From positions 3,472,001-3,536,000 of the forward strand of contig JAYWIR010000001.1 of the NCBI GenBank assembly GCA_036172245.1: a DNA stretch of 64,000 nucleotides, in the 5' to 3' direction. Of the stretch, positions 1-64,000 are shown one piece after another (positions within the stretch are counted from its first letter, which is position 1; each line of letters opens with the position of its first letter). This DNA comes from Raillietiella orientalis. Taxonomy: Eukaryota. The notes beneath the pieces were generated by a model that saw only the letters and a program-made list of their open reading frames with translations, had not been told where the DNA came from and did no database searches. A program made the position numbers and the translations under genes.

Positions 1-2579
<2,579 letters not shown>

Positions 2580-2598
2580 TAGCCAGGAAGCCAACGTA

Positions 2599-2655
2599 CA
2601 ATACTATGTATTGATACATTCATTTCTATGAAATATAAAGTAGGCCTATGGCACT
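2599..2655 (+). promoter_or_regulatory. Three tandem 3'UTR stem-loops with C(UAU)G triloops (CDE-like Roquin/Regnase elements)
   Basis: CAATAC-TAT-GTATTG (2599-2613), ATTTC-TAT-GAAAT (2622-2634, contains the CDE consensus UUCYRYGAA) and GCC-TAT-GGC (2644-2652, extendable by AGT/ACT). They start 20 nt after the ZC3H12 stop. Confidence 0.65.
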
Positions 2656-2661
2656 TATCAA

Positions 2662-4749
2662 TCATTGATCTGTGCTTGTTTTTTTGGACTGTAGGGAAGC
2701 TAAATTATCAGAAGAAAAGTGCTGCCATTCTACTTGAGTTGGTAATAATCCAATAGGTACTTCCTCCCACCTAACTTGAGCTATACTTAATACTATTACT
2801 TCCCATCCATATAGTACATGATGTTCACCTTTGCTCTTTTCCCATGGACCAGAAGTAACACTTGAAACCTGATCACCTATAATGTCCTCCAGTGAATATA
2901 CTCGCGAATCCACAGTCCCTGTAGCATCCACATTCACTTGGTCCAGTGGAGTACAAAAAACCGCCACTGTACTCTTAAGTAACTGCAGCTTTTTAGGAGA
3001 AAGTGATGGTTGCATAGCATCCAAGAACCTAATAAGAGAAAAGGTTGCAATGTATCAGCTGAAAAACAATACATTACTTCTTTAACAACTGAACCGTGAA
3101 ACTCGTTGGTTGTTGTACGATGCTGCACAGCAAAGGCTGACATTCGGGTCTCCAGGCAGAATATCTGTTCTGCTTCCATAAGCTGAGAATAGCTGAGATC
3201 CAGCTGCACTTAAGCCACAATAAAAACCTTCCTTTATCATCCTAAAAATTCTCACAAGTCTCACAATCTGAGTTAAGCAACTAGTTTACTGTAAGATTAG
3301 TTGCAAAGACTTCTAATAATTTCAACAAGCCTGTTTCTGGAAGCAATAACAAAACAGGATTCCAAACTTTTAATAATCTGGTAGGCAGAGACAAACAAGA
3401 CATATCTTCAAAAGACATACTGCTTCTAAAGGAAAACATCAGACTCACCGAAATTTTTGACAGAATGTTCCAAGTTCTGTCGTGAAGGCAACATGTGCTT
3501 ATGCATGTATGTGATCACAAGTTTTTCATCTGTTTGCAGATACACCTTTAGTTTCTCTAACTCCTCATTGGCTTTCTCTGGAGCCTCTTTTTTGAAAACA
3601 ATCCTTGTTCGTACATTTACAAAGTCATCAAGAAATTGCTCCACTGTTTTCTTTTTTCGATGTGATGCTTTCATTTTTTTGGCCTGATGTTTAGATAAAT
3701 CAGTAACATGAGATCTTAGCTGCTCCATATTTTGTAACTGCAACTCCCAGTAGTGCTTCTGGGATGCATTTAATTTTTTGCAACTTGTAATTCTTTTATA
3801 CCTTCAAATACTCCAGGGCCAACTTAGTTCCCTGACGCAACAATGTCAAACTTGGTAAAACAGCATGAGCAGCTTCATGTCGCAGTTCCACAATCCACGC
3901 AGGAATACTGAGTTTCTCAGCTACTTTGTGGACTGGAATCTGACACATGGCAACCTGACCCAAATCTGTGATGAAATTCACAAATCTGGAAAGCGATTGT
4001 TTCGAATCAAATATTACACAACCAAACATTTGGGCTTTGGTAACTTTGGTGCCTCAAACAAGCATTTCACACATAATCATAGTTAAAAAAACTTTTAAAA
4101 TACTATCAATACTTATGTTAAACTAATATGTTTCTTAAGGTTTTGGTGTTTCTTATGTGTAAGCATCTACATGCAATTTAACTTGGAGCACTAAAGATTA
4201 TGAAAGCTGAGGTATATATTCTAAAGTTTAAACTCACCTAATTATTGCCATGGCGTGATTAAACTGGATGCTTCTAATAAGAAATGGATCAATTCTTGAA
4301 AGATTAACAAAAACTTCATCATCGTGTATCAGTGCCTGAAGAAGATCTGTTGTTACTTCTATTCCAGCTGATATACGATATTCCCTTTGAATAGAATTCT
4401 ATAACGAATAATTATATGCTAACCAACCTTGCTTTCCACATCTGAACCTTAGCAATACCCCATAACTGGTCTTCAACACGTTCACTGTACAAACTCTCAT
4501 AGACCTGTTTCCATTCTTCTCTAAAAAAAAAGCAATTACTCAATTTAATAATCTAACTTTATGAGATCATTACGTTGAAGATGTCATACACGCACAGCCT
4601 TGCAATATGAAAACACGGAAACATTTCAAGAGATCTGTTCTACTACGCAATCGCAAAACATACTTTCAGAAAGCTTAATAAATTAATTACTTTCAAAGAC
4701 ATACGTACTCAGAAAACCAGGGAACGGCCCTTTTTTTTATTTCTGGCAT
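2662..4749 (-). CDS. LAS1L: Ribosome biogenesis endoribonuclease Las1/LAS1L (HEPN domain)
   Basis: Eight minus-strand exons: 4749-4709, 4520-4428, 4384-4238, 3985-3802, 3758-3449, 3405-3290, 3241-3078 and 3028-2662, all GT-AG and phase-compatible. The protein reads MPEIKKRAVPWFSEEEWKQVY...WKAR...AMAIIRFVN...IPAWIVELRHEAAHAVLPSL (HEPN RxxxxH)...YW...LPTRLLKVWNPVL...WEEVPIGLLP, as expected for Las1. Confidence 0.93.
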
Positions 4750-6885
4750 CGATGACACCAACTTTCGGTCTTAATGTTAAATTCCACAGACGCTACCAGC
4801 TTACCGTTGGAAATCTATCATATAATTAACATTTGAAATGATTTCAAGAAATGTTCATGATATTTATTCCTATAACAATATTAGGGCCATACACAAAGGT
4901 ATCATATGCATTATTAGGAAAACACATGCTGTCCATTAGATTCCGGCATGCAAATTACTTGGAGAACCAGGCTTTCCATTTTTGCCTGGTTTCCCTAAAA
5001 TAAGACTTCAAATTGTAGAGCAAGCACTATTAAAAATATAATTTTAATGCTTTTTGGTAAAATTAGAGTAAAGTCATGCATTTAAAGTGATGAACTAACA
5101 AATTTTATCAATATAAAAAATGCAAGCTAAATTTATAATGCCATGAACTTTATGTGGTTGACTAAGCACAAAACTACAAGAAAATTAAATATCTTGTAAT
5201 TCGAAGTTTCTCAGATAATAAACTCAAAATTCTGACATGGAAATGAGAAAAAAAAGACGATGAAATTCTTATGAAAATCATTGTACGAAATTTAATAATT
5301 ATTTAGGAAACAGCGTTCTTAATATAAATCAAAGAGTTAATTTTAAACAAATGATTTCTCAACTCAAGATTTGTTCATTACTTTGACTGTAGCATCTTTA
5401 CTATTTTAGAGTATCCTTAAAAAATAAGATAGTAAATGCTATCTAAACATCAGTATAACCACTGATTTCTGGCACGTCTTACTGCTATCCATTGCAAAGC
5501 TGCTTACTTTCCATTATTTATGCACCCACTTACATTTCTGAGTCGAAACTGGAGAAAACTAAAGATATATGTTAGCTGCTTTCTGGATCAGCTTGCTCAT
5601 CGAAAAGTTGTGCATTTTATGAAAAGAATTTAAGCAGTGAACGATTACATAAACATAAATTAATCATAGTTTCCAATCATTCTTATTCATACACAAAGGC
5701 ATTGGCATCTAAATCGTTATTATTTTTCTCCCTTTAATTATTTCGAGTTTCATATTAACGAAAACTAATTTGAAAATTCAGGTTTACTTCATTCAATGTC
5801 TCAATTCAAATTCAATTTACTTCAACTGACAGTACTTAATTCGATTGACGATTTATTTTTTTCTGGTTTTGATGAATGCAAAAAAACACAAAGATTAGTT
5901 TTGCAGCTTTATCAGTTTGTGTTACAAGATGAACCTCAGATGATAAAATCATATAAGTTCTGCATCATTGGCAATTATGTTTTCTTAAGATATAAATGCA
6001 AGCACAGAAGCTTCCTTTTTAATTATATTTCACTATTTTACTATTTTCGTGCGTTTGGTTTTACATAATCAAAATTTGAAAATAAATGTTTGTTTTGTTT
6101 TCTTAACTCTTATATTTACTTGCTCACTGTATTTATTATTAATGTCTACCTGCCCTATAAAATAATCAAGGTGTCCGCTAAAGTTTCAGGATTTGTGGCG
6201 TGTCCCGTCACAGGAAGAGTTTGGATGACGCTGCCTTGGATACTTTATTCAATGACACTGTTTGATTCACCGATGGGAGGAAGCCATGTCCGGAGTCATT
6301 TAATTATTATAATGGTTACTCATACATTGGTGCATTGAGCCGAAATAGCAGAAAAGTATGTAATGAAAATGTAATCAATTTAAGCCATGGGAAGTTCAGA
6401 ACATAATTAAATTTTCTAGTCATTTATTTTTTATGTTATTCACAAAGATGGGAGGTGATACAAGAGAAGAATAAATGAACACTTTGAAGCTGCTACGCTT
6501 CTCACAGCAGTCTATTCCCTTATGTGTATTTATCTATTTAAACCGCACATGTATAAGCAATGCAGTTTCTAATAAACATTTCATCAAAGCTCAATTCATT
6601 TAAATGCCAATCGAAAGTTCTAAGGAAATTCTACCAAGCTCGTAGAAAAACGGTAAGTTTGAGACAAGAAGGATTTCTAATTTTCTGGTGGATTTGGCGG
6701 TTGAAATGAGGATTACCTGCTGCAAGGTTTCAACCTGCCCCTTATTCCCTTGTTTCCTATATTCAGATTTACTTCCTCACCGTTCCAATCGCTTCATCAG
6801 TCATTCTCATTCTCTCTCTGCATTCTTCATTTATTTATTGAGTTATCGTTGCTTTGCCTCTGACACCTACCGTGATCCCCTGTAG

Positions 6886-6957
6886 AATATTCGGTGTGCT
6901 TCCGTGGTCAGGATTCGGTGTGGTTCCGAGGTCGGTGTGCTTCCGTGGTCCAATATT
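6886..6957 (+). repeat. Short tandem repeat, 3 copies of ~TCGGTGTGCTTCCGTGGTC, bracketed by AATATT on both sides
   Basis: Read directly: aatat-tcggtgtgcttccgtggtc-aggat-tcggtgtggttccgaggtc-ggtgtgcttccgtggtc-caatatt. Confidence 0.85.
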
Positions 6958-7709
6958 TGCACCCTTCGTCTATTCTTCCTGACAGTTAAGACCACAACTC
7001 ATTTTATTGTGAGCGTGAACTCTGAATTATCTTTTATGCTTATGGTTAGAGATTTGAATAGTTAATGCATACGTTTGATAGCAACTGCAATGCACGTTGG
7101 AAACAACTTCCCAAAATCGGTTTTTTAATGGGATGTTTTGAATCCCCAGATTATCAAGGATTGCAAATTAACTGATTTCTGAAAAAGTCCTATAAAATGG
7201 AGATGGTGCTTAATTCCACTTAAACACTCAAGAGTTGGACTCTTTACACAAGTAGCGAATACAAACGAGTACATATCTATGATGCTTACTCGGTTATTTT
7301 CTAGATGTTTTTGTATTTGATGAAAGTTAATCAATATCGTATTCATTTTGAGATGGAAGAATTGAAAGTTTTCCCCAAAATTTCTTTGAAAAAATTATGA
7401 ATCAGAAAAGAGGAATGATATATCATTCCTAGAGAACCAAACAAATTGGAACATCAGACACGAAGAATGCAATATCTTATAAACTTGATTTTCGTTTTTG
7501 AAAGCTAGGATTATGATGTCACTAATACTGAATTGCATTAGGATGTAGGCAATGTATTTAATCTTTTGCATAACTAATGGATTGAATTCAAAAGTAACCA
7601 AACAAAATAACTGTTTTTAAAATATGCATACCAAGGACAATGAAAACAAACAAACAAAAAGTACCCGTAGCATGAGTCCGCGTAGCTGCTCCTTAGACTA
7701 CTTCCGCAG

Positions 7710-8346
7710 GATGAACTTTGTTACCATAACAACCGATGGAAGCCCATGTTTTTCCTGTACATCAAATTGGTAAGTTTGCCACTCGTAATTTTAATATTCG
7801 CGTAATTTCGATTTTTCAATCGTTGATCTTATTGAAGCTAGGGTACAGGATGAAATTAGGGTGTTTGTTGGTTTATTACAATTGCGAAATTCGTAACTTG
7901 TAGTATGATGCCGATAAAAAAAAAAAAATTGCCATGCACATTTTCAGCAAAACTGAATTCTTATTCCCGAGTCCTTGTAAATAGCAAATCAGGTTAGTAG
8001 CTGATATTCCATATTGGGTTCGGAACTACGATGATCCAGTTTACATGTGTGGTCATGATGCATAAGAGGATGCATGAAAGACCAAAGGGCACGTTAAATG
8101 CATTGCCACAATCATATCTTGTAATTCAGTTTTTCCAGCATGGAAATATACATTCGCAATGCACGAAACGCTCCTAGAAAACATACTACGAATTACTCGC
8201 CGGCAGGAAGAGATGTTTATATCGATGCTTATTGCAATGTTCACAATATTGCACCGAATATTAATATTGGGCAGTATGAACATGAGCTTTCACATGCTTT
8301 CATGTGGAAGGTTATTTCTCCCACGAGCATTAGATCAATTCAGTAA
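7710..8346 (+). pseudogene. Possible decayed DNA/RNA non-specific endonuclease (NUC, beta-beta-alpha-Me) gene
   Basis: Exon 7710-7769 (cag|...|gtaagt) splices in phase to 7993 giving ...CFSCTSNW|LVADIPYWV...VYMCGHDA*. With frameshifts it continues TLNALPQ and MEIYIRN...GRDVYI...FMWKVI, echoing the NUC motif order PxWV / RGH / NxxPQ / ExxxR / vyv / fWKvi. It carries in-frame stops (8063, 8075) and at least 2 frameshifts. Exon-like remnants also occur at ~5900-6650. Confidence 0.35.
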
Positions 8347-10449
8347 TTAATGAGTGCGCAAGTGAAAAGAAGCAATAACTGGATGCTGGAAGCAAAATGT
8401 TGAACTTTGGGGACTGCAAGTTCAGAAAACCAATCGAAAACGAACTGCAGAACAGTCTTTTCTCTCTCTCTCTCTTTTTTTTTTGCAGCAAGAAAATCAC
8501 AGTACTTAACTAAGAGTAAGCACATTACGTTTTGTACACACACAAAACCAAAAAAAAAATCAAGAAATAAATAATTTGAACTCGCTTCGAAAAGCTTCTA
8601 CGCCGTTCCCCTTAGAACTGAACGCAGGCTGCTCTATCATCTCGGTTTACTTTTCCCTGCAAGAGCCAATGTTTGGTTCTGCTGTGGTCAAAACCGCTCA
8701 ACCTCTTTTCCGGCCCTCGACTACCACACGAATGGCGCTGCTCAAGATTGAAATTCTTCACGTGAGGCGCGGTCACTTTAACTGAAAGCACGGCTGAATA
8801 TTTTTCCTTTGCAAGCAGGGTTTTCATAAGACAAAGGTATGTGAGTTTCGGAATAGGTGTACAGTGTTGCACAACACATTTGGTTATTCTTCAAGGTGTC
8901 GAGAGCGAGTGGACGAAAGGATAATAGAAGTAATAAGATGACTTTGGAAAGTTCACTTTTCTAAAAGGTCTTTCTTTTTGCACTTGAGGACTGTAATGGA
9001 AAAGGCGTTTTGGTGATTGCATGTGTATTTTGTAAGCGATATACACGATTCTACTTGATCAAAACCTGTTCTAAAAGAACCTTCTATTGAAGGAACATAT
9101 TCTATTGGAGGATATTCTTAAAGAATAGGTTTCAATCAATTGGAATCATGCGTATTACTTACACAATACTTGAGATTGGAATTTTTGGTGGAGTTTTTGA
9201 ATCCTAAGAAAATTCGTGCCATTTTTAAACATGGGTTACGGTCGGGAGCAGTCAGGTGATGCTTCTCTTTTCGTTATTTCGTCTTGCTTTGAACGACGTC
9301 GTTATGCAAGACGTTATTACAAACACTGAACTTTTCAAAGGGTGAAGTACAGTTTGGACAAGTTCTGCATCGAAACTCTGTAAAGTTTACATTCCATTCA
9401 AGTTTGTTTAGTTTTTGCAGCTATTTTTCCACGTTTGTCACCATGAAAATCGGACACTTTTGTTTCCTAGAAAATGGAACTTTGACTGGAGGCAATCCCA
9501 GTGTAATTTGGTTTCAGGGTGAATTTTTTTTTTTTTTTTTTTTAGTGTGAAAAGGAAATCTGTATTTTCTGTTCCTGGAGATAAAGATACGACACATTTC
9601 ATTTCTGCTCTTTCTGCGTCTAGTTGTAGCATGATAGGGGATTCGTTTCTTCCTTTCCCCTATATGCGTACACCGAACGCTCTAGTACATCCCTCGGCTG
9701 AAAAGAATATTGAGGTGACGCTTCTGTGAACTAGATCTAGATCACACGTCGCTGTGCCCTGCAATAATAATTCATATTCGATGAAAGTAAATATATTCGT
9801 AGCTGACATGCTCTCCAGGTTTCTGGAATCGTAGAATCACTGAGGATGTACAAGTGACCAAAAGCGCCACCATCAACAGTCTTCAGAATAAGAAAAAGAA
9901 TCGAAATGTGAACAGAATACATTGGCTTCAACCTTTATTCTTTTGGTAGAGAAGATGCTGAAATGCTATCGAAAGAGATTTGGACGAACCGAAGAAACTG
10001 CACGAGGTTACTCTTGAAAAACGCTGAATGAAATGTTGAACTATTGTCAGTTGTACGTTGACAGAGCGAAACTGTTTTGAGACGTGACTGTGATAGTAGT
10101 ATTTGGGTTATGACAACAAGATTGCAATACGTCTTTAGAAAAGGCAGTGTTGCTCCAGCATTTTAGATCCACAGAGAAAACATTGCCTTGACATCCGGCT
10201 TCACTTTTGGCGTTCAGAGCGAATGGATGAGCTTTTAGGTAAAAAAGGAGACAAAACACAGACAAGATTGAGCAATTTTGGGCTTTTCACGATGCAAAGT
10301 CAAAAAAAAAAAAAAAGGATTTCTTTTCCGACATGAAATAAAATGCCACTGCTGTTTTATCTCAAGTGGACGAGACAGCAATCGCACGTCCCCGCAATTA
10401 AAACCGTTGATTATGAGCGCGCTAAGCGGTGGTACGAGTTGTCTCCCAT

Positions 10450-11560
10450 TTGCAGCAATTGCGATGAACGACTGGGGGGTTCTGAGGTAAAGCCGACGTA
10501 TCCACACTAACAGACACGAAGGAAACACTGAGGTAAGGCAGCCATCGAGGGCAATAAGCAGAGAACTTTGTGATGTGTTCCCGCAGTTGTAACCTCGTGT
10601 TGATATCGTATTCAGCCAATAAATGGAAGTTGAGGACCCAAAGCGGAAACATCAAACTACACAATGCGCGTGGCTGAAGTTCATTCTTAGGGATCTTGGA
10701 GAGGAGCTTGAGGAGGAAGAGAGCCATCCTTATCTTCGGTGGAATCCAAGAATCCTTAGGAGCTTGCAAAGGTCTCCGTGCTAATGTTCCGAGATTACTG
10801 GATAGCTTACTGCTTGAGATGCGGCATGTACCTATATGCTCTGCTCTTCTGAGTCTTCTGGCTTGTTTTGTCCTTCACAGTACTATTTAAATGCATTTCA
10901 TGTTCAGTGGTTGTCCTACGTGCGTGAGATTCTCCTTATTCCTCGTGCTAGCAATTCTGTTCCTACCTCCAATAAACTCACACACGTGGAAGTAAGGTCT
11001 TGAATCCATCTGCGTCTGGAAGGGTGTTTCACCAGGATGGATTAGCACGGATCATGTTTCTTTTTCAGCAACTGAAGCTGATGTGATTCTCATGCTGCTT
11101 AAGTGTGTCTCTGAGTAATGCTCTAATTATTCCCGTTCATTTCCATCATGCAAAAGACTGGGATGCATGACAGAAAATCAAGTGATGCAAAGAAGTCGGA
11201 AACTGAAAGTTTCAAAGAGTTTCGACAGATACAAGTTGTTCACCCTAAAATCGCGTAAGTCATCTTCGTTCACCTATGGTTATTTGGTTTGGATGAACGA
11301 CAGCTCTTGTGGTCTCTTCTGGAATCTCTTGAAATGGTTTGGAATGAAGGCTTTTGTTTTCATCGGAGTCACACTGTGCTGACAAATGGAGAAGTGCAAA
11401 CTTCTGGGGTCGATTCCAGCAAAAGTCGAGCACTTTGAGCTTGTAAAAGAGTTTAGCACCAGACGCTTCGAGTCGTAGAAATACATGTACTTAATGGAAA
11501 CCGGAGCGGCTCTTCTCGAAAGCCGAGGATCAAGCAGCTGGATGTCAACGAAGTTCAGCA
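10450..11560 (-). mobile_element. Degenerate Ty3/gypsy pol relic (RT-RNase H)
   Basis: Minus-strand fragments in the expected order: FAGIDPRS...KTKAFIP..FKRFQKRP (like FSxLDLxS..KTAF..Y...PFG), VNEDDL (like YxDD) near 11260, and LWVLNFHLLAEYDIN (like RW..L.EYD). Multiple stops and frameshifts. Confidence 0.5.
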
Positions 11561-14499
11561 AAAATGTTCAGCTAACCGATGAGATCACTTGAGGGCTTCG
11601 TACTTGTAGGAGACTTCGAAGAACTCAACTTAGGTAGCTTCAGGAATGCTTCTTTGCACGGGAGAATCCCCTCGACCCTAGCTCTTCGACAAGTTTCCTC
11701 CGTAGCCTTTGTACAAAGGTGCTTGGAGTCACCTTTGGCGCAGCGGAATTCACAAGCATCTTTCCAGTTTTTCCAAAACTTTCCTCCCCCTTTTTCTGAT
11801 GCTCTTCGACATCTCGCGTTTGACGTACCTCGTTGGAATTCAGTAAAAAGTGCAGTATCGATCCCGAAATTTAATTCTGGATGTCGTCATCTGAAGGGTT
11901 TCTCGAAGAGTAATAAATTAAAAATGAAGGCAAAAATGAAAAAGTGAAAGAAAGGAAGAAGAAAAGAATTGACAAGGAAACCACCCTCTGCCTTCTGAAG
12001 AGAAATTCAAAATTAAGGTGCCAATTCCCAGTCGGAGGAAGATGAGAGGGGCAATGAGGTTATTGTGGTCAAGGACAAATAATTTCTGGGTGCGCCGCTT
12101 GTTTGTTCACCAAGGCCAACTCTTTGCGCGTTGAAGACGACAAAACTTGGATTTTGGTTGCTCGGTTTGCGACCGTGGCCGCTCGCCTGGAGGCCCGCGT
12201 TCCATTTGCTGCACAATCTGATTCATCGCACTGCTTTCTCCTTGTTGTTGTTTCAGACTCCGCAACTGAGACCTTCCTTTTCCCTATGCATTTTTGTTTC
12301 CCCAAAATAAAATGAATTAGCACCGGATATGCGTGCGACGGCAAACGAAGCGACACGGAGGTCAACTCAAGAAGTCATTCGATATGCCCCAGCAAATTTT
12401 TCTAATTTGGCTGGGCATCCGAGGCCGACACGTTCCCCATAGAGAAGACATTCTCGGTTTCGAGTGTAGGGGACCCACTCTTTCTAGAGTGAGTGGTAGT
12501 GCCGTTGTTCAGGAAAGGATCACCGTGCAGCGCTCAGATGAGCTTTGCCTTCCTACGCATGCTTGCTATTCAGTAGGGACACATCCTTAGAATGGGTCAG
12601 ATGGGACCAAAGAGTTGCTTCTTCTTTGGGAGAAGAAGAATAAATGAGCGAGTATATGGAACCAAGGAATTTTTACTATTTTCACTTCCATCTCCTGCCC
12701 ATTGTTCTGTGCGCATGGTTACGGAATGGCTTCCACAGGACCTTCGTCCAAATCCTAGTCGGTTGGTCCTGGCTCTTCTTGGACGCCAATGTTCGGGGTG
12801 TTTTCTTCATAGGGAGAATGTTTCAATCTGTGATTCTAAAAGAGTTCGTGGTCGTGTTGGATACTAGAAGCAACCATAAGGCACCGTGCGTTTTTTCTAG
12901 CCCTCTCACCACATCCTCGTTTTGTGGATCACAAGAGCTCAATAGGGAATCAGCCATTCGGATGGTTACCTGAAATCCTTTGTCGACGGGTCTTTTGCAT
13001 TTGGTGTCTTTTTTCTTTAGCGAGCACTTCCAAACTTGTCAGTAATGCTCAAGAAGAAACAGGCAACGTCCACGGTGATCATTCTTTTCCCTTTGCGCGG
13101 TAACAGATGCGGACGGAGATAAAAGTCCCATTCCAGGGAACCCGTGAAAGTAGGGCGCGCATTTACGTGACGTGGGGAAATGACGCACAGCCTCCCCATG
13201 CGAGCCGACGCACGACATGGCTTTTCCCTGTCCCCTGGGATTTTCTGTCAGGAGTCGTCACGCCTGTGATTACACTGAAGATTACGGACACTTGACGAGA
13301 ACTGTCCTCACGGTTGCGTCGAATGTCGAATTGCATCCTGTTGTCAACTACAGTCTATGACTCCCCACACGTAAACTTCCATTTTGCTTCCACGTGTGAT
13401 GACGTCTCGCCGCTCCGATGCTCATAAAGCAGATTAGGTTCCATAGGACCATGGGCATGAAGGAACCTGCCTATGTACCTACCCAGCAGGGAATCTGCTC
13501 TGAGAATAGGAGTCTCAGGCCAGCCGAAAGTGTTCTCGAATGCACTAATAACGGCTTATGCAGGCATCTAGGATTAAGATTCTAATGAGGAGATTCCTAG
13601 TTTCTTGGGATTGATTGGGCAAACAGTGTGTCACTTTGGTTGGATGCGGCTGTCGGTGATAAGTGGGTTTCAGGGTAAAGAGTTCTCTTCTAATCAAGTG
13701 CGGATGGGAAAAAGGTGGATGCAAAGAAGGGCATTAGGATGAATGATAGGAGGCCTGCCGGGCACCTAGATAAGCGAGCGCCCAATGACCAGTGGATCTT
13801 GAATGAGAAGTGGGCTCTGGATGTGCTTGGCTACTGACCTCGTCTGCGTGGTGCGTTCGGGACGCTGGTCAGTGCTCCTCCATTCAGATGTAGCAAACTG
13901 CCCTAATTGTTTTCCGTTTCCGGAGCATGCTCAAGCGGGCACTCAGATGTTTAAAAGTGGATGTATGAAAAGTGCAAAGAGCACTTCGAGCGCATAGAAG
14001 TTTCCGTGAGGTGGGTTGGCGAAATTTGCATCCGGAAGACTGGGGTCGATACGTGATGCGTACAGTGCTTGCGTACAATTTCTTCCTTTGTTTTTATGTC
14101 TTCATCGATGGAACCATGAAAATGTGCAAACCAATTGGACTAAACGAAGGCCATTTTTGCGGAAATCAGACAGAGGTGGAATTAGGCACCGCTTTTTATA
14201 TCACTTCTGCTGGCGCTTTCCAACACTCCATCTCTGTGAACTTGGGTGCATGAAAAGAAGAAGAAAAGAGGTGCGGGTGCTGATAAGAGGAGAAAGGAGG
14301 TGGTGGATGGAACTGGGCACGGGCTACCATCCTGTTACGGATGGTAGCCTTCTGTTACGGATGTTGAGTCTGGATGCTCGGATTCGCTGCATCACTGACA
14401 GCAGTGTTTCTGTATCGGGATTTCCGGCTGGCACATTGAGCGCTCATGGCGAAACGGGAAAGATCAGTGCGCAGGAGTGCTGAATCGGGACTGCCAATC

Positions 14500-15350
14500 G
14501 AGAAGCTGCGGACAGATTTCTCCCATATTGAACAAACTTTAAGGAATCTCTAGTACCGAAGCGAAAGCAAGATTTAGAGGTGGCTAGGGAATGCTACCGT
14601 ATCACTGTCGGACATCAGGTGATTGGAGAGGATCAGGAAAATTCGGTACTCGACAATTCGACAGGAGCTTTCAGCTGCATGGCAACTGACTCTGAAACTT
14701 CTCGAAAAGGTCTCCCCTGCTTCTTTCGTGAGCCACATTGGGTTGGAAGAATCTGAGTAGGACTGCAGAGAATCCAGCTTCAAGCTGGATAAATTGCTTA
14801 AGTCTTCCGAAAGGCGTAAGTGGATCCAGGACGAGATTTTACAAAGGGTTGAAGGTGACTTTTCTGTGTACGCGCAGTCAGTGGCTAGGTCAGATCAGTG
14901 GACGCGCAAAATGCTGTTCCTTCACGGTGTTTCATTGCGTCAGGACTTTGCCTCCAGAAGTTAAGGATATTCAAGTTCTTGTTCACTTGTCAATATGACA
15001 GAGAGGAGAAGCATGAGGACAGAAAGCGTCTGCGAAACAAGTAATGACGAGATACCTGGTCCTGCAGCTCAAGAAGAAAGACGGATTCCTCGGTTTTTTG
15101 TGGAGAGCCCTATTCATCCACAGGAGAGCAACCCAATGGAATCGAGGTTCTTTGAGAACAAGTCCTTAAGATGCTCACTGACGATGTTCGGTTGCCGAGG
15201 CTATTTTCGGATCCTAGAACGTGAAATGAATGGACCACCATGGGTTGAGGAACTCAGGCTACCTCCAGAATTCCCATTGCCAACGTCCTATTGCGTCTAT
15301 TGCGCTCCTGCCACCCAGATCCGACCATCTCTCTCGACAATTGCTTCTCA
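14500..15350 (+). mobile_element. Degenerate Ty3/gypsy integrase and GPY/F-region relic
   Basis: WLGNATVSLSD..IRYSTIRQELSAAWQLTLKLLEK resembles the integrase core (SD...ST..Q..E..TLK). It is followed by SWINCL and FRILEREMNGPPWVEELRLPP. Interrupted by stops. Confidence 0.4.
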
Positions 15351-16228
15351 TGGAAGGGGGTGCGGGAAATTCTGCTGGGTGAAGAACGATCTCAATCGGA
15401 CTGCTTTGAAGAAGCAGACGCATAGAAAACACCGAAGACCGAAGACATTCTGCGTTTCCACGGCTGTAGGCATTCATCTGTGCTATCCCGACAACGAGCA
15501 TCAGAAAGCGGATCACAGGGAGCTTGCCCTCCGTTTTCCTGGAAAGTGTTACTGCATGTCTTGACTTCGGGCCGACAGGAAACTGCGTTAGATCTTTCGT
15601 GAGCCTGTTTGAGATGAAGTAGTAAAACAGAAAGCGCATTTTTCGATCCAACACCCTGGTGCTTTGCGCACGAATGGAAAAGCAAAGCGAAGATACAAAC
15701 GATACATCTGCAAACAGAGGAACAGTGATTCCCAGAGGAAAACAAGTAAAGATGAGGCGACCCTAGTGATTCTTTTGCTTCTCCCTCCACGTGCAGGATG
15801 AGTGGGGAAGGGGTGGCCGAGGCACACAGAAAGAAAAGGGAAGGGAAAAGCTGAGATCCCGAGCCCTTCCGCGTAAATCAAGTAGCAGCCTCCATCAAGA
15901 GAGATTCAGGGGGATTTTGCCTTCATCCTTCGCTGATTCGGGACTCCAACTGCTTTAAGTGCTGGCAGCGGATTTTGGAGTTGCTGTAACGCAGGGAACC
16001 TGCAACCTCTGGTTCTTTCAGAACAATCGAGGGTGTAGGATCCAAAAATCCTGCTTCAGGTGCGAAAGCGTCTCTTTGGAGCTCCCGCGGAAGGTACTCT
16101 TCGGACGGAACAGCCACATTCTACAACAACTTCAGGTAAGCAGTGACATCCCTTCAGTGACAGCCTTTCCTTAGCAATTCTGCACCTCTTGTCAATCAGG
16201 AGTATCCGAGAAATAGCAGGAGAAGGTC

Positions 16229-19200
16229 ATGGATAAGAAAACGAGGAGGACTTCTTACTACCAAATCCCTCCCATTTTTACGCCGGAGATGCAGCTGATC
16301 GTAGAGAGCGACCCTCAACGAACGTTAGTTGCGGAGAATCCAGACTGGGACCGGTTTCTGATCCCCGACCTATCGGAGCTCTGCTGCCGCGCGCTTGCTA
16401 AGAACGGAGAAAGTAAGACCAGTGATGTGCACATCTGCAACACTTTCGAGTCGGGGATAGAGCTCCACCCTTGCTTCTCCAAGCTGGGGGAAAACGATCT
16501 CGAGAGGGTGTTGCAGTTGTGGGAAGACATCCCGTTACCTCTCGCTGTACAGCTGATCGATAAAGATGCCTACTGGAGAGAGTTGGAGAGGAAGAGGTGG
16601 CCTGTAAGTGATGTGTTCAATCTAATTTATTAGGTAATTTGTAAGTGTAAACGGAGTCACATGTAGCAATGTATCCATGCATCAGGAAGGTGCTTTATTC
16701 AAGAGATGGAATCCGCGAGGGCATTCTATGAAACAACACTATGATTACTTGGTGTCCGTGACAAAATCGCCCACAAAACCATTCATTGAATGGATACTTT
16801 TTTTTGAGGGGAGGGTGGGGGGGAAGGGACTCTTGAATTGCATGAAAGAATCCAAGCTCTTCAATGTTTCACCCATGATGCTCTTCCCACCATTTCGCCC
16901 AATAACTTGCAGGATGGGTTCGAAACACCATTGCGATGGAATTTGATTTTCTCGGACTCGGGCGGAATCTGACCCACAGGATTCATACAACCTCCTCCTG
17001 GCTTCCCTTTCAAAATGTTCGGACTCATCTCACGGATGCATGCGTAATCACGAGTAATAGGATTCTTGGGAACCATTCCTGGAAAAGCCTGGATAGGCAA
17101 CCAAGGGAGGATGTCTAAAAATGCCCTGCGAATAGAAGAAACGCGCCTCTTCTGAGAATTTCGATCTAGGACGAAGTGACGAACACAAAACCTGCGCTGA
17201 AAAGAACGCCTTTCTTTGAAGAGGCTTTGTCGCAATGAAGTGGTTTTAAATATTTTCGGTACACCAGGATGGTAGAGTAACCTTCGAAGGCCACCTCGAG
17301 AAAGCTCCTGAACCTAAGAAACTCGAATCGTATCTTTCTTTGACACCGGCTCAGAGTTCTTAATGAGTCCTTGTACTCTCAGCATCGCAGAAAAGAGAAG
17401 ACGATATTTCCTACTTGAAGATGGTCGTTTTTATAGCTTCGTGCCAACAGCGCTAGAAACCAATTGATTGCTTCTTCTGATTTAGATGTCCGCCGTAGCA
17501 AAGCACGGGAACAGCTACAAAAGGATGTACATGGAGAAATACCTCACTTATATTATCGAATACTTCAAACCGGGAATGAGCACCCTGGACGAGCTGTCAC
17601 AGACCCTCCCGCTGTGTGCAACGCTAGTGAAAACACTGAATATATCGCAGCTGCAAAGCGTGGATGATGTCGAAGGAAACATGACGGAAACCGGTAAACC
17701 CATCACCAGATTGGATTTCATGGAGATATTCAGGAATCTTCCTTCTCTGGAGGTATTCAAGGCTGCTGAATTCATTTCGATTCTGAAACTGAATTCTTCA
17801 GGAGGTTTCCATAGTGTTCGGTGCTAAACACATGGGTACTCGGTTCACGTGGAACTCGGTAAAAGTCGTCGACGACTTGCTGTTGAACTTCACCAAAGGT
17901 GTCTACACGTCCGGATCAGTGCAAAAACTAAAGTAAGTCCATTTGTTCTTTGCGTTCAAGAGCGAGGAGGAAGACGAACCAAGAAGAGAGCGCTAATGTT
18001 TCTAGGATTGTGCCTCTAAACAAACCGTAGATAAATCCAGTATTTAACAGGAACTACGACCGTTTCAAATATCTTAGTACCCATTTGACAGCGAGAGAGA
18101 GCGTACTCCCGCCTATCTGCAAATAAAATCACCATCTGGTTTAACCAGTGGGGGAAAATTGGCTGCTCCGCCGAAGAGCATCCTAAAACCCGGCACTTGT
18201 TGCCATGACTCACTTTGAAAGTGAACGTCGGTAAACCGTGAGTTGAACACATGGTGAAACGTTGGCGAATACAGCCATTGCGATCAACGGTTCCCGTCGA
18301 TCCAAGAAGCAAAGTGCGCGAAGAGTTTCGTTTGTGTTGGCCGTTTGAATGTTGCGACACCTTATTAGAGTGTGGAGGACAAGCGAAACGCGGCCATCTC
18401 GTGGACCGCAGGGTGCTTACTGAAGGCGCTTCCCTTTCTTTCGACAGATTTTCCGAGATTCAGCTGGTCTTGCTCCTCTCTTTCCCTTTCAGCTCTCGGC
18501 ATGGGACATTTTCAAACTAGGGAGTAGGTACGGGTCTCCTCGTCCTTCGTGACGTTCGGAACAAATCCACGGGCACTGACCAGCGAGGATTCATTCGGGA
18601 ATGAATTCTTGATTCGTGAAAGTGCGTGTTTCACTTGAAGCCATGAAGGATCCCTTGCGTGGCGGATCCATCGGGAAAAGGACAATGAGCCTCAAGCGCT
18701 GCCTTGGAGGTGACCTGTGCTACATGCATCACGAGGGGAACTCTGATGTGAGCTCACATGTTCAGCCCAAGAGCGATGCTAGCAAAGCCACTAGCACACT
18801 TCCAGAGCTGAGAAGGGTCGAGCAGCCAAACGGTTTAGCAGTTCTCGGCGGAATTCTAGTCGGAAATTCGTCCCGAATTCCGTTCAGAATAAGTAGATCC
18901 AGGTGGTGGTAGATGTTTGCAGTCTTCGATTGAGCATGCGCATGAAACAGAAATTCTATGGAGATCCTTGGCAGAGGAACAAAACGTCCTGAGTTTGGTA
19001 TGATTCCATGTTATCTGTCTCCAACAAGGTCAAGATGCAAACTTTACAACAACAAAAAAAATCGAAACGGAGGAGAGGGAATTTGAAGAGATGTGAAACT
19101 TTTCTTGGATGACCAAGGTCAGACCGATCGTCTTATCTAAGCGACCCTTCTGAACCTTCTGAAGGATGACGCAATCGCTCGCTAAAGAGTCGATGAAAGG

Positions 19201-22200
19201 ACAAACAGGAAAGGTATCAGGTTTTGGTAGTCGCTTGGTTCAGGTCATCACTGTTCCCCCTTCTTCTTCGTGGAAACAGGAAGCACTACCACTGGAAGGT
19301 TGACCAAAACTCGGAGTGAAGTGCGTTTACGGGTCTAGCAGAAAGTTTGGCTACTTTGGTCGTGCGAAACGCAGCCGTACGGACCACGAGCTTGCGTAAG
19401 GGGCAACGGGAATCCTGGAAGAATAAAAATCAGTGGGTAACCGAGAGGATTGGAGATCAGAGCGCGGAATTGCCCCTCTTGCAAGAGCCCAGAGCTCGAA
19501 ACAAAATCCAGACACCAAGAGCACGTGTATTTTGGGTGGCCGGTTGCTAGAGCGAAGGAACTAGACAGGAACAGAAAGTCAAGGCCACGACAGCAAAGAT
19601 ACAGAACAGTGGTCACAAGTCCACCGAAAGATATGCACGTGAGTAAACTAACGCCATCAGAGTGGTTGCGACCCGACATCAAAAACTCTTCATGAGCATC
19701 CACAATCATCCTTTTAGTATGACAAAGACTAGCCCTCTCACACCCATTAATTATTTCTCTTAACACCAGCAGCCATCATTCTCATTCCAGCAATCCTTAG
19801 TGCCATCGTCTACCACATTAGCACTGTCCACCTCGTTCGATCGATTAATCATGATTTATTCATCAATCTTTCACATAACACGAACAGCCTCCACAATAAA
19901 CTCGTCCTCCTACATACGCTTAACGTACCTCACATACTCGATCGTTCACCCGATGCTCGGCGCTTGCTGACGGTCCACCAGCCTCATGTTGGGAAGGCAA
20001 CGTGTTGAGGAAGAGCATTCATCAAGGAAAGATGGGAGGAATTCCTCATGCCAGTGCTTGTTAAAGCAGACAGCAATAAAAACCATCGAAGACACCGAGC
20101 AAACAGATGCGGAGTCAACAAGCGATTACGAAAAATGGTCGAAAGTCCAACTGATAGGCATGCAAACTCCAAGGGCATTCAAAGCCACGATAGGGTCCAT
20201 CTTAGTTTTTCCGCATTTCCTGGTGGCTGCTCTGGAAGAGTCCTAGGTCCTCTCTCACCCTTGACCGCCACAGGGGGCGGATAGCGGGTGCATGAGAGTG
20301 GGAACGTTCTGCCTGCGGGGGCAACAAACGGGTGCGACCGGAGAACGGCGGAGCTTCGTGAATCTTCGCAAGTGCACAGCACCCACACAGGGACGCCGGT
20401 CAGTCCGTGGAGCCTGTCTTGCAGGCGAATTCGTGGTACGGAAAGCTATTAGAGTTTTCCACGACAGGGAGTTCGGAAAGGAACAGCTTCCGGGACGGCT
20501 CGGCGTTTATTGCAATCTTCCCATCGGCTGATGATCACCAGAGTGAACTGCGATGCTCCCCCCCAAAGAGGGCATGGGTCCGAACGAAGGAAGAGACTGC
20601 TGTTCCTAGAGAATCGCACCGTTCGCGACGCAGATATCTTTTTGAGAGTGTCCGTTGCTGAAGGCGAAATACCCAATGGCAGCCCATGTCCGTTCATTTG
20701 GTGTGCAGAACATCACAGATAGGGAATCTTTGTGAAAGAAGAGGCATTACACATCTTCTCCTCAGGAAGAGCAGAAGCGAGTTGGCTAAGAATCTTCAAG
20801 CACCGTACCGAGCGGTTTCCATCATTTCTCCGTTTGCGCGAAGGAGGAGCTCCAAATCTCAGCAAGAGAGTCATTAATTCTAATACATCGCCCTCAAGTA
20901 GAAAGCACACCCGCTTCTTTCAAAAATAACTGCGCGTGAGCATTGATTTTGCCTCGGCTTTCGACGTCAATCCCCGTCTTCATTCAAGCCGGAGGCCGAT
21001 CCGTCTTCAACCTACCCGTTTCCATTCAGAGACTTTTGCAAATTCCTTGAGCACCAATGAAACAGGGATTCATCCCTTCTTTCGATAACGTGCCACGTGA
21101 TTCCGAATCTGATGCGCAGCCGGAATCCCTGCGATGGAAACGCTCATTCTAAGAAAGAGGTCCTTAACGTACGTCAGATCTCCTCGTGAATTCCTCTGTT
21201 GTTCACGGAGGTCGTGCGTGCTATATCTCCGGAGCTCAGGCTGCCGATGATACAATAGGACCCTCTTGATAACCCATGATGCTCCCCCCCTTGTATATCA
21301 GCCACTCTGGCTTAATACCGAAGTGATTTGATCATTTCCTATGGCTGCTGCGTAGTTTTTCGAACTAGTTGTCGAATGCTGCCCAGAATGCGCGCCGTTC
21401 GTGCTCACTCAGCATGAATGAAGCGCCGCCTTATTTTTGGGTTTCCCCTTTGCTCACAGCGTTCTCAGGCAACTGAATTTCTTGGTTTCCCTGACCAGCT
21501 TTCTCGTGCTGCATCCACGTTCGTTCGGACAAAGGTCACCCATTTGGCGGTAACTTTTCCGTTCTCGTTGCTTTTCAACTCTTCTGGGGACTGCGTTCAT
21601 TCCTTTCCGCTTTCATCTTATCTGTGGCGGAGAGCAGGTGGATGGTGGAGAGTGGAGTCTTTGTGTCTCCCGGTGTGCTGATTCCCTGTGGTTATCAGCG
21701 TGGTAACGAGCTAGCAATTAGCCCTCTCTCTCTCTCGGCCGCGGACCTCTTCGACAAGAAGAAAGCTGTCGCAGATATCGTTTAGTGGTCTTGTGCGTCA
21801 AGGGTACCGCATGAAGCGAGATAAGGCTCCAGCACATTTTTGCAGTGCTTGCCTTCAACCGAGGAGAAGATCGATCACGCAGAGATATTCACACGCGTAG
21901 CGGGATTGTCCGCAGAGCATCGAAATAACGTGGACCCCATTTCTTTGACCTATGAATTCACTCGCAGTGCTTGGAATTGGCCAGTTGCTCCCTTGAAAAT
22001 TTTCGAGAAACAACGCGTGAATACGCAGTGGAGGGATAGTGAGTTCTCCTTCATTTTGATTCGTTAGATGTACGATAGTCATTCTCTCGCTGCTGCGTCA
22101 CAATTCTGAAATTCAAATGCAAACGATATATATATGAGTACGAGGCGCTGGACCGCATCGCTTGATGAAATAAGGAGCATCTTGGCACTTTGGTTTCGAG

Positions 22201-24262
22201 TCTCTACGCCTCTGAACACAGCGCGGCCCCTCGCAGTCGTTTCCCAATCCATCTTATGATCAAATATCTTCTGAGCGAAGTCAAGCTAAAGCACCATCCC
22301 CTTATTCGTTACCAGCACTTGAAGCTCTCCATAGCATTCCTGGGAAACAGCGAGAATGTGATCGTGGTGGTCTCTGTCCAGACTTTGTTTTAAAATTATC
22401 TTCCCGCCATTTTTGTGTGAATGTGATTTACCTACACATCCACATCTTTATTGCCAATCTTTCCTCACTTCCTGATATGAATCAGCGGCGAGGGTTAGTT
22501 TATGTCATTAATCACTTCGTAGGATTTTCTACATTCCCAGATTTCAAGTTCAGCACCGTTGGAGTTCTTTCCAAAGTGCGATGCGAACTTTTCCAAAGTT
22601 CCTTTGCTTTAGACAGGGCTGCTTTACAGAACAGAGATTTCTGAAGTTCACTTTATCTTTTATATCAATTTAGAAAGATGAGACAGATTTGGTGAGAAGG
22701 AATCAGTTTTAGGTGAGCTTGATCCAGGGCTGATTTATCTCCCCTGATCATATGACCTTTTGAATTGACGCTTCTTTCATACAAACGCTTTTGAAACTGA
22801 TGGGGAACATCTGTTTCAAACAGGAAGTATTCTCTTCGTGTCAGACGTGTAATATGTGTCATGTTCAGTGTGGCCAAGCCATCTTCTAAGCCATATTCGT
22901 GGGGTCATTCCAGAACTCAAAAGCATCTGTACCTATTGCTCAGTATGCACCCAACCTTAGCACATTCGAAATCGCGTTTCTTCTTTGCTGCCTCATCGTC
23001 CTGAAATAGTTTGGATGATGCCAAAGGAACCGAAGAATTCTTAGAGGTGGTCTTAGACGACTTTCGAAAATGCCCAGCGTGTTTCCTCTTGAAAACCATC
23101 GAGAGAAACTGCATCTCTGAGATTGGACTCACTACACCGCACGCATTCAGCGAAACGACCGTGTGCAAATATGAGTGAACATCCTTTCTCGATTCACTCC
23201 GTCTCTGTGTGTTTCTGATGTACGATGCGGTATACTTCCAAACGCATCTCCCTCCTACTTACGATGCACGCTCAGAATACTACTTGATCCGAACTGGAAA
23301 TATCTTTTGTGGAATAGGATTGAATCGTCCATATTTCGCAATTAACATTTCCAAACCATCATGCCAATATGCCAAAACTTGCATGCGTACATTCAGGTTT
23401 TCAAAACTCGTATGTGGGAATTTTTTATGAGTGTTTGATGCTCATTTCAGGGACACTCATTATTAAATGAATTTCTTGAAATCAAATGGATTGCGCATTC
23501 TTAGTTGAGCCTAAAAGCTCCCGAATGTGTACTTTCAGAATCCATTGCAGCTATCTGGCAGACAAGCACGTGCTTATGATGGAGGAAAATTTATTCAGAC
23601 GCTGTAGTTTAACGCTTCTTGATTTTACTGGGAACCGCCTAACGGACAGCAGCATCCATGTTTTTGCTTCGTGCCTCTCTCGAACAGACTGCAGACTACA
23701 AGTTCTCATCTTATCTAATAACGAAATCAAGGGCAGAGGAATTTGCACTTTGGCAGAAGCGCTGAAAACCAATAGCTCCTTGAAAAAACTCGACTTGAGT
23801 CTGAACAACTTGGACGATGAGGCGGTTGAGGAGCTCTGCAAAGGTCTCTCGCAAAACTCGTTCCTGCAATTCCTAGACATCAGCGCCAATGCTTTCGGCG
23901 TGGAAGGGGCCATGTCCCTTAGTAGCGTACTCAAGTCCGGAAAGAGCTCACTGTGCACTTTAGACATCAGCTGCAACGACATAACCAAGGTAACTCGACA
24001 GCACTCTGCAGCAGTTTCGCACTGCTCTACGTTTGTTCCAAAGGCAGGGGGAAAAGCCTTCCATCTGGCCCTCCTCGACAACCATACTCTCATCACCCTC
24101 GACCTGCGTTTGACCAACTGTGGGACGGATGCACTCTACACTATTACGAGCTGCCTGAAAAGAAACAGAAGATCTTTGGAGAAAGAGTTTTACTGGCGCC
24201 TGGGAGACGAGGTTCCGTCAATTGCAAGACAGATGGTTTGCATGCAACTATCCATTCTTTAA
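16229..24262 (+). CDS. TCTE1: Dynein regulatory complex subunit 5 / T-complex-associated testis-expressed 1 (LRR protein)
   Basis: Exons 16229-16412, 16461-16603, 17486-17752, 17802-17932, 23539-23989 and 24044-24262 (the last few codons are uncertain; a 24236-24274 intron leading to TGA is possible). The spliced protein RTLVAENPDW..IPDLSELC...IPLPLAVQLIDKDAYW...RWP|..HGNSYKRMYMEKYL..FKPG..LPLC...VFGAKHMGTRFTWN, then RI-type LRRs ending ISCNDITKAGGK...DNHTLITLDLRLT, parallels TCTE1/DRC5. A 5'UTR intron at 16136-16199 is likely, with an in-frame TAG upstream of the ATG. Confidence 0.88.
16700..17400 (+). mobile_element. Decayed LTR-retrotransposon pol fragment in TCTE1 intron 2
   Basis: EFDFLGL (like vxFLGh) followed by THLTDAC...ILG (like the RNase H lxTDAS..G motif); heavily disrupted. 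Confidence 0.3.
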
Positions 24263-24549
24263 TCAGCTAACTAGTGACCTGGATGTTTCGTGGGCACGGA
24301 TGTTGGGTGACCGCACATTACTGCTTGGCTAGGCATTTCCCTTTCTAAGGAAGGAACACCAGATTCCTCTTTTCCGATTCCAGTTTCCTGGCTTCGTGTA
24401 ATCTCTATGAGAAACATCTCTGTGCGCATGCGCACGCTTACGTTTTTAAAACGAAGAGCTCCCTCACATATTATTCGTTCGAACGGAAAGTAGCGAACCG
24501 ATTCCCCTCAGAAAGAAGAAATCGTCTTATCTCGGCATCCTGATCTCGT

Positions 24550-25000
24550 GGACCATTCCACGAGACACCTCACCAACTATGTCCCCATCCGTCTCACGAA
24601 ACACCTCTCCAACACGCCATGAAATACCTCGCCAACCGCCTCACGAAACAATATGCATTCTAGGACGAAACCGATAGCAGAGAAAGCAAGGATGCTTCCC
24701 CGATTTGAGGTTTCCCTGACCGTGCCCACTCTCGACGATGTCAACCATTGAGGAAGCTTCTCCGAATCGATGCTGCTGCTCTGGTCCACGGAAAGTGAAG
24801 GCTGCGGGTTTCATCACGATCTGGGGAGAACTGAATCGGTGACCCACTGGAGGTTTGGAGGATGGTACCTAGCTCCTCCATCTTGATTCCCATCCATGCC
24901 CGATCCAGTTCTTTGCTGAACAGCGGTGCGGCCATCGCACATGAATTCCCAATAACAAAAATGAGTCTCCTCGTGTCTACTAAAGTCAGCGCCATCATTT
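24550..25000 (-). mobile_element. Decayed retrotransposon aspartic protease relic
   Basis: ALTLVDTRRLIFVI (like aLvDTGA..s.i) and ILQTSSGSPIQ (like l.tA.Gs.i) on the minus strand. Confidence 0.3.
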
Positions 25001-28000
25001 CAGACGCGGAAGAATTTTATAGTGCTAGGAAACACGCGACTTTGTGAGCACCCCGGGAATTTCCGCAAGACGAAGAACGAGAAAGCGGAGAAGCGGGAGA
25101 AAACGGGTTTTCCGAAGGCAGCGCTCCATTTAAACGCTTCCGCCTGTGAACTTCGGGAAAGGTGGCCTATCCGAGCGGCCGAATCCTCTGTAACAGTTCT
25201 CCTCAGCAAAGGGGAAATCTTCTCTAGAGTGCTGGCATCTTTCTTTTTCTCTGGGAACATCCGGACGTCGGACGGTATTTACGGGAATACGGTATGCTCC
25301 GCAAATCCGCGGGTGCTTCTCCTCTTCCTCCTCCTCCTCCCTTTCCCATTTTATTTAGCCACCCTCGCTGAGATCCGAATGCGCTTCCTTGAAAGATAAA
25401 TCTGCGGTCAAGAACACGCGCGCGATAACAAGATAACGAAGATCAAAGTCTCCTGCTGATATTGCATGGATGAAAGCGTGTAAGAAAACCCTCAAGTGTG
25501 CCGGGGGAAAAGACCAGGCGCTCCGATGCTTTCGCGTCGCAAGAAAAAATACCGTTGCCCACGTCCACAGAGGCTTCCCGTCTCTGTGGTGGCCCGTGGG
25601 TATGCAGTCCTTATTCCTTTCCTGTTTTTTCGTTTCCCCAACCTCCCACTTTTCCTGCTTCCGCCATTTTTTGCAAGACGAAATCGTACGCACCACAGAG
25701 GATCGGGACCGTGCTCCAAACTCCTGCGCTTGCTTGTTTCCAGGAAACCACTCTTCCCTCTCCCTCCTCATCGGACAAGTGGTTTGCTCCCGACTGCGCT
25801 TGCGCACGCACGGTCACGATCATTTTTGTAGGTTGGGCATGAAAAGGCCGTACACATGTTCTGCAGCCTTGCGAGCACACGCGAGTTCCTGGTCCGCGGA
25901 GGTTCTTCAGCAACGATCGTTTGGGGTTCTTCCAGTCAGGTCGCCTTTCTTGCCTCCATTTCCCTCCTCCCAGCGGTTAACGTCGGTTCATTCGAGTTTG
26001 AGCCTCTGAGCTGGTGGCGCGAAGAGGACGCAAGAAGGGCAAAGAGAGAGAGCTCACATGGTTCCGTGTACTTTTTGGAGCTGAATGAAAAACTCTCCCC
26101 AGCTGCATGACCAGGTGGCCCCGGGGCATCATTCATCTCCGAACAAGACTTTCTTGAAATCATTAGCTGCATCCCTCCTGACTCCTTCTCGCTCCGACCA
26201 CTTAGAGCCAGATGCCCTCCCCCCCTTCTGTTCGAAAGGGGGATCTTCATTAGTTGCTCCAGCTCGAAGTCTGCCTTCAGGAGGACCCGGCGAGGCGCAG
26301 CAGCCGCGCCTTGGTTCTCGCCAGGGTTCTCGAATCGACAGCATCCGGAAAGTCCCCTCTTCCGGAAGGTTCCTGAAAAGGGGAAAAGAGAATCCGCTTC
26401 CGCCAGACTTTCCCCGAGTGCCGCGGCTGCGACGACGGAGACAGCAGACAAAGGGGAGGAAGACTTTTTCGAGATTGGATTTTGCCCCCTCTGTTTCGCC
26501 TAGAATCGAGTTCGCTTTCCCTCTCTCTCGTTCCCTTCCCCCTCTCCTCTCTTCCTCCTCGTTGCCGAGCTTCGAGTACAAGACGTGCAGATCGCACTGG
26601 TCACGTAGTTCGCTCGTTGCCTGGGCAACGGAAATCGGGACCCGGAGAGCGGGTACGCGGATGCAACGATCCGACTCGAGGAACGCAGGGGATGGAGAAG
26701 CACAGATGGATGGAGACAGGATTCCCATTTCCCGTAGTCCTCCGTGTCACCTCAGGGGTGGTTCTTCGCTGCCACGGAGCTCTCTCCGAGTCCCGCCAGC
26801 TTCCCGGAGGTCCTTCACCGGTTCGACAAAAGCAGGCCTTCGGGAATCGCCCCCACTGCCGTTCCCTGATTATTTACCCGTTTATTGAACTCAATTTCCT
26901 CCTGGTTCCTGTTCCCGACGAGGTCAGTCCCTTTGGTTTCAGGACGGGGGGCTACACATCTCTTCTTCCCTGACCACATACATTTTTATTTATCCATTTG
27001 AAACGACTGGCCTGGACAATTGGGGGCGATGTGGGTGCCGGCAGTAGCACGTCTTCATCGTCTCTCACTCACCCGTTCTTCTCCCGGTCTCGCTGGCCCG
27101 CGACGCGCTTCCTCGCCAACACGTCTTACGTGTGTTCAGGGGGCCTCCTAGCAACCGTCGCCGCTCCATCGCAGCGTCAACGTACGTGAGAAGGAAAGGG
27201 GAGGGTGGAGAGAGAAGAGAGAGGCTTTGCGGCGGCGTGGTGACCAACTTTTCAGGAAGCGACGTCTCGAGACGGAAGGGAAGCTGGAGAAAATTCGGAC
27301 TCTCGAGGTTTATATTTAGCAGCAGAGGGATTTTTCTTCTCGTCTCGTCCGGTCGTCCGCTTCGGTCAGAAGAGGAAGAGAGAAAGGGAACCGTGGAGCA
27401 GTCCGCACGCACCCTTGCGGTCATGCTGGATCGACCCGATAGCGGAAGGGCGTTCTGCCAGCAATTCAGCACGCGCTCGCCCTCGCGCGCGCGGACTTGG
27501 GAGCATTGCCGGGCGGGTTTCTCCTGCTTCACATGCGCGTTGTCGAGATAAGCAGGGGTGTCTGTCTGTAGCATCGGTGGACGCGACACGTGGATTGCCA
27601 TCTTGGTAGCATCCGCGAGACTCCGTGCTGGAAATGTGGAGCAAGAGAATTCAGCGAAGGAAAGAAAGAAAGAAAGAAAGAAAAAAATGGAGGGTAGGGG
27701 GGGGGAGGAAGAAGAGAAATTGGGGACACTCGGAAAAAGCGGGGTGAACAGCGAAAATGTGGGGCTGCCCTCCGAATCCGGTCCCCGGCTCGGGCGCCTT
27801 ACTTTCTCAGTCGAGCTGCTGCTGGTTCGCATGAGGACGCAGCTTCTCTTTCCCTTCCCATCTCCACGTGTACGAGCAGCATGGGAAATGCTGCTCCCCC
27901 CACCCTTCCCGGGAAGACCGATTTCGGGAGGGGCTTCGAGATTCGGGAGCTTCCGGAGAGCTCGTGGAACACGAAGCCGAACGAACCGTCTCGTCCCGGG

Positions 28001-28300
28001 TCCCGCGGGAGACGCAGCACCGGAGCTCTTCCCTGGAAGAACTTTGGCTGGAGTGAAGAAATTATGCGTTAGAATGGGGACCAGAGTTCTGGACCTCGAG
28101 GGGCTACTGCGCATCGGAAGCAGGGTGTTCTGTGAGGCTCTAGCCTGATCCCGGCTCGCCGAGACGAAACAGAGAGGGAGGAGGTTTTCTTTTTGTTTTC
28201 TTTGGGAGAGGGAGGAAAGGGGGGCCAAAACTGAAAAATCGAATGCTGAAAAAGCGTTTGCCTCCTTAGAGGGCGCTCACGAATCTCCCTGTTCACGCTT

Positions 28301-28970
28301 CCCAAGGGTGCTTGTGACTCTTCAAGATAAGGGTTGACCCTGGAGGGACCACCTTATGAATCCAGGAAGGGTTCCGGAAGAAGGAGTCCGTTCTTCCTAC
28401 ACTTGAGGGGACATCCCGAAGGGAACCTATTCCTTATCCTCTCTGGAGGGACTCCCCAGGGGGGACACTCCTGGATTTTTCTCCAGAGGGAAACCGGAAA
28501 GGATGTGCTCCTGGTTTCCTCCTCCTCTGAAGAGAACCTCGAAAGGGCGCTTCCCAATTTCACTGAAAGGCACTCCCCGAAGGGAGCAGCGAGCTTCGCG
28601 ACACTCTAAAGAGGCAACTCGCGAGGGGGGGTATCAAGGAGGAGCCATCCATATCAACCAGCTCCATGGAAAGCGATGGAAGGTCCCTCCCAAGAGTGGA
28701 GAAGACGGCTTCATTTTCACAACTGGAGGGGAGCCATCTCCTTGATTCCTAGTAGGACCCTAGAGGCTCAACTTCCAATCCCGGCCAGTCAATGGGGACA
28801 TCAGGCTTCCACCAGTGCCGCACCCGAAGCCAACAGAGGCCATCCAGAACCATCCTGCGGGGGAGATGACCTCACTCCCCGTTCTCGGCGTCGATCCTTC
28901 CCCGGGCAGGATTCGAACCCGCAACGCTTGGTACCACGCGCAGAGACCGCAACCACACGACTGCCAACGC
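28301..28970 (-). mobile_element. tRNA-headed SINE-like repeat, most complete copy (~670 bp)
   Basis: The minus strand starts GCGTTGGCAGTCGTGTGG (A-box-like) with a perfect B box GGTTCGAATCC (28919-28909). It continues TTCGGGTGCGGCACTGG, GACTGGCCGGGATTGGAAG, CCATGGAGCTGGTTGA, TTCTCTTCAGAGGAGGAGGAAACCAGGAGC and the tail TATCTTGAAGAG. These blocks recur in five other copies in the window. Confidence 0.75.
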
Positions 28971-29149
28971 GAACAAGGAAGGGAGAGGGTAAGGAAAAGG
29001 ATGGGTGGGAAAGGGAGGACAAGATGTTTGCATCGCGGCAGAGGAAAGTCGGAGGAACAGATCAAGGGGGGGTCTGTCTGGGGTGCTCCACGCTCTGAAA
29101 CAGCTGACAGGGAAGTGGTGTGGGAGGGAGTCAGGCGTCGGAATGGGTA

Positions 29150-29950
29150 GAGGTAAAGAGGGCGCTGGAAGCACCCAAGGTTGCAATCGGGGACCCAACA
29201 ATCGAGGCGCAGATGGGAAAGAAAATTGACCTGCGCTCAGCTCAACGCAAGATTGCATCCCTTCGCCAGAATAGAACGCCAGGATCAAAGGAAGACCGAG
29301 TTTCTGTATTGGGCAGCATCGCGCCTCGGGGCATTTTCCATTCGGCGGCACTTCCGATCAGCGCGGGTCGTAGATTCACTCATGCGACACAACTTGACCT
29401 TCTGCCTGAGCGGACATCGATCACCATGGACCGAGCCGATCATCTTCCAAGAAGATGAATCTGGACAGAATCTCTAGGTCACATCCCCGACAGGTAGGTC
29501 AACCAGCAGACGATGATTATGGACAGGCATGACGAGCCGGTGACCCCAATCAAGAAGCCCACTCCCAAATGCTAAGAGTTGGTAGCCGCCAGCCAGACGA
29601 TGCCGGGAGCGGATTGGTCAAAGTGGAAGCCGGATCTAATGGTCCAGGGCAAAAGGGAGGCAGTCACCCTAGACGTCGCTTGCCCCTGTGGACATCCGTG
29701 CACAGCACTGACAGGAGGAGACAGGAGAAGGGGAGAGAGAGTCGAGGACTGGCTTCACACTTTGTCTACAAAGGAGTTGTCCGTTGCTGCAAAAGTCGTA
29801 GAGACTCTGAGATTTCGCGGTTCAAGAAGTGATGGGGTGTCGATGCGGTAGAAGCTTCCGAAGAAGCAGGGGGAGCACATCGGAAGAGAAGTGCTCTTTC
29901 GAAAGCGTGGTGCTCCCAGGTCGTCTACTGGAAGCGACCAATCCGTTGTG
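29150..29950 (+). mobile_element. Degenerate R2/NeSL-like non-LTR retrotransposon 3' end (restriction-like endonuclease)
   Basis: The ordered motifs ESLGHI...RHD...KPDLMV....VTLDVACP match the CCHC/RHN/KPD..D RLE signature; several in-frame stops. Confidence 0.65.
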
Positions 29951-32372
29951 GGAGAATCTTGGAAAGTGCCAGAAGGAGGGGTGGAGGATGGAGACAGCAG
30001 AGAAAACGGGCGAGCAGGCAGGGTGTGAAGGAAGAGGAAGATAGAAACAAAAAAGGAGGGTGGAGCCGAAGACCAGAGTCTTCCCTTTCCATCTGCCGGA
30101 CCCCACCGTCCGCTGGTCGCCACATTTTCGCTCTCCTCGGGCTGTGTTCATCTCTGTGTGCCGGTTAATCCCGGTCCTGGCACCTCCACTTTTGTTTCCG
30201 GTGCCTGGATCTGAAATCTTCTCTGGTGTAGCTCTGACTTGCGAGAAGGCAACTTCGTGATTGCCCTCTTGGGCGCCACTCCGGGTTTTCAGAAAGTCTG
30301 GTGGACAGGACACGATGGTCTATGCACAAGGACATTCCACTATACTACAGATGTGCAAGGTTGCCATATAATATATGCAAACAGGATTGATATGGATATA
30401 AAGACTAGATGATATACATGTAGATACTATATAAGTAAATGTATACATGTGCGGATATTATATGTACAGAGAGAGCCCGTTAAAGCCAACCAGAGCCCGC
30501 CGCAGGTGAGGTTCTGCGGAGAAACGCATGGGGATTCGAAGAGGACCAGGTTTTGCGTGGCTCATGCCATCGTGTAGCCACTACACCGGATGCTCCTTGC
30601 AGGTGACCATCGTCCACTCCTTTCACGTGAGTGGCAGGCTTTCCTGCTCGAGCTCTTGAACAGGCGACTCTCGAGAGGACACGCGCGGCATCCCCAAACT
30701 GTCCTGATTGAAATTCTCTTTGCCGCAGGCCTGTGATGCGCGACTTGCCCCTAAGATGCTGAATAACTTCCTGTTAAAGCCAACACCCTTAACGAAAAAG
30801 TTCTCTTCCTTTCCCTCCCCCCTCCCCCTTTGAAGGCGCCGCCGACGCTCCTCGTTGGCACTCATGCCGTCTGGGAATGCCTCAGGGACTCTTCCGCCCT
30901 TAGAAAAAATAAATAAAAAAAAGAGAGGCGAAGAGCTCCACAAGTCAGAAAGACACACACGGAACGCCCCGTATAACTTCGCAAGGGAGCTGGGATCGTG
31001 AAAACCAACCTCTCCACCCTCAAAATCCCCCCCAGCAAGTTAGCTGCGGACCGTCATTAGTGCGATGAAATTCCCCTTCCCCCCCGCCTCAGGCATTTCT
31101 GCCTCCTCTCCGAATTCCCGGAATTCAAGTGACCGCGGAACGCCCCGCGCAATTCCCTTCATTGTTTTGCAAATCCGCGTTTTGCTTCGGACTCGGAAAA
31201 ATGCAGAATTCTTGAGTATACCGTGCAAGCAGGAGCGTCGTGTACAGTATTGATCGCGAAATTGTATTTGGCTAGCTTGAGAGAGTTCTATGCTTCATGT
31301 GTGGTGGCTATGCGATGTTGTGTGTCACAAATAATACGCTACATATATGTTGTGGAGACGGAGCAGTGTGTATGGATGCTGTACTGTATACCCGCATTGT
31401 ATATATTCGTGGAAACCGTGCCGAGGTACAGCTTCCACGAATACTGTGAGAATACTTGTGCCATAGATGTTTGTGGATTCTACAGAATATCAAAACCTCA
31501 AGTTCGGTTTCCCAGTGTGACGTCAGCGGGTGAGATCAGCATGGCGGCCAACAATTCCACCTAAAGACACGAGGAAGCTGATTTCAGCCTGGCTCGTTAT
31601 CAGTGGCTGGTGGTTCACGCGGAAGTGACTCCGATGTTGGGCGGAACCGAGCCAAAGGGAGGAGACAGGCGAAAGTTGAAGACAGTCGGGGTCTTTTCCT
31701 TTTTCTTGCCTCGCATTTATGGGGCGCTTGCAAGACAGAACATGTCTTATGGGAACTCCCTGGTGGGAGGGGTAGCAGGAGGCATGCGTCGGACTCCATC
31801 AGAGGCCATGTTTCCACTCCTGAAAGACATCTGCAGCTTCTCGAACCGCCCCTGCGGCTCGCCTTGATCCCCTTCCGATGCGTGAAGCAGCGGCCAGCAG
31901 AAAGCCAACCAGGGGCATAGGGTGCTGCTCCGAAGAAGGACAACCTGCAAGGCCAGATTCTCCCAGGAGCGAGGGACCACAAGTGCTGCGGGAGCGTGAC
32001 CATACGATACGACCGCGGACTTCCGTCTTCTGTCCCTGCGGAACCACCTTTCGACGGGGAAACAAGGAGAGCCAATGTGCTCGCTTCCTCACCAACGTCC
32101 AGAGCTCGGTGCACGGGAGCACTGGATCCTGGAGCCCTGGAGTGACAACGGTTAGGCAGTAATCACAGAGGTCCTGATCTCGGTGCATGAGTTGGTGATT
32201 TTTCCACCGAGTACCAATCGGATGAAGGGCTTGATGGTGTCAGGGCATCTACCGGACCCACCGGAGAATCGTCCGTCTTCTCCGCAGTGATAGATGAAAC
32301 CCCCTTCAACGCGGCATTAGGAAGAGTAGGTGAAGATTGCAGAAATCCGCTCTCAAGTGTGTACCTAATTTG

Positions 32373-32701
32373 TACCTCGGTACTTGAGGGTTCCGGAACT
32401 TGTCAAACTCAGTAGTCGTCGCATTGGGAAAAGAAAAAAAAATGTTTCGACACTCGGCGCATGCTCGGAACTTGACATCCACTTTCAGATGAAACAAGTG
32501 AACGTTTGTGCCTCATGGTGGCTCGCAAACAGTGTTCAACGCTTCCATAGAGTGCCTCCCGGATCGTCCCTTTTTTTGTGCTTTCTGTGCATTTTAAGAG
32601 TTAATTATGAGTCCTAAAATGGTTAAAATGATTCGTTCGGTAGTCGTCGGTTTCGGAACCTACGCGAGTTCCGGAACGACTTGCCGACGAGTACTGAGGT
32701 A
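32373..32701. mobile_element. MITE-like element with imperfect terminal inverted repeats and TA flanks
   Basis: The left end TA-CCTCGGTACTTG..GTTCCGGAAC matches the reverse complement of the right end TA-CCTCAGTACTCG..GTTCCGGAAC. Interior is non-coding, with a hairpin at ~32637-32686. Confidence 0.5.
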
Positions 32702-34399
32702 TCACATCACCGAAGTATAAGAATCTTTTGAGATCACACACTACCACCTCTCCTTTTGCTTTCCTACCTCACCTTCCCGTCATCCTGACATTCGACCGCT
32801 ACGGACTACCCTCAGTACCACCCTAACCACACCAACACTTCTGCAACTCTTCCTCTGCCTGAATATCGTATCTATTTCATCGCTCGAATCGTCCTCTAAA
32901 AAGCCGTGAGAATTCCCCGTCAATCTGCCCGGTGCAAGTGCCTCCCTTAAGGAATCATACCATCCTGTTCCTATGTTCCCCCTCATACCACCTTCTTCCC
33001 GGGCTCGGATGAGACGTTTGTGCTCCCTGACTCAAAGGTGAAAACGTCTGATGTGGTGGGTTCGAGAAGGTTCATGAGGATGTCGCCCCACATCAGGCAG
33101 CGCCCACACCAGCTCTCTTCCTTCTCGCTTCTGGCAACTCCACCGGTTGGCGAGGAGACTAAGGCACGGAGATGCGTGGATGAAGCGAACCCATTTGCTT
33201 GTGGGGTGAGTCCGGATGCTGCTCAGCGAGGGAATGACGTGCCTCACTGCTCTGGAAGGCACAGAAGCTAGACGCAAGCTTATTCCACTCGGTGCGTGGT
33301 CAATCACGGCCACTTCCGTTGGTGTCCTTTAAGGAGCGACCCGCTGTCCCCATTTGAGAGACCACAATCTGCCGGCTTCTTACACTGCACTTTGTCCAGC
33401 TTGTCTCTAGATGCCTAGCGGTCTAGTTGACCTGCTTCATCGTCGGGAGCTGTCAGTCCCGCGTCCGAGAACACCCATCATGAGAAACGCGCCACAGACC
33501 TGCAGCCAGTGGCACCTCCACCACCCTGTCAGGCCGCTCCAACATCCCAAGCTCGAGGGAGGCGAATCGAAGGTCAGGGTTTTCTTCGGAAGATGGCTCT
33601 TCTGGGAAGTACTGCCGCAGGAGATTTTCACAGAAGCAGGGAGGAAGAAGCGAACGTCGGGAGAAGGAAAACACTCGGGCCGAAGAAAAGCCACCAACGT
33701 GTTGCGCCGGCTCCTGACCTCACCTTTCCTCGCCAGGGGGTTTCCTTGGTTTCAGGTTCTCCTGCACAACTAAGACCGGGCCATGAGGGAAAGGATTTTT
33801 CTGAAGACGATTTTCGGGATGAATCCGGAGGAGGAGGTGGCGGAGTCGATTGTCGCACTCCCACTGGCGACGTCGGACCTTTGCATTTCGAAATGGAACA
33901 TCCGGAAGGGTGTGTGGAACTGTAGGTTCTCCGGAGATGAGCGGTGGCCTGGAGTCAATCGTGTCGGGCATTACTGTTGACTGTCTTCACCCGAGCTCTG
34001 TTTGCTGGCTTGAGTCTCCTTCATGCTGCTGACGTCTCACAAAGAGTCTCTTAAGATTTCACCTCCTGCTGGATCAATGAATTCTCTTAATCGATGGCAA
34101 CAACGCGCATCACTACCAAAGGTATCGATCGTGAGGTTTCCTCTGCGAGGCTTCTGAGAGTACAACAAACGAACATTTTGCAGGACCGCCCGAAAGACTC
34201 ACGAAGATCCATTCATACCTCTCCAGGGAAGACCACTGAGGGATTCTCAGAATCCCTTGTTCCAGCAGAATGCCAACTCCGCGATCTTATTGAAGAGCGA
34301 GAATGCCGCTGAAGACCGCTTAGTCAGATCTCCCATGTTCTTGGGGAAAAGAAAGAGCTGAAAATTTCATTCTTTGGTTCCTGGCGAAATAGGCCGAAG

Positions 34400-35740
34400 G
34401 CATCGAAAACTGCAACTCTGTCCTAGCGAAGATCTGCCCAGCTGGGCAAAACAGGGGCTCTGTCCCATGGCTGGTTTGGATCGGGATTTCGAGGTTGGGC
34501 CGAAGTGGACGTTGCACATCCGCACTTTTCGAAACCGGTGCTTTTCTGCGTGGACATCCAAATGTTCCTTGCTTATCGACATCCTTCACTAAAACTCCCC
34601 GAATGTTCCAAGGATCGAAGGCATTTGGAAGGCAAATCACCAACTCGTACAAGAGTTCCAGTATTAGCACGTGTACAGTCGAAGACACAAATTGTCCATT
34701 TACCATTCTAGAACTCCTAGATGGTGAGTCCTTAAAGAATCATTTGGGGTGTATTTTTTTCCCTCTCCGTGCTGAGCTGGGAGGACCATGATGAGTGAGT
34801 TCAGGGTACAAAAGGAGTCCTCATGCACTTTCTCGTCGAACAGCACAGGAAAAGACTCCACATTTAGAAGGCATTTAGGTAACCACCTTCCGTTTCCTCC
34901 ACAGAAAGGTATATAGGCGATAAAAAATCATTAAGAGCACGTAAGGGGTGGGAAGTGGCGGTGCGCAGGTTTCGTCCTTTTATGGTCTCTTGATCTCTCG
35001 AGGGAAATGCCGTCGTTTGCAGAGCAAGAGAAATATAAAAACGTCCCCAGAACGGCTGGTTCACAACGGGTGGTTTTCCGGAGCGAAAGACCGATTTACC
35101 AAACCAATTTACCATTCCCCCACGAGCGATTTCCCACACACAGAGCTGCAGTCTCCCCGTGTGCATGGACGACGTCTGCATCGGAAGAAGCCACGCCGTA
35201 TGCAAGGGGAAACCTTCCGCAGTCTTCCGCGCAGTTTGTCTCTCCATCCAAAAACAAAAAGCAAAAAACTTTCTTTATGACGAAGCAAAGGAAATCCGTG
35301 TCACATTCACGTCGCACCAGCTGCACACCTCAAGCATCTTCCTGAGCAGCATCATGGCCTTGTCGAAACATTCCTACCTGAATGATTGTGCTGTGCTCGG
35401 GTGGGGATGGGGATGTACGCAAGCCAATAACTTTCCACATCCTATGGTGGCAAATCCAAGTGCGATGGAAAGCCACGGGCGTTGCGTCTGAGATCTCGCT
35501 TCCTCGCAGTCCCAGATGACCACTCCCGCCGAAAGCAGCTCTCTCGTTTTATTTCCAGAGACTGTGGTCGCATATCGAAGCAAATCCATGTGGCGTCGCA
35601 TAATTCTTAACCACTCAGTCCCTAAAAGCGAAGCAGAGAGGATGTCGTTCATTCGTTTCCTGAAGTGGACGTGTCAGATTGTAAATCTCCATGGAAGTCT
35701 CGTTCTCCGCATTTCATCGCCATGCGTGCATTGAGTTGGA
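34400..35740 (+). mobile_element. Degenerate Ty3/gypsy protease-RT-RNase H relic
   Basis: In order: ALFETGA (protease DTGA), PIYQTNLPFP (like YQ..lPFG), CMDDVCI (YxDD), VVAYRSKSM...HSVPKSEAERM (RNase H vAy.Sk.l...Ys..E.E). Truncated at the SINE starting ~35744. Confidence 0.6.
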
Positions 35741-35743
35741 CCC

Positions 35744-36470
35744 GCGTCGGAGGTCACGTGGTTGCGGTCTCCGCGCGTGGCACAAGGCGCCGCGGGTTCC
35801 AATACTCGGAAAGAATCGACACCGAGAAATGGGTGCGTCGTGGGTCTTCGTGCAAGATGACGCTGGCTGGCCCACATTCATTCGGGTGCGGCACTGGAAG
35901 CGGTGAAAACCAGAGGCCCCCGATGAAGGCCGGAACAATGGTCGACCTTCGGGTCCTTCCAGGAATTAAGGAGTGGGGAGTTGCGCCTCCGGTTGTGCAA
36001 CGGAGAGCAGATCCCCCACACCGGGGGACTCCTTTGGTTCCTTCAGATGGAGTAGATATAAGCCCTCTCTCCAGAGAGTGCAAAGAAACGAGAGCGATCT
36101 CCCAGGGGAAGCAGTGCCCCTTCAGAATTTCGGAAGCGTCCCTTCGGGGTTCTCTTCAGAGGAGGAGGAAACCAGGAGCGATTCCCTTGCTGGTTCCCTC
36201 CGGATAAGAAATTCCTACGAGCGGATCCGGTTCCCTTCGGAGAAGGAAAAATAGAGCGCATCCCCCGTAGAGAATGAGGAAGGAGATTTTCTTCGGGGCT
36301 CTCCTTCGGAGACAACCAGGGTGGAAGTGTAAGGATCCCCCTTTAGAAAAGGGGGATCCATACCCAGACGTGAGAGGAACGGACTTCGAGCCCTTCCTGG
36401 TTTCAGAGGGTGGACTCCTCCAGGGGTATACCCGCTATCTTGAAGAATTACATGCATTCTTCGTGGGTGG
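35744..36470 (+). mobile_element. tRNA-headed SINE-like repeat, copy 2
   Basis: GTGGTTGCGGTCTCCGCGCGTGG...GCGGGTTCCAAT head, TTCGGGTGCGGCACTGG, TTCTCTTCAGAGGAGGAGGAAACCAGGAGC and the TATCTTGAAGA tail are shared with 28301-28970. Confidence 0.72.
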
Positions 36471-36549
36471 CGTGGAACAGTGTTAAAGAACCACGTGCGC
36501 CGCAGGTTAAAACTGGTTACCCCCGATGCGTGTCCGGGATTGAGAAGCA

Positions 36550-37030
36550 GCCCCGAAGGAAACCACCTTTTCCTCGTTTTCTCAGGAGGGAATCCGGAAA
36601 TGATCCGCTCCTAGTTTCCTCCTCTGAAGAGAACCCAAAGGGGACGCACCTCAATTTCTCTGAAGGGAGCAGCGCCCTTCCTGACACTCTGGAGAGGCAC
36701 CAGCCAGCTCCATAGGATGCGATGGAGATTCGTCCTCCGAGATGGGAGGGTTTCATTTTCGCGGCAGGAGAGGAGAAACTCCGAGGGGAAATGGCGCTTC
36801 TCGTTTCCTGGAAGGAACCTGGAGAGTCGACTCCGAATCCCGAACAGTCAAGGGGGCATCCGGTTTGCTCCAGTGCTGCCACACCCGAATAGACCAACCA
36901 GCGTCAACTAGCAAGAGGGACTCGAAACTCAAGACGACGCACCCTCCGTTCTCGGAGTCGACGCTTCTCCCCCGGGAGGGATTGGTACCCGCAACGCGCG
37001 GAGAGCACGGCCGCACAGCCTCCGCCGCGG
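36550..37030 (-). mobile_element. tRNA-headed SINE-like repeat, copy 3 (inverted relative to copy 2)
   Basis: The minus strand has CTCCGCGCGTTGCGGGT, TCGACTCCGAGAACGG, TTCGGGTGTGGCAGCACTGG and TTCTCTTCAGAGGAGGAAACTAGGAGC. Confidence 0.7.
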
Positions 37031-37034
37031 ACAT

Positions 37035-37635
37035 CCGGATCCTTCCGGGAAACAGAATCAAGGAGTGGAGGTTCCCCTCTAGTTGGCAAAGGAACGGACC
37101 TCCTCCGGGAAGAACCCTCCGTCTCGTACCGTGGAGCTGGTGAGCTTCTCGAGAGTGCAAAGAATGGTGCCGCTCCCTTCGAGGAGAGCCCTTCGGAGAA
37201 ATTCTTTTCTTCGAAGTTCTCTTCAGGGGAGTGAACAGGAGCGAGAGTTCCTTTGCGAGTTCTCTCCGGAGAGAATAAGGAAGGAGATTTACTTCGTAGA
37301 CAATCAGGGTGGAGGGTTCCTTCCGGGGGTCCCTCCCCAGGCGTGAGAGCTGGTTGGTCCATGGAGGAGGCTCCCTCACATGGCAGCTCTAGCTGCTCCA
37401 CGGACTTCGGTTGCGGCACTGTGGAAACTGGAAACCCCCGGACGCTCCCGCTGACTGGCCGGGATTGGAAGTCGACCTTCCAGGTTTTTTCAGGAATCAA
37501 GGAGTCCTTTGAGGTTCCCCTCCCGTTGTAAGAATGGTGCCCCCCATCGCGCACCATGGAACTGGTTGATACCCCCTTGGGGGATTGCCTCTCCAGAGTG
37601 TGAAGAAGCGCACTGCTCCTTTCGGGGAAGCGCTC
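37035..37635 (+). mobile_element. Two partial, headless copies of the SINE-like repeat (~37035-37345 and ~37345-37635)
   Basis: GAATCAAGGAG, GTGGAGCTGGT, TTCTCTTCAG and GAGAATAAGGAAGGAGATTT in the first. TTCGGTTGCGGCACTG, GACTGGCCGGGATTGGAAG, GGAATCAAGGAG and CCATGGAACTGGTTGATACCCCC in the second. Confidence 0.68.
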
Positions 37636-37749
37636 TTCAGCAGGATTTGGGTTGCGTTCGCGGCTGGCAACCACGATCGTGTCTTTCGGGTTTCCTGGAA
37701 CTCGCTCACGATCCGGAATTCCCAAGCACTTATGGGGTCGGGGTCAGAA

Positions 37750-38200
37750 TGAGGAAACAGCCAAAAGGAACGCGCTACAAGGTTCCGGAAGGTCGTCAGG
37801 CAGACAGAAAACCTGACCGAAAATCAACGCTGCCCTCCGAAAACAGACGAGGGGGAGTCTGAGGATCATAGGACTTCTTCCCACCCTCTTATAGTCACTC
37901 TGCCAGTGGCTCCTTTTAGCCGGAAAGATGAGGATCGCGAGCGATTTGGATGGCGATAGTGAGGAGGAGAAACAGGGTGGGACGTAAGAGCCAGAAGAGG
38001 TGCCCGCATAGGCTGCATTGGTCCCAGAGTGCACTCCGCGCTTCATCAGCAAGTGTAGTATCAGCAGAAACGGATGTGCAGCATCCGTTCCGTGAGTGCG
38101 CTCGCGTAGATCTGTGCGAAATGCGGCGGGGGAGGTCGACTGCTCGAGGCCCGAGAGCGACAGCCGCTCTGTGGATGGTGCATTCTCCTCCCGACCACCC
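37750..38200 (-). mobile_element. Decayed non-LTR RT fragment
   Basis: THGTDAAHPFLLILHLLM...AAYAGT...ILIFPAKRS...LIFGQVF loosely follows QG..lSPlLF / aYADD / lnp.K / yLG. Confidence 0.25.
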
Positions 38201-39949
38201 GTGTTCTTCGAGGAGAGCGCTGAGAGGAATCGACGCTCTCCCCCACATCCTCTGGCAACGGCAGCCCTCTCGTCTTCCAGGAGTCTGTGGGCTTCTCCGT
38301 GGGGTCGGACACACTCGTAGCTTTTTTTTACTCTCTCTGTTTTGTTCCTGGGAGACTTCTCTTTGTGCACCTTCGACAGCCCCCTTTTGTCGAAAGATAA
38401 AAGCTATTTGGAGCTGAAGGTCATTAGCGTTACCTATGAAATTGATGTCCGTCGCAAGGACAATAGCACGACCATTCGCAGGGGGATGGAGGGGGGGAAT
38501 GGGGGGAAAGGTGAGTTGGTAGGCGGTCACTTGCTCGGTGCGCAGGACTCTCCCTTATGACGAGGTACGTCACCACACCCCCAGCGGGGGGAGGGGGGTG
38601 GTGACGTGCGCTCGCTTGCTGCAGGGGTAGGGAGGACCCTGCCTCGTGCGCTTTCCAAGCGCGGAAAATCGCGTTAGAGACGGAAAGCGCACGCGTCGCC
38701 GAACTGCTTTCGATTCCTCTTCGGTGGTGTCCCACGAGACCCGCTCAAAAGAATGCCGGCCTTGTCCAGGACTCCCGGTTGCCGCGGTAGTCCGGAGTGC
38801 GCGAGAGGCGGGGATCTCCAGAAATGAAGGAAGGATGAGGCCATCATCCCGGCCATCCCACGAAACTCCACCAGAGCCGGGTGGTCCATTGCTCTCTCCC
38901 TATTTATTTATTTATTGTTTTTCCCTCCTCATCACCCTGGTTCCGCTCCATCCCAGTGAGGGTAGTTCCCGTGGGTGCGGGTCTCGAGCTAAACCTGTCT
39001 ATTGTCAACAAGTGGTCCGGATGTTCAGGATGAGAGGGGCTCACCGTTCCTCGTCTTCCCGAGTCCCGCCTCCACGGCTGCCGATGCTTGTTCGAGAGAA
39101 AAGTGGCGCTAGCTGGGCGCGAGCCCTTGGGAAACTCTTCGGCGGCATGGCAACGAAGACGAAGACGATTCCGCTGGCGAAGCCCGAGCTTTTTCCTCAC
39201 CTTCCCACCCCCTGCTCCTCCGATTCGCTTCGAGGGAGCAGCGGCAAAGATGGAAAAGTCCCACAAACGTCGCAACCGCCTCGAACTCGTGCCTCTGGAT
39301 TCGCCACTCCGCCAGTGGATTCTCTCGGACCATTAGAAACTGCCAAGTGAGGTGAGGGAGAGGAAGGAGGAAGGCAGAGTGGGTGGGGGATGGATCTCTT
39401 CGTCGTAAATCACCGGCAGCCAGGAAACGCGACTCCTTGCCGAGGAGCCCGGGAATTCTCGAACCCCTCCCGAGCCGGATGGAGTGGACGGCGTGTGTGC
39501 CGTCGGGAACTTCCTGTGCGCAGTTCCTTCCTCGAGCGTCTGTAAGATCGTAAATGACGCATGAAATAGAGGGAGATGATGGGGAAGGAGAGTGAGTCTG
39601 CACTGACTGCCGCCACCCTCGACCTTCGGAATCATCCCAACGGGGTGATTGCGTTGACCTCCATCCTTCTTCATTTGCCGCTGCTCGAAGCATCGCTCTC
39701 AAGGAGAGTCCCGAGCTTGCCGGCTGTCAAGGCGCTCCCAAAGAGGCGGGAGACGTCCGTTATGACGGTCCATCCTTCTTCTAGCACTGTGTGTGGCAGA
39801 GAAGCAGGGAGTCGACCCCGATGCATGGAAGTTGTTGGGCCATCAGCTCCCCATTATGAGGCTTCTTGATCTATGCTGCCCACTGGTCATTCCTTGCAGA
39901 GGTCGCGCTTTCTATGAAGCTTCAGCAATCGATGATGGTACTGCGCTAC

Positions 39950-40300
39950 GCGTATCCTCTGCACGCACCCCGATACGCGTCGTTCCTGGTGCGTGCGGGA
40001 GGACCGTATGGACAGTGTTTTTGGAACACGCCTCGTAGACGAATCTTCAGTCTTCGAATCTCTTGTGAGCCTTCTCCGTAGAGGGAATGCCCTGCGATGC
40101 GCACGATGCTGTCCAGCGCGGGAGACGTCCTGCCCTCTGCTTCGAGGATACCGTTGAAGAGCTCGCAGGCTAGGGGAGAATTTTCGTGGGCTGGTGAGCT
40201 CCTTTCTCCAAAGACTTCCGGAAGATTTTTCCTTTTTTTATGCGCTGCCAACGGTGACGTTTGCCATCCGCTTGCGCACGTCTCCCAAGGAGCAGCCGTC
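39950..40300 (-). mobile_element. Decayed non-LTR RT fragment
   Basis: ENSPLACELFNGILE resembles QGxPLSxxLFNxxLE. Confidence 0.3.
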
Positions 40301-40749
40301 GCTCCCTCCTTGCTGATCACTCATCGATGCGCATCGACGCATTTTTCATTCTCTCTGTTCCAATTCGGTGATTCTTGTGGCTTCTGGTGCTTTCCATGGT
40401 TCCTTCTTTTTGTCCCGGAATGAATGGTGCTGCATTTTGAAAGGGATGGAGAAGAAGATTAAGGCAGTAGGGGACATCGAGCACAGCAACGCGTTCTCTC
40501 TCTCTCTTTTTTCCTTTTCAATTCCCTTAATTGCTTCGTTTTCACGCCCTTTTCGTCCTTTCTTTCAAAGTTGCTTCTGCCTGGTGTTCTCTGGACCTTC
40601 TTAAAATTTAACTCAGAAGAGGTCTCGGTGTCTGTTGCTCTGCTGTCTCCTGCTCTAGCGCACACTGTCGCAAGCAAAACATCTCGCACTCTTCCGAACC
40701 TTACACTCAAGAGAACACCAGCTAAATAGTTTGTCCAGTCAAATAGTGG

Positions 40750-41650
40750 CTTCTGACGTCATGGACGATGTTGAAACGCGCGGAATGTAAAGTGCGCGCT
40801 CGGTTAGACAGACTGTTCCAAATTGACACCCTTGCATCCGCCTCAAACGGGTAAGTCTCTGGAGGGAGAGCTTTCCCAAGCTCTCCGCGGCTTCTACAGG
40901 AAGTGCCCTAAGGCTGAAGCACGCTTCCCTGGTCGGAGCAATGCAGCTGCCTCCGACTTTATCTTATCTTGAATCAAATTCATTAGGAAATTTCCAAACG
41001 AGGCTCGCAGAGCGACAAACTTTGCTTGAGGACTTCTTTGCCGCCAAGGATCCACAGTTAACGAGACAAGATGCAAGCAGCCATTAGCGACGTCGGAGCC
41101 TAATCAGTGGTATACCTGTTTCCTATGACAGCACATCTCTCATTGTATGAATCCCGTTTCCACGGTAAGCTCCCCGCTGTTTTCCATTTTCCTCAGAATT
41201 GCCATTGCTGTATCACAACCACGTGCCAACAAGAACAGTAGTGCTCTGGAAAGCTTTCCGACGCCACTGGACAAGACGTGTCGTGCGTCACAACAGTCAC
41301 CGCTGTATCACAACCACCGCGTGTGAACAAGGGCAGTAGCATTCTGGAAATCTTTTCGACTCCACTGCACAAGACGTGTCGCAAGCCACGGCAGTTCGTG
41401 AGAGCACAGATTGGCCTGATGTTTCCATGAAATACATCAACAACAATTGCGATTCTTCGTGGGAATTCCGATTGCCAGATGCATCGGCTCACAGAACAAG
41501 GATCAATAGCAACCATCCAGTTGCAGGTGATTTCGTTCGCAGCTAGATATTCAAGGATACCCTCTGTTCGAGCGAACCGCAGCCATTTTCTGTTCGACAG
41601 CGAATGCCCTCCCTTCACAGACTGATTAGTGAGGCGCTGACCTAGTGGGA
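40750..41650 (-). mobile_element. Decayed BEL/Pao integrase 3' relic
   Basis: EGILEYLAANEITCNW...DP (like fl...gI.W.f.pp), NIRPI (like NsRPl), then W-RQ...FLMNLIQDK...LRPG resembling the BEL/Pao C-terminal region. Confidence 0.4.
41206..41385 (+). repeat. Diverged tandem duplication, 2 units of ~97 nt
   Basis: GCTGTATCACAACCAC...AACAAG..CAGTAG..CTGGAAA..TTT.CGAC.CCACTG.ACAAGACGTGTCG occurs at ~41207 and ~41302. Confidence 0.8.
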
Positions 41651-42299
41651 CCACGGTCCCACCCTTTTGCCCTTGAGAGAGCTATAGACCAGGGATTGCG
41701 CCCATAGTTTGCGCAGAGGATGTAGAGTGATGGACGAATTCCTAGAACACATCCTCAACCAATGCGTCAACCATCAGAAGGTGACCAAAAAGTGGAGAGG
41801 CGAGCACAGCTCAAGAGGGTTGCCTCGAAACGTTGGAAACTTAGTGGTCTCTCCTCCAATCAACCTTTCATGAGGTCAGATTTGAAGTGGAGTACGCGGG
41901 GTGAGGTGCTCCAAGGAGACAGAAATGCTTCTTCGGACTCCACCTGCTGCTATGAAGACTCAGCAGTGGTTCTAAAAAGGGCGCGGCAAAAGACGGAGAT
42001 AAAGCATGGTAAATTTAATGGACCTCGAAAGGCGCATCTTCGCGACCGTGAAGAGCCATCGCCGTACGCCTCGGTCTCCAGAGAACGAGGAAGAGCTAAG
42101 AGAATTGCCGAAGAGATGGGAGGAGCGTCTCAGAACGGTGTGCCCAAACGTTCGACTCTACCGGAACGCGTGTCGGACGCACCGGGAGGGCGGTCCAATT
42201 GGTGCGTCCGGAAGAACCTTGAGGAATCACGGCCTCGTCGTGAGAACGAGTCGGAGAGAACAAGGAAGAGATGAGATGGCAGTAATCCACGCTTCGCCG

Positions 42300-43050
42300 C
42301 CGCAAACCCTTCAGGAGTGTCTTTGCGGCATTTTCCCTCTTTGCGCAGATGGAATTCATGCAAGGAGCTGAAGCCGGTCGTTTGATCAGGGGCTTCCGGT
42401 CTCTACCTTTTGATCTGTCTTCCACGCACCTGGGCGCACCTCCGAGCCAGGGGTCCGACGCGGTTTGTCCCACGGTCCTGGAAGAGCCAGGAGTCCAAGC
42501 ACCGCTCTATCCCCCCAGCGGGCGCGAATTCTGCTGTCCTCGGAAAGGACGCGCTTGCTCCGACGTCGTCGTCGCGGACGTCGGCCCTCAGCGGGAACAC
42601 TCAGCGGTACCGCCTCGAACGCGTCCCGACGAGGAGCACCCCGGCCCTCAGACCCCCCGGCACTCTCGTCGCCATCCTGGTCGAAAAGGCCGCCGCTCAC
42701 GGAAGACCTCGGGAGCGACCTGCTTGCGCAGATGCGGGCGGCGAAGAGGACCAGAGAACGAACTCTTCTCCGTCTTCCTTTCGTCCCCGTCCCTCAGATC
42801 CCGGACGGTGCCAGATTCCATTCAAGGGAGGACGTCCTCCGGGTCGTGAAGCGTGGAAGGAGGGAGAGTTTTCCCTCTGTCGTCGGCAACGCTGCCGGTG
42901 GATGCTGCAGCCAGAGGGTGGCGCTTGTCCGAGAACCGACGGCTGCGGATCCACCCTCGCACCCTGTCACATCCTACCTCGCCTCCAGTGAGGGATGCGC
43001 GGGAGGAGATTCCCGTCCGCATTGGAGCAACCGGATTGAAGCTGAACACA
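42300..43050 (+). mobile_element. Decayed R2-like retroelement post-RT fragment
   Basis: RGFRSLPFDLSSTHLGAPPSQG resembles the R2-type wLxLP......ha...GGLG block. Confidence 0.25.
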
Positions 43051-43064
43051 GAGCGCTCGGCGAA

Positions 43065-43550
43065 ATTTGACCGTCCTGGATTGGAATTTGACCCCCTGGG
43101 GTCCTTCCAGAACATAGAGGAACCCTTCAGGTTTCCCCTTCGGTTGTGAACATCGAGCCTTCCTCCCCCTCAGGGGGGAGGACCATCCATCGCGTACCAT
43201 GGAGATGGTTGATGTCCTGCTCGGGATTGCCCCTTTAGCGTATCAAGAAGCGCACTACTCCCTTCGAGGAGCGACCCTTCAGAGAAAATTTGGAAGTGTC
43301 CCTTAGGGATTCTCTTCAGAGGAGAAGAACCAAGGAGCACGTTTTCTCCAGAGAAGAAATCCCAGGAGCAGACCCTTTCCGGGTTCCCTTCGGAGAAGAA
43401 ACAATGGAGAGATCCCCTCCGTGGGGTCCCTCCGGAGAAAAGTGGGAAGAGGATCCCATCGGGGTTCTCTACCAAGCGTAGGAAGGAGTTCCTGGATTCA
43501 TAAGTTGGTACCTTCTATCCTGAAGAGTTAACACGCACCCTCGGGTGGAG
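43065..43550 (+). mobile_element. SINE-like repeat, copy 6 (5'-truncated)
   Basis: GGATTGGAA, CCATGGAGATGGTTGA, GAAGCGCACTACTCCCTTCG, TTCTCTTCAGAGGAG, TTCCTGGATTCATAAG and TATCCTGAAGAG..GCACCCT match copy 1. Confidence 0.72.
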
Positions 43551-43814
43551 TGGACAGGGTCAAAGGGATCTGTGACTCCCACCCCTTAGGAATGGTTTGC
43601 CTCCCCCTAAGGAGGCGAATGGTTCTTCAGCACTTGGCGAACCAAAAAGAAGAAACTTCCCAGGAAGATTTGGTTCAGCATTTCCGGCTTCCTTCCAAGC
43701 AAGAAGAGTTCCTCGAGAGTTGCGATTGCTGACGGATAGCGGGAGCCGCCTCTTCGCGTTTCCTTCCGATTTTTCCATCCCTCTGGGACGTCTCGCAGCA
43801 TGTGCCTTCACTTC

Positions 43815-46027
43815 GGGAAGTGAGAAGCGAGGTCGCACCTCTTCGAATGTCCGTTGAGACTCTGCTGCGCCTGCCCTGTTTTCCCCCGAGGCAAAATGGC
43901 ATTTTGGTTAGCTCGTTCCGGCAGAAGTACCCTGCAGGAGGAGGGGGAGCCTCTGTGACAGCACGTCGGTGCTCTTGAGGGGAGGCACCCATTCCGAACG
44001 AACGAGAGTGCCTACTGAAGGAAGGAGAAGAGGTGGAGGTGGAGGGGACTTGCTCGAAAGATCAAAGGGAGGGAGAGAGAGCGGAAGCCACCACAGGTAG
44101 ACGAATAGAATGTGCCACTCGAGCATGGGCCACGCGCCCAGGAATTGCGCTGGAACGCAACGGGCGGCTCCAGGAGGGAGGAGAGCGGCGGAAGACTAAA
44201 CAGGGTGGATAGGCGATTGACGTTTCGGATGTGTCCGGCCTTCGACTCACCCTTCCCTCGCGGCGGGAGGTTCCACAGGACCTCTCACTTGTCAATGTCG
44301 GAGCAAAGGCCGCCCTAGGATCGAGAAAACTCCGGGAGTGCCACCCGTACTCAGGTGCGAGCTGCGGCAGAGACCGGGGTATTTCCAAGGCGCCTTCATC
44401 GTTCGCAGTGGTGGCGTGGGCGTCGGGAGAGGAGCGAGGAGCTCTTCATCATGCTTAGAAGAGACGTGCCGGCTCCTAATCTCATTTGTCGTGAGCTCGG
44501 GGCTGCACGGCCGCGCTCAGCATCCATAAAACCTCTCTGTCTGGGACCCGTGACCTCTGAGGCAGGAGCTCGCTGGAATCCCGTCCGCCGCCCTTTGACT
44601 CTGAGTCAGATTAATGAGAAGCTGCTCGACGGCGCGGTGGCGAGGACGTGTCTGGGGGTAATGATGACGATGACAATGGCTCAGGGTTAAATTGATGGCC
44701 ACGGGGGTTCTGGGAGTTGACCAGGTCCGTGAGAGGGGGATGGGGGAAAGAGGAGGTGTTTCCTCTGAGTAGGGAGTGATGGCGTGCGTGGGGAAGAGTT
44801 CGCTTCGAGATCCAGAGATAGGGGTAAAAGGCGAGAGGGGGAGTGGGTAATCCTCTTTGGGGAGAATCCGTTGCCAAGGTGTCTTTCAGTCCGACTCTTC
44901 CCCTCCTCTTCCATAGGAACTCCGCGACAACTTGGGACTTTCTCTTCTGAGCGTCGCGGTGAGTTTTCTCCAGGTTTCCAGGCGGCTCTCTCTTGCCAGA
45001 GCAGGGGGGAAGGATTCCAGCCTCCCCTTGCAGCCTTGAGATTCTCACTCTAGCGAGGTCTCCAGAAAGGTAAGGGAGGATCAGTCTGGTTGTCCCTACG
45101 GCTTCTCCAGGCTTTCCTCCTTGAAATGTCCCCTCACCGTCCCTTTTCCCTTAGCCCGCTGATGCGTGGGAATTCCCTTCCTTTTCCAGAAAGGGGAATC
45201 GGAGGACAGTTCCTTCGCTTCGTGTTCCTCTTCCCTTCGTGAATCTCATTTCTGAGAAAACACCCTTGGGAAAGGGAGGAAGACTGCTTCAGGGAAGTGC
45301 TGCCATACAACTTTCTCTTTCCATGTCTCACCGGTCCTGGTCCGCTCGCAGCAGGAGCGAACCTTCTCAGGGCTCTGGAGGCACGGCGGAAAGACCGGGA
45401 TCCGACGGGAATGGACTCCTTAGCTGGTCGTAGGGGACGGTGCAGGTAGGATCTGGAATGTTCGCTGAGTCGGTACGCCGTACCGGTCGTCCGCAGCCGG
45501 GGATCAGGTTTCCGCTTCGCCGACATCTCCGCACGGTGGCGCGGACGTTGCTGGGCACCTGGGAAGGAAGAAAACAAAAGAAAGAAGAACAAGCGTTCGT
45601 GGACCACAAGGGAGGAGCTCTTGCGCGAGCAGGGGAAGCAGCCGTGTAAGGACACGCAGGTCCCCTGCTGAGGAGCGGCGCCCTCAAGCTCTGGAGCGAT
45701 TGGCTCAGCTCTTGCCGCGCGCGCGTGCTCTTGGCGCCACATCGCTGCGTGAGACACACGCGCGCACCTTTGCATCAGGGAATCCGACGCCGCTTGCCTG
45801 ATCACGAAGCGCACGATCGCGAGAGAGATTACTGGTTCCATTGCCGAGATTTTGGAGCACCACCTCGGCCGTCCAGCATATCTCCATGGCGATATGCTCC
45901 ACGTGCTGATCGCCATGGCGATGTGCCTCCACCGCGGGGAGGTGGGAAGTGAGGTCGCACCTCTTCGAATGTCCGTTGAGACTCTGCTGCGCCTGCCCGG
46001 TTCGCCCCCGAGGCAAAATGGCATTTT
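43815..46027 (+). repeat. Near-identical ~80-nt dispersed direct repeat (43815-43905 and 45945-46027)
   Basis: GAGGTCGCACCTCTTCGAATGTCCGTTGAGACTCTGCTGCGCCTGCCC...CCCCCGAGGCAAAATGGCATTTT is present twice, ~2.1 kb apart. Confidence 0.85.
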
Positions 46028-49000
46028 CGGCTGCGTGGCCTTGGAATGGGGGGAAAAAACAAGCTGACACCTCGATGGTCCGTGAGCCAGCCTCTGGAAA
46101 ACAGGATAGCGGCCACGGTCGTTGAAGTACTCGTGATGTGAGCGGTACTGGACAAGTCACTCTCTCAGAGACTGGGAGGGAGGGGGAGAGAAAATATCAA
46201 GAGAACAAGATGAACTTGATAGAATGTTGGTGGGAGATGGGGATGAAGAAATGAGAACAGGATGAGGGAGCGAGAAGGTGGCAACAGGCTAAAATGGTGG
46301 AGGACGAAAAACCTCACGTCCTGTGGTTTTCATAAAGATGCATGTTTGAAGGCTGACTTCAGGATCGAAAGAATGCTGGACGTTCAGTTCTCATGAGAGC
46401 AGCTCTAGGGACCGGGAGGCACTCGCGGATGCTGTGTCCCTCTTACGCAGTTCACGTTTTACTTTTACCCCTCTGGCGATACGGACGGACTTACCCATCC
46501 CTTGACGCAGTCTCTTATCGATGCACCTTTCGGCACCTCAGCAGGGGTTCCTCATCTCCGGCGCGTCTCGGAAGTGCCCCTCAGGGAGGATGAGGGAAAG
46601 ATGCTCGCTCCCCTGAGCCTGCTCCTCTCCAACCTGCTGCATCGGTTGGTGACCTCCTACCGTTCCTTTCCCAGCCTCATGACCTCTTCCAGGGAACCTG
46701 GAGGGAAGGGCGTGAGGTGGTATGGGGCAGCTCGATCGACCCTCGCATTCCTCGACTCGGAGGGCTACTGCACCAGACTCCTCCGCCTCCCCTCGAGACG
46801 TCACGTGACCGAGAATAAGTGCTACGTGCCCTTCTTTCCCTCCTTTCTTCCTCTAGCCGGGGATTCTGGTCTTCTGTGCTTGAGCCTTGCGTCTCTTCTC
46901 CGCTTCCTCCGGAGGGCGTACAGGTCGGGGACGGTCGCGGTCACGTGGTGGACCTCTAGAAGCTTCGAAAACGGGGACAATGCGCTTCAACGAGGGTTCG
47001 GCCCAGCGGAACTCTTTCCCTGACTTTCCAGGAGTGGACTCCTCCGACTTGGTCGGCCTTCGCTGCAGCAGTCAGCCTCCACGAGCTCCGCACGCGGGTG
47101 ACCTACCCCGAGGGAGTGAAGTTGGCAGCGAGAAGGGGGGGATCCGAGTCCGCTTCTAGCTCTACCTCGCCATCTCCACACACCTCTTCCCACCCCGCGA
47201 AACCCGACCCCCCATAAGGACCTTTCCTCATCTTCACGAAAGCAAAGCGAGGCGCGATCCCAGGCGCAGAGGCCTCTGGCCATCACCACCAGCGCCACAC
47301 TAAGTGGGAAAACAGCAGCTGACTTCAGTCGACGACGCGCGCAGCGTCTCCACGGCGACAGTAGCGGTGGCGGAGGCAGGGAGGGAAGCACCACAAACGG
47401 AAGGTGAGGAGGGAGAGAGAGCGAAAGCGAGAAAAACAGGAAATGATGCGGAGCGCGCCGACCTTTCGTGACCTTCGGCACAGCCATCGCACGCGGCACC
47501 TTCGAGAGGCGGAACCTCTGTTAAGGAGAGGAAGGGGGAGGAAGGGGGAATGTAAAAGGCGCCATTCCTTACCTCAGACCCCGCCTCCACCTCTCTGCCC
47601 TCTCCCTTTCGTGGGATCAGGGAAAGAAAAGGGCCGCTCCGCTCCGCTCACAAAGGAGCTGAGGCAGCTGCAGTTCCTTCGGGCGGGCAACACCGGGAGG
47701 CGGCGGCAGCTGCACGCTTCGAAGAAGAAAAACACGTGAGAGGAAGGGGAGAAGGAAGGGAAGCACCCAGCCTCGCTATCTTCTCCCCTGGCTCTTCCCT
47801 CCTTACCCATCCCGAGACACCCGCGCTCATGTCCCTCCTTCTACCTCCCCCCCTTGCACCCCATCCCTTTCTTCTTCCTTTAGCGGGACGTGTCTTCGAA
47901 GCTCCTGCAAGGAAGAGATCCCAAGCGCGTGCTCTTGAGTCGAAGCGGAAACGGGAGGGAAATCGATCCCGCCCTACGCCAACTCCCCACTTCGTTCTCT
48001 CCTTGCGACCTCGCTGTTGGGAGGCGGAGTAGCTGCTGCCTCTACCGCCGTAGGGAAGCAGCGGCTCCCGGGAATTCTCGTGTGGGTGCAAAGGGAGGAA
48101 GAGTAAGGAAAGGAGGCAGAGGACCTCGGAAGGACACACGAAGGAGAGGTGTCGGGGTGGACTCACCAGGAGTGGGGTCCCCTTTGTCTTTCCACCTTCA
48201 TGGTCCGCCTGTCTCACCCCTACCCTCTCCAGAGAAAAAGAGAGTCTCAGACTCGCCCCAGGACGCAATCAACTTTCCCCTTCCTGACCATATCACATCC
48301 CTTTTTTATCTTCTGGGTGGTGCGGTCCACTGGGAGGGACCAGCGGAGGATGCCGATTCTTTCCTGATTCTTCCCTGGTGGAGATCCGAGCTGTACAGTG
48401 CGCACTGCTCGGATTCGATTCTTCCCTTTAGGATTTGAGAGGCATGGCAACCCTGCGAGGTCCGATCCAGTCCAAAAAAACCTTCTCCTCCTTGCCTTCC
48501 TCCCCCCCCTCCCGTCTCGATGGGAAGAAGGGGCGGCGTGGCATCTTTCCTTGCCTCTCTTCCAGCCGTGGTCTCGTCCCGTGGCACGCGGATTCTCCGC
48601 GCCGGAGCCATCTGCTTCTGCTTCCATCACACAACAGGAAGGAAGGGGAGAGGAGTGGCTCCTCGTTCCTTGCCCCGAGCGCGGCCATTCTGCCCTTCGG
48701 AACAGCTTCCTGGATATGTGGTGGCTGAGCGTCACTGGGGTCCAACAGAGGGCGGGATGGGTCCAATTTTGGTTCCGCAGGCCTGGCGCATGCCCTCCGG
48801 CCTCAAGTCAAGGTCAGGGACAACGAAGGAAACCCAACCACGGAGATGCGAGCGCCTTAAACGATCAATGATGGGCACCGGTGGGTTTGTCGGCGTTGCA
48901 TCTCAAGTGATCTTCACCAACTGATCCACAGTGTCTTTCTTGGCGCTATGGTGATTCCTCTCATCTCTCCGCGCACTGCCATGTTCTCCCCGCACCCCCC

Positions 49001-50599
49001 TTCGTCTCCTTTTCAGCTGGGCAGATCCTGTTTGCTTCTTTTCCGCGAAGAATGCGACGAGGTCGACCCCCCTCCTCTTACGGTTCCACTCTGCGACCGA
49101 AGAGACCGGAGGCTGAGATCAGCCATGGATCGGAGGCTCATCAGGAAGTTATCCATGAGGGACTCAGTCGAAGAGAAGGTTCGCGCGTGGTGGACAATGG
49201 ATACGGAGGGCAGCTCGCCAGTCTTTTTCCACGATGGCGTCTCTTTTATTCCTTCCCTCCATTGTTTTGAGCCTTGACCTCACAGAACGTGGTCCCTGGA
49301 TGCAACGGCGAGATGGCAGCAGACTGCGAGAACCCTGGGCATCCCTAGGGCTGAGTTTCCTCTTCCTCCTCTCCTGAAGAATCGCCAAGCGGAATTCTGA
49401 AATCTCTCGTGGGGAACGAGGACCTCGGCGAGCTCGATCGTGCTGTCCCTGAAGACGGCGCCTCCGGAAGTAACGTGCGATTCGAATGCTGAAGCTGTGA
49501 GGACCTCTCGGGTTCATCTGACCCTCAAGGAAAAGAATTCTTTGTGCAGCTCACCTGGAACCTCCGAACCGAGAACTGCTCGCCTAATCTCCATGGAAAT
49601 CCTCTCCAGCACTCTTCCCTCCAGCCTCCCCCCCTGCTGCGGAGACCTCTTGAGCGCACTGTTGACAAAGAGACAAAGGAGGTGAGATGCAGGCTGCCGC
49701 TTCTTTGGCAGTCAGCTGGAAGGAAGGAATAAACGTGGAGTCTTTCGGTGGACACGGAGGGACCGACGATCTCGTCCCACCTGCGAGCTCCCCGATTCCG
49801 GTGCTGAAGCAGTGGGAAAGCGTCGCCCGCCCTCACCTCGTCACCTGGGGAACCGCAGCCTCCCGGGGAAGGCGACGAGGACCTCCAGTTCTCGTCGTCG
49901 CGAAGCTGGTAGTCGCGCATGCGCGCACTACCACCCGGGTTGGCGCTCTCGAGAGGAGCATATCGAGAGCCAGAGGAAGGCGACTGACCAGAGGACATGC
50001 CGTAAGCGAAGACATCTGAAAGTCGTTCGAGTCGCGTAGCTCACGAGGCTTTGGAAGTCGCTGCCACCTTTCCGCGACTGCTCTCTCCGTCCGGTCTGGG
50101 AGCCCGGTCGCATCTCGTCGAGTGCCCGGCATCCGATTCAGCATCCGAGATCCGGAAAAGTCAAGGATCGCTCTGATCCGGAAGCATCGACCTTCCCCAC
50201 GGGAGCCTCACTGGGCGCGTTCGTGACCTTTCCGGACTCACCTCTCGCGGATCGGCAGACGGAAATCACGAGACCCGTGCATCGACAGGGACAGGGGAGG
50301 GGGTGACAACATCCGAAATGGTTCAGATCACGCGGTCGACAGCGACCAGATCTAAAAGGTCAAAGCACGAGTCAGTGCACTTCTCGTCCCTGCGTGGATC
50401 CTTTCAAATCGGAGACTTTGAAGGTGGATTGAAGAAGATCAGCAAAAGGAGAAGGGAAAGAAGGCTGGGATGGATGATCCACGGGTTCATTCGGTGCAGA
50501 TGTCCCTCAGCTCCTTATCGTTGCCCTTGTCCTTGCTCTAGAAGACTCGTCTGTCTTTCTTCCTCTCCTTGGACTGCTTCCTGACCGGTTCCTCCTCCT

Positions 50600-52450
50600 C
50601 GCCGCGTGCCTTCCTGCTTCTCGCAGCCTCCGTTGGACGAAGCGGGAGGTCCTCCCTCGGGAATTAGCGAAGATCTCCCTCATGTTGATGACGATGATCG
50701 TAGGCGAGGGAGAAGAGCCGCAAGAGGGGCACGGGAGACAGGTAGTAGACAGCTGCCTAGCACCTGGAGCACTAGGCCAAGCCACACTCCCGAAAGGGAA
50801 GATCCCGGAATGGAGCACGGCTCTCGTCTCTACCGTCGTGGCGGTGTTTGCAGTGGCACAGGGACGGAGCGAGGGTTCGTTCCTCTCCCCATTTCTCTGT
50901 CCGGGCAGGTGAGCTGATGCGGCGGCACGCTGAGGCCAGATAAGGAGGCGGACGGAACATGGTAGCTGCTGCGGGGGCACTAGCAGTCGCCACTGGCAGC
51001 GCCACCAGGTGGAGGGGACGTGTCGCTGATCTCATCCTCCTGCGTGGGGGTCGTCGCACCGGCACTTCTGAACTCAGGACCCAAACGGGCGGACCTTTCG
51101 GAGCACACGGGCCTCGATCAGGCCGGAAACCCGCCTCCTCCAGACTGGTCATCCGTGTGCACCAGAATCGGTCCGAAGGAAAGGAACATCCCTTTGTTGA
51201 ACATCCGTCAAGGGCCAACCCTCCACCAATAGCGACGACTTCGGGCAGGTCGCGGGAAAACAGCGTTTTTCCACATCACCTCCTGCGGTCCAGAATCTTC
51301 TAAAGAGGTTCGGATAGGATGTCTTTGGCGATCACAGAGCCACGAGATCGCTCCCCGCGAGATGTCAGGGGCGGCGGGAGGCCGAGTGAGCCAACTCTCT
51401 GGGAAAAAGAGGCGCTCCTCAGGCGGACGGGCGTGCGGTGCGTTTCGTATGCGCAGGCGCGCCCACAACGACAATCCAAGAGGGCGGTGGGCGCGTCCTG
51501 CCTGGAGGCGTTTAGCGAATGCTCTCCTGCAGTTCCTCCTGAAGCCATTCCTTCTTTCCTCTCCCAGTCCGTGGAGGTCGGGAGCGCACTGTCGAATGGG
51601 GAGTGACCGCTGTGCCGTTGGCGCAGGATTGGTCAAAGGCACATATTGTCCAGATCCAGATGTGGTGGCTAGTGGAAACTCAGAAGTGCGAATCTGTGGA
51701 TAGATCTCCTTAACTTGCACATCGGAGGACGGAGTACAATCGGGAAGGGAGTCAAAATTGGGAAGAGCGCACGAGGGAGTGGTAAGCGACTGCCAAGTCG
51801 GATGGCTGGACGCACGCGATCCGGGCGAAGAGGGAATGCTTGGAACGTGCGCCTCCATGAACGAACCAGCCGCCCTTCCGCCTAAGGAGCTGACCACATC
51901 ATCACGTTCCAGTGAGCCCTTGGGACAACAAAGAGACTCGATTACAAGGATAGTTGCCATCCGGTCCAGACTCCTCGTTCGGAGTTTATACAACGGGAAA
52001 CGGATGCCTCCCCCAGTCTCCCCCCGAAGAGGAAACAGATGACCCTAAAGACCGGAGAAAGGAAGCCCTCGCATCCTTGGAAGTCGCTCCCAGGATTTCG
52101 TCGCCGATCCACCCGACACCTGGCGGCCGGTGACGTCCTCGGAAATCTCCCTCGATTCGCAGCCTGTTCCACGAGGGATCGCGTGCCGAAGCAGATCCCG
52201 TGCCAGGATGACATCGGAAGACGTTCTCGTTGGAGTGGGTTGCGCACACCACAACGAGCTGCTGAGCTCTTCGGGGTTCATCAGCTGGTCGGCAAGGATC
52301 TCATCGCCGGTGTCGGATTATGGGATCCCGAGGAGTCCTTGGAGAAGATAAAAGGTAACTCCTGTGAGGTGCGACACTCCGGATGCTTCAGGACGAATTG
52401 ATTCCCTTCCGCTCTGGTGGCTTGGGGGCTTGAGAGCTCCAGCCGAAGGG
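50600..52450 (+). mobile_element. Decayed R2-like non-LTR retroelement (RT to RLE)
   Basis: QGRSEGSFLSPFL (like GvrQG..lSP.L), RVADLILL (like ADDl.Ll), later LGNLPRFA and HHNELL (like NxLP, RHN); many frameshifts. Confidence 0.35.
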
Positions 52451-53779
52451 TCCGGCTCGCAGACCTCCAATCTTTGGAGTGAAGCGGCTACGAAGGCGGG
52501 AAGGTGAGGACTCGTTCTCCTGGTTCTCCATCCAGACAACTCCTCTTTCGTACGTCGTTCCGAGGTCTTCTCTCTCCTCTTGCTTTGCTCTCCCTCATTT
52601 GCGTCCTCACGAGGAGCACCGAGAGTTACTGCTGCCTTTTCCGGCGGTGGAGGCGGCAGAGTCTCCACCGGCGTCTCCCAACAGTGGGACCGTAAGGAGA
52701 GAAAGGAGAGGGGCGTCGGCGAAGAGTGGAGTCGATTTCCCTCTCGTGCCCCCACTTCAATCCAAGAGCACGCGTGGGGAGCTCTTCCTTCTCTACCGGA
52801 GATCCAAAAGGACGTTCCCCTTTGGCACGCCTCAGGGACGGCCTGCTCTTCTGCCTACCTGCTTCAGCATCCATGGAATCAGTGGCTGCTCAGATTCATG
52901 CTGGCTCTCGGCAAAGACGGCCACATACTCGCATCCTTCTGTGCTGCTCTCTGGCGTAAAGTTTGTTCGTTTCATCTTGCAGCGGTACAATGCCTCAGAT
53001 GGCCATCTCGCGGTGCTGAGAAGGAGCCACCGGAAAATTCGTGAGGGTCTTCATCAAGGCTTAAACGATTCTTCCCCTTTTCATTTGCCGTAGTAGCCGT
53101 CTTCTCTCTTCCGGTTCGTGAAGAGCGAATTTCACGCCCGGTGCATTGGGCAGTAGGCCAACAAAAACACATGGTGCTCGGGCCGCAACAGGGAGCATAG
53201 GGAAAAGTGCGTTCCCAAAACTTCGGTGCCAGTCGGCACGAGATCCTAGTCTCGATGGCCTTTTCTCCACCTGCCGCTTGGCCTTCTCACCCTGCTATTC
53301 CGAAACTCTAGCAACTGCAGCGCCGACTCTTGGGGAAGGGCTGGGAGCGGTAGCAACAGGTCGCTGACAGGGAAGGTTGCACTGCGGTTAACCAAGTCGA
53401 CTCGGGAGCTCTGCATCTGACTGGCAAGAGGTCGAGGAAGCCTTCTGGAGTGGGGGATGGGGCAGGCGGTCAGGGAGGAGCTCCACGAAGTCGTCCCTGC
53501 TTTGGCCACGTGCTCCAGGAGTCCAGAATCAGGTTGACTTCCATGGTGGCAGGGAAAGACCAGAGCTCCATTCCGAAGGTACTCTGGGTGCTCCAGACTC
53601 CTTTCTTCGACCCACTGTCCTCCTGGGAATACGTAAGGATAAGGATTGGACACGTTGCCAAGTTGTCTCTTGGCTTCCGTTCGGACCAGGACACTTCCAG
53701 AGCTGCGCGTGCTGCAGATGAAGAAGGGTATGAGGAGTGTCATTGTCTGGGTGTCAAAGAGGGAGGTCGTTGGAGGACG

Positions 53780-56700
53780 GAGACTGCCTTCTACCCTCCG
53801 CACCGAGTCGGTGGCTCACCACGGCACTCGTCCTCTTCCCCCTCCCATCTCCCGGGTTCCTTTACACTCCTCCTTCTCGCCCGCACCTTTGCTCGAAAGA
53901 AGGAAGGATTGGAGCGGAAGAAGTTGTCGCTGCAGGACGGCGCAAGAAGCAGAAGGTTGCAGCACGGGGTTCTCCCCGCTGTGTGGGCGGCACCAGAAGG
54001 GAGAAATGGAAGGAATGCAAGAGACTCAAGAGCAGGAAGGTCGCTGAAGGAAGGGTACGAAAGTGAGTGGAAGTGCTGGCATAAAAGGCACAGCTCATCG
54101 GTAAAAGCGCGGTGGCAGGATGTAGACTTGCAGACTGCACACGTGAGTCCTCGATGGAGCAAGGAGAAGTGGCTGCCAGCGTGCAACGTTGCTCGAGGGC
54201 AACTGACTCCTAGAAAGTCGAAGGCAAAACGGAAATGCTCAGGCTGAAGGAATCTTCAGCATGCAGCAGCAAGGAATGAAAAAGTTGGGCTGCCGATTGG
54301 TTTCAATTTCTCAGGTTTCCACCAAGGGTCCCACTGCCATCCGCGGCACCGTTGCCCCGGGTTACGAGAGAGGCGATGCTCCGCCGAAGGCTAGGTGGGC
54401 AACACCAAGAGGCTGAACGTCGTTTCACGGGGCATCGCCCGAAGCAGTACTTCCGTTTCAGGATTCGCTCACTGCCTGGAACGTGGGTTTCGCGCGGCAG
54501 CTTACCGAGGACGAAAACTTTTATCTTAGAGATCCGCACGTGGGACTCCGCAGGATGGCTCGCTCTTCCGACGAATTTGGGAAGCGGCTCCTGAGCAAGT
54601 TGTTTCACCAGCATCCGATCCCATCGCCTCACGGCGCTGAAGGAGAAATTTTCAGCTTATCCGCCTCCCTTTCCCCAAGAGAGCATCCTGCGTCTTCCAA
54701 GAGAGAAGAGTCTCGTTTTCTCTATCGGCCGAGACAGGGTGACTTGCATCGCTGCTTCCGACGTGCAGCGGCATCCGAAGAGCGTCGCCTGGTTCTGAAG
54801 AGCTCCGGAAGTGAAAATCAAAGATGAAACGTGAGCCAGGAACCAGGCAAACGACAGGAAGCGCCGAGCTCTCAGTCATTAGGGGAGGGGGGAGGGAGGG
54901 AGAGGATAAATGTGAAAAAAGAGTGCTGCGCCATCGGTGAAGAATGAGGACAGTAGGTTCCCTGACTACATGGAAACCTACTGTCCCCGAAATTCTGCAA
55001 GTGAGCAGAAACAGCAGCTTCCAGCAACCTCTGCTTCCGCTTCGACTGTTTGGTCCGATTCATCCGTCCTTTCTAAATCGGAGGGATGCGGAGGAGGAGT
55101 CTTTCGCGCGGTCCTCTTCTCCCCGCCGGCGCCACCGCGTAACCTCAGAGTAGCGTCTCACAGGAAAAATCCGGGAAGCCTTTACGCCGAGGGTTCTGCC
55201 AGATTTCCTCCAGGGCTGTTTCCGGCTTCCCGGATCTTCTTGGAAGACCCGGGAAAGACGGGGAACGCCTTTTCTTCTTGCTCTTTGTTGCCCCGCCCAG
55301 CCGCCGCGAGCGCTCTGGTCGCTTCTGCTCAACGCTTCTTTTCCATCGCCGACGACACGTCTGCGGAAAGCCCTCTGGCGCTCCAGGTGCCGAGCTGAGC
55401 CCTCGTTTGCCGGCGTTCACCGGCTGCGAGCCGTGGGAGAAGCCGACCCTCGCCGCGGGCGCTCGGGTAAGGCCTGAACGGTAGATCGCGAAGAGAACAG
55501 CTTACCCGCTTTCGCGTCCCTCGCGACTCCCCTCAGCGAAGCGGCGGGAATGCTCCCCCGAAGGGCGCGCTCCCCAACGGCCCTTGGATCCGGGGCGAGC
55601 ACTCCCGGAGAGGAGCCTCTCTTCCTTAAAAGAACAGGACGACCGCGAGTGCTTCGGAGGACCACCGCTCCCCTTGTTTCTCTTCCTTCTTCCCTATCCG
55701 GCCACCTCTCCCCGTCCCAGCCGCCCTTCTCTCCCGCGTGCCCACGCCCGTAAACGCCGCCCATCCTCGTCTTCGTCCCGTTTCGCTTCGCCGCGACCCG
55801 GACCGCAGGCGGAGGGCGAGGCGGCGGGAGGAGGCAGGGTTGCGAGGACGATCCACGGCGTGGGCAGGGCGATCCCTTCTCCTCCTCCTCCCCATCCCCG
55901 GCTCCCGCCTTGTCCTCCCGCTCCGACACTCAACGTCGGCGCGAAGCGAGGCTTATCGTAAATCAAACAGAGTTTATCGCCCTCCTCTCGCTCCCACCAC
56001 TAGACCCACGGAGTGCCGTCCCTGACGGTAGACCCTACTTCCGCGGGAGCTCGCGCTCGGCGCGCCCGACCCGTCGCTTTTCCGCTTTCTGGAGAGCCGG
56101 GTCCTCTCGTTTCCTCTCGCCGCCTCCGCCGCTGTTTGACGACAGCCCGCAAGACTGTGACGTCACCCAGCGGCGGCGAAAGAGAGGGCGAGAGCGGTAG
56201 GGCGCGCGCAAGCGCAAACAGTGCAGCGGTGCGGGCGCGGGGAAGTTTCGCGCTGCCCCTCGCGTCGAACGCATCGTCGCAGTGCTTGGCGCGCGGTAAT
56301 GCTGCTGCGCCCCACGCGTCCTCCAGCAGCCGCCGCGGTTGCTGAGGCGACGCCGCGAGGGCGCGAAGGAGATGCCCCGCGCGTGCCCGAGGAATCGCCG
56401 GGAGAAGAACACGGAGGAAGATAAGCCCCTCGGAAGGCGGCGGCGAGGACAACGTCGACGACGGCGACGGACAGGCGCGCTGCCCCCCCGCGCGCGTGGC
56501 TCCGTGTCGGACGCTTGCAGCAACCCTCCTCCCCCCCCCCTCCTTGCGTACCTGGTGAACGCTTCCCCCGCACCATGGCGCCTCAGGTGAGCGCGCAGGG
56601 ACCGCTCCTCGCGCGCGACCCACCCGCGTCCCTGGACGGCGGCAAGGCGGCCAGTTGTGACGAGAAGAAGCACCACTTCAAGTGCGTCCTGGTGGGCGAC

Positions 56701-58450
56701 AGGGCGGTCGGGAAGACGTCGCTGATCGTCAGCTACTCGACCAACGGCTACCCGGCAGATTACTCCCCTACAGCCTTCGACGATTACACCGGTGAGCCCG
56801 TCCTCCACATCTTCCATCCTCCTTCTTTTCGGTTTCTCGAACCTTCTCGTCTCGGAAGGCGGTCCATATGAGTGTCCCGGACGCGCAACTGGCTTTCGGC
56901 AGCAGCAGCGGCGGCGGTAGCCGTTGCTGTTTCTGTCGCCGGTGCCGCTGCCGCTTTCTGGAGAGTTCGATCCTCCATCCGCGCGATGACCAGCTGAGGG
57001 GCATGCGCGCAGACGGATGCGTTCGCTCCTGGTTCCTCTCCCCCCTCCCCCGGAAGGGGACGGAATAATTCGACATCTCTACTCGTCCGCATGTGGCGCG
57101 CGCGGACAACTCTTTGGGGAACATCCCAAGGCGTGCTTCTTTCTCCGCACTGCGGCCGCTCTTCGGTTCGCGCTTCCCCTGGCCCCCGAGATATCGCTGC
57201 CGGCGCCATCGTCCCCCGACCTCCCTCCCCGTCCGCCGGGTCGGGTGGAGGAGGTGCGGAGAACTCGGAAGTGCCGAATTGCTCTTCCTTCCGCTTGAGC
57301 GCCGCGCTAGGAGCCTCGGGGTGTTTCGCGCACGACCACCGCTTGGCCTCGCAATGTGGCCAGCAGTCCGCAAGGACTGCTGCTTTCTTCCCGAGTGCTC
57401 TTTGTTTTCCTGCTTCTTCGGGTCGTCTCCGAGGCTGTGGTGGCTCTCCCATGGCGTGTGCCGTTTCCATCCTCAGAGTCCCTCCTTTTTTTCTCTTTTC
57501 TTCCCCAAGGACCACCGCTTGCACCAATCCCTCCAAGAATCACCAGCTCATCTTCGCCTTCTCTCTTCCCGGCTGCTTTCATTCGTCTTCAAAGACGAGC
57601 TGTCACGCGCCCTCTCCATGGATACTCATCTCTTATTTTTTCGCTTCCAGTGATCGTCAACGTGGAGGACGAACCGGTGACCTTCCAGCTTTGCGACACC
57701 GCAGGCCAGGTAGGCAGAACCTCGTCGCCCGCCCTTGCTCACCGCGACCTGACCTCGGGAGGGGAGCGAGGGAGCCACCCGCCGCCGCCGCCGTCCACCG
57801 TGCGCCTCTCCCTTTCCCTTTCGCCCCCACGGGAACGCCGCTTTTCACTATGGCCGGCGCCTTCCGGCTGAGCTGTCTGTTGTCGCGGACCGCGCCGACA
57901 GACGACGGGCGTCGGGGAAGGGTCAAGTCTCCTCCGCGAGGGGCACTGGGGAGGGAGCTGGGCGGAGCTGCTTCCCTCGACCGTGTGGGGGAAGTGCGAC
58001 CGACCTTGGGCCAAAAGGAGAGAAGGGGGAGGAGGAGCATCTCGTGAGCGCCTGCGGCGAGGAAGACGCGACCGTCGCGCTACTGCGCGACCGGAGAGAG
58101 AGCGCACCTGCGCACGGAGAGAACCCTCCAGGTGTCAGAGGTGCCAGGTGTTAAAGAGGACGGTCGGCCTCTCCCGTCGTCTTCGGCCGGAGCGGTGCGT
58201 GGAAGGGCGGAGGTTGCGTCTTACCCTGCACACTGACTCGGTGGCTCTCCACGGCCCTCGTCCCTTTCTTCCACTTGTCTCCCGGGTTCCCTTACACTTC
58301 CCCCTCCCCTCCCCCCGCCCCTTTGCTCGAAGGAAGGAAGGGGCTGAGCGGTAGGTGTTGCCGACGCGGGATGGCATATGCGGAAGGTTGCAGCGTGGGG
58401 TTCTCCTCGCTGTGTGGGGGCGGCACCAGGAAGATAGAGAGGCGACGGCG
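53780..58450 (+). repeat. Diverged direct repeat pair (~53780-54010 and ~58210-58440) flanking RhoU/V exons 1-2
   Basis: Shared TCGGTGGCTC.CCACGGC.CTCGTCC, TCTCCCGGGTTCC.TTACACT, CTTTGCTCGAA.GAAGGAAGG, GAAGGTTGCAGC..GGGGTTCTCC.CGCTGTGTGGG and GGCACCAG. Probably fragments of one retroelement family. Confidence 0.8.
55300..58100. promoter_or_regulatory. CpG-island-like GC-rich region covering the RhoU/V promoter, exon 1 and exon 2
   Basis: Visibly dense CG dinucleotides and CGCG runs centred on the ATG at 56575 (context CACCATGG). Confidence 0.5.
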
Positions 58451-60156
58451 CGCGCATGCCCCGCGCCGACGGCATAGGAGCGGATGGGAAGGGGAAACGT
58501 GATGATACACCGGTAGTGGTCACCGCCAGGCCACAGGGCGATCCGTGTTGTTCAGCGGTGGGTTGGTATGGAGACCTCGAGGTCTGTTCGCTCGGCATCC
58601 GGCGAAGGGCAGGAGGGAGAGGGAATGTAGACTTTGTGTGTGCGCGTGTATAGTGTGGTGCCTCCTCTTTCCGCTGACCTTCACATCCAGGAGAGCCATC
58701 GAGGGGTCGCCATGAAGTCGCCAGCGGCGTCTTCGTTTTTTCTTCCGCGCGGGACAATGCCATCGCAGATCGCGCCTGGAGTCTCCGTCGCCTCGCCGAC
58801 CCTTCCTCGGGTTCGTCTCTTCGCATGAAAGAGGAGCTTCCGGTGAATCGAGGGTCGTCCGCAGGCGACCCTCGGTCACGGAAACCCACCCCCGACCGAC
58901 CATCGGAGGTGGCTCTGGCCTCCCTGCCCTCTATCCTTCGGAGACTCCGTGTTCTCCGCTCTTCGGACAGCAGCTCTGCCCTCTTTAAGTCGACCGCCTT
59001 CGTTTCGTGGTCACTGCATGGGTCGTTTGCTTCGAGCGCTCCTCAGCTGGCACCTTTCTCGAGCTCTTTCTCGAGTCGTTTCAGGGAAAGCACGACTGAG
59101 GTGGTGCCCGAGCAGAGGGGCCAGGAATGAAACCATTCCCGGGCGTGACCCTCGTTGTGTCACGAGCGCCTTCCGCAGATGCCCCGCATTCGACCTGGGG
59201 AACCGCGAACGGGCAGGAGGGAGCTATGGGTCGCCTTGATCACCGTCAGTCCTCTCTTGTCCACCTCGACCGCGGTTTCGACCACCCAGCAGGGTTGCAG
59301 CGTGGGGTCATCTACCCCCATCCCCCCCCCGGAGCCCTGTTCTCGACCGTCATCCCTTCGCTCCACTGCATGGGGTGTCGTGGAGCCGAGGAAGAGGGCA
59401 CACAAGGGGTTCCCATGGTTTCCGGCGCGAACTCAGTTTCTCAGCCTCCATCGCGACTCCCAACGGCGACGACGGCAACGGTCAGGGGGTGTCTTTCGGA
59501 GGATCCTCCCCGCGTCCTTGCGGCGGACAGGAAGACCATTGAGTGCACTATTTTTCGGTTCTTCCGCAGCAGTGCGGTTTTCCGGACGAGCCACCGTTCC
59601 CTTCGACTCCTCCCTCCCTTGAGCCTCATTTCTACTCTTCCCATAGGATGAGTTCGATGCCCTGCGGCCCCTGGCCTATCCCGGCACCGATGTCTTCCTC
59701 GCCTGCTTCAGCGTCGTGTGCCCCCGCTCTTTCCGCAACATAACCGGGAAGTGGATTCCCGAGATCAGGCACTACTGCCCTCAGGCTCCGGTGGTCCTAG
59801 TGGGCACCCAGTGCGACCTCAGGACGAACGTCGGCATGTTGGTGAACCTGGCCAAGTGCGGCCAGAAGCCCATCCCGGAAGTACAGGCCAGGAAGGTGAT
59901 CGAGAAGATACGGGCAGTCGAGTATGTGGAAAGCTCGTCGCTGACGCAGAAGAACCTGAAGAAGGTCTTCGACACGGCCATCCTGTGCGCGCTGCGCAGG
60001 AAGCGCCACCTTTGGAAGAACGCGCCCCTCCCTCGCCACTCGCCGGAAAAATGGCAGCAGCAGCAGCCTTTCTCCACCGGCTGGTGCTGCCGCGTCTCCC
60101 GGCAAAAAACGCCATGGTGGAAGAAGCTGACGTGCTTCGCGGCGGCTCCTCCGTGA
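56575..60156 (+). CDS. RHOU: Atypical Rho-family GTPase of the RhoU/RhoV (Wrch-1/Chp) subfamily
   Basis: Exons 56575-56791, 57651-57709 and 59647-60156 (GT-AG, phases 1 and 0). The protein has [86 protein letters not shown] and the C-terminal WWKKLTCF. SYxTNGYP, PTAFD, TQxDL and WWKK..CF are RhoU/V signatures. RHOU versus RHOV cannot be resolved in an invertebrate. Confidence 0.95.
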
Positions 60157-61049
60157 GGAGTGTAAAATTCCCGGAGGAGGGGAGAGCACCGGGGGGCTGT
60201 GATATCGTTCGCTCGCCCGACGAACTTCTTGGGTCTGCTCGTTCTCCCTCCTCCTTCTCCTTTCCTCCCCACTGTGGATGCGAGACGACTCCTTCCGTGC
60301 AAGAGGAGGGGAAGAGACTTATATTTATTGTTACGGACAGACTCCTGGGCGTTTCTCTCGAGTGCAGCCGCCTCCCCCATGTTCCTGGCTTCGTGATGTG
60401 ACGTTGCATGCGCGCATCCTTCCGCCTCCCATCCAGTAAAAGAGATTTCTTCTAATGGTGCTTTGTTTTGTCTTCGGGTATCGGGATCGAGTCGCCGCTG
60501 TCACATAGCCAGCTGCGGCTGTTGGGTCGAGACACACACGGGAGGTATTCCGTTCGCGTGACCAGCCAACTGGTCCCGTTTCGCAGGCAGCGGTCAGGTC
60601 TATGACCTCTTTGTCTTCCTCTCCTTCCAGTCGTCTTCGGGCGAGTTCCTGTGGCGCGCTTGTGCTCATCCCTACAAGGACCACCTGCTTTCATCCAGAA
60701 GCATGAAGGCCGCGCAATCGTTTGTACCGAGGAAGGGAGTCGCCAAGGATGGGGGAGGGGGAGCAGAGTCTCTTTGGCGACGGCACACCCAGTCCGCAAA
60801 GACGAATGTCCTGCCAAAATCGGGATGACTTATTTGTTTGTACCTCAACCCTTCCCGTGAAGTTCCTTCAGATCTCCATCCCTTCAGAATCCATCCGGAC
60901 GCTCTTGGCGACAAAAGGCGTCCCTGTGGAACTTGAAGGTGCTTCAGGCAGGCTGACAGATGACGATCCAACAACTAGGTGCAGGAATGGGGTTTCCTAT
61001 TTTCCTTGTTACTGATCGGTGAAAGCATCTCCCCAGGGAGGTACCGGAT

Positions 61050-62850
61050 CGGAAGGCAGGATGCGAACGGATGAAAAAGAGTGGTGACTACAGGACTGCG
61101 ACCACCATTCCCAGTGATCGACGCCTGGAGCAGCGCGCCTGAGGGCTTGAATTTCCGTCGCAGCAACCCTGCGGCGGTTGGCTCCATCACCACGGCCACC
61201 ACCACGAGGAGATTCTCCCCCGTTGACAACCGCGACTACCAGCGAGGGGAACGGGAACGCTTGAGTTCATCCTGTACCTTTCCTGCGGCCACGCGTGACA
61301 CGAAGGGGTTCTTGTCCGGACAGGAGCCGCCGCCCGAAGGAGTTTCCATCCCTTCCTGTCCATCAGAGCTACTCTCAAGTCGATAAAAAGGGAGTGATCA
61401 GAGAGCTCGAGGGGGCGCGGTCCATGTTGCTCCCAGGCAGTCACTCCGTCTCCAACGCCTCAGGGGAGTCCGAGTGAGCAGCTGCATGAGTGTTCCTACA
61501 CCCAGTCTGTTGTAGACTGCGGGCGTGTTTGCCGCTATAAGAATCCACGGGCTGTTTCATCCTGGTTTCCGCCGCAGGGGTATAGTCGCGAGTTTCCGCC
61601 GAGGGGTCCGACCTGCTCCAAGTAACGCGTGCATGAACGGCCTTCAGGTGGCTCTGCGCGCACCCCTGCACACGACCGCCGCAGCACGAGAGCGTCCCAC
61701 TGTTGGCATGATGCACCTCCCTCCTACGTCTTTGGGAGGAGCAAGGAGAGGTAACCTGCCGAACAGTAGGAGTTAGCAAGACCCAACGCATGATGGAGGA
61801 CGACGCAGATGGCCCACAAAACCTACCCGAAGACACTAACCCAGGACCTCTTCCACACATGCTGGAAGGATGCCAGCATGGCCGGAGGCGCACGTAAGGG
61901 GTTCCTTAAGTTCCCAAGGATATTCCTCAAAACCCGTCGTGAAGACGATCTATCTGAACGGATCCCAAGATTACCCTCTCACTGTCCGTCTGCGAGCCAC
62001 AGTACTTGCGAATTCGGAAGAGGAATGGTCGTCACGACACTGGGAGTCATTTCGAGATCGCCATCGAGTGCAATCGATGTGTGGCAAAGTAACCCGAACC
62101 GGTGGATGATGAAGAAAGATGCTCGAGGGTGATTTCGAAGCAAATCAGAATTAACCGGCGACATATTCTCCCTTCCTTTACCCCCCCTCCACTCAGACTC
62201 TAAATGTCTGAAGCACCTCGAGCACCCCATGAAGCGGATGGCGTTCTTCTAGAAGGCAGTCAATGGGTCTCCTGCTGCCCCCAACGAACTGCAGTGCCTG
62301 GCGGCAGGAGGATGTACATACCTGGGCGAATAAACAGATGCATGGGAGCTCACTTCTGTGTTGCATGACACCGACATTTGCAGAAAACTTCCTGGTGGAG
62401 GAACACGCGGAATTCCAGTTCAACAAAATCCTTCAAAACAAACGTATTGTCCCTTTTTTGTACACCGCGACAGCTCCTTGCTTTCCCCTGCATGCAGCAG
62501 ATCCTGGTGCTCCTTGTACTCTGGTGGGAACTGATTGCGCAGTGGAATCCATCATCACTCGAAGAAGGAGTTTCCTCGTACTGGATGATGTGTGCGTGTG
62601 TGTAGATTGGAGGACTCCATCATCATCCCACACCTCTTACTGGATTTTGGTGCTCTTTCGTCCGAGATGGACTCTCGCCGGCTGCGGTGCTCTCGGGGTC
62701 TCGTGCTGTATCCTGAAAGGCCATCGAGGCAGCTCGTCGCGAGATAGAATTCCAGCAGAGGAGAGAGAACCATCCTCCTAGCCATTTTGTCTCCTTTGCC
62801 ATCCCGGACCTCGTCCTGGGATGCAAATCCACGTCAGACATACCCGTGCC
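61050..62850 (+). mobile_element. Decayed non-LTR (R2/RLE-like) reverse transcriptase region
   Basis: Ordered motifs SSAPEGLNF (like SAPGPDG), DKKGVIRELEGARSML (like K.gd....RPI), PGFRR..G...SNAC..LQVAL...RER (like QrGF..G..N...Lq), MEDDAD, and HTWANKQMHG; frameshifted. Confidence 0.5.
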
Positions 62851-64000
62851 CCCGCAGAACTCCAATAACTCGAACATGTGCGTTTATTTCGTGATGAGCA
62901 AATGTACAGCTGAGCTGACTTTCATCACCAGTGCAGGTCGTCTGGAGTCATTAGCATCGAGAGGCCCGCTTATTCCTTTCCCTATTTAGTTCTCTACTGA
63001 ATCGTCTTCTTTAGCTTCAATCCCTCTCAAGTTTTCATTTCACTAAGGTGAAAAACTTGAGAAGGATTGCGCCACACAGACGAGATGAATTGGCGTGGAT
63101 GCAGACACATGACTGTCTTTATCATTAGTATCATCAGACACGGTTATAATCAATGTTTTTTGCGTTTCAAGCGAGTAGGATGGTTTCCTTCTGTCGTTAT
63201 GGTAATGATTTGCGTTCAACGTACGTCTCGCGGTGTACCCATGATCGTGTGCCATTGTGCAATGCCTTCCCTACTATTTTATGTCTTCCTGTGCCTCATT
63301 TCGTGTGCCGTTGCTGTCATGCATGATCATAAATACAGGTTCCTGTCTGTGGTGCAGCAGGAAGAAGCATTACCATGGCTACTTTACGCCTTGTGCATTA
63401 ACACCATTCAGCCATTCTAAGGTGTTATCAATGCTGACATGCATAGTGATGCGCAGTTTCATACGTCATCATTGGATGTCGTTATTAGTGTGCAGCATTG
63501 TTACCACGGGGAGTTGCCTTCCTGCCTAGTGACACATTCGTCTCCAAGGCAGCAAGAGGCCTCCAAGCCTCGCGCTATCATTGTTGAGCGTTGCTGCCTT
63601 TTCCTTCGCAGCCATGGCAGCGGGAACACCCGAACGACAGTCGCTCTGATATACTGTCACCACGCTTCTGAGAGAATATGAGGCACGCCGAGGGACGGTT
63701 CTCGTGATCACAAGCCCGTGCTGCGCTGTGGTGTCTTCTGGGCTGATAGAGAGTACATCTGCACCAAGACAAGACAACCTCAGTCGGCATCCTGACCTGC
63801 TGCTTTCGCGTTTCTCCACGAAGAGTTCCCCTTGGGGACGAAGATCGCGCGTTCGAGGTGGGCGGGGGAGAGGAATGTAACGTCAGCATACGCATCACCA
63901 CCCATTCGTTTGAGGACCAAAGGATATGGGGGGGGGGGGAGGGCGAGGTGGTGAAGAAGAAGAATAAGGATCAAAAAAAAAAGAAAAAGAAGACCTGCTA

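Follow-up and report, generated by a model that had tools for sequence, protein, structure and literature searches.

In the window (the whole 64,000-nt stretch of DNA analysed here), the 82 nt that separate the stop codons of a Regnase/ZC3H12 gene and a convergent Las1 gene contain three hairpins with a common C-UAU-G apex, and the first of them, hairpin 1, has counterparts downstream of the Regnase stop codon in four distant relatives. On balance, we consider it probable that the Regnase 3'UTR is very short and that these 82 nt make up the greater part of it, if not the whole; it would carry a cluster of Roquin/Regnase-type (CDE-like) triloop hairpins with hairpin 1 as its core. By analogy with mammals, hairpin 1 is best read as an orthologous-in-function Roquin/Regnase response element on Regnase mRNA, and hairpins 3 and 2 would be lineage-specific extra copies of the C-UAU-G apex.

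The window opens inside the Regnase/ZC3H12 gene, which lies on the plus strand and whose open reading frame terminates with TAA at 2577-2579. An exon at 1253..1489 (+) encodes most of the NYN ribonuclease domain (Pfam PF11977, RNase_Zc3h12a, E 2.4e-32), sharing 71-85% identity with relatives in tblastn alignments. The CCCH zinc finger region is located on an exon at 1531..1796 (+), whose boundaries are AG/GT sites read by eye; it shares 52-73% identity with relatives (tblastn) and matched no Pfam family at E 0.01. The last exon (1858..2579, +) comprises a Regnase_1_C domain (PF18561, E 2.6e-4) and the stop codon. This domain match near the stop is weak, with 21.1 bits versus a curated Pfam cut-off of 25.7. 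The alignment of the C-terminus with 19 relatives runs through to their ends, indicating that TAA 2577-2579 is the true Regnase stop. The closest proteins to the last-exon product are 33-40% identical over most of their length, and a protein atlas returned one Regnase_1_C cluster with a score of 0.80 and without a useful taxon.

The convergent Las1 gene runs on the minus strand; its last coding stretch, an open reading frame at 2662..3054, ends with TGA at 2664-2662, and the Las1 domain is found further upstream at 3796-4053 (-) (PF04031, E 1.2e-20). The gap between the two stop codons is therefore 2580-2661, 82 nt in length. When positions 1-6000 were searched against Rfam at E <= 1, no match was found within 2580-2661. 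A PK-repZ match at 2953-3088 (21.6 bits versus a gathering score of 44, E 0.2) was taken as chance.

The initial annotation described three hairpins with a common C-UAU-G apex between the two stop codons, and direct reading together with a scan located all three. Hairpin 1 (2596..2617, +) reads GUACAAUAC-UAU-GUAUUG[A]UAC, with 9 bp and a bulged A, and includes a 6-bp core, CAATAC-TAT-GTATTG, at 2599-2613; it is the conserved stem-loop of the three. Hairpin 2 (2622..2634, +) reads AUUUC-UAU-GAAAU, with 5 bp, and contains the CDE core UUCUAUGAA (DNA TTCTATGAA) at 2624-2632. Hairpin 3 (2638..2656, +) reads AAGU[AG]GCC-UAU-GGCACUU, with 7 bp and a 2-nt bulge around a 3-bp core, GCC-UAU-GGC, at 2644-2652. 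Since their stems bear no sequence relationship, the three hairpins are not duplicates of one unit, and a common origin by duplication was rejected. Read on the minus strand, the loops are AUA, as had been pointed out.

The hairpin cluster is non-random. When the 82 nt were dinucleotide-shuffled 20,000 times, three hairpins with the same closing pair and loop never occurred, and two occurred in 144 shuffles; two YRY-triloop hairpins of at least 5 bp were present in only 2. In the window itself (128 kb over both strands), the gap holds the sole such triple and the sole such pair. C-TAT-G hairpins with at least 3 bp number 10 on the plus strand of the 64 kb (3 in the gap and 7 elsewhere) and 4 on the minus strand.

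The three hairpins differ markedly in their predicted folding. RNAfold gave -18.1 kcal/mol for the plus strand of the 82 nt (z -2.43; 5 of 200 shuffles were equally stable) and -19.5 kcal/mol for the minus strand (z -1.79), where the triloop form of hairpin 2 had a probability of about 0.5. In the fold of the full 82 nt (+), hairpin 1 was kept, hairpin 2 was refolded as UUCAU-UUCU-AUGAA and hairpin 3 was absent. The extended form of hairpin 1 (2596-2617, 9 bp with the bulged A) had an energy of -5.6 kcal/mol (z -2.89), and its pair probability was 0.87-0.98 in most contexts and 0.44 in one. For hairpin 2, the triloop form reached a probability of 0.03-0.04 in all plus-strand contexts tried and +0.6 kcal/mol when folded alone, whereas the rival tetraloop fold UUCAU-UUCU-AUGAA at 2619-2632 had a probability of about 0.8-0.9. 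According to these predictions, hairpin 2 would need protein binding to quit its preferred tetraloop fold. Hairpin 2 had been stressed as an exact CDE; this emphasis did not hold, since the hairpin is predicted to be mostly a tetraloop and is not conserved in relatives (see below), and the weight moves to hairpin 1. Hairpin 3, in the form AAGU[AG]GCC-UAU-GGCACUU, had a probability of 0.96 only when 2580-2592, the first 13 nt after the stop codon, were omitted; in other contexts its probability was 0-0.5, the hairpin being outcompeted by long-range pairing. A terminating ribosome, given the size of its footprint, would cover 2580-2592.

As to the 3' end of the Regnase transcript, neither AAUAAA nor AUUAAA is present on either strand of the 82-nt gap, and the next AAUAAA on the plus strand is at 3219. 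Two hexamers resembling poly(A) signals, AAUAUA (2632) and the overlapping UAUAAA (2634), constitute a candidate signal at 2632..2639 (+), between hairpins 2 and 3. Moreover, a U/GU-rich run, UGUGCUUGUUUUUUUGG, lies at 2671..2687 (+) and may represent the downstream element of a poly(A) site. Judging from these motifs, a cleavage site near 2650-2667 would fit; the 3'UTR would then measure about 75-90 nt and include all three hairpins. We consider a 3'UTR ending before 2596 (under 17 nt) unlikely. We infer that the Regnase transcript spans the hairpins. Pfam searches of 42 long open reading frames elsewhere in the window, run to calibrate poly(A)-signal use, returned a match for one LRR open reading frame only.

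To place the element in a comparative frame, metagenome contigs were scanned with protein alignment, yielding 19 loci that encode an orthologous C-terminus, and the stop codon was located in each. The last Regnase exon of the window is 33-53% identical to the nearest relatives found, and no Regnase relatives were found in the genome-contig and viral-contig collections. Las1 was found near Regnase in none of the 19 loci, indicating that the convergent Regnase/Las1 arrangement is particular to the window. In addition, TTCYRYGAA was absent within 300 nt of the stop codon in all 19 loci, and no counterparts of hairpin 2 or hairpin 3 were found in the relatives.

For hairpin 1, extending the search to 1,500 nt past the stop codon revealed counterparts with a UGU loop in four distant relatives, the loci L015, L017, L018 and L019, always on the Regnase strand. 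The counterpart in L017 starts at +432 after the stop and reads CTACAATAC-TGT-GTATTGTGG, and the same sequence is found at +1170 in L018; that in L015 lies at +358 (CTACGATAC-TGT-GTATCGTGG) and that in L019 at +1134 (TTCAATAC-TGT-GTATTGAG). Hairpin 1 of the window starts +17 nt after the stop. In pairwise blastn comparisons, the hairpin 1 block was the best or only match in 3' flanks that could not otherwise be aligned (L015-L017, 24 nt at 92%, E 6e-5; L017-L019, 15 nt at 100%; L017-window, 17 nt at 94%). All copies adopt a triloop hairpin at minimum free energy, and the stems of the relatives have 8-9 bp. Conservation in the relatives holds for hairpin 1 but not for hairpin 2, hairpin 3 or the array of three.

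The helix was further analyzed in an alignment of five sequences (the window, L015, L017, L018 and L019) by nine pairs, that is 45 cells, in which L017 and L018 are close kin. Pairing is maintained in 91.1% of the cells, a level reached in 1 of 500 shuffles, and slid controls gave 27-60%. Compensatory changes are present in two of the nine pairs, A-U to G-C in L015 and A-U to U-A in L019. The covariation score of the nine-pair helix was matched by 39 of 500 shuffles; covariation is modest because there are five sequences, two of them close kin. Furthermore, a U.G wobble occurs in four of the five sequences, and on the opposite strand it would give a C.A mismatch; the wobble pairs on the Regnase sense strand only, in support of this strand for hairpin 1.

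A covariance model run over the window and the 19 loci (143,475 nt) recovered only the five training sites, the next best match having an E of 1.2. In a tree of the last-exon protein, the best-supported split (96/96) groups the window with L014, L015, L017, L018 and L019, a tree that serves as a guide only because its branches are long. Hairpin 1 is present in all five clade members with 3' sequence and in none of the nine other rows, and L014 offers just 6 nt after the stop. From this comparison, hairpin 1 is best read as an old element that Regnase mRNAs of this animal lineage have conserved, with the apex AC-URU-GU and a stem of 8-9 bp.

Hairpins with YRY triloops were also counted in the 3' flanks of the relatives. 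In a test fixed before the longer flanks were seen, YRY hairpins were not enriched within 150 or 300 nt past the stop in 11 non-redundant relatives (for example, 2 observed versus 2.03 expected, a count equalled or exceeded in 302 of 500 shuffles). A larger sample comprised 9,164 nt after the stop codons of 10 non-redundant relatives, and the 1,500-nt range and longer-stem thresholds used for it were picked after the hairpin list had been seen. In this sample, YRY-triloop hairpins with a stem of at least 7 bp number 10 on the sense strand, nine of them with a UGU or UAU loop, versus 0 on the opposite strand; shuffles contained a mean of 1.55, and none of 300 reached 10. The same flanks contain five hairpins with any of the other 56 loops. 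Upstream, three YRY hairpins were found in 13,202 nt, and as a baseline the window as a whole (128 kb) contains 11 YRY-triloop hairpins with stems of at least 7 bp. The enrichment persists without L018 and at every stem length from 5 to 9 bp, whether G.U pairs are allowed or not. Other lineages carry different hairpins, also long and with URU loops, for example at +739 in L012 (10 bp, C-UAU-G) and at +297 in L007 (UGU), and a termite-like group has long UGU-loop hairpins near +1280 to +1334. Together, the U.G wobble and the bias of 10 versus 0 in the relatives support the earlier proposal that the signal acts on the Regnase strand only. They also bear, with the conservation and covariation of hairpin 1, on the broader proposal of an autoregulatory or Roquin-responsive array: a structured, strand-specific RNA element of the Regnase transcript is upheld, and its conservation as an array is not.

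Based on the mammalian system, we hypothesize the following mechanism. A putative Roquin orthologue of the animal would bind the triloop hairpins through its ROQ domain and would recruit deadenylation factors, Regnase itself, or both. In this way, Regnase mRNA would be kept low by its own pathway, constituting a negative feedback. Both the binding partner and the effect on mRNA stability are deduced by analogy.

Other explanations of the cluster have to be weighed against this feedback element. A serious one, to which we give somewhat less than an even chance, is that only hairpin 1 is functional and that hairpins 2 and 3 are fortuitous palindromes that form no array; the same mechanism would be possible for hairpin 1. 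Hairpin 1 is indeed the sole conserved hairpin, the triloop of hairpin 2 is rarely formed in the predictions (0.03-0.04) and hairpin 3 is built on a core of just 3 bp. Against this view, three same-apex hairpins with unrelated stems arose in 0 of 20,000 shuffles, and just seven C-TAT-G hairpins of at least 3 bp lie outside the cluster on the plus strand of 64 kb. Mammalian ROQ does not bind tetraloops, the preferred fold of hairpin 2, according to the available part of PMC11609897; on the other hand, multi-hairpin Roquin elements are known from UCP3 (PMC11609897) and Nfkbid (PMC6145892), as far as the available parts of these papers go, and more than one YRY hairpin is found in each of L017, L018, L019 and L002. 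It is very improbable that the whole cluster is a product of chance, in which AT-rich sequence would have given three small functionless palindromes. Shuffle and in-window statistics and, above all, the conservation of hairpin 1 in independent lineages argue against it, although the feature was chosen after the whole window had been read and its components are common, with 1,089 triloop hairpins of 3 bp per strand in 64 kb and seven copies of the 9-mer CDE core on the plus strand and three on the minus strand of the window. For hairpin 1 itself, a chance origin is very unlikely.

The conservation of hairpin 1 indicates constraint and does not name a binding partner, and the hairpin might be read by another factor or process, such as localisation, translational control or 3' end formation. 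We regard this as fairly unlikely. The loop is always URU, and nine of the ten long hairpins have UGU or UAU loops, matching the preference of Roquin and Regnase-1 (PMC11609897, PMC8241994, in their available parts), even though hairpin 1 is without the CDE core UCYRYGA; moreover, targeting by Roquin/Regnase-1 is documented for the orthologue in mammals (available part of PMC8894612). A role in 3' end formation would find some support in AAUAUA/UAUAAA at 2632-2639 between hairpins 2 and 3, followed by the U/GU-rich run at 2671-2687, and in L017, where an AATAAA ends right at the foot of the hairpin; however, the position of the poly(A)-like signal is not conserved, and none is found just before the hairpin in L015 and L018. 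It is highly improbable that the palindromes serve the convergent gene pair as a shared terminator, a Las1 3'UTR element with AUA loops or a site of transcript overlap. Las1 is absent from all 19 related loci, four of which nevertheless have hairpin 1 on the Regnase strand, and an element belonging to the Regnase/Las1 pair was rejected on this ground. The proximity of the stop codons (82 nt), the lack of AAUAAA/AUUAAA on both strands of the gap, and the folding of the minus strand (-19.5 kcal/mol, z -1.79), with hairpin 2 as a triloop at about 0.5, would be in line with such a role, but the U.G wobble and the 10-to-0 strand bias favour the Regnase sense strand, and the hairpins are weak (-2 to -6 kcal/mol), thus making a poor terminator.

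A CDE-like hairpin conserved past the stop codon of invertebrate Regnase genes would, if true, date the feedback loop before the vertebrates, and the conservation of hairpin 1 in distant relatives suggests that Regnase self-control is much older than vertebrates. A more far-reaching scenario, which we offer tentatively and hold to be doubtful, is that Roquin-Regnase feedback on Regnase mRNA is ancient, that the AC-URU-GU stem-loop persisted in invertebrates and may be homologous to that of mammalian Zc3h12a, and that in this species squeezing of the gene against the convergent Las1 shrank the 3'UTR to about 80 nt, consisting of almost only three such hairpins. In that case, the window would provide a natural 'minimal' Roquin/Regnase response element that starts where the terminating ribosome sits. 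Regnase-1 and Roquin are central brakes on mammalian inflammation, and the repression of the Regnase-1 mRNA itself via 3'UTR stem-loops is already a target of antisense oligonucleotides (available part of PMC13732794). The window element is compact, with three hairpins in about 60 nt, which suits binding and reporter studies; if the reading is true, natural variants of the element are also available, including UGU versus UAU loops and compensatory stem changes.

Autoregulation of Regnase-1 mRNA via CDE-like stem-loops is known already in mammals. For such an element in an invertebrate Regnase mRNA, no report was found among the best literature matches, by motif search or in Rfam, in a coverage that leaves most subscription-journal papers outside and hence gives no proof of absence. 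With the hairpin motif as the query, the literature search, again over a coverage without most subscription journals, returned unrelated papers only.

The consensus of the CDE is UUCYRYGAA. Its loop rule, Y-R-U (Y-R-Y), is followed by all three hairpins of the window (UAU) and by the counterparts in L015, L017, L018 and L019 (UGU). In the available part of PMC11609897, ROQ binds YRU triloops on 6-8 bp stems and rejects tetra- and pentaloops, CUGUG being among the best apexes; UAU loops on 5-9 bp stems are preferred by Regnase-1, whose own mRNA is degraded via a 3'UTR stem-loop (available part of PMC8241994). Hairpin 1, with 6 bp plus 3 bp past the bulge, fits the stem lengths of both proteins. 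Hairpin 2 has 5 bp, with a triloop probability of 0.03-0.04, and hairpin 3 has 3 bp plus 4 bp past the bulge, in some contexts only. The CDE core, given as UCYRYGA in the available part of a review (PMC13732794), is matched by hairpin 2 only, hairpin 1 reading ACUAUGU and hairpin 3 CCUAUGG. Stem composition has a minor influence on ROQ binding in what is available of PMC11609897, and therefore the missing core lowers membership in the narrow consensus, not the functional analogy. As for the closing pair, the same source gives a ROQ preference for Y-R with a middle G and for R-Y with a middle A, a modest one, with 25.2 versus 17.3 for the two UGU forms. The C-UGU-G of the relatives is the preferred form, and the C-UAU-G of the window is in the less favoured direction for mammalian ROQ (PMC11609897, available part).

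Outside vertebrates, Roquin and Regnase cooperate in C. elegans via neighbouring 3'UTR stem-loops on ets-4 (available part of PMC9371910). This system resembles the window in that RLE-1/Roquin and REGE-1/Regnase read adjacent hairpins, the ADE and the RCE, in a 3'UTR of a non-vertebrate. Different from the window, its target is the mRNA of a transcription factor and its Roquin site, the ADE, has a hexaloop, not a triloop (PMC9371910, same part). The feedback on rege-1 in this worm is transcriptional, through ETS-4 (same part of PMC9371910), indicating that a Regnase 3'UTR feedback loop is not universal.

Clusters of weak hairpins acting together are described for Nfkbid, a multi-hairpin Roquin element with six stem-loops (PMC6145892), and for the tandem stem-loops of Nfkbiz (PMC13732794), both in the available parts of these papers. 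Like these, the window has several weak stem-loops clustered in a short stretch; unlike it, the Nfkbid and Nfkbiz elements belong to other genes, are larger and have been validated experimentally, whereas in the window comparative support exists for one of three hairpins. With the CDEs of TNF and UCP3, the window shares a YRU triloop on a short stem, its UAU loop being that of UCP3 and the C-UGU-G of its relatives that of TNF (available parts of PMC11609897 and PMC13732794). UCP3 carries tandem UAU CDEs, an arrangement also similar to that of the window (PMC11609897, as available). The differences from the CDE are that hairpins 1 and 3 miss the core in the upper stem, that the C-G closing pair of the window is combined with a middle A, and that hairpin 2 with 5 bp and the core of hairpin 3 with 3 bp fall short of the preferred 6-8 bp in that source.

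The closest comparison is with the stem-loops of mammalian Zc3h12a. Mouse Regnase-1 mRNA has two autoregulatory stem-loops, SL1 and SL2 (available part of PMC13732794). A CDE-like stem-loop of mouse Zc3h12a (nt 194-212) is repressive and is bound by Roquin-1, which Regnase-1 joins; of the targets, Zc3h12a is one of those repressed most cooperatively (available part of PMC8894612). Different from these, the element of the window belongs to an invertebrate gene and starts at +17 nt in a 3'UTR of maybe only about 80 nt; moreover, the mouse stem-loop has 5 bp with a 5-nt loop (available part of PMC8241994) and that of the window 8-9 bp with a triloop. In both cases, the gene is of the same family (NYN, CCCH and Regnase_1_C), and small CDE-like hairpins, more than one of them, follow the stop codon on the sense strand (for the mammalian stem-loops, PMC13732794, as available). 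Hairpin 1, conserved past the Regnase/ZC3H12 stop in 5 of 5 assessable members of one clade, shares this placement with the autoregulatory stem-loops of mammalian Zc3h12a.

In the window, the Regnase gene on the forward strand was assigned three very short introns of about 41–61 nt (114–156, 1490–1530 and 1797–1857) and a longer one of roughly 950 nt (about 299–1252), with all splice sites placed by eye from the sequence. The intron at 1797–1857 separates the zinc-finger exon from the last exon in the window; in several relatives these two exons form a single open frame. Both Regnase and the convergent Las1 gene lie within the first 10 kb, where the G+C content is about 31–42%; it rises to 58–66% around 42–60 kb, and long open frames are numerous in this G+C-rich part. 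Among the 42 long open frames outside the Regnase/Las1 pair that were tested in the 10–60 kb region, just one had a Pfam match, a 260-aa forward-strand frame at 23480–24259 containing leucine-rich repeats (LRR_6, E = 1e-15; LRR_1, E = 4.5e-9).

On the minus strand of the window, two candidate weak poly(A) signals were found, AAUGAA at 2624 and AAUACA at 2612. If weak signals within the intergenic gap were used by both genes, the Regnase and Las1 transcripts would overlap across the hairpins (2596–2656), and the two RNAs could pair with each other over this segment.

Eight of the metagenome loci encoding an orthologous Regnase C-terminus (L001–L006, L013 and L016) share a hairpin, TTTCTCA-TGCTG-TGAGGAA, directly 3' of the Regnase stop codon (~18–40 nt). 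Its loop can be read either as 5 nt or as a GCU triloop with a U·G closing pair, and it fell outside what the scans for Y-R-Y triloop hairpins scored. These eight loci are near-identical, too similar for covariation of this hairpin to be assessed.

Additional triloop hairpins were found in two of the loci that carry the conserved hairpin. Locus L018 contains, besides the conserved hairpin, a CDE-like one of 9 bp, GATGATGTC-TGT-GACATTGTT, at 424–444, 98–118 nt after the stop codon. Its apex, UCUGUGA, fits the core of the Roquin constitutive decay element (CDE), and its fold is no better than those of shuffled sequences (z = -1.26). In locus L019, the conserved hairpin is directly followed, at a distance of about 15 nt, by a 6-bp hairpin, ATAGCT-CAT-AGCTAT (5340–5354), and the two form tandem YRU triloops, similar to the arrangement in the window.
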